Shown in pieces: positions 1 through 64,000 of a stretch of 64,000 nucleotides of DNA. Positions within the stretch are counted from its first letter, which is position 1. Each line of letters begins with the position of its first letter. The position numbers were made by a program, and so were the translations under genes. The notes under the pieces were generated by a model. That model was not told where the DNA came from. It did no database searches and worked only from the letters and a program-made list of their open reading frames with translations. Source of the DNA: Microcoleus sp. (GTDB taxonomy: Bacteria; Cyanobacteriota; Cyanobacteriia; Cyanobacteriales; Microcoleaceae); the NCBI GenBank assembly GCA_042408215.1, contig JAYFMW010000005.1, forward strand, positions 384,001 through 448,000, written 5' to 3'.

Positions 1-704
1 TTGTCTTCTTCAATCAGTTTATTGGTGTTAATACACAACAAAGCATCGTGAGCTTCGACGTCGTTGCAAGAAATATAGTGAGAATCATTAGTAGCGACTA
101 TTTTAATGTTGAGTTCGCGAGCGATTTTCACAATTTCAACATTCACAATCCGGTCTTCTTGGGAACCGTGGTCTTGAATTTCTAAATAGTAATCTTCCCC
201 AAATACTTCTTGATACCATTGGGCGACTTCGCGGGCGACATCTAGCTTGTTTTGCAGAATCATTTGGGGAACTTCGCCGCCCAAACAAGCGCTGGTAACA
301 ATTAAGCCTTCGGAGTATTGTTTTAGGAGTTCTTTATTGATGCAAGGGCGGGCAAAAATACCTCTTTCGGGCATTCCCTTTAAATGGGAAATTGTGGTAA
401 GCTTTACTAAGTTTTTATAACCTTGGGTATTTTTAGCTAAAACAACTTGATGGTATTTTCTTCTACCTCGAACTTTTACTTCAATGTCGCCGTTGACGAC
501 GTACATTTCGTTGCCAATAATCGGCTTAATATTTTTATTTCGACAAACTTTGATGAGTTCGATCGCCCCATACATCACCCCGTGGTCCGTAAGGGCGATC
601 GCGGGCATCCCCAATTCTACCGCCCGTTCAGCTAGCTGCTGTAGCTGAGACGCCCCGTCTAGCAGGCTATAATCGCTGTGAATGTGCAAACCAACGAAGG
701 ACAT
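1..704 (-). CDS. dnaE: DNA polymerase III alpha subunit, N-terminal (PHP) part; runs off the window edge
   Basis: Manual translation from ATG at 704: [17 protein letters not shown]...[12 protein letters not shown]...; not in the ORF track because it is truncated by the window. Confidence 0.95.
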
Positions 705-893
705 AGGGATTTTAGATTTTACATTTTAGATTTTAGATTGTACACCATCCGCGTAGATAAAGATAAATTGATTTGAGATGTGATATTTTATACTAAATAT
801 GAGTGAGTTACCCCCTTTTTAATGAACCGCTTTCGTCGCAGAGGGCGCAGAGAAAAGAGTAATTAGATGTGAGATTGTACATCGTTGATTTAC

Positions 894-1313
894 TTACAAA
901 CTTGCTTGTTGCAAATAACGCTCCAAGTCTTTAATGCGTTCTTGTGTCACTCTGGCTCTGCAATAACCGTAGGTAGAAGCAGCCAAAGTACCGCCTTCAA
1001 ACTGCCCCTTTTCATAATCGCAAGATTCATCTCTAAACTTGAGCCAAGTACGCTGTGCCACCATCAATCTCTGCTTTTGTTTGCTGTTGAGTTTTGGCTG
1101 AAGTTGCTGATATACTTGATTGAGTTTTCTGTCTGCTGTCTGAAACTCTTGACTAGAACACAGATTCATGTCCAGTGTCGTTTGAGGACTTTTACAGTTA
1201 ACTTGTTGGGCGAGTTGTAAGGGAGTGTTGCTAGCTTTGCTGGGGAGTAAAAAACCGGCGGTCAACAACAGTGAACTCGCCGCCAATGTTGCCCAAATAG
1301 TGATATTTTTCAA
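894..1313 (-). CDS. Secreted lysozyme inhibitor LprI (DUF1311) family protein
   Basis: Signal peptide followed by C-x4-T-x3-M-x2-C...AD-x2-LN-x-VY...AQR-x-W-x2-FRD-x2-C; TTG start at 1313 behind AGGGG preferred over the ORF-track start 1406. Confidence 0.8.
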   Translation of the reverse strand: MKNITIWATLAASSLLLTAGFLLPSKASNTPLQLAQQVNCKSPQTTLDMNLCSSQEFQTADRKLNQVYQQLQPKLNSKQKQRLMVAQRTWLKFRDESCDYEKGQFEGGTLAASTYGYCRARVTQERIKDLERYLQQASL

Positions 1314-1329
1314 AATATTTACCCCTTGT

Positions 1330-1644
1330 TTAATTTTTAATGTTTTCGACGGGTTGAGCCGATCGCCAAATCCACCAAGCCGCCGCCCATAGAGTAAAAT
1401 TGCCAATGAGAGTCATAGCCGCTTGCAGGGTAACAATCCATTCGAGGGCTGGAGAGTTATCAAAATAGTGCCACGTACAGGCACACATAGCGCTGACTAG
1501 AGCGGGCAACATCCCGAAGGAAAGGGCCCACCAAGCCCGATTTTGGGTAACATCACCGTAAGTCCAAATTAGCCAGATGGCGGCAATCCACTCGACGACG
1601 CTAGAGATGTGAATAATCCAGGTGGGAATTGACAAAGCGTGCAT
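1330..1644 (-). CDS. DUF2499 / Ycf49-like membrane protein
   Basis: MHALSIPTWIIHISSVVEWIAAI signature, three hydrophobic segments. Confidence 0.85.
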   Translation of the reverse strand: MHALSIPTWIIHISSVVEWIAAIWLIWTYGDVTQNRAWWALSFGMLPALVSAMCACTWHYFDNSPALEWIVTLQAAMTLIGNFTLWAAAWWIWRSAQPVENIKN

Positions 1645-1712
1645 TTTTTGTATTCTGAAATAAGATGGAACAAGGAAGATCAAAGATCTATTTAGTTGTT
1701 TAAGGCTGTTGA

Positions 1713-1781
1713 ATGTTAACTGTTGACTGTTGACTGTTGAATGTTGACTGTTGACTGTTAACTGTTGACTATTGACGGTTA
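1713..1781. repeat. Heptamer tandem repeat (TGTTGAC/TGTTAAC)n, STRR-like
   Basis: Directly visible, about 9 imperfect units. Confidence 0.85.
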
Positions 1782-1856
1782 AAAGAATTTATGGATTGCA
1801 ACAATTAGATATGGTAATAGTTAGATTCCCCATCGTCAACAAATAAAAGAGTAAAA

Positions 1857-2900
1857 ATGCGAGCAATTTTGTGCGGCTATTACGGTAAAGGCAACGGCGG
1901 CGACGAGGCGCTGCTGGCCTCGCTATTACAGATGTTACCAGATGATGTGACACCGATCGTCCTTTCTGGCAATCCTGTCGAGACAAATCGCAGGTACGGA
2001 GTGCAAGCGCGCGATCGCATGAATGCGTTTCAAGTCCTCGAAGCACTCCGCACCTCAGATGCGCTGATTTGGGGAGGCGGCAGTTTAATCCAAGACGCTA
2101 CTAGCACGATCAGCCCATTTTATTATGGCGGTTTGATGGGATTAGCGCAACAGATGGGCTTAAAAACTATTGCTTGGGCCCAGGGAATTGGGCCTTTGAA
2201 TCGAGAAATTACCCGTAAGTTATCTCAGCGGTGTTTTGCTGGATGTACTGCCGTTAGCGTGCGCGATAAAGGCTCAGCTACTTTACTTGCAGATTGGCAA
2301 ATTCCCTTTACTTTAGCGCCCGATCCCGTGTGGGCTTTGGAAAACTCACCCGTGTCTGGTTTGTGGGATTTACCAGCGCCGAGAGTTGCGGTTTGTTTGC
2401 GTAACCATCCTACACTAACTCCCGCCCGTTTGTCAACCCTAACTCGCGCTTTAATTGACTTTCAAAAAGCCACTCGCACCTTGATTTTACTGCTACCTTT
2501 TCAAGCTTCTCAAGACTTAGAAATCGCGAAATATCTGCGGGAAGCGATGCCGACAACCAGCCGGATTCTCAGTTTAGAAGATCCGAGGAAATTGAAAGGA
2601 GTATTCCGGGGAGTAGAAATGGCGATCGGGATGCGTTACCATAGTTTAATTATGGCAGCCTCGGAAGAATGCCGCTGTTTTGCCCTCAGCTACGACCCCA
2701 AAGTCAGTCAGTTGATGGACGAGTTAGAAATGCCGGGATACTTATTATCAGAATTGCCAGAAGATCCTTATTTAATCAGCAAAACCTGGATCGAACACTA
2801 TGCCAATGGCGACGCATTATCGCCAGAAAGGATCAAATTTATAGTAGGGCGATCGCTGTTTCATCAAGAAGTATTGAGAACCGCCCTCCCACAATCCTAG
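1857..2900 (+). CDS. csaB: Polysaccharide pyruvyl transferase CsaB
   Basis: GYYGKGNGGDEA, GGGSLIQD, AQGIGP, SVRD, GMRYHSLI, YDPKV motifs. Confidence 0.92.
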   Translation: MRAILCGYYGKGNGGDEALLASLLQMLPDDVTPIVLSGNPVETNRRYGVQARDRMNAFQVLEALRTSDALIWGGGSLIQDATSTISPFYYGGLMGLAQQMGLKTIAWAQGIGPLNREITRKLSQRCFAGCTAVSVRDKGSATLLADWQIPFTLAPDPVWALENSPVSGLWDLPAPRVAVCLRNHPTLTPARLSTLTRALIDFQKATRTLILLLPFQASQDLEIAKYLREAMPTTSRILSLEDPRKLKGVFRGVEMAIGMRYHSLIMAASEECRCFALSYDPKVSQLMDELEMPGYLLSELPEDPYLISKTWIEHYANGDALSPERIKFIVGRSLFHQEVLRTALPQS

Positions 2901-2916
2901 TAAGAGGTAAAATACC

Positions 2917-3627
2917 ATGACAGTCAGTACAGCAGACTTAAAAATTACCTGGGAAAAATTGCCAGAGGATTTCATTTTAGACGAGGAACCTGTGGAAAAT
3001 ATCGACCAGCCCTTGCTAGCTGCGGCCTTGCGAGAAATATTAGAAATTGCTGGGCTAATTGTAGAAGGAATATTAATTGTCTCAAATATGGGGATTTGTG
3101 CGACAGTAGACAACAAGCTAGTTATCAAAGCCCCAGATTGGTTTTATGCCCGCAACGTACAGCCGCTTTCTAGTCAAGAAATCCGCCGCAGTTACACTCC
3201 CAACTTAGAAGGGGAAATTCCAGATATAGTCATGGAATTTTTGTCGGCGACGGCCAATGATGAATATTCCAACAAAAAAACTTATCCACCAGGGAAATGG
3301 TTTTTTTACGAACAAGTATTGCGAGTTCCAATCTATGCACTTTTTGAGCCGGTCACCGGAGTGCTAGAAATGTACCAGTTGGATTCATTAGGAAATTATG
3401 AAGTACAACAACCCGATTTAAACGGTCGTTATTGGATTCCAGGAGTAGGGTTATTTCTGGGCGTTTGGGAGGGAACAAAAGCTGAAAGAACCGGAGCTTG
3501 GTTGCGGTGGTGGGATGAAAGCGGAGAGATGTTATTGTGGGGAGCAGAAATGGTAGAAAGAGAAAGGCAAAGATCCGATCGACTAGCTGCACAATTAAGA
3601 GCAGCAGGCATTGAACCAGAAGCTTGA
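2917..3627 (+). CDS. Uma2 family (DUF820) putative endonuclease
   Basis: APDWFY, PDIVMEFLS, K-x2-FYEQ-x-LRVP-x-Y, WLRWWD-x2-G and C-terminal LRAAGIEP typical of cyanobacterial Uma2. Confidence 0.9.
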   Translation: MTVSTADLKITWEKLPEDFILDEEPVENIDQPLLAAALREILEIAGLIVEGILIVSNMGICATVDNKLVIKAPDWFYARNVQPLSSQEIRRSYTPNLEGEIPDIVMEFLSATANDEYSNKKTYPPGKWFFYEQVLRVPIYALFEPVTGVLEMYQLDSLGNYEVQQPDLNGRYWIPGVGLFLGVWEGTKAERTGAWLRWWDESGEMLLWGAEMVERERQRSDRLAAQLRAAGIEPEA

Positions 3628-3802
3628 TATAATAATTAGAAATGAAAAACCGTAACACTGCTATTTTTCATTTCTAATTGGGCGATCGCTAATTCGCGAA
3701 CAAGAATTAAACAACATCGCAAAAATCAGTATTCATCTGCGTTAATCTGCTGTTAATCTGCCTTCATCAGCGGTTAAAAATCACATTCAGGAGACATCAA
3801 AA

Positions 3803-4435
3803 TTGGCAAGAGTTAGAGTTAGGGAACACGTCAATCCACTATCCATGAGATATCAAGCATCCGCAAGTCCCCCGGATTGGACAAAAATCTATGCTGACTT
3901 AAATTTGCCGCTGCATTTAGATATCGGCTGCGGCAGAGGACGGTTTTTATGGCACATGGCGCAAATCCAAACAGACTGGAATTTTCTCGGATTAGAAATT
4001 CGGGAACCTTTAGTAGAAGAGGCGAATGTTTGGCGGGATGAAAAAGGCTTGACAAATCTGCACTATTTGTTTTGTAATGCTAATAGTTCCCTGAAGCCAA
4101 TTTTAGAAACTTTTCCCGCAGGTATTTTGCAGCGGGTTAGCATTCAGTTTCCCGATCCCTGGTTCAAAAACAAACACCATAAACGGCGGGTAGTCCAACC
4201 GGAATTAGTCAATGATTTGGCAACTTATCTGGCAATTGGTGGCGAAGTTTTTATTCAATCTGATATTGAAGAAGTAGAAAGGGAAATGTGCGATCGCTTT
4301 TCATCTCACCCCACTTTTCAACGCCAAAACGGTGATAACTGGCTAGCAGAAAATCCCCTACCTGTGGCGACTGAAAGAGAAATTGGTAGACTAAAACGCG
4401 GCGAACCAGTCTATCGAGCACTGTATCAAAAATAA
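3803..4435 (+). CDS. trmB: tRNA (guanine-N7)-methyltransferase
   Basis: [27 protein letters not shown]-x-KHHKRR, TERE motifs. Confidence 0.96.
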
Positions 4436-4454
4436 TCCTCGCTGATCTCACAGC

Positions 4455-4562
4455 TATAGCCTTTCTCAGAAAGATGAGGTACGACTGGGCATAGGGCATG
4501 GGGCATGGGGCATAGGGCATAGGGTTCCGTGGGCATACCTCACTTTTTTGAGAACCGCTATA
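4455..4562. mobile_element. MITE with TATAGC...GCTATA ends carrying a GGGCAT(A/G) heptamer array
   Basis: Imperfect TIRs tatagcctttctcagaaagatgaggta / tacctcacttttttgagaaccgctata; relatives at 16039 and 48686. Confidence 0.7.
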
Positions 4563-4636
4563 TGTAATCTACTCGCTCTATTTGTCAGGTGCATAAGCAC
4601 CCTACAAATAGAGTCTGTGCGTAAGTCTTATCTAAC

Positions 4637-6151
4637 TTAAACCCAAGAAGGAAGCCACATCCTAATTTTCCATTCAATTGGCGACAAAGGCAGCCCCAAA
4701 TACACAGGCATCCAAAAAATAAAAGCACCCACAACCAGAAAAATAATCGTCACTCCCATCCCTCGGAGGCGAGTTAGAGGGCTGTGCAGCCACCTGTCAA
4801 CCCACCAAGCAAGTGCTAGGGATGCAAATACAGAACAGCCCATATAATGATACAAAAATATGCAGCGAGTCACCTTTACCCAAGGCAGCAAATTAGCGGT
4901 CCAGTTAACTATTAAATAGAGTGTCAGCCACATTTCAACAGTCGGGGGAAACAAAAGCGGCTGCTGCTGTTCTATTAGTGCCACAGAAGCCTCGCTGCGC
5001 GTTCTCACCCACACCCAAACCCGGTGAACTAAAATTGCCACTACTAACATTAAAGCTAAGGTGGACAGCCACCAGAGAGCCGGATTTCCCATCGCGTGAA
5101 CGTCAAAAATTACCTGAGTTGTACCTTCGGGTAAAGGCGGCAAAACCGGATCGGGTTGTGCATTGTTGGTAGCAGTTTTGTAGAAGTAAACTATCGGGCG
5201 CAGCATCACAGGCCAACTGTACCACGCGGAACAGTAAGGATGCACGTCTGGGCCACTTTTAATCCGCTGGTGATAAGTCAAAATTTCCGTTTGCATCTGC
5301 CAGAAATTGGGAGTTGGATTGAGTAGCAGGTGAGGAATCCAAGATATGCTGTAAACTAAAATAGGAATAATAGCTAAACTTAGCCCTACTTCTAAAAAGT
5401 TGAGTTTAGTCAATTTTTGCACCGGACTTTCGCCGGGAATCAGAGCCGAATTTCCCTCGCGGCTGGGTTCTTCCTCTCCTTTATTTCCCTGAATAAAACG
5501 CACCGCCCAAGCGCATATTAAAATTAGATAAGTGCCGAATAGAAACCATAAACCGTTCCATTTGATAGCAGCAGAGCCGCCGAAACCAACACCCGCTAGT
5601 ATTAACGAAAGCCAGCGCTTTTTGCCTTCAGATTCGACGGATTTCAGAATAAATAACTGACCCAAAATTCCAAATAATACCAGATAAATATTATTCAGTG
5701 CGTAGCGAGATTCAACTAAAAATAAACCGTCGCAGGCGGCAAACAAGGCAGCAATAAAAGCATAACTACGGCGTTTAACTAGCTGATAGGCTAGGGCTCC
5801 GACAACTAGGGGAATAAAGGAGCCTGTGAGAGCATTGATCCAGCGATAATCCCAAGGGGAAAGCAGGGAACCGGTCATACTGTTGACGGCGGTTTTTCCG
5901 AAGGGAAGGTGAGAACCTATCCAGATGCCGATCGCAATTATGTATTGACTCAGAGGCGGGTGAGCGTTGAAAAAAGGAGTTTTGGTGAGATAATCGTTGG
6001 CAAATTTAGCGTAGTAAACCTCGTCAAATACTAAAGTGTTAAATCGCTCTAGTTCCCAAAATCGGAGAGTTAAGGAGATGAGGAAAACGCCGAGCATTCC
6101 CAGGGAAAAAACCCAAGTTGATTTGTTGAAGAGTTTTTTGTTGAGTTTCAT
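4637..6151 (-). CDS. Phospholipid carrier-dependent glycosyltransferase (PMT/dolichyl-P-mannose-protein mannosyltransferase-like)
   Basis: FDEVYY, HPPL, SRYAL-x-N, KWNG, HPY-x-S-x-W-x-SWP, FLYHY motifs; many TM helices. Confidence 0.9.
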   Translation of the reverse strand: MKLNKKLFNKSTWVFSLGMLGVFLISLTLRFWELERFNTLVFDEVYYAKFANDYLTKTPFFNAHPPLSQYIIAIGIWIGSHLPFGKTAVNSMTGSLLSPWDYRWINALTGSFIPLVVGALAYQLVKRRSYAFIAALFAACDGLFLVESRYALNNIYLVLFGILGQLFILKSVESEGKKRWLSLILAGVGFGGSAAIKWNGLWFLFGTYLILICAWAVRFIQGNKGEEEPSREGNSALIPGESPVQKLTKLNFLEVGLSLAIIPILVYSISWIPHLLLNPTPNFWQMQTEILTYHQRIKSGPDVHPYCSAWYSWPVMLRPIVYFYKTATNNAQPDPVLPPLPEGTTQVIFDVHAMGNPALWWLSTLALMLVVAILVHRVWVWVRTRSEASVALIEQQQPLLFPPTVEMWLTLYLIVNWTANLLPWVKVTRCIFLYHYMGCSVFASLALAWWVDRWLHSPLTRLRGMGVTIIFLVVGAFIFWMPVYLGLPLSPIEWKIRMWLPSWV

Positions 6152-6468
6152 AAAACAGCAGAAAATAGTAGATGCTAGATTTGAGGGCGCTAACTTAAAA
6201 ATACTGAGTTGAGTTGCTGTACGGTGCTATTGCCATTCTATCCATTGTCTCACAATATCTTCTAGTTCCCCAGTCAACGAATCAGTTGCATAAAGAGCAG
6301 AGTAGAAGATGATCTACTTCTTCCTTCTTCTTCCTTCTTCCTTCGTGTCCTTCGCGTCTTCGCGGTTCAATAATACTAATTCTTCGGGTCCGAAAGGATA
6401 AATTATACCAAAAAAAAGCAGCTCTGCTTGCCGCAGAACCGCCCTAACAGAGGATCAAAAACTCAAAC

Positions 6469-7545
6469 TTAATGCACAGCACCTTCTGTAGAAGGCGCAT
6501 CGATTGTCTTCAGGAAGTAAAGCTTCAATAATTGCCAGCCGTTGGACAAATACAGAGGCAATTTTTGGAACAATTGCAAGAATTTCGGAGTATTAGAAGC
6601 TACAATTGCTGTCAATTGCTGATTATTCTTGAGACAAACATCCAGCCGTTCATAAAACTCTGGATTGTTCACATCTAGCATGACTGGGAATACTCGACCG
6701 GCGGTTTCGTTGGTCTTTTTGATGACTTCGATGTCGTACTCGCGAGCATCTAGGCCGAGCGATCGATAAAAACCGCCTCTCTGGATATCATTGAGATACA
6801 TTGTGGCGAATACCGACAGCAAGAAGAAACGACACCAAAGTTTCGCCTTCCAATCGTTCAACATCTGAGGCTGAGCTTTCATCACCGCATCGAAGAAATC
6901 TCCGTGGCGGTTTTCATCCTGACACCAATTTTCAAAGAATCGGAAAATCGGATAAATCCGGTCTTCAGGATGCGCTTCCAAGTGGCGGTAAATCGTGATG
7001 TAGCGCCAATAACCGATCTTTTCAGACAAGTAAGTAGCGTAGAAAATGAATTTCGGTTTAAAGAAAGTGTAGCTGCGGCTCTTGGTCAGGAAACCCAAAT
7101 CCAGGGACAAATTAAAGTCCGAGAGAGCTTTGTTCAGGAATCCGGCGTGCCGCGCTTCATCCCGCGACATCAGCAAGAAACCCTCCGCCAGCACTGGATT
7201 TTTGTCCTTGAGCCTGCGTCCCAACTCTTTGTAGAGCAAGAAACCTGAAAACTCAGCGGTGCAGGAACGTTCTAGAAACTCAATGAACAACTGGCGCTTC
7301 TCGCCGTCAATGTGATCCCAAGATTGAGCGAACTCCTCATCTCGCACGAAGTGGTTTTTGTTGTAGTCAACGCGGAACTCTTGCATAATTGCTTCTAGTT
7401 CGGCTTCATTGAGCGAGATGTCCATTTTTGCCATCTCGTCAAAGTCTGTCGTGTAAAATCTCGGCGTGAGGATAGTTTCTTTGGCTGGGGTTTTCACTCC
7501 AGGCCGCATTTCTTCAAAGGCGGGTTTTTTGAGGGAATCTACCAT
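6469..7545 (-). CDS. acsF: Mg-protoporphyrin IX monomethyl ester oxidative cyclase
   Basis: [39 protein letters not shown] di-iron motifs. Confidence 0.97.
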
Positions 7546-7816
7546 AGGTTTATTGGATTTCGGTTATAACTACTCGCTGGTTTTGGTTGGCCTGGTACTG
7601 CGATCGCCAGTGACGCGCTCTTGTATTTCCACTCAGCGATCGCCAAGATCGCAGTTTGGCTCTGTGTGGTATTCAGGTCAATGCTGCTGTACTTTTTACG
7701 CTCTCTAGTTTACCAACCTCTCGACCCTGGAAATATGTTGCTGGCGTTAAGAATTGCTACGCAGACTCTTTGACAACATATCTTGCACTGGCCGAAAGCC
7801 GAAGGTAGAAGGCTCA

Positions 7817-8196
7817 TTGACACTCTCCGGGTTAAAACCACGGAGATTCTTAAGACCACAATTTTAGTCTTAAAGGCGCTGACAAATCGCCTCTACACGC
7901 TCAAAACAACTACTAATACCAGAAGTATTGCAATTGCGCTTACTTTGATCTTTTTATGCTTTCAGAGTCCATCACGCCCGCCAGTTAGGTACGCTCAACA
8001 ATTCACTGTTGCTTGTTTAACCAGACTACGATCGAGTCGAGGCGAAGCTCAATCAGGAGTTGCACCTTTTGAGATTGTTTCAACACGTAGATGGTTGTTC
8101 TTACTCGCCTTTTAAAAGGTAACAACTATTATAACACAAAGCCGTCCTAGAAGGACGGGGCTTGGGCCCTGCGAAGCGCAGGGCCCATTTTTTTTG
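7817..8196 (-). mobile_element. Non-autonomous IS200/IS605-type mini element (PATE-like), no convincing ORF; putative promoter plus RNA scaffold
   Basis: Minus strand: left end caaaaaaaatggg...caagccccgtccttctaggacggcttt, TGTTATAAT directly after it, right end aagaatctccgtggttttaacccggagagtgTCAA; left boundary uncertain by 1 nt. Confidence 0.75.
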
Positions 8197-8376
8197 GTGA
8201 GAAGACACCGATCGCCCAAAATCCAGCCTTTTGTTAATTTAGAGGATATAGCATAAATCAATTTAATTGTCAAGCCGATCTTCGATCGCATACTGAAAAC
8301 AAACCTGGAGAAAGCATTGCCGACAAAATCGGCTAGAATGTTTGTTTGTCTATATCAGCAGCAAGTATTTACAGTC

Positions 8377-8550
8377 ATGGCAGTCCCTAAGAAGAAAACC
8401 TCAAAATCCAAGAAGAATATGCGTAAGGCAACCTGGAAGCGCAAAGCTGTGGTGGCAGCTCAGAAAGCTTTGTCCCTGGGCAAATCCGTTCTGACTGGGC
8501 GTTCCAACAGCTTTGTGTATCCCGGTAATGAAGAAGAAGAGGAAGAGTAA
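8377..8550 (+). CDS. rpmF: 50S ribosomal protein L32
   Basis: [27 protein letters not shown] at 8377. Confidence 0.97.
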
Positions 8551-8588
8551 AACAGGAAGACGGGGCATCGGGTTGGCCCAATGCCCCA

Positions 8589-9758
8589 TCAGTCAATCAC
8601 CTCTTCGATCGCATACGCTTCGGGCAAAATCAGCATGGCATCGCCAAAGGAATAAAAGCGGTACTGCTGGGCGATCGCCTCTTGATACAAATCCAGCACC
8701 CGCGATCGACCAATCATCGCACTGATCATCATCAGCAAAGTAGAGCGGGGTAAGTGAAAATTGGTAATCATCCCATCTACCACCCGCCACTTGTATCCCG
8801 GATAAATAAACAAATTTGTCTGGCCGGAAAAAGGTTGCAAGGGAAAATCACCAATTGGCGTTCCTGTGGCCGCCGCAGCCCCCTCTAAAGCTCGCACCGC
8901 TGTGGTACCCACAGCAATAATCCGCCCGCCTCTGGCTTGAGTTTCGCGGATTTTTTCGACGGTGGCGGGGGATACTTCCACCCATTCTCCATGCATTTGG
9001 TGAGTCGTCACGTCTGCCACCTCCACGGGGCGAAAAGTTCCTACCCCGACGTGGAGGGTGACAAAAGTTGTTTCGATTCCCCGCTGCTGCAAGCGGCTGA
9101 ACAAGTCTTGGGTGAAGTGTAGGCCAGCAGTGGGGGCTGCGATCGCCCCTAGTCGATCGGCATAAACAGTCTGGTACTGTTCCGGCGCAGCTTGGGAATT
9201 GTCAATGTAGGGCGGTAGGGGTACGTGGCCGTATTCGTCCAAAAACGGCACTAGAGACATCTCTGTCGGCAGATCAAACTCCAACAGCCGCCCTCCTGTG
9301 GCGTCATCCCTGGCTACAACTGTCGCAGTCAAGTGTTCGGTTAGTGTGGCTACGGCCCCTTGTGGAATGCAACAACAAGGGCCTGCTGCTTCCTCGTCGC
9401 AATGTGGGGCGATCGGATCGAACTCAATTTTTGCTCCCAACTTCAAGCGTTTTCCAGGCTTAACCAAAGCCAGCCAGCAGTTGTGCTCTCGTTCTTCCAT
9501 TAACAATATCTCCACAGCCGGCCCGTTGGGTTTGTGCCCGTAAAGCCTAGCTGGGAGCACGCGGGTATTGTTCAGTACCAGCAAGTCACCTGGATTCAGC
9601 AAATCTGGTAAATCCCGGAAAATCCGGTGTTGCTGGCTGCTGGGAGAATCTACCGCCAGCAAGCGAGAACTGTCCCTCGGCACTACGGGATTTTGGGCAA
9701 TGTGCGAGGGCGGAAGTTCGTAGTCATAACCGTCCAAAGACCAGTCTATCTCTGTCAT
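8589..9758 (-). CDS. queA: S-adenosylmethionine:tRNA ribosyltransferase-isomerase
   Basis: YDYELP-x3-[47 protein letters not shown]; start placed at MTEIDW. Confidence 0.96.
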
Positions 9759-9904
9759 CAAGTGAATTCCTATCAAAAAATCTGTCAACTGGGTAACAAA
9801 TTGGGTAAAAACCCCCATCCAAAGTCGGGTGATTTTCCCCTTGTGGCGGCGGGTATGGCCAGGGAGGATAGAGATGTAGGATCAGCTTTGCTCGAAGGAA
9901 CGTT

Positions 9905-10294
9905 ATGGAATACCTCTACTACATCGCCAATACTAGCCTTACTTTGAGAGTCGTGGATTACCTACGCACGGCTCATCATCTTCCCTTGCAATTTATCACT
10001 GTTATTCACCAAATTGACGGCTGGGTGGTGAAGGTGAAAATGAGCCAATATTTAACTCCAGAAATGCACGGGGATTTTCGGGCGTTTATGAATGAACTCG
10101 GGATTCCTTACGATCCTGAAATTCGGTTGCAAATGGCACTTTGGAGTTTGGAAACGGGACAGTCGCCCCTGAGCGTGATGCGCCGTTACCAGGTTGCCGT
10201 GGTTTGTCACGGAAGTCCTGAGCGTAAAGAAATTGAAGCGTTTCGCCAGCAGTTTGTCAAGGGCCTGGGATATTGTCCAGAAACTCTGGCATAA
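9905..10294 (+). CDS. Conserved cyanobacterial hypothetical protein
   Basis: MEYLYYIANTSLTLR...GLGYCPETLA; RBS gaagga upstream. Confidence 0.8.
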   Translation: MEYLYYIANTSLTLRVVDYLRTAHHLPLQFITVIHQIDGWVVKVKMSQYLTPEMHGDFRAFMNELGIPYDPEIRLQMALWSLETGQSPLSVMRRYQVAVVCHGSPERKEIEAFRQQFVKGLGYCPETLA

Positions 10295-10348
10295 GTTTAT
10301 GGCCGGAGAAATTGCCTGTTATGGCGATCGGGGCTTCAGCACTTCCAT

Positions 10349-10402
10349 AATTTCAAATCTCAAATTTAAAATCTCAAATCTCAAATTTAAAATCTCAAAT
10401 CT
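10349..10402. repeat. Heptamer tandem repeat (AATCTCA/AATTTAA)n
   Basis: Directly visible between convergent genes. Confidence 0.8.
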
Positions 10403-10412
10403 GATGAAATTT

Positions 10413-11000
10413 CTAGTTGCTGAAAGCCGATCGAATATATTGTTGCAAGGTGAGCAGGTAGCAGCCTGTAAGTGGGACTTGAGGGGTCACCATAGTTGAT
10501 GGTAATATTTTCTGAGTCTTTTTCCCAGAAGATTCACACCTGACGAGGGCGACATCAAACCGACAGGGATGATTTACTAAATCTGGATAAGCGCTTAAAA
10601 ATATCTCGGCTGTTTGCCAAAGTTTAGCTTGTTTGGCCGCACTAACAGCTAGCATTCCATCTGCATCCCAATTTCCCCGACGGCGAGTTTTGACCTCGAC
10701 AAATGCTAAAGTCGGGAATCGGGAATCGGGAATCGGGAATCGGGAATTTTCCTGAGTTTCCTTGTTTTCGATTTCTTCATCTCTTCCCAGTGCGATGATG
10801 TCAATCTCTCCCCATCGACAGTACCACTGCCGGTGCAGGATTTCCCAGCCTTGCTGCTGTAACCAATCGGCGACTAAGTTTTCACCTAAAGTGCCGATCG
10901 CGCGAGAGTTGGGAGATGGGGGGGGATTGGAGTCAGAATGGGGAGGATGTCGATCGCGCTTTCTGGTAAAATTCAATTCAGAACTGTCACGGCTTCCCAT
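10413..11000 (-). CDS. YraN family (UPF0102) nuclease-fold protein with in-frame heptamer repeat insert
   Basis: G-x2-GE, GEIDII, FVEVKTR, CRFDVA motifs; (TCGGGAA)n at about 10712-10747 encodes [10 protein letters not shown]. Confidence 0.88.
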
Positions 11001-11014
11001 TAGCTTTAATTGGT

Positions 11015-11530
11015 ATGATTTCTCGCATTCGCCAACATATTTATACTTTCTCGATCGCTCTGGCAATTATTTTAGCAGCATTTGCCGCTGGGGCGATCGG
11101 CATTAATCCCGAACCAGCTTTCGCCCTAGATCACGACAAAGAAATCCTAGTCGGCGCTGATTTTAGTGGACGAGCTCTGAATGACGACAGTTTTAATAAA
11201 GCCAATCTTCGCAACAGCAATTTTACCAATGCAGATTTGCGGGGCGTCAGCTTGTTTGGTGCCAATCTGGAAGAGGCAAATTTAGAAGGCGCTAATCTCA
11301 CCGGTGCTACTTTAGATTTGGCTCGCATGATGAAAGCAAATTTAACTAATGCTATCCTTGAGGGTGCTTTTGCTTACAATACCAGGCTGGAAGGAGCAAT
11401 CATTGACGGTGCTGATTTCACTGAGACACTGCTGCGAGATGATATGATCAAAAAACTTTGTCAGGTGGCAAAAGGTACTAATCCCGTGACGGGTAGAGAT
11501 ACTCGCGAAACTCTTTTTTGCGATTATTAA
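11015..11530 (+). CDS. Pentapeptide repeat protein with signal peptide (thylakoid-lumen type)
   Basis: A(D/N)L-x2 repeats, C-terminal LC-x2[18 protein letters not shown]. Confidence 0.9.
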
Positions 11531-11806
11531 AAGGCTAATTAAACGGAACTTACCCCGCACGCGGGGTAAATTCCATGTAAACCCTCACTCCATCAGCAAT
11601 CATTTTGTCCACTGTCAGCACCATACATAGCGTGAGAGATTAAGATAAAGTGGTTTTTGTCAATCAGTTAAAATACTTAAAATATTCTCCATAAAAATGA
11701 TAATCGTAGATTGGAAGAGGGGAGGCTGCCAATGGCTATAACTTAAGTTTTTTGGGATACTCCCATTTGGTGTATAATATTTTAATAGTTTAGATAGGTG
11801 CTAGTA

Positions 11807-12745
11807 ATGGAAAAAATCTGCGGTGCTGCCGAAATTTCTCAGAAGGTTGAAAACTTTGGTATTGAATTAAAAAGCATATCTAAAGTTGACCATATACGCT
11901 CTTTTGCAAAGCTATTAACTTATTTTGCTTTGGTAGTTTCTCTGAGTGTTGGAATTGTTTTTATTCAGGAGTGGAAATTAATTATTATACTCCAATTACT
12001 GTTGGGAATTACATTTGCTCATGGCTTAGAATTGCAACATGAGTGTCTTCATCACAATTTTTTTCATTCAAAGAGATTAAACCGCTTTTTCGGTTTTTTG
12101 TTTGGTGTTCCAATGCTTGTTTCATATACCCATTACAGAGTCCAGCATCTACACCATCATAAATATTTAGGCACAGAAAAGAATGCTGAGATATTTGACT
12201 ATGATGAGTCTTCACTAGAAAGCTTCAATAAACTCTTCGTTAGAGCTTGGAACTTAGCAAGAGTACCAACTTTTTTCTCGACATTATTTAACTTAATGAA
12301 AGGTAAATACCCCGAAGTTTTTTCTACTGACAAGGCTAAAAAGGATGTTTTAATTGAATATCTTGTGCTAGTCACAATTTTTCTAACACTCTTTTCTATT
12401 AGCGTGTTTGACCTGTCCTTGATACCTCTCAAAATCTGGTTTATACCGTGGTTAGTTTTTGGCGAATTGTTTCATTTTCTTATAGAGTTACCGGAACATA
12501 TATATTGCAATAAGACGACAACAGATGTTTTCTTAAATACTCGTTCAGTTGAAACTCATCCAATCATTAGTTACATTACAAATGGCAATAACTATCATGT
12601 TGAACATCATCTCTATCCTAGTGTAGCGGTACATAATCTTGATAAAGTTCATCATCCCATTCGTCATAAGATTGAATACTTGAGTGTGTCGTACTTCGAT
12701 TTATTTGTGGAAATATTTCAAAAAGCTACGAGTAATCGTTCCTAG
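11807..12745 (+). CDS. Membrane fatty acid desaturase-family protein
   Basis: Three His boxes HECLH, HLHHH, HVEHH; TM segments; AT-rich DNA. Confidence 0.85.
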   Translation: MEKICGAAEISQKVENFGIELKSISKVDHIRSFAKLLTYFALVVSLSVGIVFIQEWKLIIILQLLLGITFAHGLELQHECLHHNFFHSKRLNRFFGFLFGVPMLVSYTHYRVQHLHHHKYLGTEKNAEIFDYDESSLESFNKLFVRAWNLARVPTFFSTLFNLMKGKYPEVFSTDKAKKDVLIEYLVLVTIFLTLFSISVFDLSLIPLKIWFIPWLVFGELFHFLIELPEHIYCNKTTTDVFLNTRSVETHPIISYITNGNNYHVEHHLYPSVAVHNLDKVHHPIRHKIEYLSVSYFDLFVEIFQKATSNRS

Positions 12746-12952
12746 TTCGTGGATAATTTGACTTTGTTGGCGAATTCATGTAAACCGCAATTTCTGGTGT
12801 GATCGGCTATGATCTTTCAAGGGGTTGAGCATAGCGATTGCCCGAAGGGCAGACGCCAGAGGTATATCGCAATTCGCCAACAGAATCATAATTTACGCGA
12901 CGAAGGTAATCTTTTTTGTCCAAAGTCCAAATGCTAAAGGAGATTGTGTAAA

Positions 12953-13597
12953 GTGCCTGAGTTTTTGCCGATTGTATTCCTTAACGGGTTTACCTTGTTT
13001 GCTGGACTAATAGTCGCCATCGGTGCTCAAAACGCCTACGTTTTGCGTCAAGGTCTCAAACGCGAACACGTTTTCGCGACTGCAAGCGTCTGCTTCCTAT
13101 GTGACGCCACTCTAATTATTATCGGTACTATAGGGTTCGGTACACTAAGCTCGAATATTCCAGAACTAACTAATATAGCTCTATGGGCTGGCGTGGTGTT
13201 TCTTTTATTTTATGGCTTATATTCATTTAAATCTGCTTTTGCACCAGCAGCGATAGATATAAATGAACTAGATATTCAACCAACAAGTCTTTGGAGCAAT
13301 GTTCTGACGACGCTGGCACTCAGCCTCCTAAACCCACACGTCTATCTTGACACTGTGGTACTGGTTGGTGGTTTGGCAGCTCAATACACGGTGAGTGAAC
13401 GCATTTTTTTCGCACTTGGCGCAATTCTTGCTTCCTTTATCTGGTTTTTTGCACTTGCATATGGCGCTGTTTGGCTAACGCCATTTTTCCAACGTCCATC
13501 TGCGTGGCGAATTCTTGACATTATTATTGGCTGTATTATGTGGTTTATAGCTGCATTACTAATTTTTCCTACGCTTAACTTTTATCAATTTGCTTAG
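12953..13597 (+). CDS. LysE/ArgO family amino acid exporter
   Basis: IVAIGAQNAYVLRQG, LLNPHVYLDTVVL-x-G motifs; GTG start at 12953 behind AAGGAG. Confidence 0.9.
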   Translation: MPEFLPIVFLNGFTLFAGLIVAIGAQNAYVLRQGLKREHVFATASVCFLCDATLIIIGTIGFGTLSSNIPELTNIALWAGVVFLLFYGLYSFKSAFAPAAIDINELDIQPTSLWSNVLTTLALSLLNPHVYLDTVVLVGGLAAQYTVSERIFFALGAILASFIWFFALAYGAVWLTPFFQRPSAWRILDIIIGCIMWFIAALLIFPTLNFYQFA

Positions 13598-13619
13598 GAG
13601 ATTTTTCTCTATCTCCCTT

Positions 13620-13837
13620 GTTCCGAAGGAAATAGCATAGTACATACGAAGCTTTTGCATGATTGTCGTCCCAACCGAAACAAGCTCATGAAAAGATATC
13701 TCCAGGAAATACCAGAATTGGAGTATATTCTGTTAGCAATAGATCGTACAGCATGGGAATTAAAGGATGCCAAAACGATGAAAGATAGGGGCTATCAACA
13801 TAGCGCAGCATCAAAAAATTCAGCAGTATTTAGATGA
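13620..13837 (+). pseudogene. Internal fragment of a DDE (IS701/IS4-like) transposase
   Basis: HDCRPNRNKLM...ILLAIDRTAW-x3-DAKTMKDRGYQH resembles cyanobacterial DDE_5-type transposases; no start, truncated. Confidence 0.55.
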
Positions 13838-13955
13838 ACCGGGAGTATTGATCGATTTTTAGCGATCGTCGATAAATTAGTCAGTAACGTCCTAAAAGTT
13901 TGACCTTACTACCAACCTGATTTTGGTTCGTAGTAAGGACTTTAATCCTGAAATT

Positions 13956-16013
13956 CTACAAATTCCCACCCCAAGGTACAGCCGTTAAATCGTAAAAATT
14001 CACTTGACGCAGCCGCTCTAATTCCTCGATCCATTCTTGTTCGGCGCGGAATTGTTGGTGATATTCTTCAGCCTGTTCGCGACTGCTAGCGGTATTGGTT
14101 TTTTGCCACATATTGAGAGCGAGCCGACGGCGTTTCATGCTGAGAATTTGCTCGATACAAGCTACGGCCGATCGAATTGCTAAAGGTGGGCGGCAAACCT
14201 GTTTCTCGGCAAACTCGTTTAAGTGAAATAAATGAGAGATTTGATTAAGTTGATTGGGATATTCTATAAAGCTATCTTGCAACTTTAATATTAACTCAGA
14301 CGGTGCTATTTGTAAAGACATTTTGTGCACAAATTCTGCATTCAAAATTTGATGCCACAAAAATCTGTGGTGAGAAAGGCTGAACTGCACCTCTCGCGCT
14401 TCTATAGCTTCTCTGACATCTTGGCGGTGTTCGGGACAGTGCAAATAAATCTGCAATAATTGCGCTTCTGCTTCTTCTAAAAGAGTGCGGGCTACAGCGG
14501 CAAAAGTTGACTTTGAGGGATTGCTTTTGCTACTTGTAGTCTGCTTACTGTATTGTTTGTTTGGCTTCAGTTTCTTTCTAATTAACAGCGGCATTGTCAA
14601 AGATTCATCTTGAATCAGCCTCTTACCCCAATCGCTAACTACTTGATTTAGCAAGTTTTCCGCTAGCATTTTAGTTAGCCGAAAATCTCCTTTGCTGATG
14701 ATTTCGGCGCATTTTTGCAAATAATGTGCTAGTTGATTGTCGTCTGTGATCTTGGTTAATAACTTAAGGATTTTTTTAGTAATTTGCTGGTAAGTATCTG
14801 CTTGTTTTAAATCTTGATTGAGCAGCATTTGTTGAAGTTGCCAGTCGATCCACAAGGGAGCATTTTTGATCAATTCTCGATATTGTTCAGGAGAATATTT
14901 TTTGAGGAATTCATCGGCATCTTTGCCATCGGGAATGTTGAGAACTCGCAGTTGTACTTCGCCTTGATAAGCGAGTTTTTCGATTTCTCCGATCGCCCTT
15001 TCTGCTGCTTGAGTGCCTGCTTTGTCGGTGTCGAAATTGAGGATGATTTGTTTGGATTCAGTATAGCGCAGCAACTGCCGCACTTGGTCTAAACTTAAGG
15101 CTGTGCCGAGGGAAGCGACGGCGTTGGGAATGCCGGCGGCGTGAAGTGCGATCGCGTCAAAATATCCCTCGACTACAACGGCTCGATCTTCTTTACTAAT
15201 GGCAGTTTTGGCTTTATCTAAACCAAATAAAGTTTTGCCTTTATCGAACAGTTCTGTTTCGGGAGAATTGAGATATTTCGGTTGTTCGTCACCGAGAGCT
15301 CTGCCGCCAAAACCGATGACTCTTCCTTGGGTATCGCAAATCGGAATTATAATCCGATTGCGGAAGCGATCGTAATAGCCACTTCCTCCCGATTTTCGGG
15401 GTACAATTAATCCTGCTGCTTCTACTAACTGAGCTGGATAGTGTTTTTGTTCTACCAAATAACTGTAAAGTGTTTCCCAGCCTTGGGGTGCATAACCTAA
15501 CTGAAATTTTTGGATGGTTTCTTCGCTCAGTTGGCGATCGGATTTGAGATATGCTAAAGCAACCCCCCCTGTCCCCCCCTTGTCAAGGGGGGGATTGAGG
15601 GGGGGTTGTCTCAAAGCGTGTTCGTAAAACTTGGCGGTGAGGGCGGAAATTTCATAAAGTTGTTCTCGCAGAGAAATCTGGCGCTCTAACTCTTGTCGGT
15701 GTTCTGGTTCAACAGTTTTGATGGGTACTTGATAATTTTTAGCTAAGTCTAATACCACCTCGCTGAAAGGGCGTTTATCCAATTCCATCAGAAATTTAAA
15801 AGCATTCCCGCCAGCACCACAGCCGAAACAATAGTACATTTGTTTGGCTGGACTAACGGTAAAGCTGGGAGATTTTTCGTCGTGAAATGGACACAAACCT
15901 ACGAATTCTTTTCCCCGCTTCCGCAAGACGACGCGACCAGAAATGACATCTACTATGTCGGCTCTTTGTTTGACTTCTTCAATGGTTTCGGGATGCAGCC
16001 GTGGAAATTGCAT
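13956..16013 (-). CDS. dnaG: DNA primase
   Basis: CPFH-x-EKSPSF...YYCFGCG zinc finger, DRFR-x-R, KYLNSPET, VEGYFD, GKDADE. Confidence 0.97.
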   Translation of the reverse strand: MQFPRLHPETIEEVKQRADIVDVISGRVVLRKRGKEFVGLCPFHDEKSPSFTVSPAKQMYYCFGCGAGGNAFKFLMELDKRPFSEVVLDLAKNYQVPIKTVEPEHRQELERQISLREQLYEISALTAKFYEHALRQPPLNPPLDKGGTGGVALAYLKSDRQLSEETIQKFQLGYAPQGWETLYSYLVEQKHYPAQLVEAAGLIVPRKSGGSGYYDRFRNRIIIPICDTQGRVIGFGGRALGDEQPKYLNSPETELFDKGKTLFGLDKAKTAISKEDRAVVVEGYFDAIALHAAGIPNAVASLGTALSLDQVRQLLRYTESKQIILNFDTDKAGTQAAERAIGEIEKLAYQGEVQLRVLNIPDGKDADEFLKKYSPEQYRELIKNAPLWIDWQLQQMLLNQDLKQADTYQQITKKILKLLTKITDDNQLAHYLQKCAEIISKGDFRLTKMLAENLLNQVVSDWGKRLIQDESLTMPLLIRKKLKPNKQYSKQTTSSKSNPSKSTFAAVARTLLEEAEAQLLQIYLHCPEHRQDVREAIEAREVQFSLSHHRFLWHQILNAEFVHKMSLQIAPSELILKLQDSFIEYPNQLNQISHLFHLNEFAEKQVCRPPLAIRSAVACIEQILSMKRRRLALNMWQKTNTASSREQAEEYHQQFRAEQEWIEELERLRQVNFYDLTAVPWGGNL

Positions 16014-16038
16014 AGAGCTATTTAAGGGAAATTGAAAC

Positions 16039-16161
16039 TATAGCCTTTCTCAGTAACAGTGCGGTGCACGCTTGATATAGGGCCTAGGGCCTAGGGCCTA
16101 GGGCCTAGGGCCTAGGGCCTAGGGCCTAGGGCATACCTCACCAAGATTGAGAACTGCTATA
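16039..16161. mobile_element. MITE with TATAGC...GCTATA ends carrying a (GGGCCTA)n array
   Basis: Same end sequences as 4455-4562; about 7 heptamer units inside. Confidence 0.7.
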
Positions 16162-16244
16162 TGTTTATTTTGACCGACGGTAACAGAGCGTAGTCGAAGT
16201 TGAGCGTAGTCGAATTATCGCACAATTTGATCGTCTTGGAGGCA

Positions 16245-16309
16245 GAAACCGGGTTTTTTACGAAAATACTGGATTTGAGCCTTTGATACTGGTAAAAAAC
16301 CCGGTTTCT
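16245..16309. repeat. Dispersed palindromic repeat agaaaccgggttt...aaacccggtttct
   Basis: Further copies at about 46819-46912 and 63077-63142, half copies at 46611, 48826 and 49040. Confidence 0.7.
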
Positions 16310-16400
16310 CTGGTATTTATGCGTAACTGCTATTTGAGTAAAGCTAGGGCATAACTTTATTGTAAGATATTTACACTAACTGTAAGGAGCATCGAAATTA

Positions 16401-17342
16401 ATGCGAATTTTAATGATGGGCGGGACTCGGTTTATCGGGGTTTATCTAACTAAGATTTTAGCAGCTCAAGGGCATGAAGTGGTACTATTCAACCGTGGCA
16501 ATAAGCCGGTACCGGTTTCAGGCGTGAAACAAATTCAGGGCGATCGCACAAATGCTGACCAACTTAAGGACAAGTTATCGGCAGAGGACTTTGATGCCGT
16601 TTTTGACAACAACGGCCGCGAGCTGGGCGATACAAAGCCTTTAGCTGAAATATTTAAAGGCAGGGTGCAGCACTTTGTTTACATGAGCTCTGCGGGGGTT
16701 TATTTGAAGTCGGATCAAATGCCTCATATTGAAGGGGATGCTACCGATCCGAAAAGCCGCCATTTGGGCAAATGTGAAACTGAAACTTATTTAGCCGAGT
16801 CCGGTTTGCCTTGGACTTCTATTCGCCCAACTTACATTTATGGGCCACAAAATTATAACGATTTGGAGGCTTGGTTTTTCGATCGCATTGTGCGCGATCG
16901 ACCAATTCCGATTCCCGGTAACGGAATGCACTTCACGCAGTTAGGGCACTGTCAGGATTTAGCTAGTGCTATGGCGGCGGTTTTGGGCAATCAAAGGGCG
17001 ATCGGGCAAATTTACAACGTTTCGGGCGATCGATTTGTCACCTTTGACGGTTTAGCTCGTGCCTGCATTCAAGCGATCGGCAAATCACCAGACTCTATTA
17101 AGATTGTACATTACGATCCGAAACAATTTGACTTCGGCAAAAAGAAAGCCTTTCCGATGCGATTGCAGCATTTCTTTGCCTCAGTAAATAAAGCTGTTAC
17201 CGAACTTGACTGGCGGCCGGAATTTGACCTAGTTTCCGGTTTGAAAGATTCATTTCAGAATGATTATCTGGTTTCGGGAAGGGACAAAGCCGAGATCGAT
17301 TTTTCCGTAGATGAACAGATTTTGAAAGCCGTTCAAAGTTAA
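16401..17342 (+). CDS. NAD-dependent epimerase/dehydratase family protein (CSP41-like RNA-binding protein)
   Basis: GGTRFIG, YMSSAGVY, RPTYIYGP, KKAFPMR-x-QHF. Confidence 0.88.
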   Translation: MRILMMGGTRFIGVYLTKILAAQGHEVVLFNRGNKPVPVSGVKQIQGDRTNADQLKDKLSAEDFDAVFDNNGRELGDTKPLAEIFKGRVQHFVYMSSAGVYLKSDQMPHIEGDATDPKSRHLGKCETETYLAESGLPWTSIRPTYIYGPQNYNDLEAWFFDRIVRDRPIPIPGNGMHFTQLGHCQDLASAMAAVLGNQRAIGQIYNVSGDRFVTFDGLARACIQAIGKSPDSIKIVHYDPKQFDFGKKKAFPMRLQHFFASVNKAVTELDWRPEFDLVSGLKDSFQNDYLVSGRDKAEIDFSVDEQILKAVQS

Positions 17343-17446
17343 GTTAAAGTAAGGTGCGCCCCTAAGCACCCTACCAGTTTTACATTGGTACTGGGATGAT
17401 CCTGGGAAAGGTCGGAAATGATGCGGAATTGACCTAAAAACTCATG

Positions 17447-18580
17447 CTAATTGCGGACAATCGGCAGAGTCAGATTTACCGTTGTTTCCTTTTGATAGAT
17501 ACTGGTAATTGAGAACTCTCCTCCCGCCAGTTCGACAATTTTCTTGACATTTTTTAAGGCCATACCGAGGCCCTGTTGCTCATAGGTTTTGCGCTCAAAC
17601 TGCATGAATGCACCGATTTTCTTAATTTGCTCTTCTGTCATGCCCCGCCCAGAGTCATGTACAGATAAATTCAGCATCTCCCCCAGGACTTGACTACTAA
17701 CTTTAATGGTTGTCTCTGGTAAGGAAAATTTCAGCGCATTATCAACTAATTCATAAATAATCATTGATAAATATCGCTCTGATAGAGCGATATCCGCTTC
17801 CTCAAGTGCCAAGATTAGATCGTTTTTACGGTTGACGCTCTCAGCATGGGATTTTAACGCGGCTTCAATAGCAGAAGCTGAAAATTTAGTCCGGGCAAAT
17901 TCGAGCTTCTGCTGCCGACTTGCGAATATTTCTAGTTCTAAATAAATCAGGAATTTTTTCGTTAATTTTTCTAAGCGACGGGCAGATAAATCGGCAATGC
18001 TTAACATCTCACGGATTTCGGCGAGATCCATGTCTTCGATATCGTCCTTGAGCAACCCGATCGTGCCTAAGATGCCATTGAGGGGCGTATTCAGTTCGTG
18101 GGATAGACTAGAAGCTAAGTTTCCACGCAGTTCATTGAGGGTGTGTTCCAAGATGTTGATGGTATTTTCTTGGAGGTGGGATAAGCTCTGGATATTGTCA
18201 TACTGTTGCTTGATTCTGAGCATTGAATGCACGCGAGCACGCAGTTCAATCCCATTGACTGGTTTACTAATGAAGTCGTCGGCTCCGGTGGTTAGACAAT
18301 GGGCTAGGTCGGATTTTGAGCTTAATGCTGTCACCATAATGATGGGAACGGCTTGCCATTTTGACAGGGCTTTGATTTGCCGACAAACTTCGATGCCGTC
18401 TATTCCTGGCATCATCACATCGAGTAGAATTAGATCGGGATTGAAGGTGTCTAGCATAGCGATCGCCTCTTGACCCCTGGCTGCATAATGCAACTCATAG
18501 TCTCGCTCTGATAACAGGGTTTCAATTACATCAAAGTTATCAGGTTCATCATCAATGATTAAGATGGAGAATTGAGACAT
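17447..18580 (-). CDS. Hybrid response regulator / histidine kinase (REC-HisKA-HATPase)
   Basis: IIDDEP, LLDVMMP, SKP; SHELNTPL; DNALKF, D-x-GRG, GLG. Confidence 0.9.
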   Translation of the reverse strand: MSQFSILIIDDEPDNFDVIETLLSERDYELHYAARGQEAIAMLDTFNPDLILLDVMMPGIDGIEVCRQIKALSKWQAVPIIMVTALSSKSDLAHCLTTGADDFISKPVNGIELRARVHSMLRIKQQYDNIQSLSHLQENTINILEHTLNELRGNLASSLSHELNTPLNGILGTIGLLKDDIEDMDLAEIREMLSIADLSARRLEKLTKKFLIYLELEIFASRQQKLEFARTKFSASAIEAALKSHAESVNRKNDLILALEEADIALSERYLSMIIYELVDNALKFSLPETTIKVSSQVLGEMLNLSVHDSGRGMTEEQIKKIGAFMQFERKTYEQQGLGMALKNVKKIVELAGGEFSITSIYQKETTVNLTLPIVRN

Positions 18581-19149
18581 AGTTGTCACCTGTTCAATGT
18601 ATAAAGTTTTATTGGTTTACGTGATAGTTGTCAGATCGGCGGCCAAAGTGATTTCAAAAATTGCTCCTTGCGGTTGGTTGTTTCTGACACAAATTTTGCC
18701 CCCATGTGCCTCAACGACCATTTTGCAGAAAGCTAAACCCAACCCTATTTGAGATATCTCCGGCATCAGATTTCCGATCTCGTATTTCTCAAAAATCTTG
18801 TGCCTCAATGTATCAGGAACACCAGGCCCAGAGTCGATGACCTGGATTTTGGCATCGCCAGATGTGAGAAATTCTACATTCATTATGATTTGACTATTGG
18901 CTGGGGAAAACTTAATTGCATTCGAGAGGAGGTTATCCAGCGTTCGATGTATCATGGTGGCATCAACAGAGACTTTCCTACTGGGTGTTTCTGGTAATTG
19001 AGTGACCAGCAACTGATTTTTTTGAGCGGCGATCGCTTCAAAGTTTGATCGGGCAGATTGTATGAGATCGCAGAGATCAACTTCTGTGCAATTGAGACGA
19101 ATTTTACCGGATTCGAGTAAAGCAATTTGCAATAAATCGTCAATTAATA

Positions 19150-20470
19150 GTTACAGGTTTTCTAGGCAAATATTACACTTGCATTTCCCAACCATTTTGT
19201 AAGGTGTGACCCGAACCGGACGTACTACTACGCCCTGTATTCCCTCAGCAAAAGCGTTGGGAAATGCTTTTGTGATAATATTAGCACTGCCATTCACATC
19301 CGCATTGATAAGTCTGCCATCACCAGCACGAAACAAACCTCGCTTAATTCGTTTACCTTTGTACTCTGAATGCTTGACACAAGGTTCATTATCTAAAAAA
19401 GAACACTTTGAAGTGTAACTTTCTTCAATAACCTTCACAACGATTCCTGCTAACTGCGCTTTATAAGTTAGCATTTCAATAAACCTTGCATGAGGTATTG
19501 CTACGAAGTTCTGATTATTCCGCTTGCCGAGATTTATTCCCTGTTTCCAGTTATCGTTTTTACCAATCACCAGTGTCCCGATGCGGTTAGCTGCCAGATG
19601 ATTGATGATGAATCGACTTGCATTATGCAGGTAATTATCTACTTTTACATTACGCTTGTGAGTTAATTGTTCAATTTTGATTGATGTCTTTTTCTCCCCT
19701 TTCAAGTATGACTGCAACAGTGCCTTCTTTTTGTGATAGTAGGCATTGATTGATTTGAGCGGTTTGCCATTTATTATCAGCGGCAAAAACCATTTTTGAT
19801 TGGATGTAATTGTCGCTAAATTATTCAGACCAATATCAATCCCCGCTATCCCTTCAACACCTGATGATGATTGAGTTACAGACTTGGGTTCATAAACTAC
19901 CTCCATCGAGTAATGGTAAGTTTTTGGAACGATTCTGACTTGATTTACGACCCTAACTTTAGTGGTCAGAAATATGTCGGTCAAAGAAAGATTAATGATT
20001 CCTTTCTTGAGCCATGCTTTACTGATGGCTTGAGCGGTGTAAGTCAGGACATTTCTGCCTAATGTTTTGTGTTTGTATCTGGGTATTTTGGGTCTGGTTT
20101 TGAATTTATCTGGATGGATGTTATATTCCTTGGTAGCTGCAAAAAATGATTGCCAGCTTTCATGTAATCTCAATAATACTTGCTGAGATACTTTGGCTGG
20201 TAATGCTAGATAGTCAGTCGTTCCCTGACAGAGTTTCTGTATTTTGTAATAATCGAGGTATTCTCCCGAACTGATAAATTTTTGTCGGATCAGGTAGTTA
20301 GCGTAGTTGAAAAGATTCTTAGAAAGAAAGCACAAATTATCTAGCTGCTTGTATAGCCAGTGGTTTCGATCGATCATGTGCTTTTCAACTAGCTGCATTG
20401 TTTTGCCGTCATTTTTTACTATACTATACTATACATGGCTATTAATGGCTATAAAGTCAATGAAGTTTTA
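19150..20470 (-). mobile_element. tnpB-only insertion element (IS607/IS1341-like), flanked by a TAATA direct repeat
   Basis: Host reading frame restored on removal; TAATA at 19145-19149 and 20471-20475; ATAGCCAT repeats spaced 10 bp at the left end. Confidence 0.85.
19151..20398 (-). CDS. tnpB: RNA-guided endonuclease TnpB family protein
   Basis: SKNLFNYANY, GIDIGLNN (RuvC-I), EESYTSK-x-SFLD, INADVNG (RuvC-III). Confidence 0.92.
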   Translation of the reverse strand: MQLVEKHMIDRNHWLYKQLDNLCFLSKNLFNYANYLIRQKFISSGEYLDYYKIQKLCQGTTDYLALPAKVSQQVLLRLHESWQSFFAATKEYNIHPDKFKTRPKIPRYKHKTLGRNVLTYTAQAISKAWLKKGIINLSLTDIFLTTKVRVVNQVRIVPKTYHYSMEVVYEPKSVTQSSSGVEGIAGIDIGLNNLATITSNQKWFLPLIINGKPLKSINAYYHKKKALLQSYLKGEKKTSIKIEQLTHKRNVKVDNYLHNASRFIINHLAANRIGTLVIGKNDNWKQGINLGKRNNQNFVAIPHARFIEMLTYKAQLAGIVVKVIEESYTSKCSFLDNEPCVKHSEYKGKRIKRGLFRAGDGRLINADVNGSANIITKAFPNAFAEGIQGVVVRPVRVTPYKMVGKCKCNICLENL

Positions 20471-20618
20471 TAATACCTGTATTGCTTGTGCTGACGAGTA
20501 AATTTGAGTCAGTTTGCTGTTTTGTTTTTCTCTGGGATACTCTACGCTGGTTAGGAGTTCCAAGCCCAGCAAGACACCAGCCAGGGGGATTGCGTAAATC
20601 GTGGACTACCATGTTGAC

Positions 20619-20825
20619 CAAAAAATTGGGATACAAGCCCCGTCCTTTGAGGACGGCTTTTTGCTAGAATAAATTAAGTCAACGCTTCGACTACGCATGA
20701 CTCGCACCGCCCAGGGCATTGGGAGACTCGCTTCAGGACGCAGAGACAGAGTAAGACTACTTCGGTAGCATCAGTCGATGAAGCGTCAAGAATCACCGCT
20801 GATCCATTCACCGTGAGTATGTCAA
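20619..20825 (+). mobile_element. 207-bp IS200/IS605-type mini element: left end, promoter, TnpB-type reRNA scaffold, right end
   Basis: Inserted directly 3' of TTGAC without target duplication; hairpin gccccgtcctttgaggacggc; TGCTAGAAT; ends aagaatcaccgc...gtgagtatgTCAA. Confidence 0.85.
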
Positions 20826-21259
20826 CATATCTTCCCGCAATTTTAGCAGGGTTTGCAGGTCGTTATACTGTTGCTTGATTCTGAGCATTGAATGGACGCG
20901 GGCTCGCAGTTCAATCCCATTGACTGGTTTACTAATGAAGTCGTCGGCTCCGGTGGTTAGACAATGGGCTAGGTCGGATTTTGAGCTTAATGCTGTCACC
21001 ATAATGATGGGAACGGCTTGCCATTTTGACAGGGCTTTGATTTTCCGACAAACTTCGATGCCGTCTATTCCTGGCATCATCACATCGAGTAGAATTAGAT
21101 CGGGATTGAAGGTGTCGAGGGATGCGATCGCCTCTTGACCGTTGGCTGCATAATGCAGTTGATAATCCCGATCGCTCAAGAGGGTTTCAATCACATCAAA
21201 GTTATCGGGTTCGTCGTCAACGACTAGAACGGAAGGGTGATTCATAAAACCAATTGTAC

Positions 21260-24010
21260 TTAGGGAGCTTGTACAAAAATAGCTTTCAACATTCCTGTTT
21301 CTCGATCGGGCTGGAATTGAAATCCTAACTTCCGACAAATGCTCTGCATCATGTAATTGCTGGTCAGAATATAACCCACGATCGCATCCAGTTGTTCTTC
21401 CTTCCCAATTTCTAGGATTTGCCTTAATAGTTCTGTTCCCAAGCCTTGATTTTGATAGTTATCGCTCACGATTAGAGCAAATTCGGCTTCGTTAGTCCCG
21501 TGTAACTTACTCAGCCGCGCGACTGCCAAAATCTCATGTTCAGACGTTTGCGGATCTTTGTAATCGGCGACTAGGAGCATTTCGCGATCGTAATCAATAA
21601 AACAAATTCGGGTCAACCGTTCATGAGCAATGCGCTGCGTCAGCTTCACGGTATGAGCATAACGCAAATAGACGCTCTCTTCCGAGAGATTTTGATGGAA
21701 CAGCACCATGAGCGGCTCGTCTTCGGGGCGAATTGGTCGAATATTGATGCGATCGCCCTTGCGTGACTCCCATTCCTGCACATATTTAGTTGGATAGGGA
21801 AGAACCGCAGGTACTGGTCGATCGGCAAAATCTGCGGTTGTATGGAGCAGCACACGAGCATCCAGAGCGATCATCCCTTCCGGGGAAACCAGCAGAGGAT
21901 TGATATCTATTTCCCGAATCTGCGGCTGTTCGACAATCAATTGACTAAAGCTAACCAATAATTGTTCGAGTTTTGCCAGATCGATCGCCTCTCTGCCGCG
22001 AACACCTTGCAAGGCTTTATAAATGCGGGTTTGTTCCATCATCCGCCGCGCCAGGGTTGTATTTAAGGGAGGTAACGCCAGCGCCCGGTCTTGAAAGATT
22101 TCCACCAATTGACCACCCATACCAAACAGCATCACCGCGCCAAACTGGGGATCAAGACTGCTACCCAAAATTAGCTCATAACCTTCCATTTTGACCATTG
22201 GTTGCACAGTTACGCCTAAAAATGCCTGGGGATCAATGGAACGTACTTTTGAGGCGATCGCCTCAAACGCTCGACTGACAGCCGCCGCATCACCCAGATT
22301 TAGACGTACACCACCAACATCACTTTTGTGTGTAATCGTTTCTGAATGCAGTTTCAGAACTACGGGATAACCGAAGCGATCGGCAATTTCCACAGCTTCA
22401 ATATCACTCGTAGCAATTTCTGTGGCAATTGTGGGAATACCATAGGCGGCAAGTAATTGCTTTGATTCGTATTCAGTTAACAGACTACGATCGCTATTGC
22501 GTACCCTGGTTAAAATCTGTTCTGCCAAAATGCGATCGGGCGCATGAATATCGGAGTCAGTAGGTAGAGAAGGAGTTTCATAAATGCCCCGCAAATTGTA
22601 GGTATACCGCCACATATAGTTAAACAATCTGACAGCGGTATCGGGATAGGGGAAAGTAGGAATATTTGCCTGATTGAGAATTTGCGTTCCTGCTGCAATT
22701 TCTGCACCGCCCATCCAACTGGATAAAATCGGCTTCCCTAATTTGCTATAAGCCTTGAGTTTTTCCGCTGTTTGGGTGGGATTGGTCATCGCTTGGGGAG
22801 TCAAAATCACTAACAAACCATCGCTATTAGGATCGTTAGCAACTACTTCTAAAGTTTGGGCATAGCGATCGCTACTAGCATCACCCAAAATATCGATCGG
22901 ATTATGATGACTCCATTGAGCGGGTAAAAATTGATTGAGTTTCTGTACTGTCTCTGGTGCTAATTCCGACAATGCACCGCCACCACTGATTAGAGCATCA
23001 GTAGCGATCGCCCCTGGGCCCCCAGCATTAGTCACAATCGAGAGCCGATTTCCTTTAGGGCGCGGTTGTTTAGCCAAAATTTCCGCCATATCAAACAGAT
23101 CGGAAATCGTATGGACACGCAACACTCCACAGCGACGGAAAGCAGCATTTAGCACTTCATCACTGCCAGTTAAAGCTCCTGTGTGGGAGGCGGCAGCTTT
23201 AGCGGCGGCTTCTGTATGTCCAACTTTCAGCACAATAATCGGCTTATCCATTGCGACTTCGCGGGCAGCAGATAGAAATGCGTGAGCATCCCCGATGGAT
23301 TCCATATACAAAACGATGCTATGAGTATAGGGATCATCACCGAGGTATTCAATCAAATCTCCCCAACCAACATCAAGCATGGAGCCGATCGACACAAAGG
23401 CACTAAATCCCACATTTTCGCCCAAGCTCCAGTCTAAAATCGAAGTACAGAGCGCCCCACTTTGACTAATGAAGGCGACGTTACCAGAACGGGCGATCGT
23501 CCCTGCAAAAGTGGCATTTAGCCCTACGAGAGGATTCATTAAGCCGAGACAATTGGGCCCAATAATTCGCATCCCTCCCAGCCGCGCTTCTGCGAGAACT
23601 TGTTGTTCTAAAGCTGCACCGGCCTCACCAATCTCTTTGAAACCCGCAGAAACAATAATTGCCCCTTTTACCCCAGCCGCCACACATTCTCGAATTACTT
23701 GGGGAACTGTCGCCGCAGGGGTAGCAATCACCGCCAGATCCACAACTTCAGGCACACTAGCAATATCACGATAGGACTTGATTCCCAATACACTATGACG
23801 CTGGGGATTGACCGGAAAAACCGTGCCGCCAAAGGGACTGCGAATCAAGTTCCACAGCATAGTCCGTCCCACACTGCCCTCTCTTTCACTGGCACCAATC
23901 ACAGCAACGGAGCGGGGACGAAAAATACAATCAAGGGGATGGCGCTGCGCTTTCCAAATGTCATGGGCGGGATCGCATAGAGATTTTTGATTTATTGAGA
24001 TTTTATCCAT
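21260..24010 (-). CDS. Bifunctional acetate--CoA ligase (ADP-forming)-like / GNAT acetyltransferase
   Basis: [40 protein letters not shown]-terminal GNAT ([14 protein letters not shown]). Confidence 0.92.
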
Positions 24011-24406
24011 GTCATCCTCCTGTTATTAGCTATCAATCAACGCTATTTTGTCTAACTAGAATTTCTCTATCATGAACCAGGTTAACCTACTCCCCAAAAA
24101 ATTGCAACCCGATCTAGAATGGCATGGAGTATCTGCAAATTTCTGAGTTCTGTTGCTAATTCATGAATTACGCACCAACTCTATCTGTAGGGTGGCCACC
24201 CACAAATAGTGTAAAAATTGCACCGCGTAAGTCCTATAATTATTGCTTTTCCGATCGTCTCAATGCAGACTGAGAAGTATTTTTTTTCTATAAATTAATT
24301 CATTTAATGCAATCTTTAACAAAACTTACTGGTTATTTTGAATTTGAGCAGTTTGTTGATGTAGTAGAGCCTCTCTGATTAGCTACAGATTAAGAGATAA
24401 TTAAGG

Positions 24407-24868
24407 TTATGTAAAGGCTTCGCTCTGGACGGTTCCCATGAGGTCTTCTGCGAGTTGTTTGCGGTGTTTGATTTGTGGTTCGAGTTGGTCGATTGTTTCC
24501 ATCAGGCGATCGCATTTTTCAACGATCGCTTTTTGTGCGGCGGGAGGGAGGGGAAAAAGTAAAGATGTGATTATTTTGACATAAATGTTTTTTTTTGCTG
24601 TTGCAGGAGCAAATCTTATAATTTCATCTTGAACACAAGAAAGATAGCATTTAATCATCCAAGATGTTGAAATATGGGTGAAATCGCAAGATTCGGCTTT
24701 TTTCCCCAGCCCGCGTCGCCTTTGATTCCCCTTGACATAAATCCGACCATCGGTAAAATATACCTGTTCTCGGACTTGCTTGCTGACATCCCACCCCGAT
24801 GGAACCAAAGCAGGTAAAATATACTGTGTACAAATATCCTGTTCTGAAATTTCTCCTTGATTGGTCAT
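24407..24868 (-). pseudogene. Type I restriction-modification remnant: HsdR N-terminus fused to HsdS C-terminus
   Basis: SEQDICTQYILPAL-x3-GWD-x3-QVREQ-x-YFTDGRI (EcoEI-type HsdR start) joined near 24695 to FPLPP-x2-QKAIVEK-x-DRLM-x2-IDQLE...EAF (HsdS end). Confidence 0.7.
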
Positions 24869-25039
24869 CTGTAACTTCACTTACCTTGCTGAGGGTACTG
24901 TGAGTAATTATACAGCACTTACATCGCTAATAATCCAGGACGTAATTGGGTGTTAGCTTCCCTCGCCGGATCGCTGACATTAGATCAATTAGTTTGATTC
25001 TTTTTCCAACAAAAATCCTTTTAAATCTCCTCGCAGATC

Positions 25040-27857
25040 GTGAATAGCAATTCTCCCAAGGAGAGGCTACGCCAACGCCCCCCTAAATCCCCAAAAACTC
25101 GACATATCCCCCTGAGATTACTACTAATTGTCCCCTTTGTATTGCAAATTGTCGGAGCAGTGGGATTGGTAGGTTATCTGTCCTATCGCAGTGGACAAAA
25201 AGCGGTAGAGGAGATGGCCGATCAGTTAATGGATCAGGCAAAAAATCGAGTACAGGATCACCTCGACACATCTCTACAAACTCCACAGCAAACAATAGCT
25301 ATTAATTATCGTGCTGTTCAACAGGGTCGCCTTAACATCAAGGACTTTGAGCAAATGCGTCAGCACTTGTGGCAGCAGATTAACTTAACTCCAACATTGG
25401 CTATAACCTCCTATGTTAATGAACAGGGAAAACAAATGGGTTATGGACGGATCATCAACCAAGAGTTTGTTGAATTAGCCCACGAACTAACGGCGGAAAA
25501 AAATATCCAGATTGGCACACTTTTCTTATATAAAGTCAGTTCTACACAACAAAAAATACAGAATCACTATTTGGTAAATAAAGACGGTAAGCCTCGCAAA
25601 CATACTTATGCAGTGCCAGTGGATCATACGGTAGCACCCTGGTATCTACACGCCAAAGCAGTTAAAAAACAAACTTGGTCAGAGATTGATGTTTCCAAAA
25701 TTGCCCCATCATTGACCATAAATGCAGCATTTCCTATTTTCGATGCTGCTGGAAAATTTCAAGGTGTCTTTAACTCTAGTTTAATGTTGTCGGATATGAG
25801 CACTTTTTTAAATCAACTGAATTTATCACAATTAGGACAAGATTTTATTATAGACCGTTCCGGCGATCTAGTTGCTACATCCACCCTAGAGCTTCCCTAT
25901 CTGAATCATGGGAAGAAACCGCCAACTCGTTTACCTGCTACTGAAAGTCGGGATAGATGGACAAAGGCGATCGCTACTCAACTCAAACAGCAATACAAAG
26001 ATTTAAGCAAAATTCAAACTCATCACTACTTTAAAGTGGCCGTTAAGGGAAACACACTATTTGCTCAGGTTGTACCTTACCGAGATAAATATGGTCTGGA
26101 CTGGTTGATGGTGACGGCGATCCCAGAGTCTGAATTTATGGGACAAATTAATAACAATAGCAAAATCACAATTTTACTTTGTCTATTGACTTTAGGAATC
26201 GCCACAGGATTAGGAATTATTACCTCAAATTTGATTACTGCACCGATTAGGCGGTTGAGTCAAGCCAGTGGCGCGTTCGCCAGTGGTGAACTGAGTCAGA
26301 AAGTAGAGATAAAAGGAGTTTCTGAACTAGAAACTTTGGCAGATTCTTTTAATCAGATGGCGGAACAGTTACAAACATCCTTAGAAACGTTGGAACAGCG
26401 AGTACAGGAGAGGACGGCAGAATTGGCAATTGCTAAAGAAAAAGCGGAAGTTGCGAATCAAGCCAAAAGTACATTTATTGCCAACATGAGCCATGAATTG
26501 CGATCGCCTCTCAATGCTGTTCTGGGCTTTTCGCAATTAATGTTGCGCTCTAACAACCTCCCGGCTGACCATTATGAAAATGCAGGGCATCATCTATCGT
26601 AGTGGTGATTACCTATTAACGCTAATTAATAATATTCTTGATTTATCCAAAATCGAAGCAGGTAAAACTACCCTCAATCCCCGCGATTTTGACCTGTATC
26701 GCTTGCTGGATGATTTAGAAGATATGCTGCATCTGCGGGCTACAAATGCTGGCTTAAACTTGCTCTTTCAGCGGACTGAAAATGTCCCCCGCTATATCTG
26801 TACTGATGAAGTCAAATTGCGTCAGGTTATAATCAATTTGCTCAGTAATGCCATCAAATTTACCTCAGAGGGTCAAATTACTCTCTATGTCTTTCAGGGA
26901 GAGCAAGAAACAACCGATGTTTTTCATCTTCATTTTCGTGTGCGCGATCCTGGGGTAGGGATTGCAGCAGCAGAATTGCCCAAGATTTTTGAGGCATTTT
27001 CCCAAGCGCAAGCCGGAAAAGATATGCAAGAAGGAACGGGATTAGGTTTGGCAATAAGTCGCAAATTTGTGCAACTGATGGGAGGGGATATTTCCGTAGA
27101 AAGCGACTTAGGAAAAGGCACAACTTGCCAATTCTATATTCAGGCGAAATTGGGTCAACCAACAGTCAGCAAGAGTACAGAAGAATATCCAAGAGTGCTG
27201 GGGCTTGCTCCCGGCCAACCTACCTACAAAATTCTCACAGTAGATGATAAACCAATTAATCGCCAATTATTAATTAAGCTGCTGAGTCCTTTGGGATTTG
27301 AGGTGAAAGAAGCTAGTAATGGACAAGAAGCCATAACTATTTGGGATGAATGGGAACCTCATTTAATTTGGATGGACATGAGAATGCCTGTGATGGACGG
27401 CTACGAAGCTACAAAATATATCAAATCCACCACAAAAGGCAATGCTACGGCGGTGATTGCTCTCACAGCCAGTGTTTTAGAGGAAGAAAAAGCCATAGTT
27501 CTCTCGGCTGGATGTGATGACTTTCTCTGCAAACCCTTTACTGAACACACCATTTTTGACACACTGGCTAAACATCTTGGTGTAAAATATATATTTGCAG
27601 AAACAATTTTGCCCACAATAAATGAGCCAGCAGAAAGCATCTTGACATCGCAAGAGCTAACCTGTATGTCTGGAGCATGGATTACTCAACTATATGAAGC
27701 TGCTCTTGAAGCTAATACTAGCCTTGTCTTACAACTGGTAGGGGAAATTCCAGAAACAGAAACTCGTTTGATACAATCTCTAACAAAACTTGTTCGCCAA
27801 TTTCAATTTGAACAGTTGGTTGATTTAGCCGAACCCCTGATAACTAATGAATCATGA
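25040..27857 (+). pseudogene. Cache-HAMP hybrid sensor histidine kinase/response regulator with +1 frameshift (or sequencing error)
   Basis: ORFs 25040-26602 and 26574-27857 join as ...SHELRSPL...YENAG|IIYRSG...LDLSKIEAG if one G of GGG at 26585-26587 is removed. Confidence 0.85.
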
Positions 27858-29217
27858 TTCTGAAACAGAAAACAAAGGTAATATTCTCCTGGTAGATGAC
27901 ATTCCAGAGAATCTGCAACTATTAAGCGATTTGCTCCTCAAACTCGGCTACACTGTTCGCAGCGTCACCAGTGGGCGAATGGCACTGAAAACGGTGAATG
28001 TGAAGCGACCAGATGTCATATTGTTAGATATCAAAATGCCAGAAATGGATGGCTATCAAGTCTGTCGAATTCTCAAAGCGGATGAGGAATTATGCAGCAT
28101 TCCTGTTATTTTTATTAGTGCTTTAGATGATGTTTTCGACAAGGTAACTGCCTTTAAGTCAGGTGGAATTGACTACATTACCAAACCCTTTCATATCGAA
28201 GAAGTAGTAGCGCGGCTAGAAAATCAGTTAACCATTCAACGCCAACAAAGACTTTTGGAAAAAGAAGTTATTCAGCGCCGGGAAGCAGAAGAGGTACTTT
28301 ATCAATCTAGAGCATTGCTGGCCAGCATTTTGAATAGTTCCCTCGATGGGGTTGCGGCAATGCAAGCTGTGCGCGATCCCACCACGGGAGATATTGAAGA
28401 TTTTCGTTGTTTAGTTGTCAATCCTGTAATTGCCAGAGCCTTTGGAAATAGGCGTGAAGATACGATCGGGAAATTGGTGCTCAAAAAATTGCTGAGTCGT
28501 CTTGATCCAGAACTATTTGCTCGCTTCGTTAAGATTGTCGAGATGGGGGAACCTTTAGAAAGGGATTTTTACTATCCATCTGGAGAGTCTTGTTGGTATC
28601 ACTTTGTAGCAGTAAAGTTAGGTGATGGTTTTGCCATTACCGTGCGTGATATCACCGCACGGAAACAAATGGAATTGGCTCTGCAAGATGCAAATCAGAA
28701 ACTCGAAAAACTAGCGAATCTGGATGGTTTGACTCAATTGGCTAACCGTCGCTGCTTCGATAATCGCCTAGAAACAGAATGGCTGCGCCAATCGCGAGAA
28801 CAACAGCCACTTTCACTTATCCTATTCGATGTTGATAAATTCAAATGCTACAACGACTACTATGGTCATCTGGCTGGTGATGATTGTCTAGTCAGGTTAG
28901 CACAAGCAGTACAGCAGAAAGTTCGTCGTCCCGCTGATTTAGTGGCGCGTTACGGTGGCGAAGAATTTGTGATACTTCTCCCCAATACGGATGTAGAGGG
29001 AGGGATTAAGGTGGCACAAAGCATTCAGCAAGCTATTCACAATTTGGCGATTCCCCATGAACATTCTAATGTAAAGGATATCGTCACAGTTAGTCTGGGA
29101 ATCGCCTCCCTTATCCCAAGGTTAGAAGTTGAGCCTGATACGCTGGTTGCTCATGCAGACAAAGCGCTATATCAAGCAAAAGAACAGGGGCGCGATCGCT
29201 ATTATACGAATAGTTGA
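27847..29217 (+). CDS. Response-regulator diguanylate cyclase (REC-PAS-like-GGDEF)
   Basis: LVDD, LLDIKMP, DGLT-x-LANRR, RPADLVARYGGEEF with RxxD I-site. Confidence 0.93.
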   Translation: MNHDSETENKGNILLVDDIPENLQLLSDLLLKLGYTVRSVTSGRMALKTVNVKRPDVILLDIKMPEMDGYQVCRILKADEELCSIPVIFISALDDVFDKVTAFKSGGIDYITKPFHIEEVVARLENQLTIQRQQRLLEKEVIQRREAEEVLYQSRALLASILNSSLDGVAAMQAVRDPTTGDIEDFRCLVVNPVIARAFGNRREDTIGKLVLKKLLSRLDPELFARFVKIVEMGEPLERDFYYPSGESCWYHFVAVKLGDGFAITVRDITARKQMELALQDANQKLEKLANLDGLTQLANRRCFDNRLETEWLRQSREQQPLSLILFDVDKFKCYNDYYGHLAGDDCLVRLAQAVQQKVRRPADLVARYGGEEFVILLPNTDVEGGIKVAQSIQQAIHNLAIPHEHSNVKDIVTVSLGIASLIPRLEVEPDTLVAHADKALYQAKEQGRDRYYTNS

Positions 29218-29369
29218 TAACTACAGATAACGGGTAGGGACACGGCAATGCCGTGTCCCTACTGTACTTCATAAACCTGGAATACGCTGTAAACTTGTTT
29301 GGCATTCTTCAATTAACCGTACTGGCGATCGCTACGCATCTAATTACTGTTTCAGTAGACAACGGTGGA

Positions 29370-30644
29370 CTAAGCGAAATAACTGTATCCATCGACGCGG
29401 TGGACCCCTCGGCAATATTTAGCTCTAACTGGGCTAACTTTGCCGAGTGGTGTCACCATTTCAAATACCCCCGTAGCCCGAACGGTTAATCGCCCAACAT
29501 GAGTTCCAGCAAATTTACCGACGGGAAGAATAGCACGAACTATATCGCCAGTCTGAAAGCCAAAAAATGCTTTTTGTCTGGTGCGGTGTCGGATGGGAAA
29601 ACCGTGCTTATTGGTAATGCAGAGTTGGTGATTTCCCCATCCCTTCGCTGTCATTAGTAGGGGTTTAGCACACACTATTTTTAACTTTTCTACAATACCA
29701 ACACAAGCGGCATCTAACCAATGTGATTTAGGGATACCCAGTTTGGTGCGATTGAACTTAGTTCTTCCACCAGTCCCCACTTCCACTGACAACCCTGTCG
29801 CCAGAAGCTTTCGATACAATTCCCATCGCGTAGAGTTAACAGCAGCGGCATCTTTCCGCAGTCCCTTGGATTGCGCCAGAATCTTTTTAAGTTTTTCTGG
29901 TTGGTTTTTCAAGAAGTCTTTAATGTCCGCAGCCCCTTTTTTTTGGTTGCAATCACGGCAAGCAATACAAAGGTTTGATATGCGATTAGTGCCTCCTTTT
30001 GATTTAGGGGTAATATGCTCGACCTCAAGCGGCACATCTTTCTTGTTGCAGTAGGCACAAGTTCTTTCCCATTTCTCCAGTAAATACTCTCGCACTTCAT
30101 AACCAAACAACTCGCCTTGCTGATATTCAATGCCGGAGATTTCTGGGCGATCTATTTGCTGTAAATCAAACCGGACTAATTCCTGAGAAATACCTGTGAT
30201 TGGGGCAAATTTTCTGAGCCTATTCACCCAAGTTAATGTAGTTTTCACTCGGTGTTCAAGACTAGGAGCTAACCACCCTTTTTTGCGGGTTCTATTGAGA
30301 AATCGTGGTTGACGATAACGAGTTTTACGGTGCCGCCGATTACGACGAATAGCTCGGCGCGATTCCAGCGAATTTTTGATAGCTTGCCCGCGATGGGTTA
30401 ATTCAGCCCCCCAAATAACTGCCTCATTTGATACCAATGCTAGGCCAGTAGTTTGAGAGCCTGGATCTATTTTTAACTGGAGCGGGTGGGTTGCTTCTAT
30501 TGATGTAGTTTTGAGGATAATCGCAAAAGGAAAACGACGATAGACGGCAGCTTTTCCTTGCGTAAGAAGTAAACGTGCCAAACAAGGATGAATGGGATTA
30601 AGGGGACGTTTGTTGGTATCAATGACAAACACAAAGTTAGACAT
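29370..30644 (-). CDS. iscB: RNA-guided endonuclease IscB (PLMP, RuvC, RRXRR bridge helix, HNH)
   Basis: PLNPIHP, IDPGS, RR-x-RR...RYRQPRF-x-NR, QELVRFD, CAYC...EVEH...CRDCN, HWLDAAC; catalytic residues intact. Confidence 0.95.
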   Translation of the reverse strand: MSNFVFVIDTNKRPLNPIHPCLARLLLTQGKAAVYRRFPFAIILKTTSIEATHPLQLKIDPGSQTTGLALVSNEAVIWGAELTHRGQAIKNSLESRRAIRRNRRHRKTRYRQPRFLNRTRKKGWLAPSLEHRVKTTLTWVNRLRKFAPITGISQELVRFDLQQIDRPEISGIEYQQGELFGYEVREYLLEKWERTCAYCNKKDVPLEVEHITPKSKGGTNRISNLCIACRDCNQKKGAADIKDFLKNQPEKLKKILAQSKGLRKDAAAVNSTRWELYRKLLATGLSVEVGTGGRTKFNRTKLGIPKSHWLDAACVGIVEKLKIVCAKPLLMTAKGWGNHQLCITNKHGFPIRHRTRQKAFFGFQTGDIVRAILPVGKFAGTHVGRLTVRATGVFEMVTPLGKVSPVRAKYCRGVHRVDGYSYFA

Positions 30645-30649
30645 GATTG

Positions 30650-30882
30650 ATTTGAAACTCTGATTTCTCAGGTAATTTTTTCCTCGTCAAGGTTACTCAG
30701 GCTTGTGATGCTCAACTCACTTTCTTAGCTAAATATGAATGTTTAAAGTTGAGCGACAGAGCAAAAAGCTGGAAAGCACTCCTTGGTGTCGTGACCGAAG
30801 TAACGTAGCCATCAAAGGCTGAGACTGGCTATTTCTCCACTGACTGTACTGGTTGTCAGGCTTTGTCAGTGTTTAGTGGATA
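30650..30882 (-). ncRNA. omegaRNA (HEARO-like) of IscB element 1
   Basis: ctacgtt...gtcacgacacc...gtgc-x2-ccagct...ctctgtcg...ttaaaca...acaagcc...aac motifs shared with the other omegaRNAs in the window; lies directly upstream of iscB. Confidence 0.85.
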
Positions 30883-31973
30883 GCGATTCCATGCTGATAA
30901 TAGGCTGCACAAGCACCTTCAGAAGAAACCATTGGTGCTCCGAGTGGCCGTTCGGGTGTACAGGCTTTGCCAAAGCTCGGACATTCATGGGGTTTGCGCG
31001 TTCCTTGCAATATTAAACCGCTAATACAGAGTGGTGATTCGCGCACTTCGCTAGACTGGAAAGCAGCACAATCGAATCTATTTTGAGCATCAAATTTTGC
31101 ATACTTTTCTTTAAGTTTTAGTCCACTCTGAGGAATTTCTTCTAGACCTCGCCATTGCCTAGATGTAGCTTCAAAAACTTCATTAATCATGGCGATCGCC
31201 TGTTGGTTTCCTGCTCTTTTTACAGAACGTGCATATTGATTTTCTACTTCGGCTTTACCTGTTTCTAACTGTTTCACACAGAGATAAATCCCTTGGAGAA
31301 TATCGATCGGCTCAAAACCTGTGACGATGATCGGAACTTGAAATCGATCGGCGATCGCTTCATATTCGGTATATCCCATCACTGTGCAAACATGACCGGC
31401 TGCCAAAAATCCTTGCATGGTGCGATCGGGTGAGCTTAAAATTGCGGTCATGGCTGGTGGTACAAGCACATGAGCGCAGAGAATGGAAAAGTTGTCTAAG
31501 CCTAAATGGGCGGCTTGGGCGATCGCTAAAGCAGTCGTTGGGGCTGTGGTTTCAAAGCCTACGGCAAAAAATACGACTTGCGTCTGGGGATGTTGTCCGG
31601 CCAATTTAACCGCATCGAGAGGAGAATAGACCATGCGTACATCTGCACCAGAAGCCTTGGCGCGCAATAAGTCGGTGGTGCTACCGGGGACGCGCAACAT
31701 ATCGCCAAAAGAGCATAATATTACGTCTGGATGGGCAGCGATCGCGATCGCCCGATCGATTAGTTGAATCGGCGTGACGCAGACTGGACAACCAGGCCCG
31801 TGAATCAGGGTGATCTCTTTAGGAATAAGGCGATCGATGCCGTATTTGACGATCGTGTGAGTTTGTCCGCCGCAAATTTCCATCAATGTCCAAGGGCGGG
31901 TTGTAATTGCGGCGATCGCCTGTGCGTATTCCTGGGCGAGTTTAGCATCGCGGTATTCATCAATATATTTCAT
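30873..31973 (-). CDS. hypD: Hydrogenase maturation protein HypD
   Basis: [36 protein letters not shown]; last codons supplied by the IscB element. Confidence 0.96.
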
Positions 31974-32188
31974 ATTTCTTGCAAATCCCGTAAAGTTTGT
32001 TCTGCTTCTTCTGGATCTACGGTGGCGATCGCCACCCCTGCATGAATAATTGCATAATCACCGATCTGCGCTTCTGGCAAATAGGCAAGATTGACCTCTT
32101 TCACAACACCACTAAAACTAATTTTACCCGATCGCATCAAGTCTTCGCCTTGAATAGAAAGGATTTTTCCAGGTACTGCCAAACACAT
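31970..32188 (-). CDS. hypC: Hydrogenase assembly chaperone HypC
   Basis: MCLAVPG, GDY-x-IIHAG-x-AI. Confidence 0.96.
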
Positions 32189-32313
32189 AATTTTTATCTC
32201 CTGAATCTACTGTTTGAGGGGATTATATAGCATTTCTCAGTTGAGTGAAGTGCAGATTTCCGGTAGGGACACGGCAGTGCCGTGTCCTACAGCTCAGACA
32301 CTTTTCGGGTGCC

Positions 32314-32533
32314 CATTAGTGTCAACTTAAGCCTGAAACCCTTGGTATATCTCGCTTTTACCTAAGTCTAGATCCCCCTAAATCCCCCTTAAGAAGGGGA
32401 GTAGGGGGTGACTTTGAGAAGACTCCTGTCCCCCCCTTCTTAAGGGGGAGTAGGGGGCAAGCTAAGGGGGGATCTGGCCTTAATAGTCAAACAGCATTCT
32501 CTGACTGGGTTAGAAGTTAAGTTGACACCAATG
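32314..32533. mobile_element. MITE with cattrgtgtcaacttaa TIRs enclosing a gatccccctaaatccccctt...ggggggatc repeat
   Basis: TIRs cattagtgtcaacttaa / ttaagttgacaccaatg; sister copy at 46123-46321. Confidence 0.75.
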
Positions 32534-32558
32534 GGCTCCTGGAGTGTCCCTACAGTCC

Positions 32559-35186
32559 CTACAGCCTGAGCGAAGTCGAAGTCAACGCCGCCATAATTTG
32601 TCCTGCGGCAATACCACCATCGTTAGGTGGAATTTGATGATGACAATAGGGCTGAAATCCTGCTTGCTGCAATTTGTACATCGCTCTCTCGGTTAAATAT
32701 TGATTTTGGAAACAGCCTCCTGTCAAAAGGATTTGCTCGATCCCGAATTGCTTTGCTACGATCGCGATCGCTTCCACCAAGGTATTATGAAATTTGGCGG
32801 CGATTGTTTCAAGTGTAATCTCGGTTTTCCTATCTTCTAATATAGCTTGAATAAGCGGCGACCAGTCAATTTCTCCTTGATTCTTAACATCAAATTTAAT
32901 GTTAAGTTTGTAAGAGTCGGAAGTGTTGGCACGACTGCAAAGGTTTTCTAAGGCGATCGCCGCTTGTCCTTCAAAACTAGCGATTTGGCAAATACCCAGC
33001 AGAGAGGCGATCGCATCGAATAACCTGCCCATACTAGAAGTTTGTGGTATGTCGCTCTGCTTGGTTAATAAAGTTTTGAATATTGCTAATTCGGCCACTG
33101 TGAAGGCCTGTAAGGGCGCTAAATCGCGATTCCAGAGGCGATCGCCCAACATCTCCCATAAGAGCCCTAATGCGACGCGACGCGGTTCTTTCGCCGCTTT
33201 ATCGCCACCTAAGAGTTTAAACTTTCGCAGATGTGCGACACGCTCAAAGCCAGAATTTGTCACCTTGAGAAACTCCCCACCCCACATCGTACCATCGGTG
33301 CCGTAACCCGTGCCATCCCAAGCAATACCTAATACAGGCGGTTTGAGTTGATTGTCTGCCATACCAGCGAGAACATGAGCATAGTGGTGTTGTACAGGAA
33401 TTAGGGGAATTTGTAAAGATTGCGATAGCTGCTGCGCGTATTGACTAGAGAGATAATCGGGATGAGCATCACAGGCGATCGCTTCAGGATGGAATTCATA
33501 AGCCTCGCTCAATTGGTTAATGATGCGTTGAAAATGCTCAAAAGATTTTAGAGTCTCCAAATCGCCAATGTGTTGACTAATGACAATTGAATTAGCGCTT
33601 GAATTACTAATAGAAAAGGCGATCGTATTTTTGAGATGTCCACCCAGAGCGAGAATGTTCTGAGGCGATTTCTGATCGTTAAAATCTCGGATAATTTGAC
33701 TTCGACTACGCTCAGTCAAAGTTGGAATTGGCTCAGTCAACGTTGGAATTGGCTCAGTCAAAGTTGGAATTGGCTCAGTCAACGTTGGAATTGGCTCAGT
33801 CAACGTTGGAATTGGCTCAGTCAACTTTGGAATTGGCTCAGTCAAAGTTGGAATTGGCTCAGTCAACTTTGGAATTGGCTCAGTCAACTTTGGAATTGGC
33901 TCAGTCAAAGTTGGAATTGGCTCAGTCAACTTTGGACTTGGCTCAGTCAACGTTGGCTGAGCGAAGTCGAAGCCAACGTTGGTAGATGAGATGATAATCG
34001 GTGACGGCGCATAACCTCTAGCACGTCGCAACAGTACGGGGCGATCGCTAATTACGCGCACCACCGAATCATCGACAGGTTGAGAAATTCCCCGATTATG
34101 CAACAGAAATAAATCGGCAATATTTCCTAAATTGGCGATCGCTTCTCGATTATCAATACAAATCGGTTCATCAGAAAGATTGCCGCTAGTAGCAACAATC
34201 GGAAATTGCAATTCTGCCATTAATAAGTGATGGAGTGGTGTATAGGGCAACATTGCGCCCATACAGGAATTATTGGGTGATATCAGGTTAAGTCTATTGT
34301 TGTGAGGTAGCTTTTGGAGGAGAACGATCGGTGCTTCAGGCGATCGTAATAACTGCGCTTCCACTTCCGATACTTGACAATCTGTTTGAATGCTCTCTAG
34401 ATTGGGATACATCAGCGCCAAAGGCTTATGGGGGCGGTGTTTACGTTTTCTTAGCTGAGTTACTGCCTCTAAATTAGCAGCATCTACAACTAGATGAAAA
34501 CCCCCTAATCCTTTGATTGCCAAAATTTTGCCTAATCGAATCGCCTCAGCAGTTTCTAATAGAGCGCGATCGCCTGTTGCTAATACTTGGCGATCGCGAT
34601 TCCAGAGCTCTAAGTGTGGGCCACAGCGAGGGCAAGCGTTTGGTTGAGCGTGAAACCGCCTATTTAAGGGATTGTGGTATTCGGCTTCGCAATCCGCGCA
34701 CATTTGGAAGTCGTGCATTGTGGTGTTGTGGCGATCGTAAGGTAGTGCGCTGATAATGCTATAGCGCGGGCCGCAGTTAGTGCAGTTAGTGAAAGGATAG
34801 CGATCGCGCCGGTTAGCAGCATCAAAGATCTCACGCAAGCAATCGTCACAGGTGGCAATATCTGGCAGGATTACAGCCGTTTTTTTGTGAGAATTATTAG
34901 ATGATTCCCGAATCTCAAATGTCTGATAATTTAGCGGTTCTTTCCATGCGCTAATCATACTGTGAATTTGCGATCGCGCTGGCTTCTCTTGTTGCAAACG
35001 TTCTTGAAATAGATTGAGTTGGCTCGCATTACCTTCCACTTCAATCGCCACACCCTGAGCGTTATTATTCACCCATCCTTTCAGATCCAATTCTGTCGCA
35101 AGGCGATAGACAAAGGGGCGAAAACCAACTCCCTGAACTGCTCCATGAATTGTTAAACTCAACAGCTTTAGCTTTTGACTTCCCAT
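32559..35186 (-). CDS. hypF: Carbamoyltransferase HypF with an in-frame 7-aa tandem repeat insert
   Basis: GAVQGVGFRPF, C-x2-C zinc fingers, KGLGGFHL, RRARGYAP, QHHYAH, DGTGYG, PPNDGGI. Confidence 0.95.
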   Translation of the reverse strand: MGSQKLKLLSLTIHGAVQGVGFRPFVYRLATELDLKGWVNNNAQGVAIEVEGNASQLNLFQERLQQEKPARSQIHSMISAWKEPLNYQTFEIRESSNNSHKKTAVILPDIATCDDCLREIFDAANRRDRYPFTNCTNCGPRYSIISALPYDRHNTTMHDFQMCADCEAEYHNPLNRRFHAQPNACPRCGPHLELWNRDRQVLATGDRALLETAEAIRLGKILAIKGLGGFHLVVDAANLEAVTQLRKRKHRPHKPLALMYPNLESIQTDCQVSEVEAQLLRSPEAPIVLLQKLPHNNRLNLISPNNSCMGAMLPYTPLHHLLMAELQFPIVATSGNLSDEPICIDNREAIANLGNIADLFLLHNRGISQPVDDSVVRVISDRPVLLRRARGYAPSPIIISSTNVGFDFAQPTLTEPSPKLTEPIPTLTEPIPKLTEPIPKLTEPIPTLTEPIPKLTEPIPTLTEPIPTLTEPIPTLTEPIPTLTEPIPTLTERSRSQIIRDFNDQKSPQNILALGGHLKNTIAFSISNSSANSIVISQHIGDLETLKSFEHFQRIINQLSEAYEFHPEAIACDAHPDYLSSQYAQQLSQSLQIPLIPVQHHYAHVLAGMADNQLKPPVLGIAWDGTGYGTDGTMWGGEFLKVTNSGFERVAHLRKFKLLGGDKAAKEPRRVALGLLWEMLGDRLWNRDLAPLQAFTVAELAIFKTLLTKQSDIPQTSSMGRLFDAIASLLGICQIASFEGQAAIALENLCSRANTSDSYKLNIKFDVKNQGEIDWSPLIQAILEDRKTEITLETIAAKFHNTLVEAIAIVAKQFGIEQILLTGGCFQNQYLTERAMYKLQQAGFQPYCHHQIPPNDGGIAAGQIMAALTSTSLRL
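33698..33974. repeat. 21-bp tandem repeat (11 full units plus a partial one) inside a gacttcgactacgctcag.../...ctgagcgaagtcgaagcc palindrome
   Basis: Unit ctcagtcaa(a/c)(g/t)ttggaattgg starting at 33711; encodes (LTEPIP[T/K])n in HypF. Confidence 0.95.
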
Positions 35187-35314
35187 TAAGATCACCTATA
35201 ACTGTTAACTGTTCACCTATAACTGTTCACTGTTCACCTATAACTGTTCACTGTTAATACCAATTTAATGGGTCGTTGCATATATCTCGATCCCCCTAAA
35301 TCCCCCTTAATAAG

Positions 35315-35470
35315 CAGGGCTGTTTCATTCTCTTGTAGGGGCGGTGCCAAGAGTGCCCGCCCCAATCTCTGAAACACATACAAAATCGTGGACGAAGAGG
35401 GTAGGCACGGGGAGTAGGGGTCGCACTACCCCTACAAAATCATCGTTTTCCTGAGAATGAAACAGCCCTG
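35315..35470. mobile_element. 156-bp MITE with perfect 18-bp TIRs and 10-bp target duplication (ISAs1-like signature)
   Basis: TIR cagggctgtttcattctc; TSD ccttaataag at 35305-35314 and 35471-35480; nested in a gatccccctaaatccccc repeat. Confidence 0.85.
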
Positions 35471-35568
35471 CCTTAATAAGGGGTGACGAAAGAGCAGAAT
35501 CTTGTTCCCCCCTTATTAAGGGGGGTTAGGGGGGATCAGATTCTATGCAGCCTCATAAAAAACTGGTA

Positions 35569-35668
35569 TAACTGTTCACTGTTAACTGTTCACTGTTAAC
35601 TGTTAACTGTTCACTGTTAACTGTTCACTGTTAACTGTTCACTGTTCACTGTTAACTGTTCACTGTTA
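35569..35668. repeat. Heptamer tandem repeat (AACTGTT/CACTGTT)n overlapping the hypB stop; a second tract at about 35196-35257
   Basis: Directly visible. Confidence 0.85.
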
Positions 35669-36479
35669 CCTTTGTTTGCAGAAGTTCGCACCAATTTTCC
35701 ATCCCTTCGCCTGTTTTAGCGGAAACTTCTAAAATTTTGGCTTGGGGCGCAATTTGTCGGATATTCTGCCAAGCTAACTCTCGATTAAATTCTACTGCTT
35801 CCGCCAGATCTATTTTGCTAATCAGCACGATATCGGCGGTTTTGAACATGACAGGATATTTCAACGGTTTATCTTCGCCTTCTGTTACCGAAAAGAGCAC
35901 GACGCGCAGATGTTCACCGAGGTCGTAAGCAGCAGGACAGACGAGATTTCCGACATTCTCGATCGCCAACAACTTCACACCGTCAAGGTGCATTTGCTGC
36001 AAAGCTCGCGAGATCATTTCTGCTTCCAAATGACAGACTGTTCCCGTGGTAATTTGAATTACTTCTGCACCCGATCGCTGCAACCTTTTAGCATCATTAT
36101 CTGTCGCCAAATCGCCGACAATTATTGCTGACTTCAGGCGATCGCGCAATTCAGTCATTGTCCGTTCCAGCAAGGCCGTTTTCCCTGCGCCCGGTGAAGA
36201 AAGTACATTCAAAACGCTTAAACCTTTTGCCAGGAAATAACCGCGATTGCGCTCGGCCCATCGGTCATTTTGCGAAAGAATTGATTGAGCGATCGAAATT
36301 GTGCGCCGATCGCTTTCTAGGGTAATATGTTCGCGATCGTGTTCGTGAGGATGAATATGATCGTGAGGGTGTTCGCGATCGTGAGGATGAATATGATCGT
36401 GAGAATGCTCATGATTACCGTGAGTGTGAATCTTGACCATTCCTTCAGGAATAACACTACAACCGCAGTCTTGGCACAT
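35652..36479 (-). CDS. hypB: Hydrogenase nickel incorporation GTPase HypB
   Basis: MCQDCGC, His-rich N-terminus, [30 protein letters not shown]. Confidence 0.96.
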
Positions 36480-36480
36480 A

Positions 36481-36834
36481 TTATGAAACCTCTATAGAAA
36501 TTAGCTGCAATTCTCTACCTTGGCGAATCTCGCGGCTAATGCGATCGCACCGAGGACAGACATAAACCCAATCGAGGGGCGTAAATTCTGCTTGGCATTC
36601 GGGACAATAGCATACAGCCTTCACCCATTCAATCTCTAGCTTAGCATCAGCAGCGATCGTACCTTGCGTACAAGAGGCAAAAGCAAACTGCAAAGCTTCA
36701 GGTACAACTCCCGAAATCTCCCCCACGCGCAAATTTAACTGGTGGATTTTTGTGTGCTCCTGTGGTGTTTCCGAAGAGCGCGCTTGGCTAAAAGCAATGT
36801 CTAGCATTGATTGGATGATACTAATTTCGTGCAT
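36481..36834 (-). CDS. hypA: Hydrogenase nickel metallochaperone HypA
   Basis: MHE, C-x2-C...CP-x-C, G-x-EL. Confidence 0.95.
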
Positions 36835-37337
36835 AGTGTTCTGATGAAATCGACGGCTTGCTCAATACTTTTGCTGGTTATGTCGGATAATTGTTCGCCA
36901 AATTCCCAGTTCACCCCTGGCAACAACAGCGAGTATACTACAGGAGTGTTACCGTAAACTTGTTGAGCTAATAAAAGTAGCGATCGCGGATCGGATAGAT
37001 GCCCGATCCCCGCAGTTAGATCGTTAGCTGACAAGCCATTTGCTAGGTTTTCCGTCAACAAAATTTTCTGTACTTGCATTGTCGGCTTTGATTTCGTCTG
37101 CTGACTAACAAAATCACTAACATTATTACTAACACAAGCATCGACAAAAATTGTCAGATCAGATTGGGCGATCGGCTCAGCCAGTTCAGGCGTGAGTTGA
37201 TGCACAGTTAGCGATCGCACATAGGGCAAATCCCAGCTAGCCACAATATCTGCCACCCGACACCCAGCACCGTCATCGCTTCTAAGGGAATTGCCATAGC
37301 CAATGACAAGAATCGTTTCACAATTAGAATTAGCCAA
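36801..37337 (-). CDS. hoxW: Hydrogenase maturation protease (HoxW-type)
   Basis: IGYGN-x-LRSDDG-x-G, HQLTPELA, FVDA, H-x2-DP. Confidence 0.85.
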   Translation of the reverse strand: MANSNCETILVIGYGNSLRSDDGAGCRVADIVASWDLPYVRSLTVHQLTPELAEPIAQSDLTIFVDACVSNNVSDFVSQQTKSKPTMQVQKILLTENLANGLSANDLTAGIGHLSDPRSLLLLAQQVYGNTPVVYSLLLPGVNWEFGEQLSDITSKSIEQAVDFIRTLCTKLVSSNQC

Positions 37338-38297
37338 TTTTTTGAGTTCTTTAAGTAATGTTTAATGGAGCGGTTTACCAAGAATGCAATGCTCGCAACT
37401 GGGGTGTTTTTTTCGACTGGTGGGCTTCCATCCGAGTCAGGACATCATCCAGAATGGTGATGGCTTCAGCAATAAACGGGCCTTTATTTAACATGACGCA
37501 CTCAGCGCGTTCAGCCATTGCTGCATCCGTCATCTCTCCCCGTGAAGGTGCTCCATTTTTGACCAAGCTTTCTAGCACTTGCGTTGCCCAGATTACAGGA
37601 ACATGAGCTGCTTCGCAAAGCCAGAGAATTTCTTCTTGAATCTCGCTCAATCGTTGGTATCCGATTTCAACGGCTAAGTCACCTCTAGCAATCATCACGC
37701 CAAATGATTGTTTACCCGCCGCATGAATGATTAATTCTGGCAGATTACAAACCGCGATCGAAGTTTCAATCTTTGCCACGATCGCCGGACTGGTTAAACT
37801 TCCTCCTAAACGGCGATTCAACTCTTGTTGAAGTAACTCAATATCGGCCGCTCGCTGCACAAAAGAGTAACCAATAATATCTGCGTGAATGGCGACAAAA
37901 TCCAGGTCACATAAATCTTTCGCAGTCAGGGGACTAAGCGGCAAGATTGTGTTCGGAAAATTTAACCCCTTTTCGGGTCGAAGTTTGACCCCTTTTGGGC
38001 TAGCATGAGTAACTTGCAATAACAGTCCTAGTTGCCCATCTGGTAATGGGAATTGAGTGTCAATCACGCGAGTCCGTATCTTGCCATCATCAATATACAG
38101 GGGTGCGTCAACAACTAATAAATCGAGAATTTCGGGAACCGTACAGCAAAATTGGAAATTGTCTACAGGTGATGGGATTGGCTCACCTGACTCTACTTCA
38201 CTTCCGGGTTCAGGTACGCACCGCGACAGCAAGATCCTGACGGTGTTACGCTTTACAACCCTGAACAAACAGGGCATACGCGATAGCAATACTCTCA

Positions 38298-39455
38298 CTA
38301 TTGATAGAGAGAGCTCTCGTAGCCGTCCCTCAAAGCTCGAATCATAATGTTTCGAGCGCCGCCCCAATCTCGGTCATGTTCGTGACCGCAGTTGGGGCAT
38401 TTAAATGTTTTTGAACCACCAAGCTTTGAATGTTTGTGTCCGCATTTGGTGCAAGTTTTGCTAGTGTAGGATTCGTTAACGTCAATAACAACAACACCCC
38501 GTTTTTTAGCTGATTGCTTGAGGTGGCATTCAAAACGATAATGCCCCCAAGTGAGCATCTGCCTAGCAGTCTTGGTGCGTAACTTGCGCTTTGATTTAAC
38601 AACCATTTGTGATGTTTCAAATGTAGGCAGCAATATGACTTTGTATTGACTTGTCAGGTAATTAACTACCTGCTTGTGGCACTCATCAACTAAGTTGCGA
38701 ATCCTGATTCTCAGCTTGCTTGCCGCTTTTAGCATCCGGCGTTTCTGCTTTCTACTAGCTTTTGACACACGTCCCATTAGTTTGTCAAGGTGAGAACACA
38801 ATCTTTGAATGCGTCCAATGTCTGCCTTACCAAATTCTTGAAATGAGTCACCGTCGTAGCCAGTTAAAAAAGTTCTAACGCCAGGGTCAAGTGCAATTAC
38901 CTTATCCAGTTCCTTCGTCCTCACCTCTTCTGTTACTGGGATACAAGCGAACCATCGCTTTTTGTCTCTAATAAGTTGGGTCGCAAACTCGGTCTTTTGA
39001 ATTGGCTCTGTACTTCTAAAGCTAAGCCCTTTAACTAAGGATGGGAACCAAGTCTCGCCGTTGAAATTAACCTTGTGGAATTTGATTGATTGCGAGGGTT
39101 GACGGCAACTCCTAAAATTTGCCTCTCCTTTTACAAACTTGGCTTGTTTCCAGGCATCCCAAGCGTCAAAAATAGCATTTTCTTTTGGGTGAGACGGTGC
39201 TGACTTAACCCAATCAGGTAAGTCCAGTCCTAACACGTAGTCCCTCAAAGAATAAGCACTGGTTATTTTTTCGCCTGCTTTCAAGGCTGCAATAGCCTTG
39301 TTGTAGCAGTAACGCGATGCTGATAGCCAAGACTTCCATTTTTGGTGCAGTCCCAGCTCAGGATAAACCCGAATCTTAAGTGTTTTGTTGGGCGACTTCT
39401 TCTCCTTCTTGTGCCTTGGATTCGACTTGTAACTCCTGCTTGATTTGGTTTTCAA
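38298..39455 (-). CDS. tnpB: TnpB (IS607-type)
   Basis: LKIRVYP, ALDPGVRTF, LPTFETSQM, ESYTSKTC-x2-CG, C-x2-CG-x3-DRD-x-GGARN; TTG start at 39455 inferred, overlapping the tnpA end. Confidence 0.9.
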   Translation of the reverse strand: MKTKSSRSYKSNPRHKKEKKSPNKTLKIRVYPELGLHQKWKSWLSASRYCYNKAIAALKAGEKITSAYSLRDYVLGLDLPDWVKSAPSHPKENAIFDAWDAWKQAKFVKGEANFRSCRQPSQSIKFHKVNFNGETWFPSLVKGLSFRSTEPIQKTEFATQLIRDKKRWFACIPVTEEVRTKELDKVIALDPGVRTFLTGYDGDSFQEFGKADIGRIQRLCSHLDKLMGRVSKASRKQKRRMLKAASKLRIRIRNLVDECHKQVVNYLTSQYKVILLPTFETSQMVVKSKRKLRTKTARQMLTWGHYRFECHLKQSAKKRGVVVIDVNESYTSKTCTKCGHKHSKLGGSKTFKCPNCGHEHDRDWGGARNIMIRALRDGYESSLYQ

Positions 39456-40003
39456 GTCTTCTAATGGAGTAAAGTCGGCTGGAAAAGCTGTGGAGGATTG
39501 CGACGATATCTTGAACGAGTTCGGCGTGTGGAGAGAGACTGATTTGGTTGAGAACCACGATTTTGCAGTCAAATTGCTCACAGAGCCATTCGATAATGTC
39601 GAATCCGAATCTTGCAAGTCGGTCTTTGTGGGGCAACCACAATAATTGCGATATCACCTCGCAGAACTCGTCCCAAAAGCTTGATGAGTCCTTTCCTCCT
39701 AAAATTGAGTCCTCCTCCCACTTCCTTAACGACTTCAGCGCCTGGGTAGAGCGTTGATAGTCGTTCAACTTGTCGATCGAGGTCTGCCTTTTGTGGTCTG
39801 GTAGAGACGCGAGCATAGACAACAGTGGCGCGTCCAGAGTCTGGCTCTGATTCCTGTTTGATGAACTTTTCGATGTCGTACCGTCTTTGACCTGACGGCG
39901 TTTTGACGGTGGAGATATTGCCGTTTGCTTCCCATCGTCTGAGGGTTCGCAGGCAAACTCCCAGAGTGTTAGCTGCTTCATTGGGTTTCACATATTTAGC
40001 CAT
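39376..40003 (-). pseudogene. tnpA: IS607 transposase TnpA (MerR-type HTH + serine recombinase) with +1 frameshift
   Basis: GVCLRTLRRWE HTH, YARVST catalytic Ser, VVA|HKDRLARFGF joined by removing one base of the G4 run at 39630-39633. Confidence 0.9.
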
Positions 40004-40827
40004 AGGAAAACTTTCGCACCATATGTGCTTGTTGTCCAGCTTTTTCCAATTAATTAATTATTAGAGGCTAACCGATCGCCTCGAAACACCCGTTTTTGAG
40101 CCCGTGGCGCAAGTACCGATCCCGTGCGGATTTTGGGGCCTCCTAAGTCCATCATCACTTTACAACAGGTTCCGAGCTCCTGTTCCGCTTGACGAATACG
40201 ATCGATCATGCGCTCCCATACCTCGGTGGAATCGTGGGCGCAGTTAATTCGCAAGCAGTTAGCACCCCGTCGGACAAGTTCTCGCACAAAAGCATAGTCT
40301 GTGGCAGCTTCGGTAGGTAATGTGACCATAATTCTGACTTGGCGATGAGTCAAGGTTGGCCCGAATAATTCCTCGGTGTGCTGTCGCAGTAAACGATTCC
40401 CCTCAAAAAAGGACTCGATCGCAGGGCGGTGGAGCACCTCGTCAGAGTCTTTGCCGCAAATGACTTGCAATGTGGCAATAACGGCATCGAGATTGGGCAT
40501 TACCCGCGCTTCAATCCGTCCTAAGGATGATAAGCCCCAAGGCATTAGAGCGGCTTGGAGTTCGCGTAGATCGTGCTGTCGTAATGCTAGATACTGAGCT
40601 AAATTCAAAGCACTAGAAAGAAACTCAGTCCGCTGAATGTGCGATCGCCATTGGCTAAAGGTGGCTTGTCCTTCGCTTTCAACAGTCTGTCGCAGTGCTT
40701 GCAGAGTCGATAGCAAGACCTGTGGACTAGATAGATGCAACGGTTTAGCACTAAGTTCTTTCATTTGGGCTAATCATAGATCAAAGACTCCTGAGTAGAT
40801 GCGCGCGACCTTTGAACTCAATTATAT

Positions 40828-41150
40828 ATTTTGGACAGTCCCCGGTCTCGCATACGCGGGGATTCTTGAGGACAAGTTTTGGGGAATGAATCCGCCCAAA
40901 TTTTTATTCTTAAAGGGTTTGTCTATTACCCACTCCCCACATCGCGAGATTATTTAGACTGTGGCTAATGTTGCTTTCCTGATGATTTTGACCGCACCAT
41001 TAACGTCTGCATTGATGAATGATCCAGTGTTACATCGGTACAAACCTCCCTTGATTCCTTTACCCGAAGGTTGCCAGTTGTCGGGTTTTTCACCGACATT
41101 TACTGGCAGAAAGTCTCGGTCTAAAAAACTACTTTTAGAGGTATCAAGCG
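40828..41150 (-). pseudogene. 3' remnant of a tnpB gene plus right-end-like sequence
   Basis: TSKSSFLDRD...GLYR...INADVNGA; downstream aagaatccccgcg...gactgtccaa. Confidence 0.75.
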
Positions 41151-41183
41151 ATCGGAGCAAATCTCATCGCTGATGCTGTTTAC

Positions 41184-42377
41184 CTACTGATCGTCAATGC
41201 TCGTTTCTCCCACATAGATACCGATGTCCCGCGCCGTTCGCACCAAAAAACCTTGAGGATCGACCCGCGAAGGTGCTTTATTCTCTCTGCGTCCCTTTTT
41301 AATTTGCTCGATCACACGGCTGATCGGCACGCTGCTCACCCTGCCATTTTGCCAAATTACCATCTGGTTGTAGTTACCGTTAGCAATTAAATTTACTGCT
41401 TCCCGACCAAAAGCAGTAGCCAGGAGTCGATCGGTCGAAGTTGGATTTCCTCCTCTCTGTAAGTGTCCCAGTAAAGTAACGCGAGTATCGAGGGTGGGAA
41501 GGCTCAACGAATCTGGCAAATCGGTATTGTGAGACTGGCTACTGTACTCCTGAATGCGCTGCGCCAAGTAGTCACCGATGTAATGTTCCTTTTGACCGAG
41601 ATGATTTGTGACTCCTTCCGCCACCACCACAAGAGCAAACCTGCGCCCCTGCTTGTGCAATTTAGCAATGTGATGGCAGATTCCCTGAATTACAGATTCA
41701 TCCAAAATGGGAGTTAGTTCGGGAATGAGAATGGCATCTGCGCCACCCGCAATTCCTGCTTCCAAGGCTAAATAACCAGCATCTCTTCCCATCACCTGCA
41801 CTAACATGACGCGATCGTGACTAGCAGCAGTGAACGTTAGATCGTAAAGAGCTTGGGTAACGCGATTAACTGCGGTATCAAAACCAACCGATGCTTCTGT
41901 AAACGGAATGTCATTATCTATGGTTTTGGGGACGGCGACCCAGTTCCAAGCTTTGCCTTGTTCAGCAGCTTTTTGAGCTAAATTTTCTAAAATTTCGATA
42001 CTACCATCCCCACCCATTCCAATGAGGGCCGTTAATCCCAACTTCTCATAACCTCGAATGATCTCGTCCGCATGGAGTTCTGGATCGCCTTTGCTAATCG
42101 ATCCCAAAACACTACCACTGAGAAAATGGAGAATATCTAATCCCTGTACTAATCCGGGGATATCATAGCCGTGATCTCTAATCCTCAAGTCCTCTGGCTG
42201 GCGTTTGCCTAAAAGTACCTCTATGAAGCCATCGGTTCCATAGGGAATGCCATAGACATCCCAACCGTATTTATACGTCGCCACCTTCACAACTGCACGA
42301 ATGACAGCGTTGAGTCCAGGACAATCTCCCCCACTGGTCAGGATACCGATACGTTTAGGCTTGTGGCTATTTACCAT
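41184..42377 (-). CDS. pfkA: 6-phosphofructokinase
   Basis: LTSGGDCPGLNA, GGDGS, PKTIDND, VMGRDAG, LGHLQRGG. Confidence 0.93.
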   Translation of the reverse strand: MVNSHKPKRIGILTSGGDCPGLNAVIRAVVKVATYKYGWDVYGIPYGTDGFIEVLLGKRQPEDLRIRDHGYDIPGLVQGLDILHFLSGSVLGSISKGDPELHADEIIRGYEKLGLTALIGMGGDGSIEILENLAQKAAEQGKAWNWVAVPKTIDNDIPFTEASVGFDTAVNRVTQALYDLTFTAASHDRVMLVQVMGRDAGYLALEAGIAGGADAILIPELTPILDESVIQGICHHIAKLHKQGRRFALVVVAEGVTNHLGQKEHYIGDYLAQRIQEYSSQSHNTDLPDSLSLPTLDTRVTLLGHLQRGGNPTSTDRLLATAFGREAVNLIANGNYNQMVIWQNGRVSSVPISRVIEQIKKGRRENKAPSRVDPQGFLVRTARDIGIYVGETSIDDQ

Positions 42378-42648
42378 TAGATTTTCCTATCTACTGATTA
42401 TCTAATCAATCTAACTTAAACGAATGAGAATTCTATCTCACCTAATATTCTCGCCTTTAGATTGACGAATTCTATCCTTAAACAAAAGTTAAGAAAATCT
42501 CTCAATTTTTGCAACATAAGTTCACAATCACCCCTAAGTATTTAAGTTTTATGTTTTTTTCGCCACTTTCAACCAGAAATTAGAGAATGGAATAGACACA
42601 GTGCAAAATACCTCCACTTGAACAATAAAGGTGTTGTTTATGCTGTCG

Positions 42649-42739
42649 GTCAGCACCCCGCTCTTTCAGAGACGGGGCCATTACAGCCTCCAACTTTAGA
42701 TAGCTGACCAGCCTAAGTCCCGCCAGGACTAGGTTTAAC
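42649..42739 (+). ncRNA. 5' fragment of an IS200/IS605-type HEARO/omegaRNA, truncated by a nested IS
   Basis: gtcagcaccccgctctttcagagacggggc...ctgaccagcctaagtc...gacta, same layout as the element starting at 55265. Confidence 0.65.
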
Positions 42740-43158
42740 CAATGCGAACGGCAAGTCCCGCACTCTATCCGTTTACAGGATGAGTGACGGGATGAAAGCG
42801 CAGCCCAAAATAAATTGAGCGGTAGAGAATCAAGATCAATTCTATCTGCTATAATAATCTAATCAGCATTCGACAATCTCGATAAATGTATAGAGCCTAC
42901 AAATACAGAATCTCTCCCACAAGTGAGCAATAAACCTTGCTTGCAAAGTCTTTCGGCTGTGCGAGATGGTTCTGGAACTATGCTCTAAACCTATGTCAAG
43001 AAACTTATAAGAATACTGGGAAGGCGTTATCTAGAGGATACATACAAGGCTTGCTTCCTGCGCTCAAAAAAGAATATGAATGGTTAAAAGAACCATATTC
43101 TCAATGTCTGCAAGTCGTAGCTTTGAATCTATCAACTGCCTATAAAAACTTCTTTGAC
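42740..43158 (+). pseudogene. Left end and 5' fragment of a tnpB element (internal stop; truncated by the next IS)
   Basis: MYRAYKYRISPTSEQ*TLLAKSFGCARWFWNYAL...AYKNFFD from ATG 42886; TAA at 42931-42933; inserted after TTAAC. Confidence 0.8.
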
Positions 43159-43271
43159 AAAAAGAATGGGATTCAAGCCCCGTCCTTTTAGGACGGCTTT
43201 ATATTAGACCTCTTGCCAGAAAAATCCCTGAAAGCCCACCCCTAAGCGGGTCGGATGAAAGGGCTGCGGTT

Positions 43272-43415
43272 TTAGTCCCCGCCTTTAGGTTCTGGAAATT
43301 TAGCAATTAAATGTCTAATCAATTCTGATTTTGTCATTCCTCGTCTCATAGCTTCTTCTTCTAATTGCCTCATTTGATCATCAGATATTCTGATCTGTAA
43401 ATAACAATTTTTCAT
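43272..43415 (-). CDS. Small ribbon-helix-helix (CopG-like) protein divergent from tnpB
   Basis: Manual translation MKNCYLQIRISDDQMRQLEEEAMRRGMTKSELIRHLIAKFPEPKGGD (47 aa; below the ORF-track cutoff). Confidence 0.75.
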   Translation of the reverse strand: MKNCYLQIRISDDQMRQLEEEAMRRGMTKSELIRHLIAKFPEPKGGD

Positions 43416-43500
43416 GGTTTTGTATTGCCAAACATCAATACATATATGATAATGGAATTAAGAAAAAATAGAAAGGTCGATTTCTGTTAGAGGTAAAGAA

Positions 43501-44991
43501 ATGTTGTTAAGCTACAAATACAAGATTAGACCCAATCAAGAACAATCAATTAAGCTAAGTAAATGGCTTGATCTGCTCAGGGCTACCTATAATTGGTGTC
43601 TGAAAGATAGAATTGATGGCTGGTATCAACAGTTTCTTATGGGGGAATATTGCGATTTACAAACCCAAGCCATCGCCACACCTTTAACTTGTGCAGTTGT
43701 GAAGGGGACTCAATTAGCGAATCCTTGGAAAGATGGAAATGGGAAAGCCCAAAAAGAAGGAGAAAAAGATAAATCACCTAAACGTACACCATCTTTAATG
43801 CAAGATGCTAATCTACAAGATTTAAAAGCGGCTAGACCTTGGTATCAAAATATTGATCTAGGAGTTTTACAATTAATTCCGGCAAGGGTGAATGAGTCTT
43901 TTAACAAGTTTTTCAAGGGTGCAGGCTTCCCAAAATTCAAGCGTCGTCACGATTTTAAGTCCTTCTCTTATAAGCCAGGACGGGTGAAATTTAAGGGAAA
44001 TAAAATCTATTTGCCTAAAATCGGATGGATGCGTTTTTATAATTCGCGCTCTATTCCCGTTGGGTTTCAAATTAAAACTGTTACAGTAAGGCAAAAAGTA
44101 GATGGTTGGTATGTTTCAGTCAGATTAGAGGATAAATCTGTTCCTGATTTTCCTAGGCGAGCCGATTCTGAAGTAAAAACAATTGTTGGCTGTGATATGG
44201 GATTAGGTAAATTGGTTTATTTGTCGGATGGAAGTGTCATCGACAATCCTCGTTTTTCTACGAATAAGAAAACTCGTCATTTAATGAAAGTTAGACAACG
44301 ACGAGTTAATCGCAAACAAAAAGGGAGTAAAAATCGTTCCAAGGCTCAACAGCTTGTTAATAAACTGCATAACAAAATTGCACAAAGACGCGAGTCTCAC
44401 CAATGGGATGCAGCTAATCGAATTGTCAAAAAAGCTGACGCGATCGCGGTTGAAGATTTGAATATTTCTGGCATGATGAAACGGTGTAAACCTGTTAAGT
44501 CTGAAACTGGCAGATTTCTTTCAAATGGACAGTCAGCTAAACGCGGTTTAAACCGTTCAATTGCCGATGCGTATTGGTATGCGTTAACCCAAAAACTTGA
44601 GTATCTGGCGGCAAAGTCAGGAAAGAGATTATACCGAGTTAATCCTAAACATACCAGCCAAACTTGTAGCCAATGTGGTCATATTGATCGAGCTAGTAGA
44701 AATGGTGAAAAGTTCATTTGTACTAACTGTGGTCATATAGATGACGCTAATTTGCAGGCTGCCAGAAATGTCAAGCAAAAAGCGATTTTCCAGAAAGGTT
44801 TAAATATTGTTAAGATTTTCAAGAAAAAGGTACGGGGGGACTCTCCGAAACCAATACAAACGACTCTTTTTGATGTCGGATTGTATGAACGCCTATCAGA
44901 TAATACGGTGCTTCCTAAAAGAAGCAAACGCCGTGTGGGTAGGAACCAAGTCGAACAATTAAGTTTGTTTAATTTGGATATTTTGGCTTAA
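43501..44991 (+). CDS. tnpB: TnpB family protein (RuvC-III Asp position reads Asn)
   Basis: YKYKIRP, GFPKFK, GCDMG, AVEDLNI, HTSQTCSQCG, C-x2-CGHIDDANLQAARN. Confidence 0.9.
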   Translation: MLLSYKYKIRPNQEQSIKLSKWLDLLRATYNWCLKDRIDGWYQQFLMGEYCDLQTQAIATPLTCAVVKGTQLANPWKDGNGKAQKEGEKDKSPKRTPSLMQDANLQDLKAARPWYQNIDLGVLQLIPARVNESFNKFFKGAGFPKFKRRHDFKSFSYKPGRVKFKGNKIYLPKIGWMRFYNSRSIPVGFQIKTVTVRQKVDGWYVSVRLEDKSVPDFPRRADSEVKTIVGCDMGLGKLVYLSDGSVIDNPRFSTNKKTRHLMKVRQRRVNRKQKGSKNRSKAQQLVNKLHNKIAQRRESHQWDAANRIVKKADAIAVEDLNISGMMKRCKPVKSETGRFLSNGQSAKRGLNRSIADAYWYALTQKLEYLAAKSGKRLYRVNPKHTSQTCSQCGHIDRASRNGEKFICTNCGHIDDANLQAARNVKQKAIFQKGLNIVKIFKKKVRGDSPKPIQTTLFDVGLYERLSDNTVLPKRSKRRVGRNQVEQLSLFNLDILA

Positions 44992-45032
44992 AACCAAAAG
45001 AATCCCATCCCCTTTAGGGGTGGGAGTGTCAA

Positions 45033-45164
45033 CCCTTAGAGGAACTCTGTAGCATGGTGAAAGCGATGAGTCTCTGCGGTTTAGGACAATCGGCCCCAAA
45101 TCCGATCCTAAGTACAGTCCGCCACTTCCGCGATGAATATTTAGCACTGATCCAAACCAAGTAA
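45033..45164 (+). pseudogene. hoxF: 3' remnant (43 codons) of diaphorase subunit HoxF
   Basis: [43 protein letters not shown] directly after the IS right end and before hoxU. Confidence 0.85.
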
Positions 45165-45213
45165 CGGTGGAACTTTAGTGCTTAGAAAATAATGCCACAC
45201 ATGGTGAAAAAAA

Positions 45214-45930
45214 ATGGCTGTAGTAACCCTAAAAATTGACGATATCGAAGTTGCCGCCGAGCAAGGTCAAAGCATTCTTGCTACTGCAAAAGAAGCAGGA
45301 ATCCAGATTCCGACGCTCTGTCACCTTGAGGGTGTCACCGATGTGGGAGCCTGTCGCTTGTGCATGGTCGAAGTCAAAGGCAGTTCTAAATTGTTAGCCG
45401 CTTGCGTAACTCAAGTTGCCGAAGGAATGGAAGTGCAAACCCATACCGATCAGTTAAAGAATTATCGCAAAATGGTAGTGGAAATGCTCTTTGCTGAGGG
45501 CAATCATATTTGTGCTGTGTGCGTTGCGAATGGTAACTGTGAACTGCAAAATATGGCGATCGCCACAGGGATGGAGCATTCTCGCTTTCCCTATCAATTC
45601 CCTCAACGCGATGTGGATGTATCCCACGAACTCTTTGGCATCGATCGCAACCGTTGCATATTCTGTACGCGCTGTGTGCGAGTCTGTGACGAGATCGAAG
45701 GAGCACACGTTTGGGATGTGGCCAATCGTGGCGCAGAGTCACGCTTGATTACAGGACTCGATCAGCCTTGGGGTGAAGTCGATGCTTGTACATCTTGCGG
45801 TAAATGTGTCGATGCTTGTCCGACGGGCGCAATCTTTGATAAAGGTTCGGCTGTTGGTGAAATGGAACGCGATCGCACCAAACTAGAATTCATCGTCACC
45901 GCCAGGGAGCAGAAGCAATGGACAAGATAA
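45214..45930 (+). CDS. hoxU: Bidirectional hydrogenase diaphorase subunit HoxU
   Basis: IPTLCH, GACRLC, EGNHICAVC-x-ANG-x-CELQ, C-x2-C-x2-C ferredoxin motifs. Confidence 0.95.
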   Translation: MAVVTLKIDDIEVAAEQGQSILATAKEAGIQIPTLCHLEGVTDVGACRLCMVEVKGSSKLLAACVTQVAEGMEVQTHTDQLKNYRKMVVEMLFAEGNHICAVCVANGNCELQNMAIATGMEHSRFPYQFPQRDVDVSHELFGIDRNRCIFCTRCVRVCDEIEGAHVWDVANRGAESRLITGLDQPWGEVDACTSCGKCVDACPTGAIFDKGSAVGEMERDRTKLEFIVTAREQKQWTR

Positions 45931-45955
45931 AATTAGCTAATGTTTGGTTAGCAGT
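45862..45955 (+). repeat. hoxU 3'/hoxY 5' junction, duplicated at 55817-55910
   Basis: Near-identical 94-bp direct repeat; this copy carries a truncated hoxY start MDKIKLANVWLA. Confidence 0.9.
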
Positions 45956-46015
45956 TGGAAAATCAGGACTTAGGCATCAAAACCTTCATAACCGGGTTTC
46001 GACAGTTCGCTCAAC

Positions 46016-46568
46016 GATGCACGGACAAAAATGTTAAATCCCAAGTGGTATGAAGGGATGTCAACGCACGGATATGAAGGAGTGCGGTAATTATCCAAGC
46101 GTCTCGTTAATACAATGGGATGCATTGGTGTCAACTTAAGGCTGAAATTCTTGATAAATGTCGCTTTTAGGCGAAGTCTAGATCCCCCTAAATCCCCCTG
46201 ATTGTTGGGGGACTTTGAACAAGTTCTTGTCCCCCCCTTCTGAAGGGGGGCTAGGGGGGATCAGGCGTTAATAGTCAAACAGCAGTCTCTGACTGAGTTT
46301 GAGCTTAAGTTGACACCTATGAATGGGATGGAGTGCCACCGCGATCGCCGTTGACAATTGGGTGTATGAGGATGTAAATGAGACGTCGATCAACGATGAA
46401 GCGATGCAGAAGCGTTTGATGAACTTAAATCCTCATTCATTCCCTAAGATGGCGATCGCATTATTAGAGGTGAATGGACGCGGTTATTGGGAGACTTCTG
46501 AGAGTAATTTGGATCGTTTACGGGAGTTATATCAGGATGTGGAAGATGGGATTGAAGGGGTAGAATAG
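46016..46568 (+). pseudogene. chlH: Orphan 3' fragment of Mg-chelatase subunit H, with internal stop and MITE insertion
   Basis: [16 protein letters not shown]2-HGYEGVR*LSKRLVNTMG|[14 protein letters not shown]...[13 protein letters not shown]...EDGIEGVE. Confidence 0.85.
46123..46321. mobile_element. 199-bp MITE with 18-bp TIRs and 9-bp TSD
   Basis: TIR cattggtgtcaacttaag / cttaagttgacacctatg; TSD aatgggatg at 46114-46122 and 46322-46330. Confidence 0.88.
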
Positions 46569-46580
46569 AGATAGTTTAGG

Positions 46581-46602
46581 GCAGGCTTTTTGCCTGCTTT
46601 TT
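46581..46602 (+). terminator. Putative intrinsic terminator after the chlH fragment
   Basis: gcaggc-ttttt-gcctgc hairpin followed by a T-run. Confidence 0.55.
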
Positions 46603-47260
46603 AACAGAAGGAGAAACCGGGTTTCTGAGCGCGATCGCGTCTTTTTTTGTGCTGATTTCTCTTTCTGTTTGTCTCTGTGCCTTTGTGTTTCACTCTCAGA
46701 AAACCCATCAATTATGTATAGCAGTCGCCAAGGCGATGAGAGTCATTGCTCCCTGAGCGGAGTCGAAGGGAGCAATGACTAAAGCACCTTAACAGCCTTG
46801 GCGGTTGCTATATAATAGAGAAACCGGGTTTCTGAGGGCGATCGTCTAGGTCGAAACCGGGTTGCTCACAGTCATCACTGGGCCACGAGTATTAGTAAAC
46901 AAACCCGGTTTCTGCGATCGTCATTAATAGAAATTAATATTTTTTTCACTATTTAGTGGTAGAATCAATAATAAGTATTTATCCTCAAGCTAGATCGGCT
47001 AAAGTATGTAGAAAGTATGTAGGGATACTAATGGTGCTTTAAATATTATAATGTTGAAAGCTCATGAAGGGTACGCCGTTCATTCTTACGGATGATGCTA
47101 TCGAGGTTTTTCCGGTGTCGGATCAGTCCTAGATGCCTGAAATATATCGCGTAAATGTACCACACTGTCAAAGCATCTTGGATGCTGCTCGACCTGTGGA
47201 GCCTCTAATTAAGACTTCCCAAATAGGAATCAAGAATCATCAATTGATCGGGTACAGAAA

Positions 47261-48478
47261 ATGGAAATCAAACCAGTTAGCCGTCCTGTTGTTCACAAAG
47301 TCGCAGTTATTGGTGGTGGGCTTGGAGGTCTAGCAACGGCGATCGCCCTGCGAAAACAAGGCATTGATGCCCATGTCTATGAACGAGCCAAAGAATTTCG
47401 CCCAGTGGGAGCGGGTTTGGCTCTATTTGCGAACGGCTTAAACTCCCTTGATGCCATCTCTCCAGGTATCGTCGAGGAGCTCAAACGCGCCAGCAGCCAA
47501 CTAAATCAGAGTTTTTTCAAAAAACATACAGGAGAGACAATCACACAAAACACAGCCACCCACCAGGAGAAATACGGACAGCCAACGTTGCTTTTCTGGT
47601 GGTGGCGCTTGCAGCAAGTCTTGGCCTCCGCACTCCCCCCGGAAGCGATCCACTTGGATTATCGCTGCATCGGCTTTGAGCAAGATGAGAACGGAGTGAC
47701 AGCCCATTTTGATGGGGGTAAATCGGTACGGGCTGACCTGTTGATTGGTGCAGATGGATTAAACTCAGCAGTTAGACAAACTCTGATCGGTGATGAGGAA
47801 GCTCGTTATTTGGGCAGTATGTCTTGGCGGGCGGTGATCGAGTATAACCACGAATTGCTAAATCCCAATGAACTGATTTTGATGAAGGGAGAGCAAAAAG
47901 TTCTTTTCTTGTTTGATGTGGGCGGTGGCTACAGATGTTGGACGTTACGGGCGTTGATGCCAAAATGTCCAGTGCCTGAGAGTGCAGCAGAAATTAAGTC
48001 TAGCATTTTGGAGAAATTATCGACTTGGTGGGAACCCGCAAGGGGGATCGTTGAAGCCACTGATCCAAAGCAGATTTTATTTTTCCCACTCTGCGATCGC
48101 CTGCCTTTGAAGAGTTGGAGCCAAGGACGGGTGACACTTCTAGGCGATGCTGCCCATCCCATGTCCCCTTCTGCTGGACAGGGAGCCAATAGCACTTTTG
48201 AAGATGCCTACGAACTGGCTCAATGCCTTTCCCAGTCGTCCAGCATTGAAGAAGCCTTGACCACCTATGAGAACCGACGCATCCCGCGTACCCAAGCAAT
48301 CCAAGCCCGAAGTGCTTTCGGCGAACAGCGCCTCTATGCAATGGACATAGGAACAGAAGACCCAGAAAAAGCGGCGCGAGAACGGGTCGCTTTTGAAGAG
48401 TTTCAGAGTTGGGCCTATGGGTATGACCCCAATAGTGAATCGCGTTTGAAACCCTGGATGGAAATATCAGCAACATAA
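47261..48478 (+). CDS. FAD-dependent monooxygenase (salicylate hydroxylase/zeaxanthin epoxidase-like group A)
   Basis: VIGGGLGGL, LIGADG-x2-S-x-VR, LLGDAAHPM-x-P-x2-GQGAN-x3-ED. Confidence 0.9.
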   Translation: MEIKPVSRPVVHKVAVIGGGLGGLATAIALRKQGIDAHVYERAKEFRPVGAGLALFANGLNSLDAISPGIVEELKRASSQLNQSFFKKHTGETITQNTATHQEKYGQPTLLFWWWRLQQVLASALPPEAIHLDYRCIGFEQDENGVTAHFDGGKSVRADLLIGADGLNSAVRQTLIGDEEARYLGSMSWRAVIEYNHELLNPNELILMKGEQKVLFLFDVGGGYRCWTLRALMPKCPVPESAAEIKSSILEKLSTWWEPARGIVEATDPKQILFFPLCDRLPLKSWSQGRVTLLGDAAHPMSPSAGQGANSTFEDAYELAQCLSQSSSIEEALTTYENRRIPRTQAIQARSAFGEQRLYAMDIGTEDPEKAARERVAFEEFQSWAYGYDPNSESRLKPWMEISAT

Positions 48479-48685
48479 TCCTTAGACATCTCCTAAAAAT
48501 AAGGTCAAAGGCCGGCTGGATGCCTGCCCTACAATAGTTTTTGGAGATGTCTATTAGACAAACCTTAACAGGACTGTTCGAGCTTTTTTGAGCGCCGCGA
48601 AAGTTGAAAGCGCCGCGCTACGATCCCACTTAAAAGTTTTCTAACCGGCGCAATTGTTACCAAAAGAAGCAGATCCGAAACTAGA

Positions 48686-48803
48686 TATAGCCCTTCTCTG
48701 TTCAATGAGGTACGCTTGGGGATTGGGCATAGGGCATAGGGCATTGGGCATTGGGCCTAGGGCATCGATCGGCTTGTACCTCATGCGGTTGAAAACCGCT
48801 ATA
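48686..48803. mobile_element. MITE with TATAGC...GCTATA ends carrying a GGGCAT(A/T) array
   Basis: Same family as 4455 and 16039. Confidence 0.7.
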
Positions 48804-49853
48804 TAGGTGTAGGGAGGGTGAGAAGGAGAAACCGGGTTTGAGACAGTCATCAGTGAACCTGTAGGGGCGGGGAACCCCTATCTATGCCACGAAACAGACA
48901 GGCTGGAAAACCAGCCCCGAAACCTGGTTTTTGCGCGCTTTTCTGGGCGCGATCGTGTCTTCTTTTGTGCTAATTTTTCTTTCTTTGTGTCTCTGTGCCT
49001 TTGTGTTTCACTCTCAGAAAACCCATCAATTATGTATAGAGAAACCCGGTTTCTGAGCGCGATCGCGTCTTTTTTTTTACCGCATATAAACGAAAATAAA
49101 CACAGATGAAAGAGGAGAAAATTAACGGGATCGCACCCTCTGCCGCATCAGGTTTTTCTTGAGGCTTTTCCCATTAATTCACGGGAAAGTATCGGTAAAT
49201 ATCTTTCCGGTGTAACACCCTAACAAAAGTAATAGTTTCGTCCTCAAAATAAAAACCTATTCGATAGTCGCCAACCCTAAGCCGATACGCATTGTCATCG
49301 CCTTTTATTTTTTTTAAGTTATAGCATTCGCCAAGGCGGTTAGGTCACGATCGCCCAACGGCTGCGTTTATCCGCTCGCGTATTCGAAGGGCGAGGATGA
49401 CCATCCATGTCTTAACCACCTTGGCGGTTGCTATACCTCCCTAGAGCTATTTTCTTTATTTACTTATCTTAACATAGTTTTGTTTTTCCTTGCCGACTTA
49501 CTTAGATTTTTATTTTGTGTTAAAAAAAGCTAAATTTTGGGTTGAATGTGCCTCTATTTGTTGGATAATATAAACAGGAAAGTTTGGGAGAATAGTTTAA
49601 ATACGAATTTCCTAAAACATTGATCGATAAGGCTTTCACTCATACTGTCCCGATCGATCGAACACAGAAAAACAACCATACTGTTGTTTAAAGTAAGTGC
49701 AGGTTCGTTAACTTTTGTGAATACTGCTTGAAAATTTTAGATCTTGATTACATCAGCCAAAGGGCAAGTTTTACGAAAATTAGACGGAGGAATAATAGCC
49801 AAAAATTCTGTGAAAAACTGAACAATACCAGCAATAACTAAAGGTTTGAACTT

Positions 49854-52800
49854 ATGACTGAAAGAACTTACGCAACCATAGATGGCAACGAAGCGGTCGC
49901 TTATGTCGCCTACCGCCTGAATGAAGTGATCGCAATTTATCCGATCACACCTTCATCGCCGATGGCCGAGTGGTCCGATGCCTGGACCGCAGAAGGGAAG
50001 CCGAATATTTGGGGTACAATTCCGTCGGTGGTGGAAATGCAGAGCGAAGGCGGCGTGGCTGGGGCTGTTCACGGCGCACTGCAAACGGGATCATTAACAA
50101 CCACGTTTACCGCGTCCCAAGGCCTGTTATTGATGATCCCCAATATGTACAAGATTGCTGGGGAACTTACGCCGACGGTGTTTCACATTGCAGCGCGATC
50201 GCTGGCGGCCCAAGGGCTCTCAATTTTTGGGGATCACAGTGATGTCACTGCGACACGCACTACCGGTTTTGCGATGTTGTGTTCGGCTTCAGTGCAGGAA
50301 GCCCACGATTTTGCTTTGATTTCCACCGCTGCTACCTTGCGATCGCGCATTCCTTTCTTACATTTCTTTGACGGTTTCCGTACCTCCCACGAAGTGCAGA
50401 AAGTGGAAATGCTGACAGAAGATGATTTGCGATCGCTCGTTCCCGATGAACTCGTATTCGCCCATAGAGCGCGATCGCTCACCCCCGATCGCCCAGTATT
50501 GCGCGGTACTGCTCAAAATCCCGACGTTTATTTCCAAGGCAGAGAAAGCGTTAATTCTTATTATACCGCCTGCCTAGATATCACTGAACAAGTGATGAAT
50601 GATTTTGCTCAACTAACAGGACGGCAATACCAACTCTACGAATATTACGGCGATTCCGCAGCAGAAAAGATCGTCATTATCATGGGTTCTGGTTGCGAAT
50701 CCGTCCATGAAACCGTAGATTATCTAAATGCCAAAGGTGAAAAATTAGGCATTGTCAAAGTACGGATGTATCGCCCATTCGACGGTAAACGACTGATGGC
50801 TGCCATACCCGAAACAGTAAAATCCATCGCCGTTTTAGACCGCACCAAAGAACCAGGTGCCGGTGGGGAACCGCTTTATTTAGACGTAATTACCGCCCTA
50901 GTAGAACAAGAACGCACCGCCATTAAAGTAGTAGGTGGACGTTACGGCTTATCATCTAAAGAATTCACCCCATCAATGATTAAAGCCGTATTTGATAACC
51001 TCAGCGCGGCCAAACCCAAGAATCATTTTACAGTAGGAATTAACGACGACGTTACCCACACCAGCCTAGACTACGACCATGAATTTAACATCGAATCTGA
51101 TAGCGTAGTTCGAGCTATTTTCTACGGATTAGGCGCTGATGGTACGGTAGGAGCCAACAAAAACTCCATCAAAATTATCGGCGAAGAAACTGATAATTAC
51201 GCTCAAGGTTACTTCGTCTATGACTCTAAAAAATCTGGTTCCGTCACCATTTCTCACCTCCGCTTCGGGCCCCAGCCAATTCGTTCTATTTATCTCATAG
51301 AAAGAGCGAATTTTGTCGCCTGTCATCAATGGGGATTTATGGAACAATTCGATATGCTGAAAGAGATTGTTCCCGGTGGCACATTCCTAGTAAATAGCAT
51401 CTATGGCCCCGAGGATGTTTGGATTCGGCTACCGCTGTCAGTACAAGAGACAATTATTCAGAAAAAACTGAAATTTTATGTCTCCGATGCTAATAAAGTT
51501 GCCCGTGAAGCAGGCATGGCAGGACGCATAAATACAGTCATGCAAGCCTGCTTTTTTGCCCTCTCTGGAGTATTGCCGCGAGCAGAAGCGATCGCCCAAA
51601 TTAAAAAGGCAATTAAAAAGAGTTACGGCAAAAAAGGCCCAGAGATTGTCAAGATGAACATGGACGCTGTAGATCGTTCATTGGAATATCTTTTTGAAGT
51701 AAAAGTTCCCGATACTGCCAACAGTGAAATTACCTTGCGTTTGCCCGTTCCTGATACCGCTCCAGCCTTTGTGCGCGAAGTTTTAGGGGCAATGATCGGC
51801 AAGTGCGGCGACAATTTGCCCGTCAGTGCAATGCCCGTAGATGGTACTTATCCCACCGGCACTTCTAAATGGGAAAAACGCAATATTGCCACAGAAATTC
51901 CCGTTTGGGATACCGATGTTTGTGTGCAGTGCGGTAAATGTGTAATGGTTTGTCCTCACAGCGTTATTCGCTCCAAAGTTTACGAACCAGAACAGTTAGC
52001 AAATGCACCAGAAACATTCAAGAGCAAAGATGCTAAAGACCACGATTGGCAAGGCTTAAAATTCACCATTCAAGTTGCTCCTGAAGACTGTACAGGTTGC
52101 GGACTCTGTGTAGATGTTTGCCCCGCCAAGAACAAAACCCAGCCTAAATTAAAGGCAATTAATATGGCAGAACAATTGCCATTGCGGGAACCTGAACGGG
52201 AAAACTGGGATTTCTTTCTCGGTTTGCCAAATCCAGATCGGCGGGAATTAAAATTGAATAAAATCAATCAACAGCAAATGCAAGAACCGCTGTTTGAATT
52301 CTCTGGAGCTTGTGGAGCTTGCGGCGAAACGCCTTATCTCAAATTAGTTAGTCAACTCTTTGGCGATCGCATGGTAGTTGCTAATGCTACCGGTTGTTCT
52401 TCCATTTATGGCGGTAATTTACCAACAACACCTTGGACAACCAACAGCGAAGGACGCGGCCCCGCTTGGTCAAATTCCCTATTTGAAGATAACGCCGAAT
52501 TTGGGTTAGGTTTCCGAGTCTCCATTGACAAGCAAACTCAATTTGCCACTGAATTATTGCAACGAATTGGCGGCGAAATAGGCGACAATTTAGTGCATGA
52601 TATCCTAGCTTCCGAACAAAAAAACGAGGCGGATATTTGGGAACAGCGGGAACGAGTAGTTCAACTCAAACAAAAACTGCAAGAGATTGATTCCGCTACC
52701 GCCAAACAGTTGCTAAGTTTAGCTGATTTTCTAGTAAAAAAGAGCGTCTGGATTATCGGCGGCGACGGTTGGGCCTATGATATTGGTTACGGCGGTTTAG

Positions 52801-53438
52801 ATCACGTAATTGCTAGTGGTCGCAATGTGAATATCCTAGTTTTGGATACCGAAGTTTACTCAAATACTGGCGGTCAAATGTCAAAAGCAACGCCGCGAGG
52901 AGCCGTTGCCAAATTTGCTGCTGGTGGCAAACCTGCTGCTAAGAAAGACTTGGGTTTAATTGCTATGACTTACGGCAATGTTTACGTTGCGAGTGTCGCA
53001 ATGGGAGCAAGGGATGAACATACTTTGCGGGTATTTTTAGAGGCAGAAGCTTACGAAGGCCCGTCTTTAATTATTGCTTATTCCCATTGTATTGCTCACG
53101 GGATTAATATGGCTGGTGGGATGCAGCAACAGAAAGCGGCGGTAGAATCAGGCGCAAAATTGCTTTACCGTTACAATCCCGATCGCACTCACCAGGGCGA
53201 AAATCCTTTGCAATTAGATTCGCGATCGCCTAAAATTCCGCTCGAACAATATATGTATGCGGAAAACCGTTTCAAGATGCTAAAAGCCAGCAAACCAGAA
53301 GATGCACGGCGGTTATTAGCAGAAGCTCAAGAAGATGTGAAGTCCCGCTGGGCCATGTATCAATATCTCGCCCAACGTCCCCTATCTAATGGGCATCAAG
53401 ACCAGGCAAATCATAATTCCGGCGGACAACAAAAATAG
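49854..53438 (+). CDS. nifJ: Pyruvate:ferredoxin (flavodoxin) oxidoreductase
   Basis: YPITPSS, FFDGFRTSHE, GRYGLSSKEF, two ferredoxin motifs, NATGCSSIYGG, GGDGWAYDIG. Confidence 0.97.
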   Translation: MTERTYATIDGNEAVAYVAYRLNEVIAIYPITPSSPMAEWSDAWTAEGKPNIWGTIPSVVEMQSEGGVAGAVHGALQTGSLTTTFTASQGLLLMIPNMYKIAGELTPTVFHIAARSLAAQGLSIFGDHSDVTATRTTGFAMLCSASVQEAHDFALISTAATLRSRIPFLHFFDGFRTSHEVQKVEMLTEDDLRSLVPDELVFAHRARSLTPDRPVLRGTAQNPDVYFQGRESVNSYYTACLDITEQVMNDFAQLTGRQYQLYEYYGDSAAEKIVIIMGSGCESVHETVDYLNAKGEKLGIVKVRMYRPFDGKRLMAAIPETVKSIAVLDRTKEPGAGGEPLYLDVITALVEQERTAIKVVGGRYGLSSKEFTPSMIKAVFDNLSAAKPKNHFTVGINDDVTHTSLDYDHEFNIESDSVVRAIFYGLGADGTVGANKNSIKIIGEETDNYAQGYFVYDSKKSGSVTISHLRFGPQPIRSIYLIERANFVACHQWGFMEQFDMLKEIVPGGTFLVNSIYGPEDVWIRLPLSVQETIIQKKLKFYVSDANKVAREAGMAGRINTVMQACFFALSGVLPRAEAIAQIKKAIKKSYGKKGPEIVKMNMDAVDRSLEYLFEVKVPDTANSEITLRLPVPDTAPAFVREVLGAMIGKCGDNLPVSAMPVDGTYPTGTSKWEKRNIATEIPVWDTDVCVQCGKCVMVCPHSVIRSKVYEPEQLANAPETFKSKDAKDHDWQGLKFTIQVAPEDCTGCGLCVDVCPAKNKTQPKLKAINMAEQLPLREPERENWDFFLGLPNPDRRELKLNKINQQQMQEPLFEFSGACGACGETPYLKLVSQLFGDRMVVANATGCSSIYGGNLPTTPWTTNSEGRGPAWSNSLFEDNAEFGLGFRVSIDKQTQFATELLQRIGGEIGDNLVHDILASEQKNEADIWEQRERVVQLKQKLQEIDSATAKQLLSLADFLVKKSVWIIGGDGWAYDIGYGGLDHVIASGRNVNILVLDTEVYSNTGGQMSKATPRGAVAKFAAGGKPAAKKDLGLIAMTYGNVYVASVAMGARDEHTLRVFLEAEAYEGPSLIIAYSHCIAHGINMAGGMQQQKAAVESGAKLLYRYNPDRTHQGENPLQLDSRSPKIPLEQYMYAENRFKMLKASKPEDARRLLAEAQEDVKSRWAMYQYLAQRPLSNGHQDQANHNSGGQQK

Positions 53439-53733
53439 GAATTAGATGTAAATTGGCGGATAATTTTGATAATTATCTGCCGATTATATGATTTCTATTT
53501 GATGCGGAATTGTATTATTTCCAATTCCGTAGGGGCGGGTTCACCGAGATATTTGATAACTATAGCAGAATCCTATAAACCCGCCCCTCCCATACAATTC
53601 CTCTCTTCCTCTTACCTCTGCGTCCTCTGCGTCCTCTGTTCCAAACAAAGGAATAGCTAACCCCAACTTAATATTCCATTCAACATTTCGCTGTACCAAA
53701 GAAAAAGCTCACAAAAATCAAAGGAGAGATCAA

Positions 53734-54744
53734 ATGAATTTGACCACTAATTATCTAGGATTAGAGCTACGTTCCCCCTTAATTCCCTCCGCCGCCGCAC
53801 CTTTAACAGAAAATATTGACAATCTCAAACGCATGGAAGATGCGGGTGCGGGTGCTGTTGTGCTGCATTCATTGTTTGAGGAACAAATTCGGCAAGAACG
53901 TTTTGAACTGGAACATCACCTCACCTATGGTACTGATAGCTTTGCCGAATCTCTTACCTATTTTCCTGAACCAGAAATATTTCATGTCGGGACTCAAGAG
54001 TATTTGAATCATATCTCTAATGCTAAAGATATGGTGGATATTCCAATTATCGCCAGTCTTAACGGTTCAACAGTTGGCGGCTGGGTTAAGTACGCCAAAG
54101 AAATAGAATTAGCTGGGGCTGATGCACTGGAATTAAATGTGTATTATGTGCCGACAAATATGGAAATGAGCGGCGCACAAATTGAGCAGAATTATATTGA
54201 TATTCTGCGAGCCGTTAAATCCGAGGTAAGAATTCCGGTTGCCATTAAGCTGAGTCCTTTCTTTAGTAATATGGCAAATATGGCGAAACAGTTAACGGAA
54301 GCGGGAGCTAATGCTCTCGTTTTGTTTAACCGATTTTACCAGCCGGATATTAATATCGAAGAGTTAGAAGTGCAGCCGAATGTGTTGTTAAGTACGCCTC
54401 AAGCCATGCGTTTACCTTTGCGCTGGATTGCGATTTTGTATGGTCGCCTTGATGTTGATTTTGCTGCTACTAGCGGTATCCAAAAAGGTCAAGATGCGAT
54501 TAAAATGCTGATGGTTGGTGCTAATGCTACGATGCTTTGTTCAGTGTTATTGCGGCATGGAATTGAGCATATTAGCGTCATTGAAAAAGAGATGATTCAT
54601 TGGATGGAAGAACACGAATATGAGTCGGTAAAACAGATGCAGGGTTCGATGTCGCAGCTTAATTGTCCTGATGAATCAGCCTTTGAACGAGCACAGTATA
54701 TGAAGGCTGTCAATTCGTATAAACCGGAGCGAATCTTAGTTTAA
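53734..54744 (+). CDS. Dihydroorotate dehydrogenase-like flavoprotein (nifJ-associated)
   Basis: YLGLEL-x-SP, SLFEEQI, LELN, KLSPFF, LFNRFYQPD, FERAQY. Confidence 0.9.
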   Translation: MNLTTNYLGLELRSPLIPSAAAPLTENIDNLKRMEDAGAGAVVLHSLFEEQIRQERFELEHHLTYGTDSFAESLTYFPEPEIFHVGTQEYLNHISNAKDMVDIPIIASLNGSTVGGWVKYAKEIELAGADALELNVYYVPTNMEMSGAQIEQNYIDILRAVKSEVRIPVAIKLSPFFSNMANMAKQLTEAGANALVLFNRFYQPDINIEELEVQPNVLLSTPQAMRLPLRWIAILYGRLDVDFAATSGIQKGQDAIKMLMVGANATMLCSVLLRHGIEHISVIEKEMIHWMEEHEYESVKQMQGSMSQLNCPDESAFERAQYMKAVNSYKPERILV

Positions 54745-54845
54745 GCAACTTTCAAAACTATTCGTAACGCCGCCGTCTCGGCGGTTACTTTACCGAGCAA
54801 GGGTGGTGGCGTTACTGAACAAGCCTGCGTAAGTCCTCAAAAAAT

Positions 54846-54900
54846 AATTACAATTGCATTGACACAAATTACAATTATACTCTATAATTGTAATTTGTGT
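54846..54900 (+). promoter_or_regulatory. Consensus sigma70-type promoter overlapped by a perfect 18-bp inverted repeat (operator-like)
   Basis: TTGACA 54859-54864, 18-nt spacer, TATAAT 54883-54888; arms 54862-54879 and 54883-54900. Confidence 0.6.
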
Positions 54901-55264
54901 ATCAACCATTACCAAGGATCAAAATATGTCAGAATTCCTAGATTTTATCCGGCATCAATTTGCTTAGGTCGCCTTCGGAGAATTCTAACCAGGTAAATTT
55001 GAAGAAGCCCAGCAACTCGATCGGAAGGCTGTTTCCACCTAGGGTCATGGTTTGAAAGGAGCGGATCTATTGCAATTACCGGAGACAGATCGAGGAATTG
55101 CGATCGTTTTTTGGGAAAGCATAAGTAGGTCATCGAAAAAAAACAATATCCAATCTTAAATTGTAGTGGCTGGTTTAGTTACGGTCATGGTAGGATCGAG
55201 TTTACTGCTGCAAAACCCACCTCCCATGTTATATTTATTTGTACCCACTTACTTTGAAGAGATT

Positions 55265-55668
55265 GTCAGGAACCTCAGCCTAAAGGCATGAGGCTTGAAA
55301 GAGAAATCAACCCAAGCCATTCTGACCAGACCACCTAGCAAATAGGTAGCCGTTACTTGAGTCACGACACCCTGTGGATGCGAAGCTAGTCCCCTCCTCT
55401 GTCGCTAGTAGTTAAACAGTCTTAAGGTCACTGAGACAGTGCTGCGAGCAACGACAAGCTCTTGTAACAGGTCGAAGCTAACATTACCCCGCAAGGGAGG
55501 CTACTTAGTAGCAAAACACTATGCGTACAGGGCTGCAAGATTTGAAACGGTAACTGTCCCGTTGAAAGTGCAATACAAAGGTACACCGAACTCTTGCAGT
55601 TCCAAGGCGGTAGTGGCAAGAAATGTAAAGCCGTCCTAAAAGGACGGGGTTTCAAACCCATTTTTCTG
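55265..55668 (+). mobile_element. Protein-less IS200/IS605-type element carrying a complete HEARO/omegaRNA (internally deleted IscB element)
   Basis: Starts gtcaggaacctcagcctaaaggcatgaggcttg...ctgaccag...gtcacgacaccctg...ctctgtcg...ttaaacag...acaagc; ends aaagccgtcctaaaaggacggggtttcaaacccatttttctg, followed by ATGAC. Confidence 0.82.
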
Positions 55669-55872
55669 ATGACAATGACTAATTTTTCCGATCGTATTAG
55701 CATATTCTGGTTATAGACGATCGTTTTTTAGCCTCGTAGCCAAGGAAAGTTGTGAACGGCAAAATATGGCGATCGCCACAGTCGTGGAGTATTCCCGCTT
55801 TCCCTGTCAGTCAGCTATGGAACGCGATCGCACCAAACTAGAATTCATCGTCACCGCAAGGGAGCAGAAGTA

Positions 55873-56424
55873 ATGGACAAGATAAAATTAGCTACTGTTT
55901 GGTTGGCTGGCTGTTCGGGCTGTCATATGTCTTTTTTGGACTTGGACGAATGGCTATTTGAACTGGTGAAGTATGCCGAGATTGTGCATAGCCCGATCGC
56001 CGACATCAAAGAATATCCTGAGAATGTCGATGTTTGTCTGGTGGAAGGGGCGATCGCCAATGAAGAGAATCTGGAATTAATTCATAAAATCCGCGATCGG
56101 ACCAAATTTCTAATTTCCTTTGGCGACTGTGCGGTGACAGCCAATGTGCCTGGGATGCGGAATATGATGGGCCGCGATAATGCCGATCTGGTGCTACGGC
56201 GCAGCTATCTAGAATTAGGAGATATCACGCCTCAATTACCAAAGGCCCCCGGTATTGTTCCCGAATTATTAGAGCGCGTTTTCCCTGTTCACGAAGTTGT
56301 CAAGGTCGATCTGTTTTTACCAGGTTGTCCACCTTCAGCCGATCGGATTAAAGCAGCGATCGCGCCATTGCTTGAAGGGAAAATGCCTCTAATGGAAGGT
56401 CGAGACATGATCAAATTTGGATAA
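55873..56424 (+). CDS. hoxY: Bidirectional hydrogenase small subunit HoxY
   Basis: [23 protein letters not shown]. Confidence 0.95.
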
Positions 56425-56440
56425 AAGGCAGGAGATTTTT

Positions 56441-57865
56441 ATGACAAAAACAATTGTAATCGATCCAGTCACCCGCATTGAAGGTCATGCCAAAATCTCA
56501 ATCTTTCTGGATGATCTTGGCGAAGTCTCAGACGCGCATTTTCATGTAGTGGAATATCGCGGGTTTGAGAAATTTTGCGAAAATCGCCCCATGTGGGAAA
56601 TGGCGGGGATCACATCGCGGATTTGTGGCATCTGTCCCGTTAGTCATTTACTTGCATCAGCCAAAACAGGCGATAAACTGCTGGCTGTAAAAATTCCGCC
56701 GGCGGGGGAAAAACTGCGCCGCTTGATGAATCTTGCCCAAATCACCCAATCTCACGCCCTTTCTTTTTTCCATTTAAGTTCTCCTGATTTTCTCCTCGGC
56801 TGGGATACCAATCCTGCAATCCGCAATGTATTTGGATTGATGTCTGCTAATCCCGAACTAGCAAGAGGAGGAATTCGTCTGCGTCAGTTTGGACAGCAAA
56901 TTATTGAAATATTGGGCGCGAAGAAAATCCATACCGCTTGGGCTGTCCCCGGTGGTGTGCGATCGCCCCTGTGCGAAGAAGGTAGAGCATGGATTCGCGA
57001 TCGTCTCCCTGAATCTCTTGCTACGATTGAAAATGCCCTGACTCTGTTTAAGAATTTATTAACTGAATTAAAAACAGAAGTCGATGTATTTGGCAATTTT
57101 CCTTCGCTGTTTATGAGCTTAGTTGGGAAAAATGGCGAATGGGAACATTACGGTGGACATATTCGCTTTACTGATAGTCATGGGCAGATTGTCGCTGATA
57201 ATCTGAGCGAAGATGACTATCAACAATACATCGGTGAAGCGGTTGAGCCTTGGTCATATTTAAAGTTTCCCTATTACAAACCGCTTGGTTATCCCGATGG
57301 CATCTATCGCGTGGGCCCCTTAGCACGCTTGAATGTTTGTACGCATATCGGTACGCCCAAAGCCGATCGCGAACTCCAAGAATTTCGCGATCGCGCAGGT
57401 GGTGTGGCGCTTTCTTCGTTCTTCTATCATTACGCTCGTTTAGTTGAGATTTTGGCAGCGATCGAGAAGATTGCCGAACTGATTGATGATCCTGATATCA
57501 CATCACCGCATACTCGCGCCAAGGCAGGGATCAACTGTCTAGAAGGTATTGGCGTAAGCGAAGCGCCTCGCGGTACATTGTTTCATCATTACAATGTCGA
57601 TGAGAATGGGATGATTAAAAAGGTGAATTTAATCATTGCAACGGGACACAATAACCTCGCGATGAACAAAACCGTTACTCAGATTGCCAAACATTACATT
57701 CACAATGGTGATGTTTCAGAAGGCTTACTCAACCGAGTCGAGGCTGGTATTCGCAATTTCGATCCTTGTCTAAGTTGCTCCACCCATGCTTTCGGAAAAA
57801 TGCCTTTGCTAATAGAGTTACTTGGTTCTGATGGTAAATTGCTTCAGCAATTAAACCGATGCTAA
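56441..57865 (+). CDS. hoxH: Bidirectional [NiFe] hydrogenase large subunit HoxH
   Basis: [26 protein letters not shown]-x-[15 protein letters not shown] 56441 behind GGAG. Confidence 0.96.
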
Positions 57866-57872
57866 TTATAGC

Positions 57873-58105
57873 TATCCGCGAACCACTGGACAAACCTGGA
57901 CAATCCAGAGAAATCCTTGGTAGAGATAGCCCGGTTAAGTCTAACCACAGACTACGTTAAGAAGGTCACGACACCCTGTGAGTGCTTGCCAGCTCCTTGC
58001 TCTGTCGCTACCAGTTAAACATCTTTATTTCGCTAAGGAAGTGCTGCTAGTCTGACAAGCCCTCTTAACATTACCAAGGCAAAAATCACCCGATTATTCG
58101 GAGGC
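57873..58105 (+). ncRNA. omegaRNA (HEARO-like) of IscB element 2
   Basis: gactacgtt...ggtcacgacaccctg...gtgcttgccagctc...ctctgtcg...agttaaaca...gacaagcc...aacatt motifs directly upstream of iscB. Confidence 0.85.
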
Positions 58106-58110
58106 TCAAT

Positions 58111-59448
58111 ATGAGCAAAATATTCGTTGTAGACACCAACAAAAATCCTCTAAATCCTATCCATCCAGGCCGATCCAGGATGCTGCTTCAAGAGGGCAAA
58201 GCCGCTGTCTGGAAACGTTACCCGTTCACCATCATCCTGAAAGATGTTCTACCAAATCCCCAAATTGCACCCTGGCGATTAAAAATAGATCCTGGTGCTA
58301 AATTGACTGGCTTAGCACTGGTAGATGATGCAACAGGAGAAGTAGTTTGGGCCGCCGAACTAGAACATAGAGGCTTTCAAATTCGCGATGCTTTAACCAA
58401 ACGCCGCCAGTTAAGAAGAGGAAGACGCCATCGAAAAACTCGGTATCGTCAACCACGCTTTGATAACCGGAAACGCCCTACAGGGTGGCTCCCACCCAGT
58501 CTGCAAAGCCGAGTTGAGAATATCGTAACTTGGGTTCGTAGGTTACAAAAGCTAGCGTTGATTTCTGATATTTCTCAGGAATTAGTCAAGTTTGACACTC
58601 AACTCATGGAGAATCCAGACATCAGTGGAGTCGCATACCAACAAGGTGAGTTAGCTGGTTACGAAGTGCGAGAATTTCTGCTTTTCAAATTCAATCATAC
58701 CTGTATGTACTGTGGGGCTAAAGATACTCGTTTGGAGATTGAGCATCTTTTACCGAAGTCTAAAGGTGGTTCAAATAGAATTAGTAATTTAGGCATTGCT
58801 TGTAGGAATTGCAACCAAAAAAAAGGCCGTCAAGCTCTCAGAGAATTTTTAGCCCAAAAACCTGACTTGTTACAGCGCATTCTGAGACAAGTAAAACAAC
58901 AGAAAGCCGACACTGCTGCCGTTAATTCTACCCGTTGGGCATTATTTAATCGACTCAAAGAGACTGGATTATCCGTGGAAGTTGGGACTGGTGGGCGGAC
59001 AAAGTTTAACCGATGTCGTCAAAACCTACCTAAAACTCACTGGCTGGATGCTGCCTGTGTTGGGGCATCTACACCCCTCAAACTAAAAGTTTCAGGGGTA
59101 GTGCCGCTGTCAATAAGGGCTGTTGGTTATGGAAATCGTCAAATGTGTCAAGTTGACAAATTTGGCTTTCCTAAGCGTGGTAAGGAAGGTAAGCTAATCA
59201 AACGTGAGCGACAGAAAAATTACTTTGGTTTTCAAACGGGCGACATGGTTAAAGCTATTGTTCCTACTGGGAAACACGCTGGTACTCACGTTGGTAAAGT
59301 CACCGTCAGAAAATCCGGTGCATTTGATTTGACTGTGGCTCATGTGCGCTTGCAGAGTATTCGTTGGAAGCACTGCCGCGCGGTGAACCGCTTTGATGGT
59401 TACAGTTATGCCTCTTTGTCCACCAATGTCGAGTTTTTAAACGATTAG
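58111..59448 (+). CDS. iscB: RNA-guided endonuclease IscB
   Basis: PLNPIHP, IDPGA, RRQLRRGRR...RYRQPRFDNR, QELVKFD, CMYC...EIEH...CRNCN, HWLDAAC; catalytic residues intact. Confidence 0.95.
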   Translation: MSKIFVVDTNKNPLNPIHPGRSRMLLQEGKAAVWKRYPFTIILKDVLPNPQIAPWRLKIDPGAKLTGLALVDDATGEVVWAAELEHRGFQIRDALTKRRQLRRGRRHRKTRYRQPRFDNRKRPTGWLPPSLQSRVENIVTWVRRLQKLALISDISQELVKFDTQLMENPDISGVAYQQGELAGYEVREFLLFKFNHTCMYCGAKDTRLEIEHLLPKSKGGSNRISNLGIACRNCNQKKGRQALREFLAQKPDLLQRILRQVKQQKADTAAVNSTRWALFNRLKETGLSVEVGTGGRTKFNRCRQNLPKTHWLDAACVGASTPLKLKVSGVVPLSIRAVGYGNRQMCQVDKFGFPKRGKEGKLIKRERQKNYFGFQTGDMVKAIVPTGKHAGTHVGKVTVRKSGAFDLTVAHVRLQSIRWKHCRAVNRFDGYSYASLSTNVEFLND

Positions 59449-59533
59449 AGGCGTACCGATCGCCTTCATGCTGAGGACAAATTAAAACCCAGAAAGCTAG
59501 GGGCAATTTATGAATTTCCTCTAGCTTTCTCTA

Positions 59534-60610
59534 CTAGCAAATGCGTGGTAATTGCTCACCACTTAGCATACTCAAAATGCGGGTAAGGCCGATTTGACCG
59601 CGCAGGGATACTAGAGATTTAGCCCGATCGACAACTCGCCCGATCGCTTTCATCTGTCCACCAGCTTCTGGAAAATTACTGGCGATCGCGATCGCTTTCT
59701 CCACCTCAGATTCAGGGACAAATGCCACAAATCTCCCTTCGTTTGCTACATAGAGCGGATCGAGTCCCAAAATCTCACAGACAGCCCGCACATCCTCCCG
59801 TACAGCGATCGCCGTCTCTTCCACCATCATGTGCAAATTTGTGGCGCTAGCCAGTTCATTTAGCGCCGTGGCTAGCCCACCGCGAGTCAAATCACGCATA
59901 GCATGAATCTCTACACCGCCTTCTAGCAAAGCCATGACGAGTTCTGCTAATGCCAAACTATCGCTCTGAATCTCTGACTCAAATTCTAAACCTTCCCGCG
60001 CCGCCATAATCGCGATTCCGTGACGACCAATATCACCATTTAAAAGAATTACATCACCCTCACAGATAGATTGTGGTAAGATTTCTAAGTTGGTGGCGAT
60101 CGCGCCAATTCCTGCTGTATTAATAAAGATGCCATCGCCCTTACCGCGATCGACAACTTTCGTATCACCTGTCACAATTTGCACCCCTGCAATCTCGGCG
60201 GCGAGGCGCATCGACTGGACGATTTGCCAAAGGGTATCCATCGCCAGTCCCTCCTCCAAAATAAAGCCAGCACTGAGATAAAGCGGTCGTGCTCCCATCA
60301 TTGCCAGATCGTTAACGGTACCGTTAACTGCTAAACTGCCAATATCACCACCAGCAAAAAAGAGCGGTTTTACTACATAGGAATCTGTCGTAAATGCTAG
60401 TTTTGATTGCTGTGGAAGCAGAGAAAAGATGGCGGCATCTTGTTGGGCGCGATCGCCCATCGCAAAGGCGGGCGCAAATATTTCCGCAATCAATTGATGC
60501 GTCAATCTACCGCCGCCGCCATGTGCTAAGATAATCTGCGGATATTGTTGGAGAGCGATCGGGCAGGAGCGGTTCTTTTCTAGCGACATAATTTTTGCCA
60601 ATGCGTCCAA
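59534..60610 (-). CDS. hypE: Hydrogenase maturation protein HypE
   Basis: [32 protein letters not shown]; start may be ATG 60589. Confidence 0.95.
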
Positions 60611-60819
60611 ATAATCACCATTGCCATCGGATCAAGGCGACAAACTTTCAACCTGATCTAGAATGGCATATTAATAAGTATGGTCTCAAAAATTATTTAT
60701 TAAGTTTTGTAACGTTTTGATAAGATTTTGATTTTAAGTGATGGATTAAGTTTATAATGGATACATAAAGATGAACGATTCACATCTTTAAAAATCGCAA
60801 AATTTTGAAAATTAAAGCT

Positions 60820-63051
60820 ATGTATGCAGAATGGCAAGGCTTTACAGGCGGCAGTTGGACAAAGGAAGTCAATGTAAGGGACTTCATTCAAAAGAATTAC
60901 ACACCCTATGAAGGGAATTCTGAGTTTCTCGCTGAACCAACTACAAGGACTAAAAAGCTTTGGCATGAAGTCTTGGAACTGATGAAACTAGAACGCGAAA
61001 AGGGGATCTTGGATGTTGACACTAAAGTGCCATCATCAATAGTAGCCCATGACGCTGGATATATCGATCGCGAACTAGAAAAAATAGTCGGTTTGCAGAC
61101 AGATAAACCTCTGAAACGTGCCATCATGCCCAACGGCGGCATTCGCGTTGTCGCCGCTGGTTTGAAAGCCTATGGCTATCAACTCGATCCCCAAACCGAA
61201 GAAGTTTTCACGGCTTATCGCAAAACCCATAATGACGGGGTGTTTGATGTCTATACCCGTGAAATGCGAATGGCAAGACGCTCTGGCATTATCACAGGTT
61301 TACCCGATGCCTACGGGCGCGGACGGATTATTGGTGATTATCGCCGTGTCGCTCTCTATGGAGTCGATCGCCTGATCGATGACAAGAAGAATCAGCAAGA
61401 ATTCCTCGAACTGGACATGATGGACGAGGCAACAATTCGTCTGCGTGAAGAGTTATCCGAACAGATTCGGGCTTTGTTTGAACTCAAGGAAATGGCAGCG
61501 AAGTACGGCTTTGATATTGGTCGTCCTGCGGTCGACTCTCAGGAAGCGGTGCAGTGGCTCTATTTTGGCTATCTAGGCGCTGTCAAAGAGCAGAATGGGG
61601 CGGCGATGTCCCTCGGTCGGGTATCGACCTTTTTGGATGTATATTTTGAGCGTGATTTACGCAATGGGGCGATCGCCGAAGTCGATTTGCAAGAACTGAT
61701 CGATCATTTCGTGATGAAGCTCCGCATGGTACGCTTTTTGCGAACCCCTGACTACAATAATCTGTTCTCAGGCGATCCGACATGGGTAACGGAAGCGATC
61801 GGTGGTATGAGCGCCGATGGTAGAACTTTGGTAACAAAAACCAGTTATCGATTCTTGCACACACTCTCCAACCTCGGTGCAGCACCAGAACCAAACCTGA
61901 CGGTATTATGGTCTGAACATTTACCAGAAAGCTTCAAACAATTCTGTGCCAAGATTTCTAGTGATACCAGTTCCATTCAGTACGAAAATGATGATTTGAT
62001 GCGCCAGACTTATGGCGATGATTATGCGATCGCCTGTTGCGTATCAGCCATGCGAATCGGCAAACAGATGCAGTTTTTTGGCGCAAGGGTGAATCTTGCG
62101 AAAACCCTGCTCTATGCGATTAATGGCGGCAAAGATGAAAAATCTGGCGACCAAATCGCGCCTCTATTCGCACCAATCACTGCTGAAGGATATCTGGATT
62201 ACAACGAAGTAAATGCACGCTTGCAGCAAATGATGGCATGGCTAGCCAAAGCCTACATCAATACGCTCAACGTCATTCACTATATGCACGACAAGTATTG
62301 CTACGAGCGGATCGAAATGGCTCTGCACGATCGCGATGTCTATCGGACGATGGCTTGTGGGATTGCAGGCTTGTCAGTGGTGACTGACTCGCTTTCAGCG
62401 ATTAAATATGCCAAAGTCAAGGTGATTCGCAACGAGCAAGGCTTGGCTGTGGATTATCAGGTCGAAGGTGATTATCCCAAGTACGGCAACAATGACGATC
62501 TCGTTGATAGTATTGCGATCGACTTAGTGCAACGTTTCATGAATGAGATCCGTAAGCACAAAACCTATCGCGACGCAGTACCAACGCAATCGGTGCTCAC
62601 GATTACTTCTAATGTAGTCTATGGCAAGAAAACAGGCAGCACTCCCGATGGACGCAAAGCGGGCGAACCTTTTGCTCCCGGTGCGAACCCAATGCACGGA
62701 CGAGATGCTTGTGGGGCGATCGCTTCCCTGGCATCTGTGGCAAAATTGCCCTATAGTGACTGTCAAGATGGTATCTCGAACACCTTCTCAATTCTGCCTA
62801 CGGCTTTGGGAAGATTGGAAAGCGATCGCACCAATAATCTAGTTGGTTTGCTCGATGGCTATTTCCACGATGGCGGTCATCATATCAATGTCAACGCCCT
62901 CGATCGCACCACTTTACTCGATGCGATGGAACATCCTGAAAACTATCCTCAATTGACAATTCGCGTGTCGGGCTATGCAGTGAACTTCATCAAGCTCACC
63001 CGCGAACAGCAATTGGATGTAATTAAACGGACTTTCCACGAACGAGTCTAG
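60820..63051 (+). CDS. pflB: Pyruvate formate-lyase (formate C-acetyltransferase)
   Basis: [23 protein letters not shown], glycyl-radical motif [12 protein letters not shown] at 60820. Confidence 0.97.
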
Positions 63052-63184
63052 AATCGGGCTGACGCATAAATAGCAAAGAAACCGGGTTGTTCAAACCAGT
63101 TAAATACTCAAAGCCAGTATTTACCTAAAAAACCCGGTTGCTCAAGGCTAAAAAGCAGCTATTAAGGAACTAAAAGCGAAATTA

Positions 63185-63925
63185 ATGTCTGGAATTGGAC
63201 GCATTCATTCGATCGAAACCTTTGGTACTGTTGACGGGCCAGGAATTCGCTTTATTGTCTTCACTCAGGGTTGTCCCTTACGTTGTCTATATTGTCATAA
63301 TCCTGATTGTCGCAATGCCCATGATGGCAAAGAAGTCACAGTTGACTATCTGATCGATCAGATTCAAAAATGTAAATCCTACATTCGTAAAGGCGGCGTG
63401 ACTGTCAGCGGTGGCGAACCCTTGATGCAACCGGAATTTACGAGAGAAATATTCGATCGCTGTCATCAACTAGGCTTACATACCGCCCTTGATACCTCTG
63501 GCTATTGTGCTTTAGAAGTTGCAAAACCAGTTCTAGACATGACCGATCTAGTGCTACTAGACATCAAATCTTACATTCCCGAACTCTATTACAAAGTGAC
63601 CAATGTTTCCATTGAGCCAACTTTGGCAATGGCAAAATACCTCAGCGAAATTGGCAAGCCTGTATGGATTCGGTTGGTCTTAGTTCCCCATCTCACCGAT
63701 CGTATTGACAACATCCATCAACTAGCAGATTTTATCGCTACACTCACAAATGTCGAGAGATTGGAAGTTCTACCATTTCATAAAATGGGGGAATATAAAT
63801 GGGAACAATTAGGACTGCCCTATGCCCTCAAAGACACACCACCAGCCTCTCCTGAACTCGTGCAGCAAACTGTTGATATATTTCGCGATCGCGGGATCAA
63901 GTCGGTTGGTGCGATCGCGCTATAA
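63185..63925 (+). CDS. pflA: Pyruvate formate-lyase activating enzyme (radical SAM)
   Basis: VDGPGIR, CPLRCLYCHNPD, SGGEP, LDTSG, LPFH. Confidence 0.96.
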   Translation: MSGIGRIHSIETFGTVDGPGIRFIVFTQGCPLRCLYCHNPDCRNAHDGKEVTVDYLIDQIQKCKSYIRKGGVTVSGGEPLMQPEFTREIFDRCHQLGLHTALDTSGYCALEVAKPVLDMTDLVLLDIKSYIPELYYKVTNVSIEPTLAMAKYLSEIGKPVWIRLVLVPHLTDRIDNIHQLADFIATLTNVERLEVLPFHKMGEYKWEQLGLPYALKDTPPASPELVQQTVDIFRDRGIKSVGAIAL

Positions 63926-64000
63926 ACCATGAGGAGATTTCTCAAAACAGCCAAGTAAAGCAGCTAGTGTCCTAAATTTAATCAGGCTGTCAAAAAGTGA

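Follow-up and report, generated by a model that had tools for sequence, protein, structure and literature searches.

Here we show that three mobile elements in one window of a Microcoleus genome (the whole 64,000-nucleotide stretch that was analysed), an IS607-family element and two elements that carry iscB (IscB1 and IscB2), share homologous ends and are inserted without duplication at the same conserved target, SC|GATCG, the core of HIP1. In the IS607 direction, this target reads 5'-CGATC-G(G/C)-3'. HIP1 is the highly iterated palindrome of cyanobacteria and the repeat with the most copies in this genome. The explanation that we consider moderately probable is that the three elements form one family with IS607 ends and IS607 chemistry, in which the serine recombinase TnpA moves the IscB elements, the nucleases retain the copies and the HIP1 core serves as a landing pad. 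The coordinates of all features are given in the table.

Table. Features of the three elements, their ends and flanks, and a contrast element (window positions)
Feature	Position	Strand	Remarks
IS607-family element	38238..40073	-	1836 bp; tnpA precedes tnpB, both minus-strand; boundaries may slide by the 2-nt core dinucleotide
IS607 guide-proximal end (RE)	38238..38275		14-nt tip; TTTACAA 38252-38258; TGAACAA 38262-38268
IS607 guide-distal end (LE)	40032..40073		TTGTCCA 40032-40038; TTTTCCA 40042-40048; tip ATTAGAGGCTAACC 40060-40073
IS607 CC dinucleotide, other junction	38236..38237		target-derived core; empty site has one CC
IS607 GATCG flank	40074..40078		target core and candidate TAM; the initially annotated GATCGCC extends to 40080
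tnpA	39379..40003	-	serine recombinase with N-terminal MerR-type HTH; frameshift near 39632-39645
tnpB	38298..39380	-	frame intact, start approximate; open frame 38298-39617; DPG motif
IscB1 element	29331..30882	-	1552 bp; HEARO 30672-30884; iscB 29370-30644
IscB1 flanks	GC 30883-30884; GATCG 29326-29330		junction reading
IscB2 element	57873..59457	+	1585 bp; HEARO 57871-58089; iscB 58111-59448
IscB2 flanks	GC 57871-57872; GATCG 59458-59462		junction reading
Contrast element, outside the GATCG family	55265..55672	+	protein-less HEARO of the N|ATGA family; tip GTCAGG; ATGA 55669-55672; no GATCG flank

A close relative, G008, whose flanks are 96-99% identical, has all three sites uninterrupted (ggaatcGCGATCGCC, attataGCGATCGCC and aagatCCGATCGCC), and the empty sites that had been reconstructed in the initial annotation match them letter for letter. 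The IscB1 site lies at the end of hypD (...catggaatcGCGATCGCCagtacgg; G008:C401), the IscB2 site 6 nt past the hoxH stop (...gctaattaTAGCGATCgccttcatg; G008:C139), and the IS607 site in pyk (...gacagcaagatCCGATCGCCtcgaaac), which is empty in G005 as well. In addition, a contig of the public run X1 connects 57871 to 59457 and omits 1585 bases, so a further sample has no insertion at the IscB2 site; this empty-site joint was the only trace of movement of these elements in the public-run contigs. Each of these empty sites contains a single SC+GATCG and no duplication. As initially annotated, GATCGCC follows all three elements (40074-40080 for IS607, 29324-29330 on the reverse strand for IscB1 and 59458-59464 for IscB2), and because it is present once in the empty sites of G008, G005 and run X1, it is flank and lies outside the element. 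The hypD and hoxH sites are indeed perfect HIP1 octamers, and pyk has CCGATCGC; comparison of the junction with the empty site also shows that the pyk reading frame requires exactly the CC at 38236-38237.

Further copies of the elements occupy other places. A sister copy of the IS607 element in the same genome (G000, C26:10747-12592) is 98.5% identical and has different flanks, and copies in G006, G056, G009, G031 and G001 are 93-98% identical, again with other flanks. An IscB1 copy (98% identical) occupies another site in G008:C169, and IscB2 has a 99.7% identical copy at C21:56360-57954 of G000.

The flanks of this family were surveyed in 61 genomes of the genus with the exact pattern ATTAGAGGCNTASC, which does not itself contain GATCG (with two mismatches allowed, the end motif had 1206 matches, mostly spurious, and exact patterns were used instead). 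The pattern had 80 matches in 43 of the 61 genomes, and its reversed control had 10. Together with loci fetched earlier, the survey yielded 68 distinct flanks, 53 of them with family-like upstream sequence, and GATCG adjoined 49 of these 53 ends, compared with a random expectation of 0.3%, which is also the share of oriented positions in G000 that carry GATCG. The four other ends were followed by GGAAC, GATCC, GAGATCG and AATTG. The three window elements therefore belong to one end family whose GATCG flank recurs across the genus, and their identical register in HIP1-like sites is not due to chance, as the initial annotation had argued from three cases. HIP1 (GCGATCGC) is very frequent, with 79 copies in the window (0.73 expected) and 5123 in the genome, and copies at different sites all have GATCG after the end. 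Nevertheless, the idea that GATCG(CC) is a terminal part of the element, or that the agreement of three sites arose by chance in a HIP1-rich genome, is practically untenable: it is refuted by the empty sites, which keep GATCGCC once, while the bases past GATCG vary among copies and the per-site chance is only 0.3%.

The conserved target ends with GATCG. Although CC follows it in all three window copies, so that GATCGCC had been proposed as the common flank, these last two bases are not conserved in the family: the base after GATCG (position +6) was C in 28 of 52 ends, equal to the background of 53%, and GATCGCC followed 13 of 52 ends against a background of 17% (p = 0.15). Perfect HIP1 octamers were found at 14 of 30 complete sites, when 41% are expected from their abundance. 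Thus the proposal that HIP1 is a landing pad holds in that the octamer contains the core SCGATCG, and not in the sense that the octamer itself is read at these insertions, since its position 8 is at background. HIP1 makes up ~40% of the ~25,000 oriented SCGATCG sites in the genome and would offer a dense landing pad. In the literature, we found no paper that ties HIP1 to TnpB or IscB targeting.

On the other side of the insertion, all 28 IscB-type ends had GC as the proximal-junction dinucleotide, and IS607-type ends had CC in five cases and GC in two; these counts leave out most far junctions, which were unread because the survey loci span only 1500 bases upstream, and the left flanks of three loci at which the Rfam local alignment started inside the RNA. 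T or A never occurred at the S position, though 31% of genomic CGATCG sites have T/A there.

The IS607 and IscB/HEARO elements are homologous over ~40 bp at the guide-distal end and carry the same phased TGGACAA pair at the guide-proximal end; end sharing of this sort is undescribed for IscB elements. At the distal end, an IS607-type and an IscB-type copy were identical at 26 of 35 ungapped positions (manual count). At the proximal end of IS607, TTTACAA and TGAACAA are 10 bp apart, the second within a hairpin, and this layout recurs in IscB-type ends (tip, 14 nt, then TGGACAA-N3-TGGACAA). TGGACAA/TTGTCCA repeats spaced by 10-11 bp thus occur at both ends and are, as judged from their sequence, candidate TnpA-binding repeats. 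The tips of the two ends differ and form no terminal inverted repeats, and a hairpin lies ~25-38 nt from the guide-proximal tip, with none seen at the distal end. This layout fits the excerpted text of PMC6188088, in which IS607-family ends contain short direct repeats in helical phase and lack terminal inverted repeats, and insertion causes no duplication. For ten ends, at which we found no guide-proximal end and Rfam no HEARO RNA, the upstream sequence was inspected for other cargo such as a Y1 gene; it holds open frames of host size, and we read these as probable solo ends or mini-copies. Protein-less mini-copies also follow the GATCG rule.

The two junctions behave differently. The distal-end dinucleotide is fixed per subfamily (CC in IS607 and IscB2, GC in IscB1), and the proximal-end dinucleotide follows the target; in the IS607 direction, IS607 and IscB2 have GG as their left-end core and IscB1-type elements GC, and the core at the right end is either of the two. 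For IscB2, GC was also considered as the first dinucleotide of the element, by comparison with GT in the N|ATGA family, and was rejected, since the other junction has CC and the empty site GC. In TnpA-Ser experiments, the left end retains the donor core and the right end acquires the target core (10.1101/2023.11.20.567912, excerpt), and the fixed distal and target-following proximal dinucleotides correspond to this rule. A rule so far drawn from one laboratory system only is thus obeyed by dozens of independent insertions.

The window tnpA gave Pfam matches to MerR/HTH_17 and Resolvase in two overlapping frames, and tblastn split it into residues 1-124 and 120-208; copies in G006, G056, G031 and G001 have an undisrupted 208-aa frame. 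Because its tnpA is frameshifted, the window copy no longer makes TnpA. TnpB, encoded downstream, has Cas12f1-like TNB and OrfB_IS605 domains (Pfam). Its top solved relative is 9b0l, 'TnpB-like protein L79' (E 3.2e-22), and it matches the chain 'RNA-guided DNA endonuclease TnpB' of 8h1j with E 3e-9. Cyanobacterial 'pro-Fanzor' IS607 TnpBs are recognised by a DPG motif in RuvC-I, by a RuvC-II glutamate that has been relocated and by pairing with an IS607 TnpA (PMC10711439); DPG is visible in the alignment of the window TnpB, and together with L79 as the nearest solved relative it argues for a Fanzor-like clade. The guide-RNA region of TnpB had no match in Rfam, even with the E-value limit raised to 1. 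Both IscB proteins consist of RRXRR and HNH domains (Pfam), and a HEARO RNA precedes each gene.

The IS607 element is organised like IS607, IS1535, ISXfa1 and the Clostridium botulinum IStron: an HTH-serine recombinase gene precedes tnpB, the ends lack terminal inverted repeats and contain short phased repeats, each junction has a core dinucleotide, the target is not duplicated, and the guide is read from the right end into the flank. It differs from this family in its target (CGATC + G(G/C) rather than GG, (G)GG or TGGG), in a core that may be GC, in a TnpB that appears Fanzor-like with a guide-RNA region that lacks an Rfam match, and in that the same ends are also found on IscB/HEARO elements. 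IS607-type transposition hereby gains a long, precisely mapped natural target.

IS607 moves via a double-stranded circle made by a serine recombinase. Ends common to IS607 and IscB/HEARO elements suggest mobilisation by an IS607-type serine recombinase: TnpA would bind the phased TGGACAA motifs and mobilise both kinds of element, with the IscB elements as its non-autonomous passengers. Serine-recombinase mobilisation has not previously been reported for iscB, and such a pairing has been reported as not found. Several observations stand against it. TnpA is frameshifted in both IS607 copies of G000, many intact Y1 transposases are present there, and the published IS607 targets are unlike CGATC. 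We had considered that IscB-type ends would co-occur with closely related TnpA, which did not hold: only 7 of the 61 genomes have an open-frame TnpA of 76% identity or more, whereas the end motif is present in 43. In G008, which has IscB copies 98-99% identical at other sites, the best TnpA match was 54% identical, in a genome that is 83% complete. Furthermore, the two IscB2 copies in G000 differ less from each other than the two IS607 copies do, so the last IscB2 move may have used another transposase.

A rival view is that each IscB element is an ordinary ISC transposon, moved single-stranded by a Y1 (IS200/IS605) TnpA, whose end and guide-RNA sequences were exchanged or captured between elements, with no transposase in common with IS607. 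Every IscB element described so far is moved by a Y1 transposase (PMC4810608, excerpt). According to the same text, ISC transposons are non-autonomous elements with IscB and HEARO whose insertion, within a short motif or on its 5' side, creates no duplication; their termini and targets are also those of TnpB-only IS605 elements, in which the genes have the opposite orientation. The window elements resemble them in being non-autonomous carriers of IscB and HEARO, in the lack of duplication, in that iscB, seen from the shared ends, runs opposite to tnpB, and in having the target and register of the TnpB partner. G000 has 20 Y1_Tnp matches (~13 full length), close TnpA-Ser is absent from most genomes with IscB-type ends, and there is the hairpin near the guide-proximal tip. 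However, the partner here is a serine-recombinase IS607 instead of a Y1 element, the insertions lie at SC|GATCG and not at GT|GG, GT|GA, TT|GG or N|ATGA (PMC4810608, excerpt), and IscB1 and IscB2 do not show three further marks of ISC transposons (termini and target in common with an IS605 element that Y1 moves, a subterminal hairpin at each end, and targets of 4 nt). The sole autonomous element found with these ends has a serine recombinase, none of the nine GATCG-family ends in G000 lies near any of the 20 Y1 matches, the ends carry phased direct repeats and not the hairpin pair that Y1 would predict, and the mismatched junction dinucleotides obey the TnpA-Ser rule. We therefore regard movement by Y1 as unlikely.

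On the preferred account of serine-recombinase mobilisation, the nucleases would keep the elements in place: excision would leave a rejoined site with a guide match and GATCG, a resident nuclease would cut it, and recombination would restore the element. The restoring nuclease would be TnpB with a 5' TAM CGATCGS, or IscB with a 3' TAM (GC)GATCG. A GATCG-type TAM for both IscBs and TnpB is a reasonable inference by analogy, since the TAM equals the transposase target motif for IS605 IscB and TnpB and for tested cases of IS607 TnpB (PMC10055086; 10.1101/2023.11.20.567912, both in excerpt). The first guide base of TnpB would be 38235, with the guide running leftwards; judging from IS607 TnpB, the two core bases would be part of the scaffold, which agrees with the TnpB guide of the initial annotation. 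For the IscBs, the GC may be part of the guide, as in the initial annotation, of the scaffold or of the TAM. Compact IscB nucleases and putatively Fanzor-like TnpB nucleases would accordingly have a new TAM that is palindromic and contains GC.

GATCG could also be a survivorship filter: the core dinucleotide would suffice for the transposase, GATCG would be the TAM with which IscB or TnpB restores the element, and copies elsewhere would have been lost after frequent excision. Published IS607 targets hold little beyond GG (PMC6188088, excerpt), TnpA-Ser excision reaches ~5% overnight and TnpB increases retention (10.1101/2023.11.20.567912, excerpt), and other IS607 subfamilies in G000 have no GATCG flank. 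Such a filter should have left some unfiltered insertions, yet 49 of 53 ends have GATCG, among them the recent, 99.7% identical and the strain-polymorphic copies. Protein-less mini-copies obey the same rule, and in one tested case the transposase itself preferred the TAM-like TGGG (10.1101/2023.11.20.567912, excerpt). Filtering alone thus seems improbable to us.

A bolder extension, which we offer as tentative, is that an IscB/omega-RNA lineage left Y1 for the IS607 serine-recombinase system, and that IscB and the Fanzor-like TnpB, although unrelated nucleases, both came to have TAMs within the palindromic, methylated HIP1 core. If true, HIP1, whose function is still debated and which is here tied to the spread of mobile elements, would be both a landing pad and a homing signal, and methylation after replication could gate cutting. 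Methylation sensitivity of the nucleases, which the initial annotation had suggested, is speculation. The genome has one match to the Dam family and 11 to the C5 methylase family, some of them pieces of one gene.

Most HEARO RNAs of the genome belong to another family, N|ATGA, to which the contrast element in the table belongs: among 69 HEARO copies in G000, ~60 are of the N|ATGA family and only six of the GATCG family. Both share the RNA family (RF02033) and the protein family, and many N|ATGA copies are protein-less; in contrast, N|ATGA copies have GTCA... tips, other far ends and no GATCG. In the tree, the IscB proteins of the two families fall on opposite sides of a branch with 99/96 support.

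In a search of relatives, all three host sites were found uninterrupted in genome G008, with a flank identity of 96-99%, and the pyk site was also uninterrupted in G005. More distant pyk orthologues were likewise uninterrupted and read GCGATCGCC (G071, G014), ACGATCCCC (G042) and ACGCTCCCC (G041). In addition, a contig of the public run X1 joined position 57871 to 59457 and skipped 1585 bases; thus, another sample lacks the IscB2 insertion. These results demonstrate that the three empty sites reconstructed in the initial annotation were exact, that the GATCGCC adjoining the same kind of end in IS607, IscB1 and IscB2 (3/3) is flank and not element, since it is kept in the empty sites, and that insertion occurred without duplication at all three sites. 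Because its junction dinucleotides (GC and CC) differ, IscB2 allows the cut to shift by one base at most; the shift can reach two bases in IscB1 (GC/GC) and IS607 (CC/CC).

Features of the window and further family copies in the source genome G000 (7.36 Mb; the window is G000:C5:384001-448000), with empty sites in G008
Feature	Position	Strand	Remark
IS607-family element	38236-40080 including flanks	minus	tnpA and tnpB domains
IscB1 gene iscB	29370-30644	minus	HEARO RNA upstream
IscB2 gene iscB	58111-59448	plus	HEARO RNA upstream
Third HEARO RNA, without protein gene	55265-55487		Rfam
Protein-less HEARO element, N|ATGA family	55265-55672		upstream of hoxY
Second IscB2	G000 C21		end motif and GATCG
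Second IS607	G000 C26		end motif and GATCG
Further IscB	G000 C30:110370		end motif and GATCG
Protein-less copy	G000 C3:172214-172620		end motif and GATCG
Protein-less copy, ~106 nt, two tips only	G000 C30:201530-201635		GATCG adjoins
Solo distal end	G000 C19:98780-98793		GATCG adjoins
Empty site, hypD end	G008		reads ...catggaatcGCGATCGCCagtacgg
Empty site, after hoxH	G008		reads ...gctaattaTAGCGATCgccttcatg
Empty site, pyk	G008, also G005		reads ...gacagcaagatCCGATCGCCtcgaaac

The IS607 element splits a pyruvate-kinase paralogue (pyk) in two, and a canonical pyk is present elsewhere in G000. Its tnpA (MerR-type HTH and resolvase domain) lies in two overlapping frames, and the frame of tnpB is open. 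All three elements run in the same direction as their host gene (hypD, hoxH or pyk), which suits an IscB guide needing transcription from outside the element (PMC10055086). The insertion of IscB1 at the hypD end (30873-30890) changes ...GIAIASTVN-stop of the empty allele to ...GIAIH-stop, replacing the last HypD residues; because the first bases of IscB1 preserve the Ala-Ile codons, hypD probably still works.

To avoid selection by flank, we used ATTAGAGGCNTASC alone as the query in an unbiased survey of 61 genomes of the genus, which gave 80 matches in 43/61 genomes (reversed control, 10). Pooling the fetched flanks with earlier loci yielded 68 distinct flanks. Family-like upstream sequence was present in 53 of them, and GATCG directly adjoined 49 of these 53 ends, the four exceptions being GGAAC, GATCC, GAGATCG and AATTG. 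GATCG was also directly adjacent in 8 of the 15 flanks without family-like upstream sequence, which we read as mini-copies or variants; the other seven had no adjoining GATCG, and at least five of these were taken as host sequence, not ends, because they recur with similar flanks in at least two genomes. The base after GATCG (C 28, A 13, G 9, T 2; n = 52) did not differ from the background 3' of CGATCG (53, 22, 16 and 9% for C, A, G and T; p = 1.0), and GATCGCC was found in 13/52 flanks versus a background of 17% (p = 0.15). The guide-proximal dinucleotide was GC at 28/28 IscB-type ends and CC (5) or GC (2) at IS607-type ends. From all of these data it follows that the conserved target is SC|GATCG (S, G or C; bar, insertion point). 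HIP1, the highly iterated palindrome octamer of cyanobacteria, occurs 79 times in the window versus 0.73 expected, and 5123 times in G000. Perfect HIP1 was present at 14/30 sites with both flanks known (14/24 IscB-type, 0/6 IS607-type), and abundance alone predicts 41%. Thus, of the earlier proposal that the family targets GATCGCC or HIP1, the GATCG part stands, but the extension beyond it does not. The window IS607 itself contains a CGATCG (39773-39778) preceded by T, which would not be a target on the SC|GATCG rule.

Between IS607-type and IscB-type elements, the ~40 bases that immediately precede GATCG can be aligned; they contain two TGTCCA-like repeats, then ATTAGAGGCnTAsC. At the guide-proximal end, the two kinds share one layout: a tip of 14 nt and then two TGGACAA-like repeats at 10-bp spacing, of which the second sits within a small hairpin. 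IS607-family ends are described in the same terms by Chen et al. (PMC6188088): inverted repeats and duplication are absent, GG is present both terminally and in the target, and TnpA binds short, helically phased direct repeats. As a second parallel, the guide-distal junction dinucleotide is constant in each subfamily and the guide-proximal one tracks the target; with TnpA-Ser on altered cores, the donor dinucleotide stays at the left end and that of the target at the right (Zedaveinyte et al., 10.1101/2023.11.20.567912). The same work showed that the TnpB TAM (TGGG) is the transposase target motif. The GATCG flank was absent from the other IS607 subfamilies of G000.

Several findings count against a serine transposase shared with the IscB elements. 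The family tnpA is frameshifted in both G000 copies, intact close TnpA relatives were present in only 7/61 genomes (G006, G056, G031, G001, G009, G011 and G004), and in G008 (83% complete) IscB copies have recently moved, yet the best TnpA match is 54% identical. As G000 also carries many Y1 transposases, movement of the IscB elements by these enzymes stays a live rival, although none lies near any family end in G000. Termini and target are indeed common to IscB elements and TnpB-only IS605 elements with opposite gene orientation, which are Y1-moved and use the targets GT|GG, GT|GA, TT|GG and N|ATGA (Kapitonov et al., PMC4810608). The second rival is a post-insertion filter by TAM-dependent homing. 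In the literature searched, we found no paper combining GCGATCGC with TnpB and none joining IscB, TAM, cyanobacteri- and GATC; the sole paper found joining IscB, serine recombinase and HEARO, a 2026 review, places IscB with IS200/IS605. In a related IS607 subfamily (G000 C5:235830, C20:671705 and C30:563836; TnpA 54-58% identical), the left end has GGACA repeats but its tip differs (AACTAAATAA) and GATCG does not flank it; this subfamily could be an alternative transposase source.

G000 contains 70 matches to HEARO, the omega-RNA of IscB, of which 64 exceed the Rfam threshold and three lie in the window. Of 69 examined copies, six start GC-TAT and belong to the GATCG family; the others, which start GTCA or differently, also differ at the far end. 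The end motif with GATCG was found at nine places, three in the window. Elsewhere, a 102-nt copy (G009:C185) consists of two tips only and still abuts GATCG, and an IscB2-type copy (G005:C615) measures 2459 instead of 1585 bases; the ~870 additional bases, with foreign sequence beginning within the omega-RNA, look like a nested insertion.

IscB2 matches solved IscB structures. In the tree, a 99/96 branch separates the four GATCG-type IscBs of G000 from 14 of the other 15 IscBs; the remaining one, the long-branched, GTCA-tipped C6:362004, groups on the GATCG-type side. The window TnpB (38298-39617) has a DPG motif, and its best solved relative is the giant-virus 'TnpB-like protein L79' (E 3.2e-22), the chain 'RNA-guided DNA endonuclease TnpB' (8h1j) being much more distant (E 3e-9). 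It is probably a TnpB of the cyanobacterial IS607 clade termed pro-Fanzors by Yoon et al. (PMC10711439). By analogy with ISXfa1 and a C. botulinum element, the core dinucleotide would serve as RNA scaffold for TnpB, with which the previously predicted guide atcttgctgtcgcggtg agrees. HIP1 holds the sites of two methylases (PMC4390886, PMC13756078), and in G000 the Dam family has one match and the C5 methylase family 11, some being pieces of one gene; methylation sensitivity of the nucleases is speculation.

The third HEARO element of the window ends at ATGA (55669-55672) and has a 98.8% identical copy at C7:267392-267799. Its final 45-55 bases (55619-55676; a GC-rich hairpin, then T's) occur alone at ~100 places in G000 with 85-98% identity and may represent an independent short repeat or a terminator module. 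A weak partial HEARO match between pfk and the next gene (42649-42759; 32.6 bits, E 1.5e-4) may be a decayed copy.

Follow-up and report, generated by a model that had tools for sequence, protein, structure and literature searches.

Which transposase moves the two IscB elements found in a 64,000-nucleotide stretch of Microcoleus sp. DNA (referred to here as the window) is the question raised by this locus. Cas9 descends from IscB, whose natural role is bound up with the transposon on which it resides. IscB has been placed only in Y1/IS200-IS605 elements (Kapitonov et al. 2016, PMC4810608; Meers et al. preprint, PMC10055086), and according to PMC10055086, tnpB, but not iscB, has been found with serine resolvases. 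IscB, unlike TnpB, was not strongly associated with either transposase in PMC10691335. The initial annotation of the window proposed that its IscB elements bear the ends of an IS607 (serine-recombinase) element. Judged from sequence, IscB1 and IscB2 most probably belong to a non-autonomous IS607-type (serine-recombinase) lineage that carries IscB and omegaRNA as its cargo instead of TnpB, and the proposed mobilization in trans by an IS607 serine TnpA is well supported.

Organization of the IscB and IS607 elements

The IscB2 element contains the following features:
57873-59455, + strand: IscB2 element proper, 1583 bp (1585 bp with one junction dinucleotide)
57871-57872, + strand: right-end-side junction dinucleotide GC, present once in the empty site and paired in the Rfam alignment
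57871-58089, + strand: IscB2 omegaRNA (HEARO, RF02033), cmscan 101.7 bits, model positions 1-211
57887-57893 and 57897-57903, + strand: two TGGACAA boxes at the omegaRNA end, 10 bp apart
58111-59448, + strand: iscB2 open reading frame, 445 aa, RRXRR/RuvC and HNH (Pfam PF14239, 2.6e-71, and HNH families)
59416-59455, + strand: left-end-type terminus with TTGTCCA (59416-59422), ATGTCGA (59426-59432) and the terminal GATTAGAGGCGTA (59443-59455)
59456-59464, + strand: left-end-side dinucleotide CC followed by GATCGCC, the rest of the HIP1 target; predicted TAM side

The IscB1 element is organized in the same order on the opposite strand:
29333-30882, - strand: IscB1 element proper, 1550 bp, with GC at 30883-30884 and at 29331-29332, the latter followed by GATCGCC at 29324-29330
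30672-30884, - strand: IscB1 omegaRNA (HEARO), cmscan 111 bits
29370-30644, - strand: iscB1 open reading frame, 424 aa (Pfam RRXRR, 1.5e-73, and HNH)

The RF02033 score of the IscB2 omegaRNA exceeds the Rfam gathering score, and in the Rfam alignment the GC at 57871-57872 forms the first two paired bases of helix P1. The two TGGACAA boxes lie in the register of the IS607 right-end boxes, and the final iscB2 codons overlap the left-end-type boxes. As the initial annotation had it, transcription of iscB enters from the right-end side and runs to the left-end side, and the guide would therefore come from the right-end flank. The IscB2 guide is expected from the flank directly upstream of 57871, and the anatomy of IscB1 predicts a guide from the 5' flank of 30884.

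The window also contains an element of the IS607 family:
38238-40071, - strand: IS607-family element, 1834 bp, with CC at both junctions (38236-38237 and 40072-40073)
38298-39617: IS607 tnpB (Pfam)
39376-40003: IS607 tnpA (MerR-HTH and resolvase, Pfam), frameshifted

This element interrupts a pyruvate kinase gene. A second IS607 copy of the same genome (G000), located on contig C26, is 98.5% identical to the window copy, and the cognate tnpA is frameshifted in both. Intact cognate TnpA open reading frames of 205-209 aa are present in genomes G009, G004, G019, G001, G006, G048, G057 and G011. All strings and coordinates quoted in the initial annotation were found in the window.

Homology of the ends

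The 40-nt left end of IS607 was compared with all 14.7 million positions of the genome. At least 26 of the 40 bases matched at 11 positions, which comprise the 2 IS607 copies, the 3' ends of 5 IscB elements in exact register and 4 unrelated sequences, so that, once the IS607 copies themselves are set aside, 5 of the 9 best matches genome-wide are IscB-element ends. The gapless alignment of left ends claimed at the outset was thus reproduced across the genome (26-28/40 in register for the 3' ends of IscB elements, 27/40 for IscB2). Matches to IS607 left ends of related genomes were also recorded; the IscB2 left-end-type terminus shares 29/43 bases with those of G068 and G019, and the C30-type IscB end shares 38/43 with that of G068, the last 30 bases being identical. 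Terminal inverted repeats are absent, and two T(T/A)GTC(C/G/T) boxes lie 10 bp apart at the 3' end, in the IS607 register. According to PMC6188088, IS607 ends are characterized by subterminal motifs in helical phase and by a dinucleotide at which exchange takes place.

What the omegaRNA-side end has in common with the IS607 right end is chiefly a pair of TG(G)ACAA boxes at a spacing of about 10 bp. In a fixed-register comparison, IscB2 matched IS607 at 20-22/33 bases (genome-wide fraction 2e-5 to 6e-7), whereas IscB1, C30 and C3 reached only 12-16/33 (genome-wide fraction 0.1 to 0.0025) because their boxes are one base off. The match between the omegaRNA side and the IS607 right end, which had been claimed for both window elements, is therefore significant only for the IscB2 lineage and holds only at the level of the boxes for IscB1, C30 and C3. 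A genome scan with the right-end 33-mer alone did not single out the IscB ends, the best unrelated matches being 22-23/33.

Empty sites and insertion target

The boundaries proposed initially proved exact when other copies and the empty alleles were aligned, and no hairpin ends were located just outside them. The IscB2 empty site on contig C139 of the sister genome G008 reads ATTATA-GC-GATCGCC, compared with ATTATA-GC/TATCC...GCGTA/CC-GATCGCC in the window (slashes mark the element boundaries). The empty sites of IscB1 (GGAATC-GC-GATCGCC, G008:C401) and IS607 (CAAGAT-CC-GATCGCC, G008:C175) were also found, and the coordinates of G005:C116 imply an empty IS607 site like that of G008:C175. All three empty sites contain a single dinucleotide; the occupied sites have one dinucleotide on each side. 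Environmental sequencing runs were compared as Logan contigs, and in 3 of 4 runs the contigs pass directly from 57871 to 59457, leaving out 1585 bases; in the contigs of run X15, no joint across the IscB2 site was seen. Matches are present in the RNA libraries X11 and X15, where their presence is not evidence of transcription.

The junctions of IscB1 are GC/GC (empty site GC), those of IS607 are CC/CC (empty site CC) and those of IscB2 are GC/CC (empty site GC). The right-end-side dinucleotide equals the target dinucleotide at all three sites with an empty allele, and it is GC in 30 of 30 related loci. The left-end-side dinucleotide moves with the element, being GC for IscB1 and CC for IscB2, and CC directly follows all four IscB2-lineage insertions (4/4). 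The mismatched GC/CC pair (right end/left end) of IscB2 is also seen in the IS607 copies of G009, G068, G019, G048 and G057. Assays of an IS607-family TnpA gave mismatched junction pairs in which the left-end product had the donor dinucleotide (preprint 10.1101/2023.11.20.567912).

The insertion target of IscB1 and IscB2 is GC^GATCGC, at the outer GC of the palindrome GCGATCGC. This palindrome, the cyanobacterial HIP1 (highly iterated palindrome), is present in the verified empty sites of both elements and has 5123 copies in the genome. GATCGC comes after the dinucleotide at 5 of 6 ends in G000 and at 27 of 35 in other genomes, its background frequency being 0.0014 per position. Every IS607 copy examined for its flanks adjoins [C/G]C-GATCG, and the junction anatomy of the window IS607, next to GATCGCC, is the same as that of the IscB elements. 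Abutted left-end/right-end junctions, as expected of circles or tandem copies, were found in none of 79 genus assemblies. In the literature searched, HIP1 was not found described as a site where transposons land or as a TAM, and GCGATCGC was absent among the matches listed.

Two other placements of the boundary were rejected. Crossover at the TA inside GC-TA-TCC and GCG-TA-CC is ruled out by the C21 copy, which has no TA before GC. GATCGCC is not part of the element, since all three empty sites contain it and at the IS607 site it belongs to the coding sequence of pyruvate kinase.

Distribution of the elements and probable source of the transposase

IS607-type ends occur at 37 of 80 IscB loci, spread over many genera of cyanobacteria. 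No open reading frame for a serine-recombinase TnpA (MerR-like HTH and resolvase) is present inside IscB1 or IscB2, and none of the 80 loci has a transposase gene inside the element, in agreement with the initial description of these elements as non-autonomous carriers of IscB and omegaRNA. They can therefore be assigned to the IS607 family only as non-autonomous derivatives. The suggested search for iscB next to a serine-recombinase tnpA yielded no cis association among the 80 loci; the sole neighbor (locus L084) lies beyond plsX and belongs to a separate element, next to a hairpin-type IscB.

Among 79 genomes of the genus, the IscB-type end pattern occurs in 41 and the cognate IS607 in only 11, and 31 carriers are without a cognate IS607. 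The G008 assembly, which is 83% complete, has IscB1 and IscB2 at other sites, and no cognate IS607 was found in it. Such IscB elements are also present in five named genomes of other genera; only 1 of the 18 TnpA(Ser) loci examined in these genomes has a matching left-end terminus, and the tnpA at that locus has 2 stops. G000 itself encodes full-length, stop-free TnpA(Ser) paralogues (49-58% identity) on contigs C2, C30, C1 and C17, the left ends of which have two TGTCC-type boxes 10-11 bp apart. The stop-free paralogues with their similar boxes, together with the many carriers that have no cognate IS607, would fit an explanation in which the ends are derived from IS607 and the mobilizer is one of these paralogues or some further recombinase. 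This explanation is improbable, as the terminal 12-30 nt are shared with the cognate lineage only, whereas the paralogues have ATTTAGTTAG-type ends and none was seen adjoining GATCGC.

The frameshifted cognate tnpA of G000 and the decayed fragments on C19 (a solo end) and C6 (a truncated copy) are what might be expected if the elements were immobile relics, namely old recombinants between IscB elements and IS607 ends now maintained only through vertical inheritance or through gene conversion that IscB drives from one homologous site to another. This is very unlikely given the recent copies. IscB2 copies at least 98% identical occupy 4 different, unrelated sites across G000, G008 and G005; the copy on G000:C21 has 99.7% identity with the window IscB2, and the common segment extends only from 57868 to 59462. 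An IscB1 copy with 98% identity is found at another site in G008 (C169). Gene conversion needs a homologous site and cannot account for copies at unrelated ones, and the empty alleles are precise among genomes whose flanks are 95-99% identical.

Hairpins and IS605-type HEARO elements

An element of the IS605 type is available in the window for contrast:
55265-55672, + strand: HEARO-only miniature, IS605-type (GTCA start, hairpin), cmscan 118 bits, with the end CTGATGA

This miniature has many genomic copies and GC-rich hairpins at both ends, which are absent from IscB1 and IscB2. The HEARO elements of G000 (n = 69) include 60 with GTCA-like starts (IS605-type) and only 6 that start with GCTAT. 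The first inner hairpin is visible by eye in most of the printed GTCA-like starts. In the initial annotation, the IscB elements were described as lacking the hairpin ends of the IS200/IS605 elements in the window. This holds for the 3' ends, for which DNA folding gave no significant structure (z -1.3 and +0.65), as well as for the IS607 left end (z -0.06). The 5' ends do fold (z -3.1 and -2.1), but what they form is the omegaRNA P1 helix and a 5-7 bp stem.

Scarcely tenable is the view that IscB1 and IscB2 are ordinary ISC/IS200-IS605 elements moved by single-strand transfer through a Y1 (HUH) TnpA that reads short end stems and inserts by a fixed motif (...GATCG): the genome has about 20 Y1_Tnp matches besides its 60 IS605-type HEARO elements, the 5' end has its short stem and IS605 elements, too, show a fixed motif on one of their flanks (PMC4810608), but the 3' ends have no significant fold, the ends share nothing with the GTCA...hairpin and ...CTGATGA ends of IS605-type elements of the same genome and are homologous to those of a resolvase-encoding element, the target and dinucleotide pattern is that of IS607, and the ISC targets published in PMC4810608 (GT/GG, GT/GA, TT/GG and N/ATGA) do not fit.

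Proposed mechanism of mobilization

Under the preferred reading, in which IscB1 and IscB2 are mobilized by an IS607 serine recombinase, TnpA supplied in trans would bind the helically phased TGTCC/GGACA boxes, two of which are located about 24-40 bp inside the iscB 3'-side end and two 15-31 bp inside the omegaRNA end. The likeliest source of TnpA would be the IS607 lineage of 38238-40071, which is intact in related genomes. Exchange at the junction dinucleotide would release the element as a double-stranded circle. As the junctions show, the element integrates, presumably through the same enzyme, at the outer GC of GCGATCGC, and it is always its left-end equivalent that adjoins GATCGC.

By analogy with IS605 IscB and IS607 TnpB, the omegaRNA would begin with a guide taken from the right-end flank and continue into the scaffold, the first helix of which includes the fixed GC. 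The rejoined donor site would be the flank followed by GCGATCGC, and IscB is predicted, again by analogy, to cut this site using a HIP1-like TAM. Homologous repair after the cut might then restore the element.

Comparison with known systems

The IscB1 and IscB2 elements resemble the IS607 family (IS607, IS1535, ISXfa1 and the clostridial IStrons, with a serine-recombinase TnpA and TnpB) in several respects. There are no terminal inverted repeats, the subterminal motifs are about 10 bp apart, the exchange dinucleotide flanks the element on either side and occurs singly in the empty site with no target-site duplication, and a preferred motif lies upstream of the dinucleotide on the left-end side. 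Both carry an RNA-guided nuclease with a guide from the right-end flank (probably so for IscB), and in both the RNA scaffold takes in the fixed bases of the junction (cf. PMC10711439). The left ends of the IscB elements show direct homology to those of an IS607 lineage found in the same genus. They differ from this family in their cargo of IscB and HEARO omegaRNA, which is read from the right end inward, whereas IS607 tnpB is read towards the right end, in the lack of an internal tnpA, and in the target, which is GC/CC beside GATCGC (HIP1) for IscB and GG or TGGG for the studied IS607 members.

With the ISC/IscB-HEARO elements of the IS200/IS605 superfamily (PMC4810608 and PMC10055086), they share the IscB family (RRXRR and HNH), the same omegaRNA family located upstream of iscB and bounded by the right end, the non-autonomous state and the existence of standalone omegaRNA miniatures (e.g., the derivative at C3:172214). 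Unlike these elements, they have direct-repeat boxes instead of subterminal hairpins, ends homologous to those of a resolvase element, and a junction dinucleotide with a HIP1 target instead of the ISC targets given above.

IS607-type ends on IscB were not found described in the literature searched. Non-autonomous elements were invisible to earlier surveys because those surveys sought neighboring genes. On the present reading of the ends, IscB, like TnpB, would be coupled to both transposition chemistries, and HIP1 would be identified as a transposon landing pad. The model in which the guide RNA protects the donor site would become testable for IscB with a double-strand, circle-forming transposase, and an IscB with an 8-bp palindromic TAM is predicted.

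Relationships among the IscB lineages

IscB proteins of this type are 55-67% identical to the IS605-type copies of the same genome. In the Rfam alignment of IscB2, the box region takes the place of the first inner HEARO hairpin, and P1 is kept. It appears slightly favored that the IscB/omegaRNA lineage switched transposase superfamily by replacement of the P1-internal hairpin module with serine-TnpA boxes, HIP1 serving as both the integration site and the IscB TAM. If so, a single stretch of about 35 bp would do double duty, as the protein-bound end of the transposon at the DNA level and, once transcribed, as a portion of the guide-RNA scaffold, and the partnerships of OMEGA nucleases with transposases would be as modular for IscB as for TnpB. 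Such elements would also provide natural pairs with omegaRNA 5' domains that differ only in the transposase-recognition module.

An IscB tree was constructed from the 26 long open reading frames found after HEARO elements, of which the 19 matching IscB1 were included and the 7 unrelated ones were left out. Four GCTAT-type rows and one long-branched GTCA-type row form a group with 96% SH-aLRT support, and the GCTAT-type IscB may have a single origin. Two rows of the tree with GACTTAC starts have box-type ends.

Elements, boundaries and empty sites

The window, G000:C5:384001-448000, contains two IscB elements, each carrying an omegaRNA (HEARO) and iscB, an IS607-family serine-recombinase element and a third HEARO.

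Features of the elements in the window
57871-58089, +, omegaRNA of IscB2, full-length Rfam HEARO match preceding iscB2
58111-59448, +, iscB2 ORF, Pfam RRXRR and HNH families
29370-30644, -, iscB1 ORF, Pfam RRXRR and HNH families
30672-30884, -, omegaRNA of IscB1, full-length Rfam HEARO match preceding iscB1
55265-55487, +, third HEARO, within a 408-bp element without iscB (55265-55672)
38238-40071, IS607-family element, interrupting the pyruvate kinase gene
38298-39617, tnpB of IS607 (Pfam)
39376-40003, tnpA of IS607, MerR-type HTH and resolvase, split by a frameshift
40054-40764 and 37375-38367, parts of the pyruvate kinase gene, split by IS607

The sequence evidence supports IscB1 and IscB2 as non-autonomous IS607-type elements that carry IscB and omegaRNA as cargo and target HIP1 (GCGATCGC), the highly iterated palindrome of cyanobacteria. 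The initial annotation had proposed IscB elements with IS607 ends, and this proposal was confirmed and sharpened by the empty sites, the homology of the ends and the pattern of targets and junction dinucleotides.

Empty alleles of all three elements are present in the close relative G008 (flank identity 93-99%), and the boundaries lie where they had been proposed.

Occupied and empty sites (slashes mark element boundaries; empty alleles from G008)
IscB2: occupied ATTATA-GC/TATCC...GCGTA/CC-GATCGCC; empty ATTATA-GC-GATCGCC (contig C139)
IscB1: occupied GGAATC-GC/TATCC...GCGTA/GC-GATCGCC; empty GGAATC-GC-GATCGCC (contig C401)
IS607: occupied CAAGAT-CC/TGACGG...GGCTAA/CC-GATCGCC; empty CAAGAT-CC-GATCGCC (contig C175)

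The same IS607 empty site is implied by alignment coordinates, not letters, in G005:C116. Position 57871 is joined to 59457 in Logan contigs of three of four public sequencing runs (X11, X2 and X3); the 1585 bases skipped equal the IscB2 element (1583 bp) plus one dinucleotide. No such joint was found at the IscB2 site in the Logan contigs of run X15. With the G008 alleles, these joints show the element coordinates in the initial annotation to be exact. GATCGCC is flank and lies outside the element, because at the IS607 site it is pyruvate kinase coding sequence, whose frame is restored on removing IS607. The pyruvate kinase gene (window 37375-40764) is intact in G008 and G005. IscB1 is inserted in a HIP1 site in the final codons of hypD, whose 3' end is at 30873-30890 (-). 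With the element present, the product ends ...QHGIAIH-stop, the stop being supplied by the element, and the G008 empty allele reads ...QHGIAIASTVN-stop, so the last residues of HypD are replaced by the insertion.

Ends shared with IS607

The outermost 40 bases inside IS607 at its left end (tnpA side) were compared with all 14.7 million positions of the genome, G000. At least 26 of 40 matches were found at 11 positions, of which two are IS607 copies (40/40), five are ends of IscB elements and four are unrelated. The five IscB ends, those on contigs C30 (28) and C3 (28), IscB2 (27), its copy on C21 (27) and IscB1 (26), are in exact register with the IS607 left end, and the earlier alignment of the IscB1 and IscB2 3' ends with that end holds, within the top 11 of 14.7 million positions. 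Other genomes of the genus hold IS607 copies 91-98% identical to that of the window. The left end of the G068 copy matches the C30-type IscB end at 38/43, with the final 30 bases identical, and the IscB1 and IscB2 ends at 29/43. Left ends of both kinds of element share a terminal (G)ATTAGAGGC(G)TA and two T(T/A)GTC(C) boxes, whose first bases lie 40 and 30 bases from the junction. This end adjoins tnpA in IS607 and follows the iscB stop in IscB elements. The sequences thus argue strongly for left-end homology between the IscB elements and the IS607 lineage. At G000:C19:98775-98830 (-), directly after an unrelated ORF, there is an isolated left-end-type fragment, TTGTCCAGTTTTTAATCGATTAGAGGCGTA/GC-GATCGCC; neither HEARO nor iscB was found upstream of it, and it is probably a remnant.

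Right-end likeness lies in the sequence, number and spacing of the boxes. The boxes are TTTACAA and TGAACAA in the window IS607, TGTACAA/TGGACAA in its relatives, and TGGACAA twice in the IscB2 omegaRNA end, as far from the junction as those of IS607. Compared in fixed register with three IS607 right ends, IscB2 has 19-22/33 matches (genome-wide fraction 6e-5 to 6e-7); IscB1 and the C30 and C3 elements reach just 12-16/33, because their boxes are displaced by one base. The reported alignment of omegaRNA ends with the IS607 right end stands for IscB2, and for IscB1 is reduced to likeness of boxes.

When the elements are aligned end to end with IS607, iscB reads from the right end towards the left end, against the direction of tnpA and tnpB, as had been proposed with respect to tnpB. 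This orientation implies a guide copied from the right-end flank. The topology is that of IS605-type IscB elements, in which the right end delimits the omegaRNA (PMC10055086). As the donor joint after excision would be the right-end flank followed by GCGATCGC, a HIP1-like sequence is predicted to be the 3' TAM of IscB.

Target site and junction dinucleotide

G000, a cyanobacterium-like genome, is rich in GCGATCGC, with 5123 copies. In it, the pattern TTAGA[GT]G[CT]-1..3-[GC]CGATCG occurs nine times, at eight IS607 or IscB-type ends and one unrelated site. Among 80 IscB loci of other genomes, searched with nhmmer profiles of both end types, 37 have at least one IS607/IscB-type end and 28 have both. 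The dinucleotide preceding the omegaRNA end is GC in 30/30 loci, and in the Rfam alignment this invariant GC contributes the first two base pairs of omegaRNA helix P1. Past the iscB 3' end (n=35) it is GC (18), CC (9), CT (4), GG (2), GT (1) or TC (1), followed by GATCGC in 27/35 and GATCG[GT] in 5/35, against a GATCGC background of 0.0014 per position.

Every IS607 copy read has CC then GATCG on the left-end side. Its right-end dinucleotide is CC in the window, C26, G001, G006 and G004, and GC in G009, G068, G019, G048 and G057. Where an empty allele is available, at three sites, the dinucleotide on the right-end side is the target's own (GC, GC, CC). The left-end-side dinucleotide stays the same throughout an element lineage; IscB2 has GC...CC at all four sites (G000:C5, G000:C21, G008:C370 and G005:C615). 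A clostridial IS607-family TnpA is reported to behave in this way: a preprint (10.1101/2023.11.20.567912) describes mismatched left- and right-end dinucleotides in products of a non-canonical donor dinucleotide, the left one always being the donor's.

Mobility and candidate transposase partner

Copies of the IscB2 lineage at least 98% identical occur at four sites, and IscB1 occurs at two (window and G008:C169). The IscB2-lineage copy in G005:C615 (L025/L040) is ~870 bp longer (2457 bp between ends), and the extra DNA, which looks like nested insertions, interrupts the omegaRNA region. A serine tnpA lies within the element at 0/80 IscB loci, which agrees with the non-autonomy suggested earlier. 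Mobilisation of the IscB elements by serine TnpA is likely, judging from these sequences. Both G000 copies of IS607 have a broken cognate tnpA; the gene is intact, as a 205-209-aa ORF, in G009, G004, G019, G001, G006, G048, G057 and G011.

The main weakness of the proposed mobilisation in trans is the carriers that have no partner. In a survey of 79 genomes of the genus, 41 had the IscB-type end pattern (at most 1 mismatch) and 11 contained the cognate IS607 (E <= 1e-50). The pattern is present in 10/11 genomes with IS607, although at least one match in G019, G001, G068 and G011 is IS607's own left end, and in 31/68 without it. Five named genomes of other genera also carry IscB elements of this type, and TnpA(Ser) homologues are present in all five; a matching terminus was found at 1/18 of the TnpA(Ser) loci examined there, and that tnpA has two stops. 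The 31/68 carriers and 1/18 termini indicate that IscB elements often outlive, or do without, a cognate IS607 partner. Similar boxes also accompany other TnpA(Ser) paralogues.

Kapitonov et al. 2016 (PMC4810608) describe ISC elements as hairpin-ended and moved by Y1 TnpA, with the targets GT/GG, GT/GA, TT/GG and N/ATGA. Altae-Tran et al. 2023 (PMC10691335) contrast the transposase association of TnpB with that of IscB/IsrB, and the evidence list of a 2026 review (PMC13565253) places IscB under IS605 only. Neither IscB elements with IS607-type ends nor HIP1 as their target was found in the literature searched, which did not include Altae-Tran et al. 2021 (with supplements) or Weinberg et al. 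2009.

Hairpins and other HEARO elements

Rfam identifies 70 HEARO matches in G000, with iscB absent behind ~40. Leaving out the weakest, partial match, 60/69 have GTCA-like starts, most of those inspected by eye showing a GC-rich hairpin. Six have GCTAT plus boxes: IscB1, IscB2, its C21 copy, the C30 element, a 405-bp C3 element without iscB and a truncated copy on C6. The others are GACTTAC (two) and a partial match (one). A weak partial match lies at 42649-42759 (+; 32.6 bits, E 1.5e-4, whole-genome search).

In the Rfam alignment, IscB2 retains outer helix P1 (GCUAUC paired with GAUAGC) and has the box region in place of the first inner hairpin, which has no counterpart. Neither the IscB 3' ends (z -1.3, +0.65) nor the IS607 left end (z -0.06) gave significant structure in DNA folding. 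Folding is seen at the 5' ends, with z -2.1 for IscB1 and -3.1 for IscB2; it involves P1 and a stem of 5-7 bp that includes the second box, and an analogous CCCTG/CAGGG stem surrounds the second box of the IS607 right end. The reported absence of hairpin ends therefore holds just for IS605-type hairpins.

The 55265-55672 element (+) is a HEARO-only miniature of the IS605/ISC hairpin type. It starts with GTCAGG and a hairpin, forms 7-8 bp GC-rich stems in DNA folding and has CTGATGA at its end, matching published cyanobacterial ISC elements (PMC4810608). G000:C7 carries a 98.8% copy, and dozens of copies at 72-85% are spread through the genome. A third type of IscB element was found outside the window at G000:C7:92425-93934 and G000:C14:55647-57156. 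It starts GACTTAC...CTAGACA, carries a pair of TGTC(G/C) boxes, spaced 10 bp, ahead of a GAGTTAGAGGTTAA-like end and is not adjacent to GATCGC; these may be IS607-like ends of a second type that use a different target. A hairpin-type HEARO at G000:C5:369767-370010, also outside the window, starts ~140 bp past tnpB of another IS607-family element (tnpA/tnpB at C5:368018-369623).
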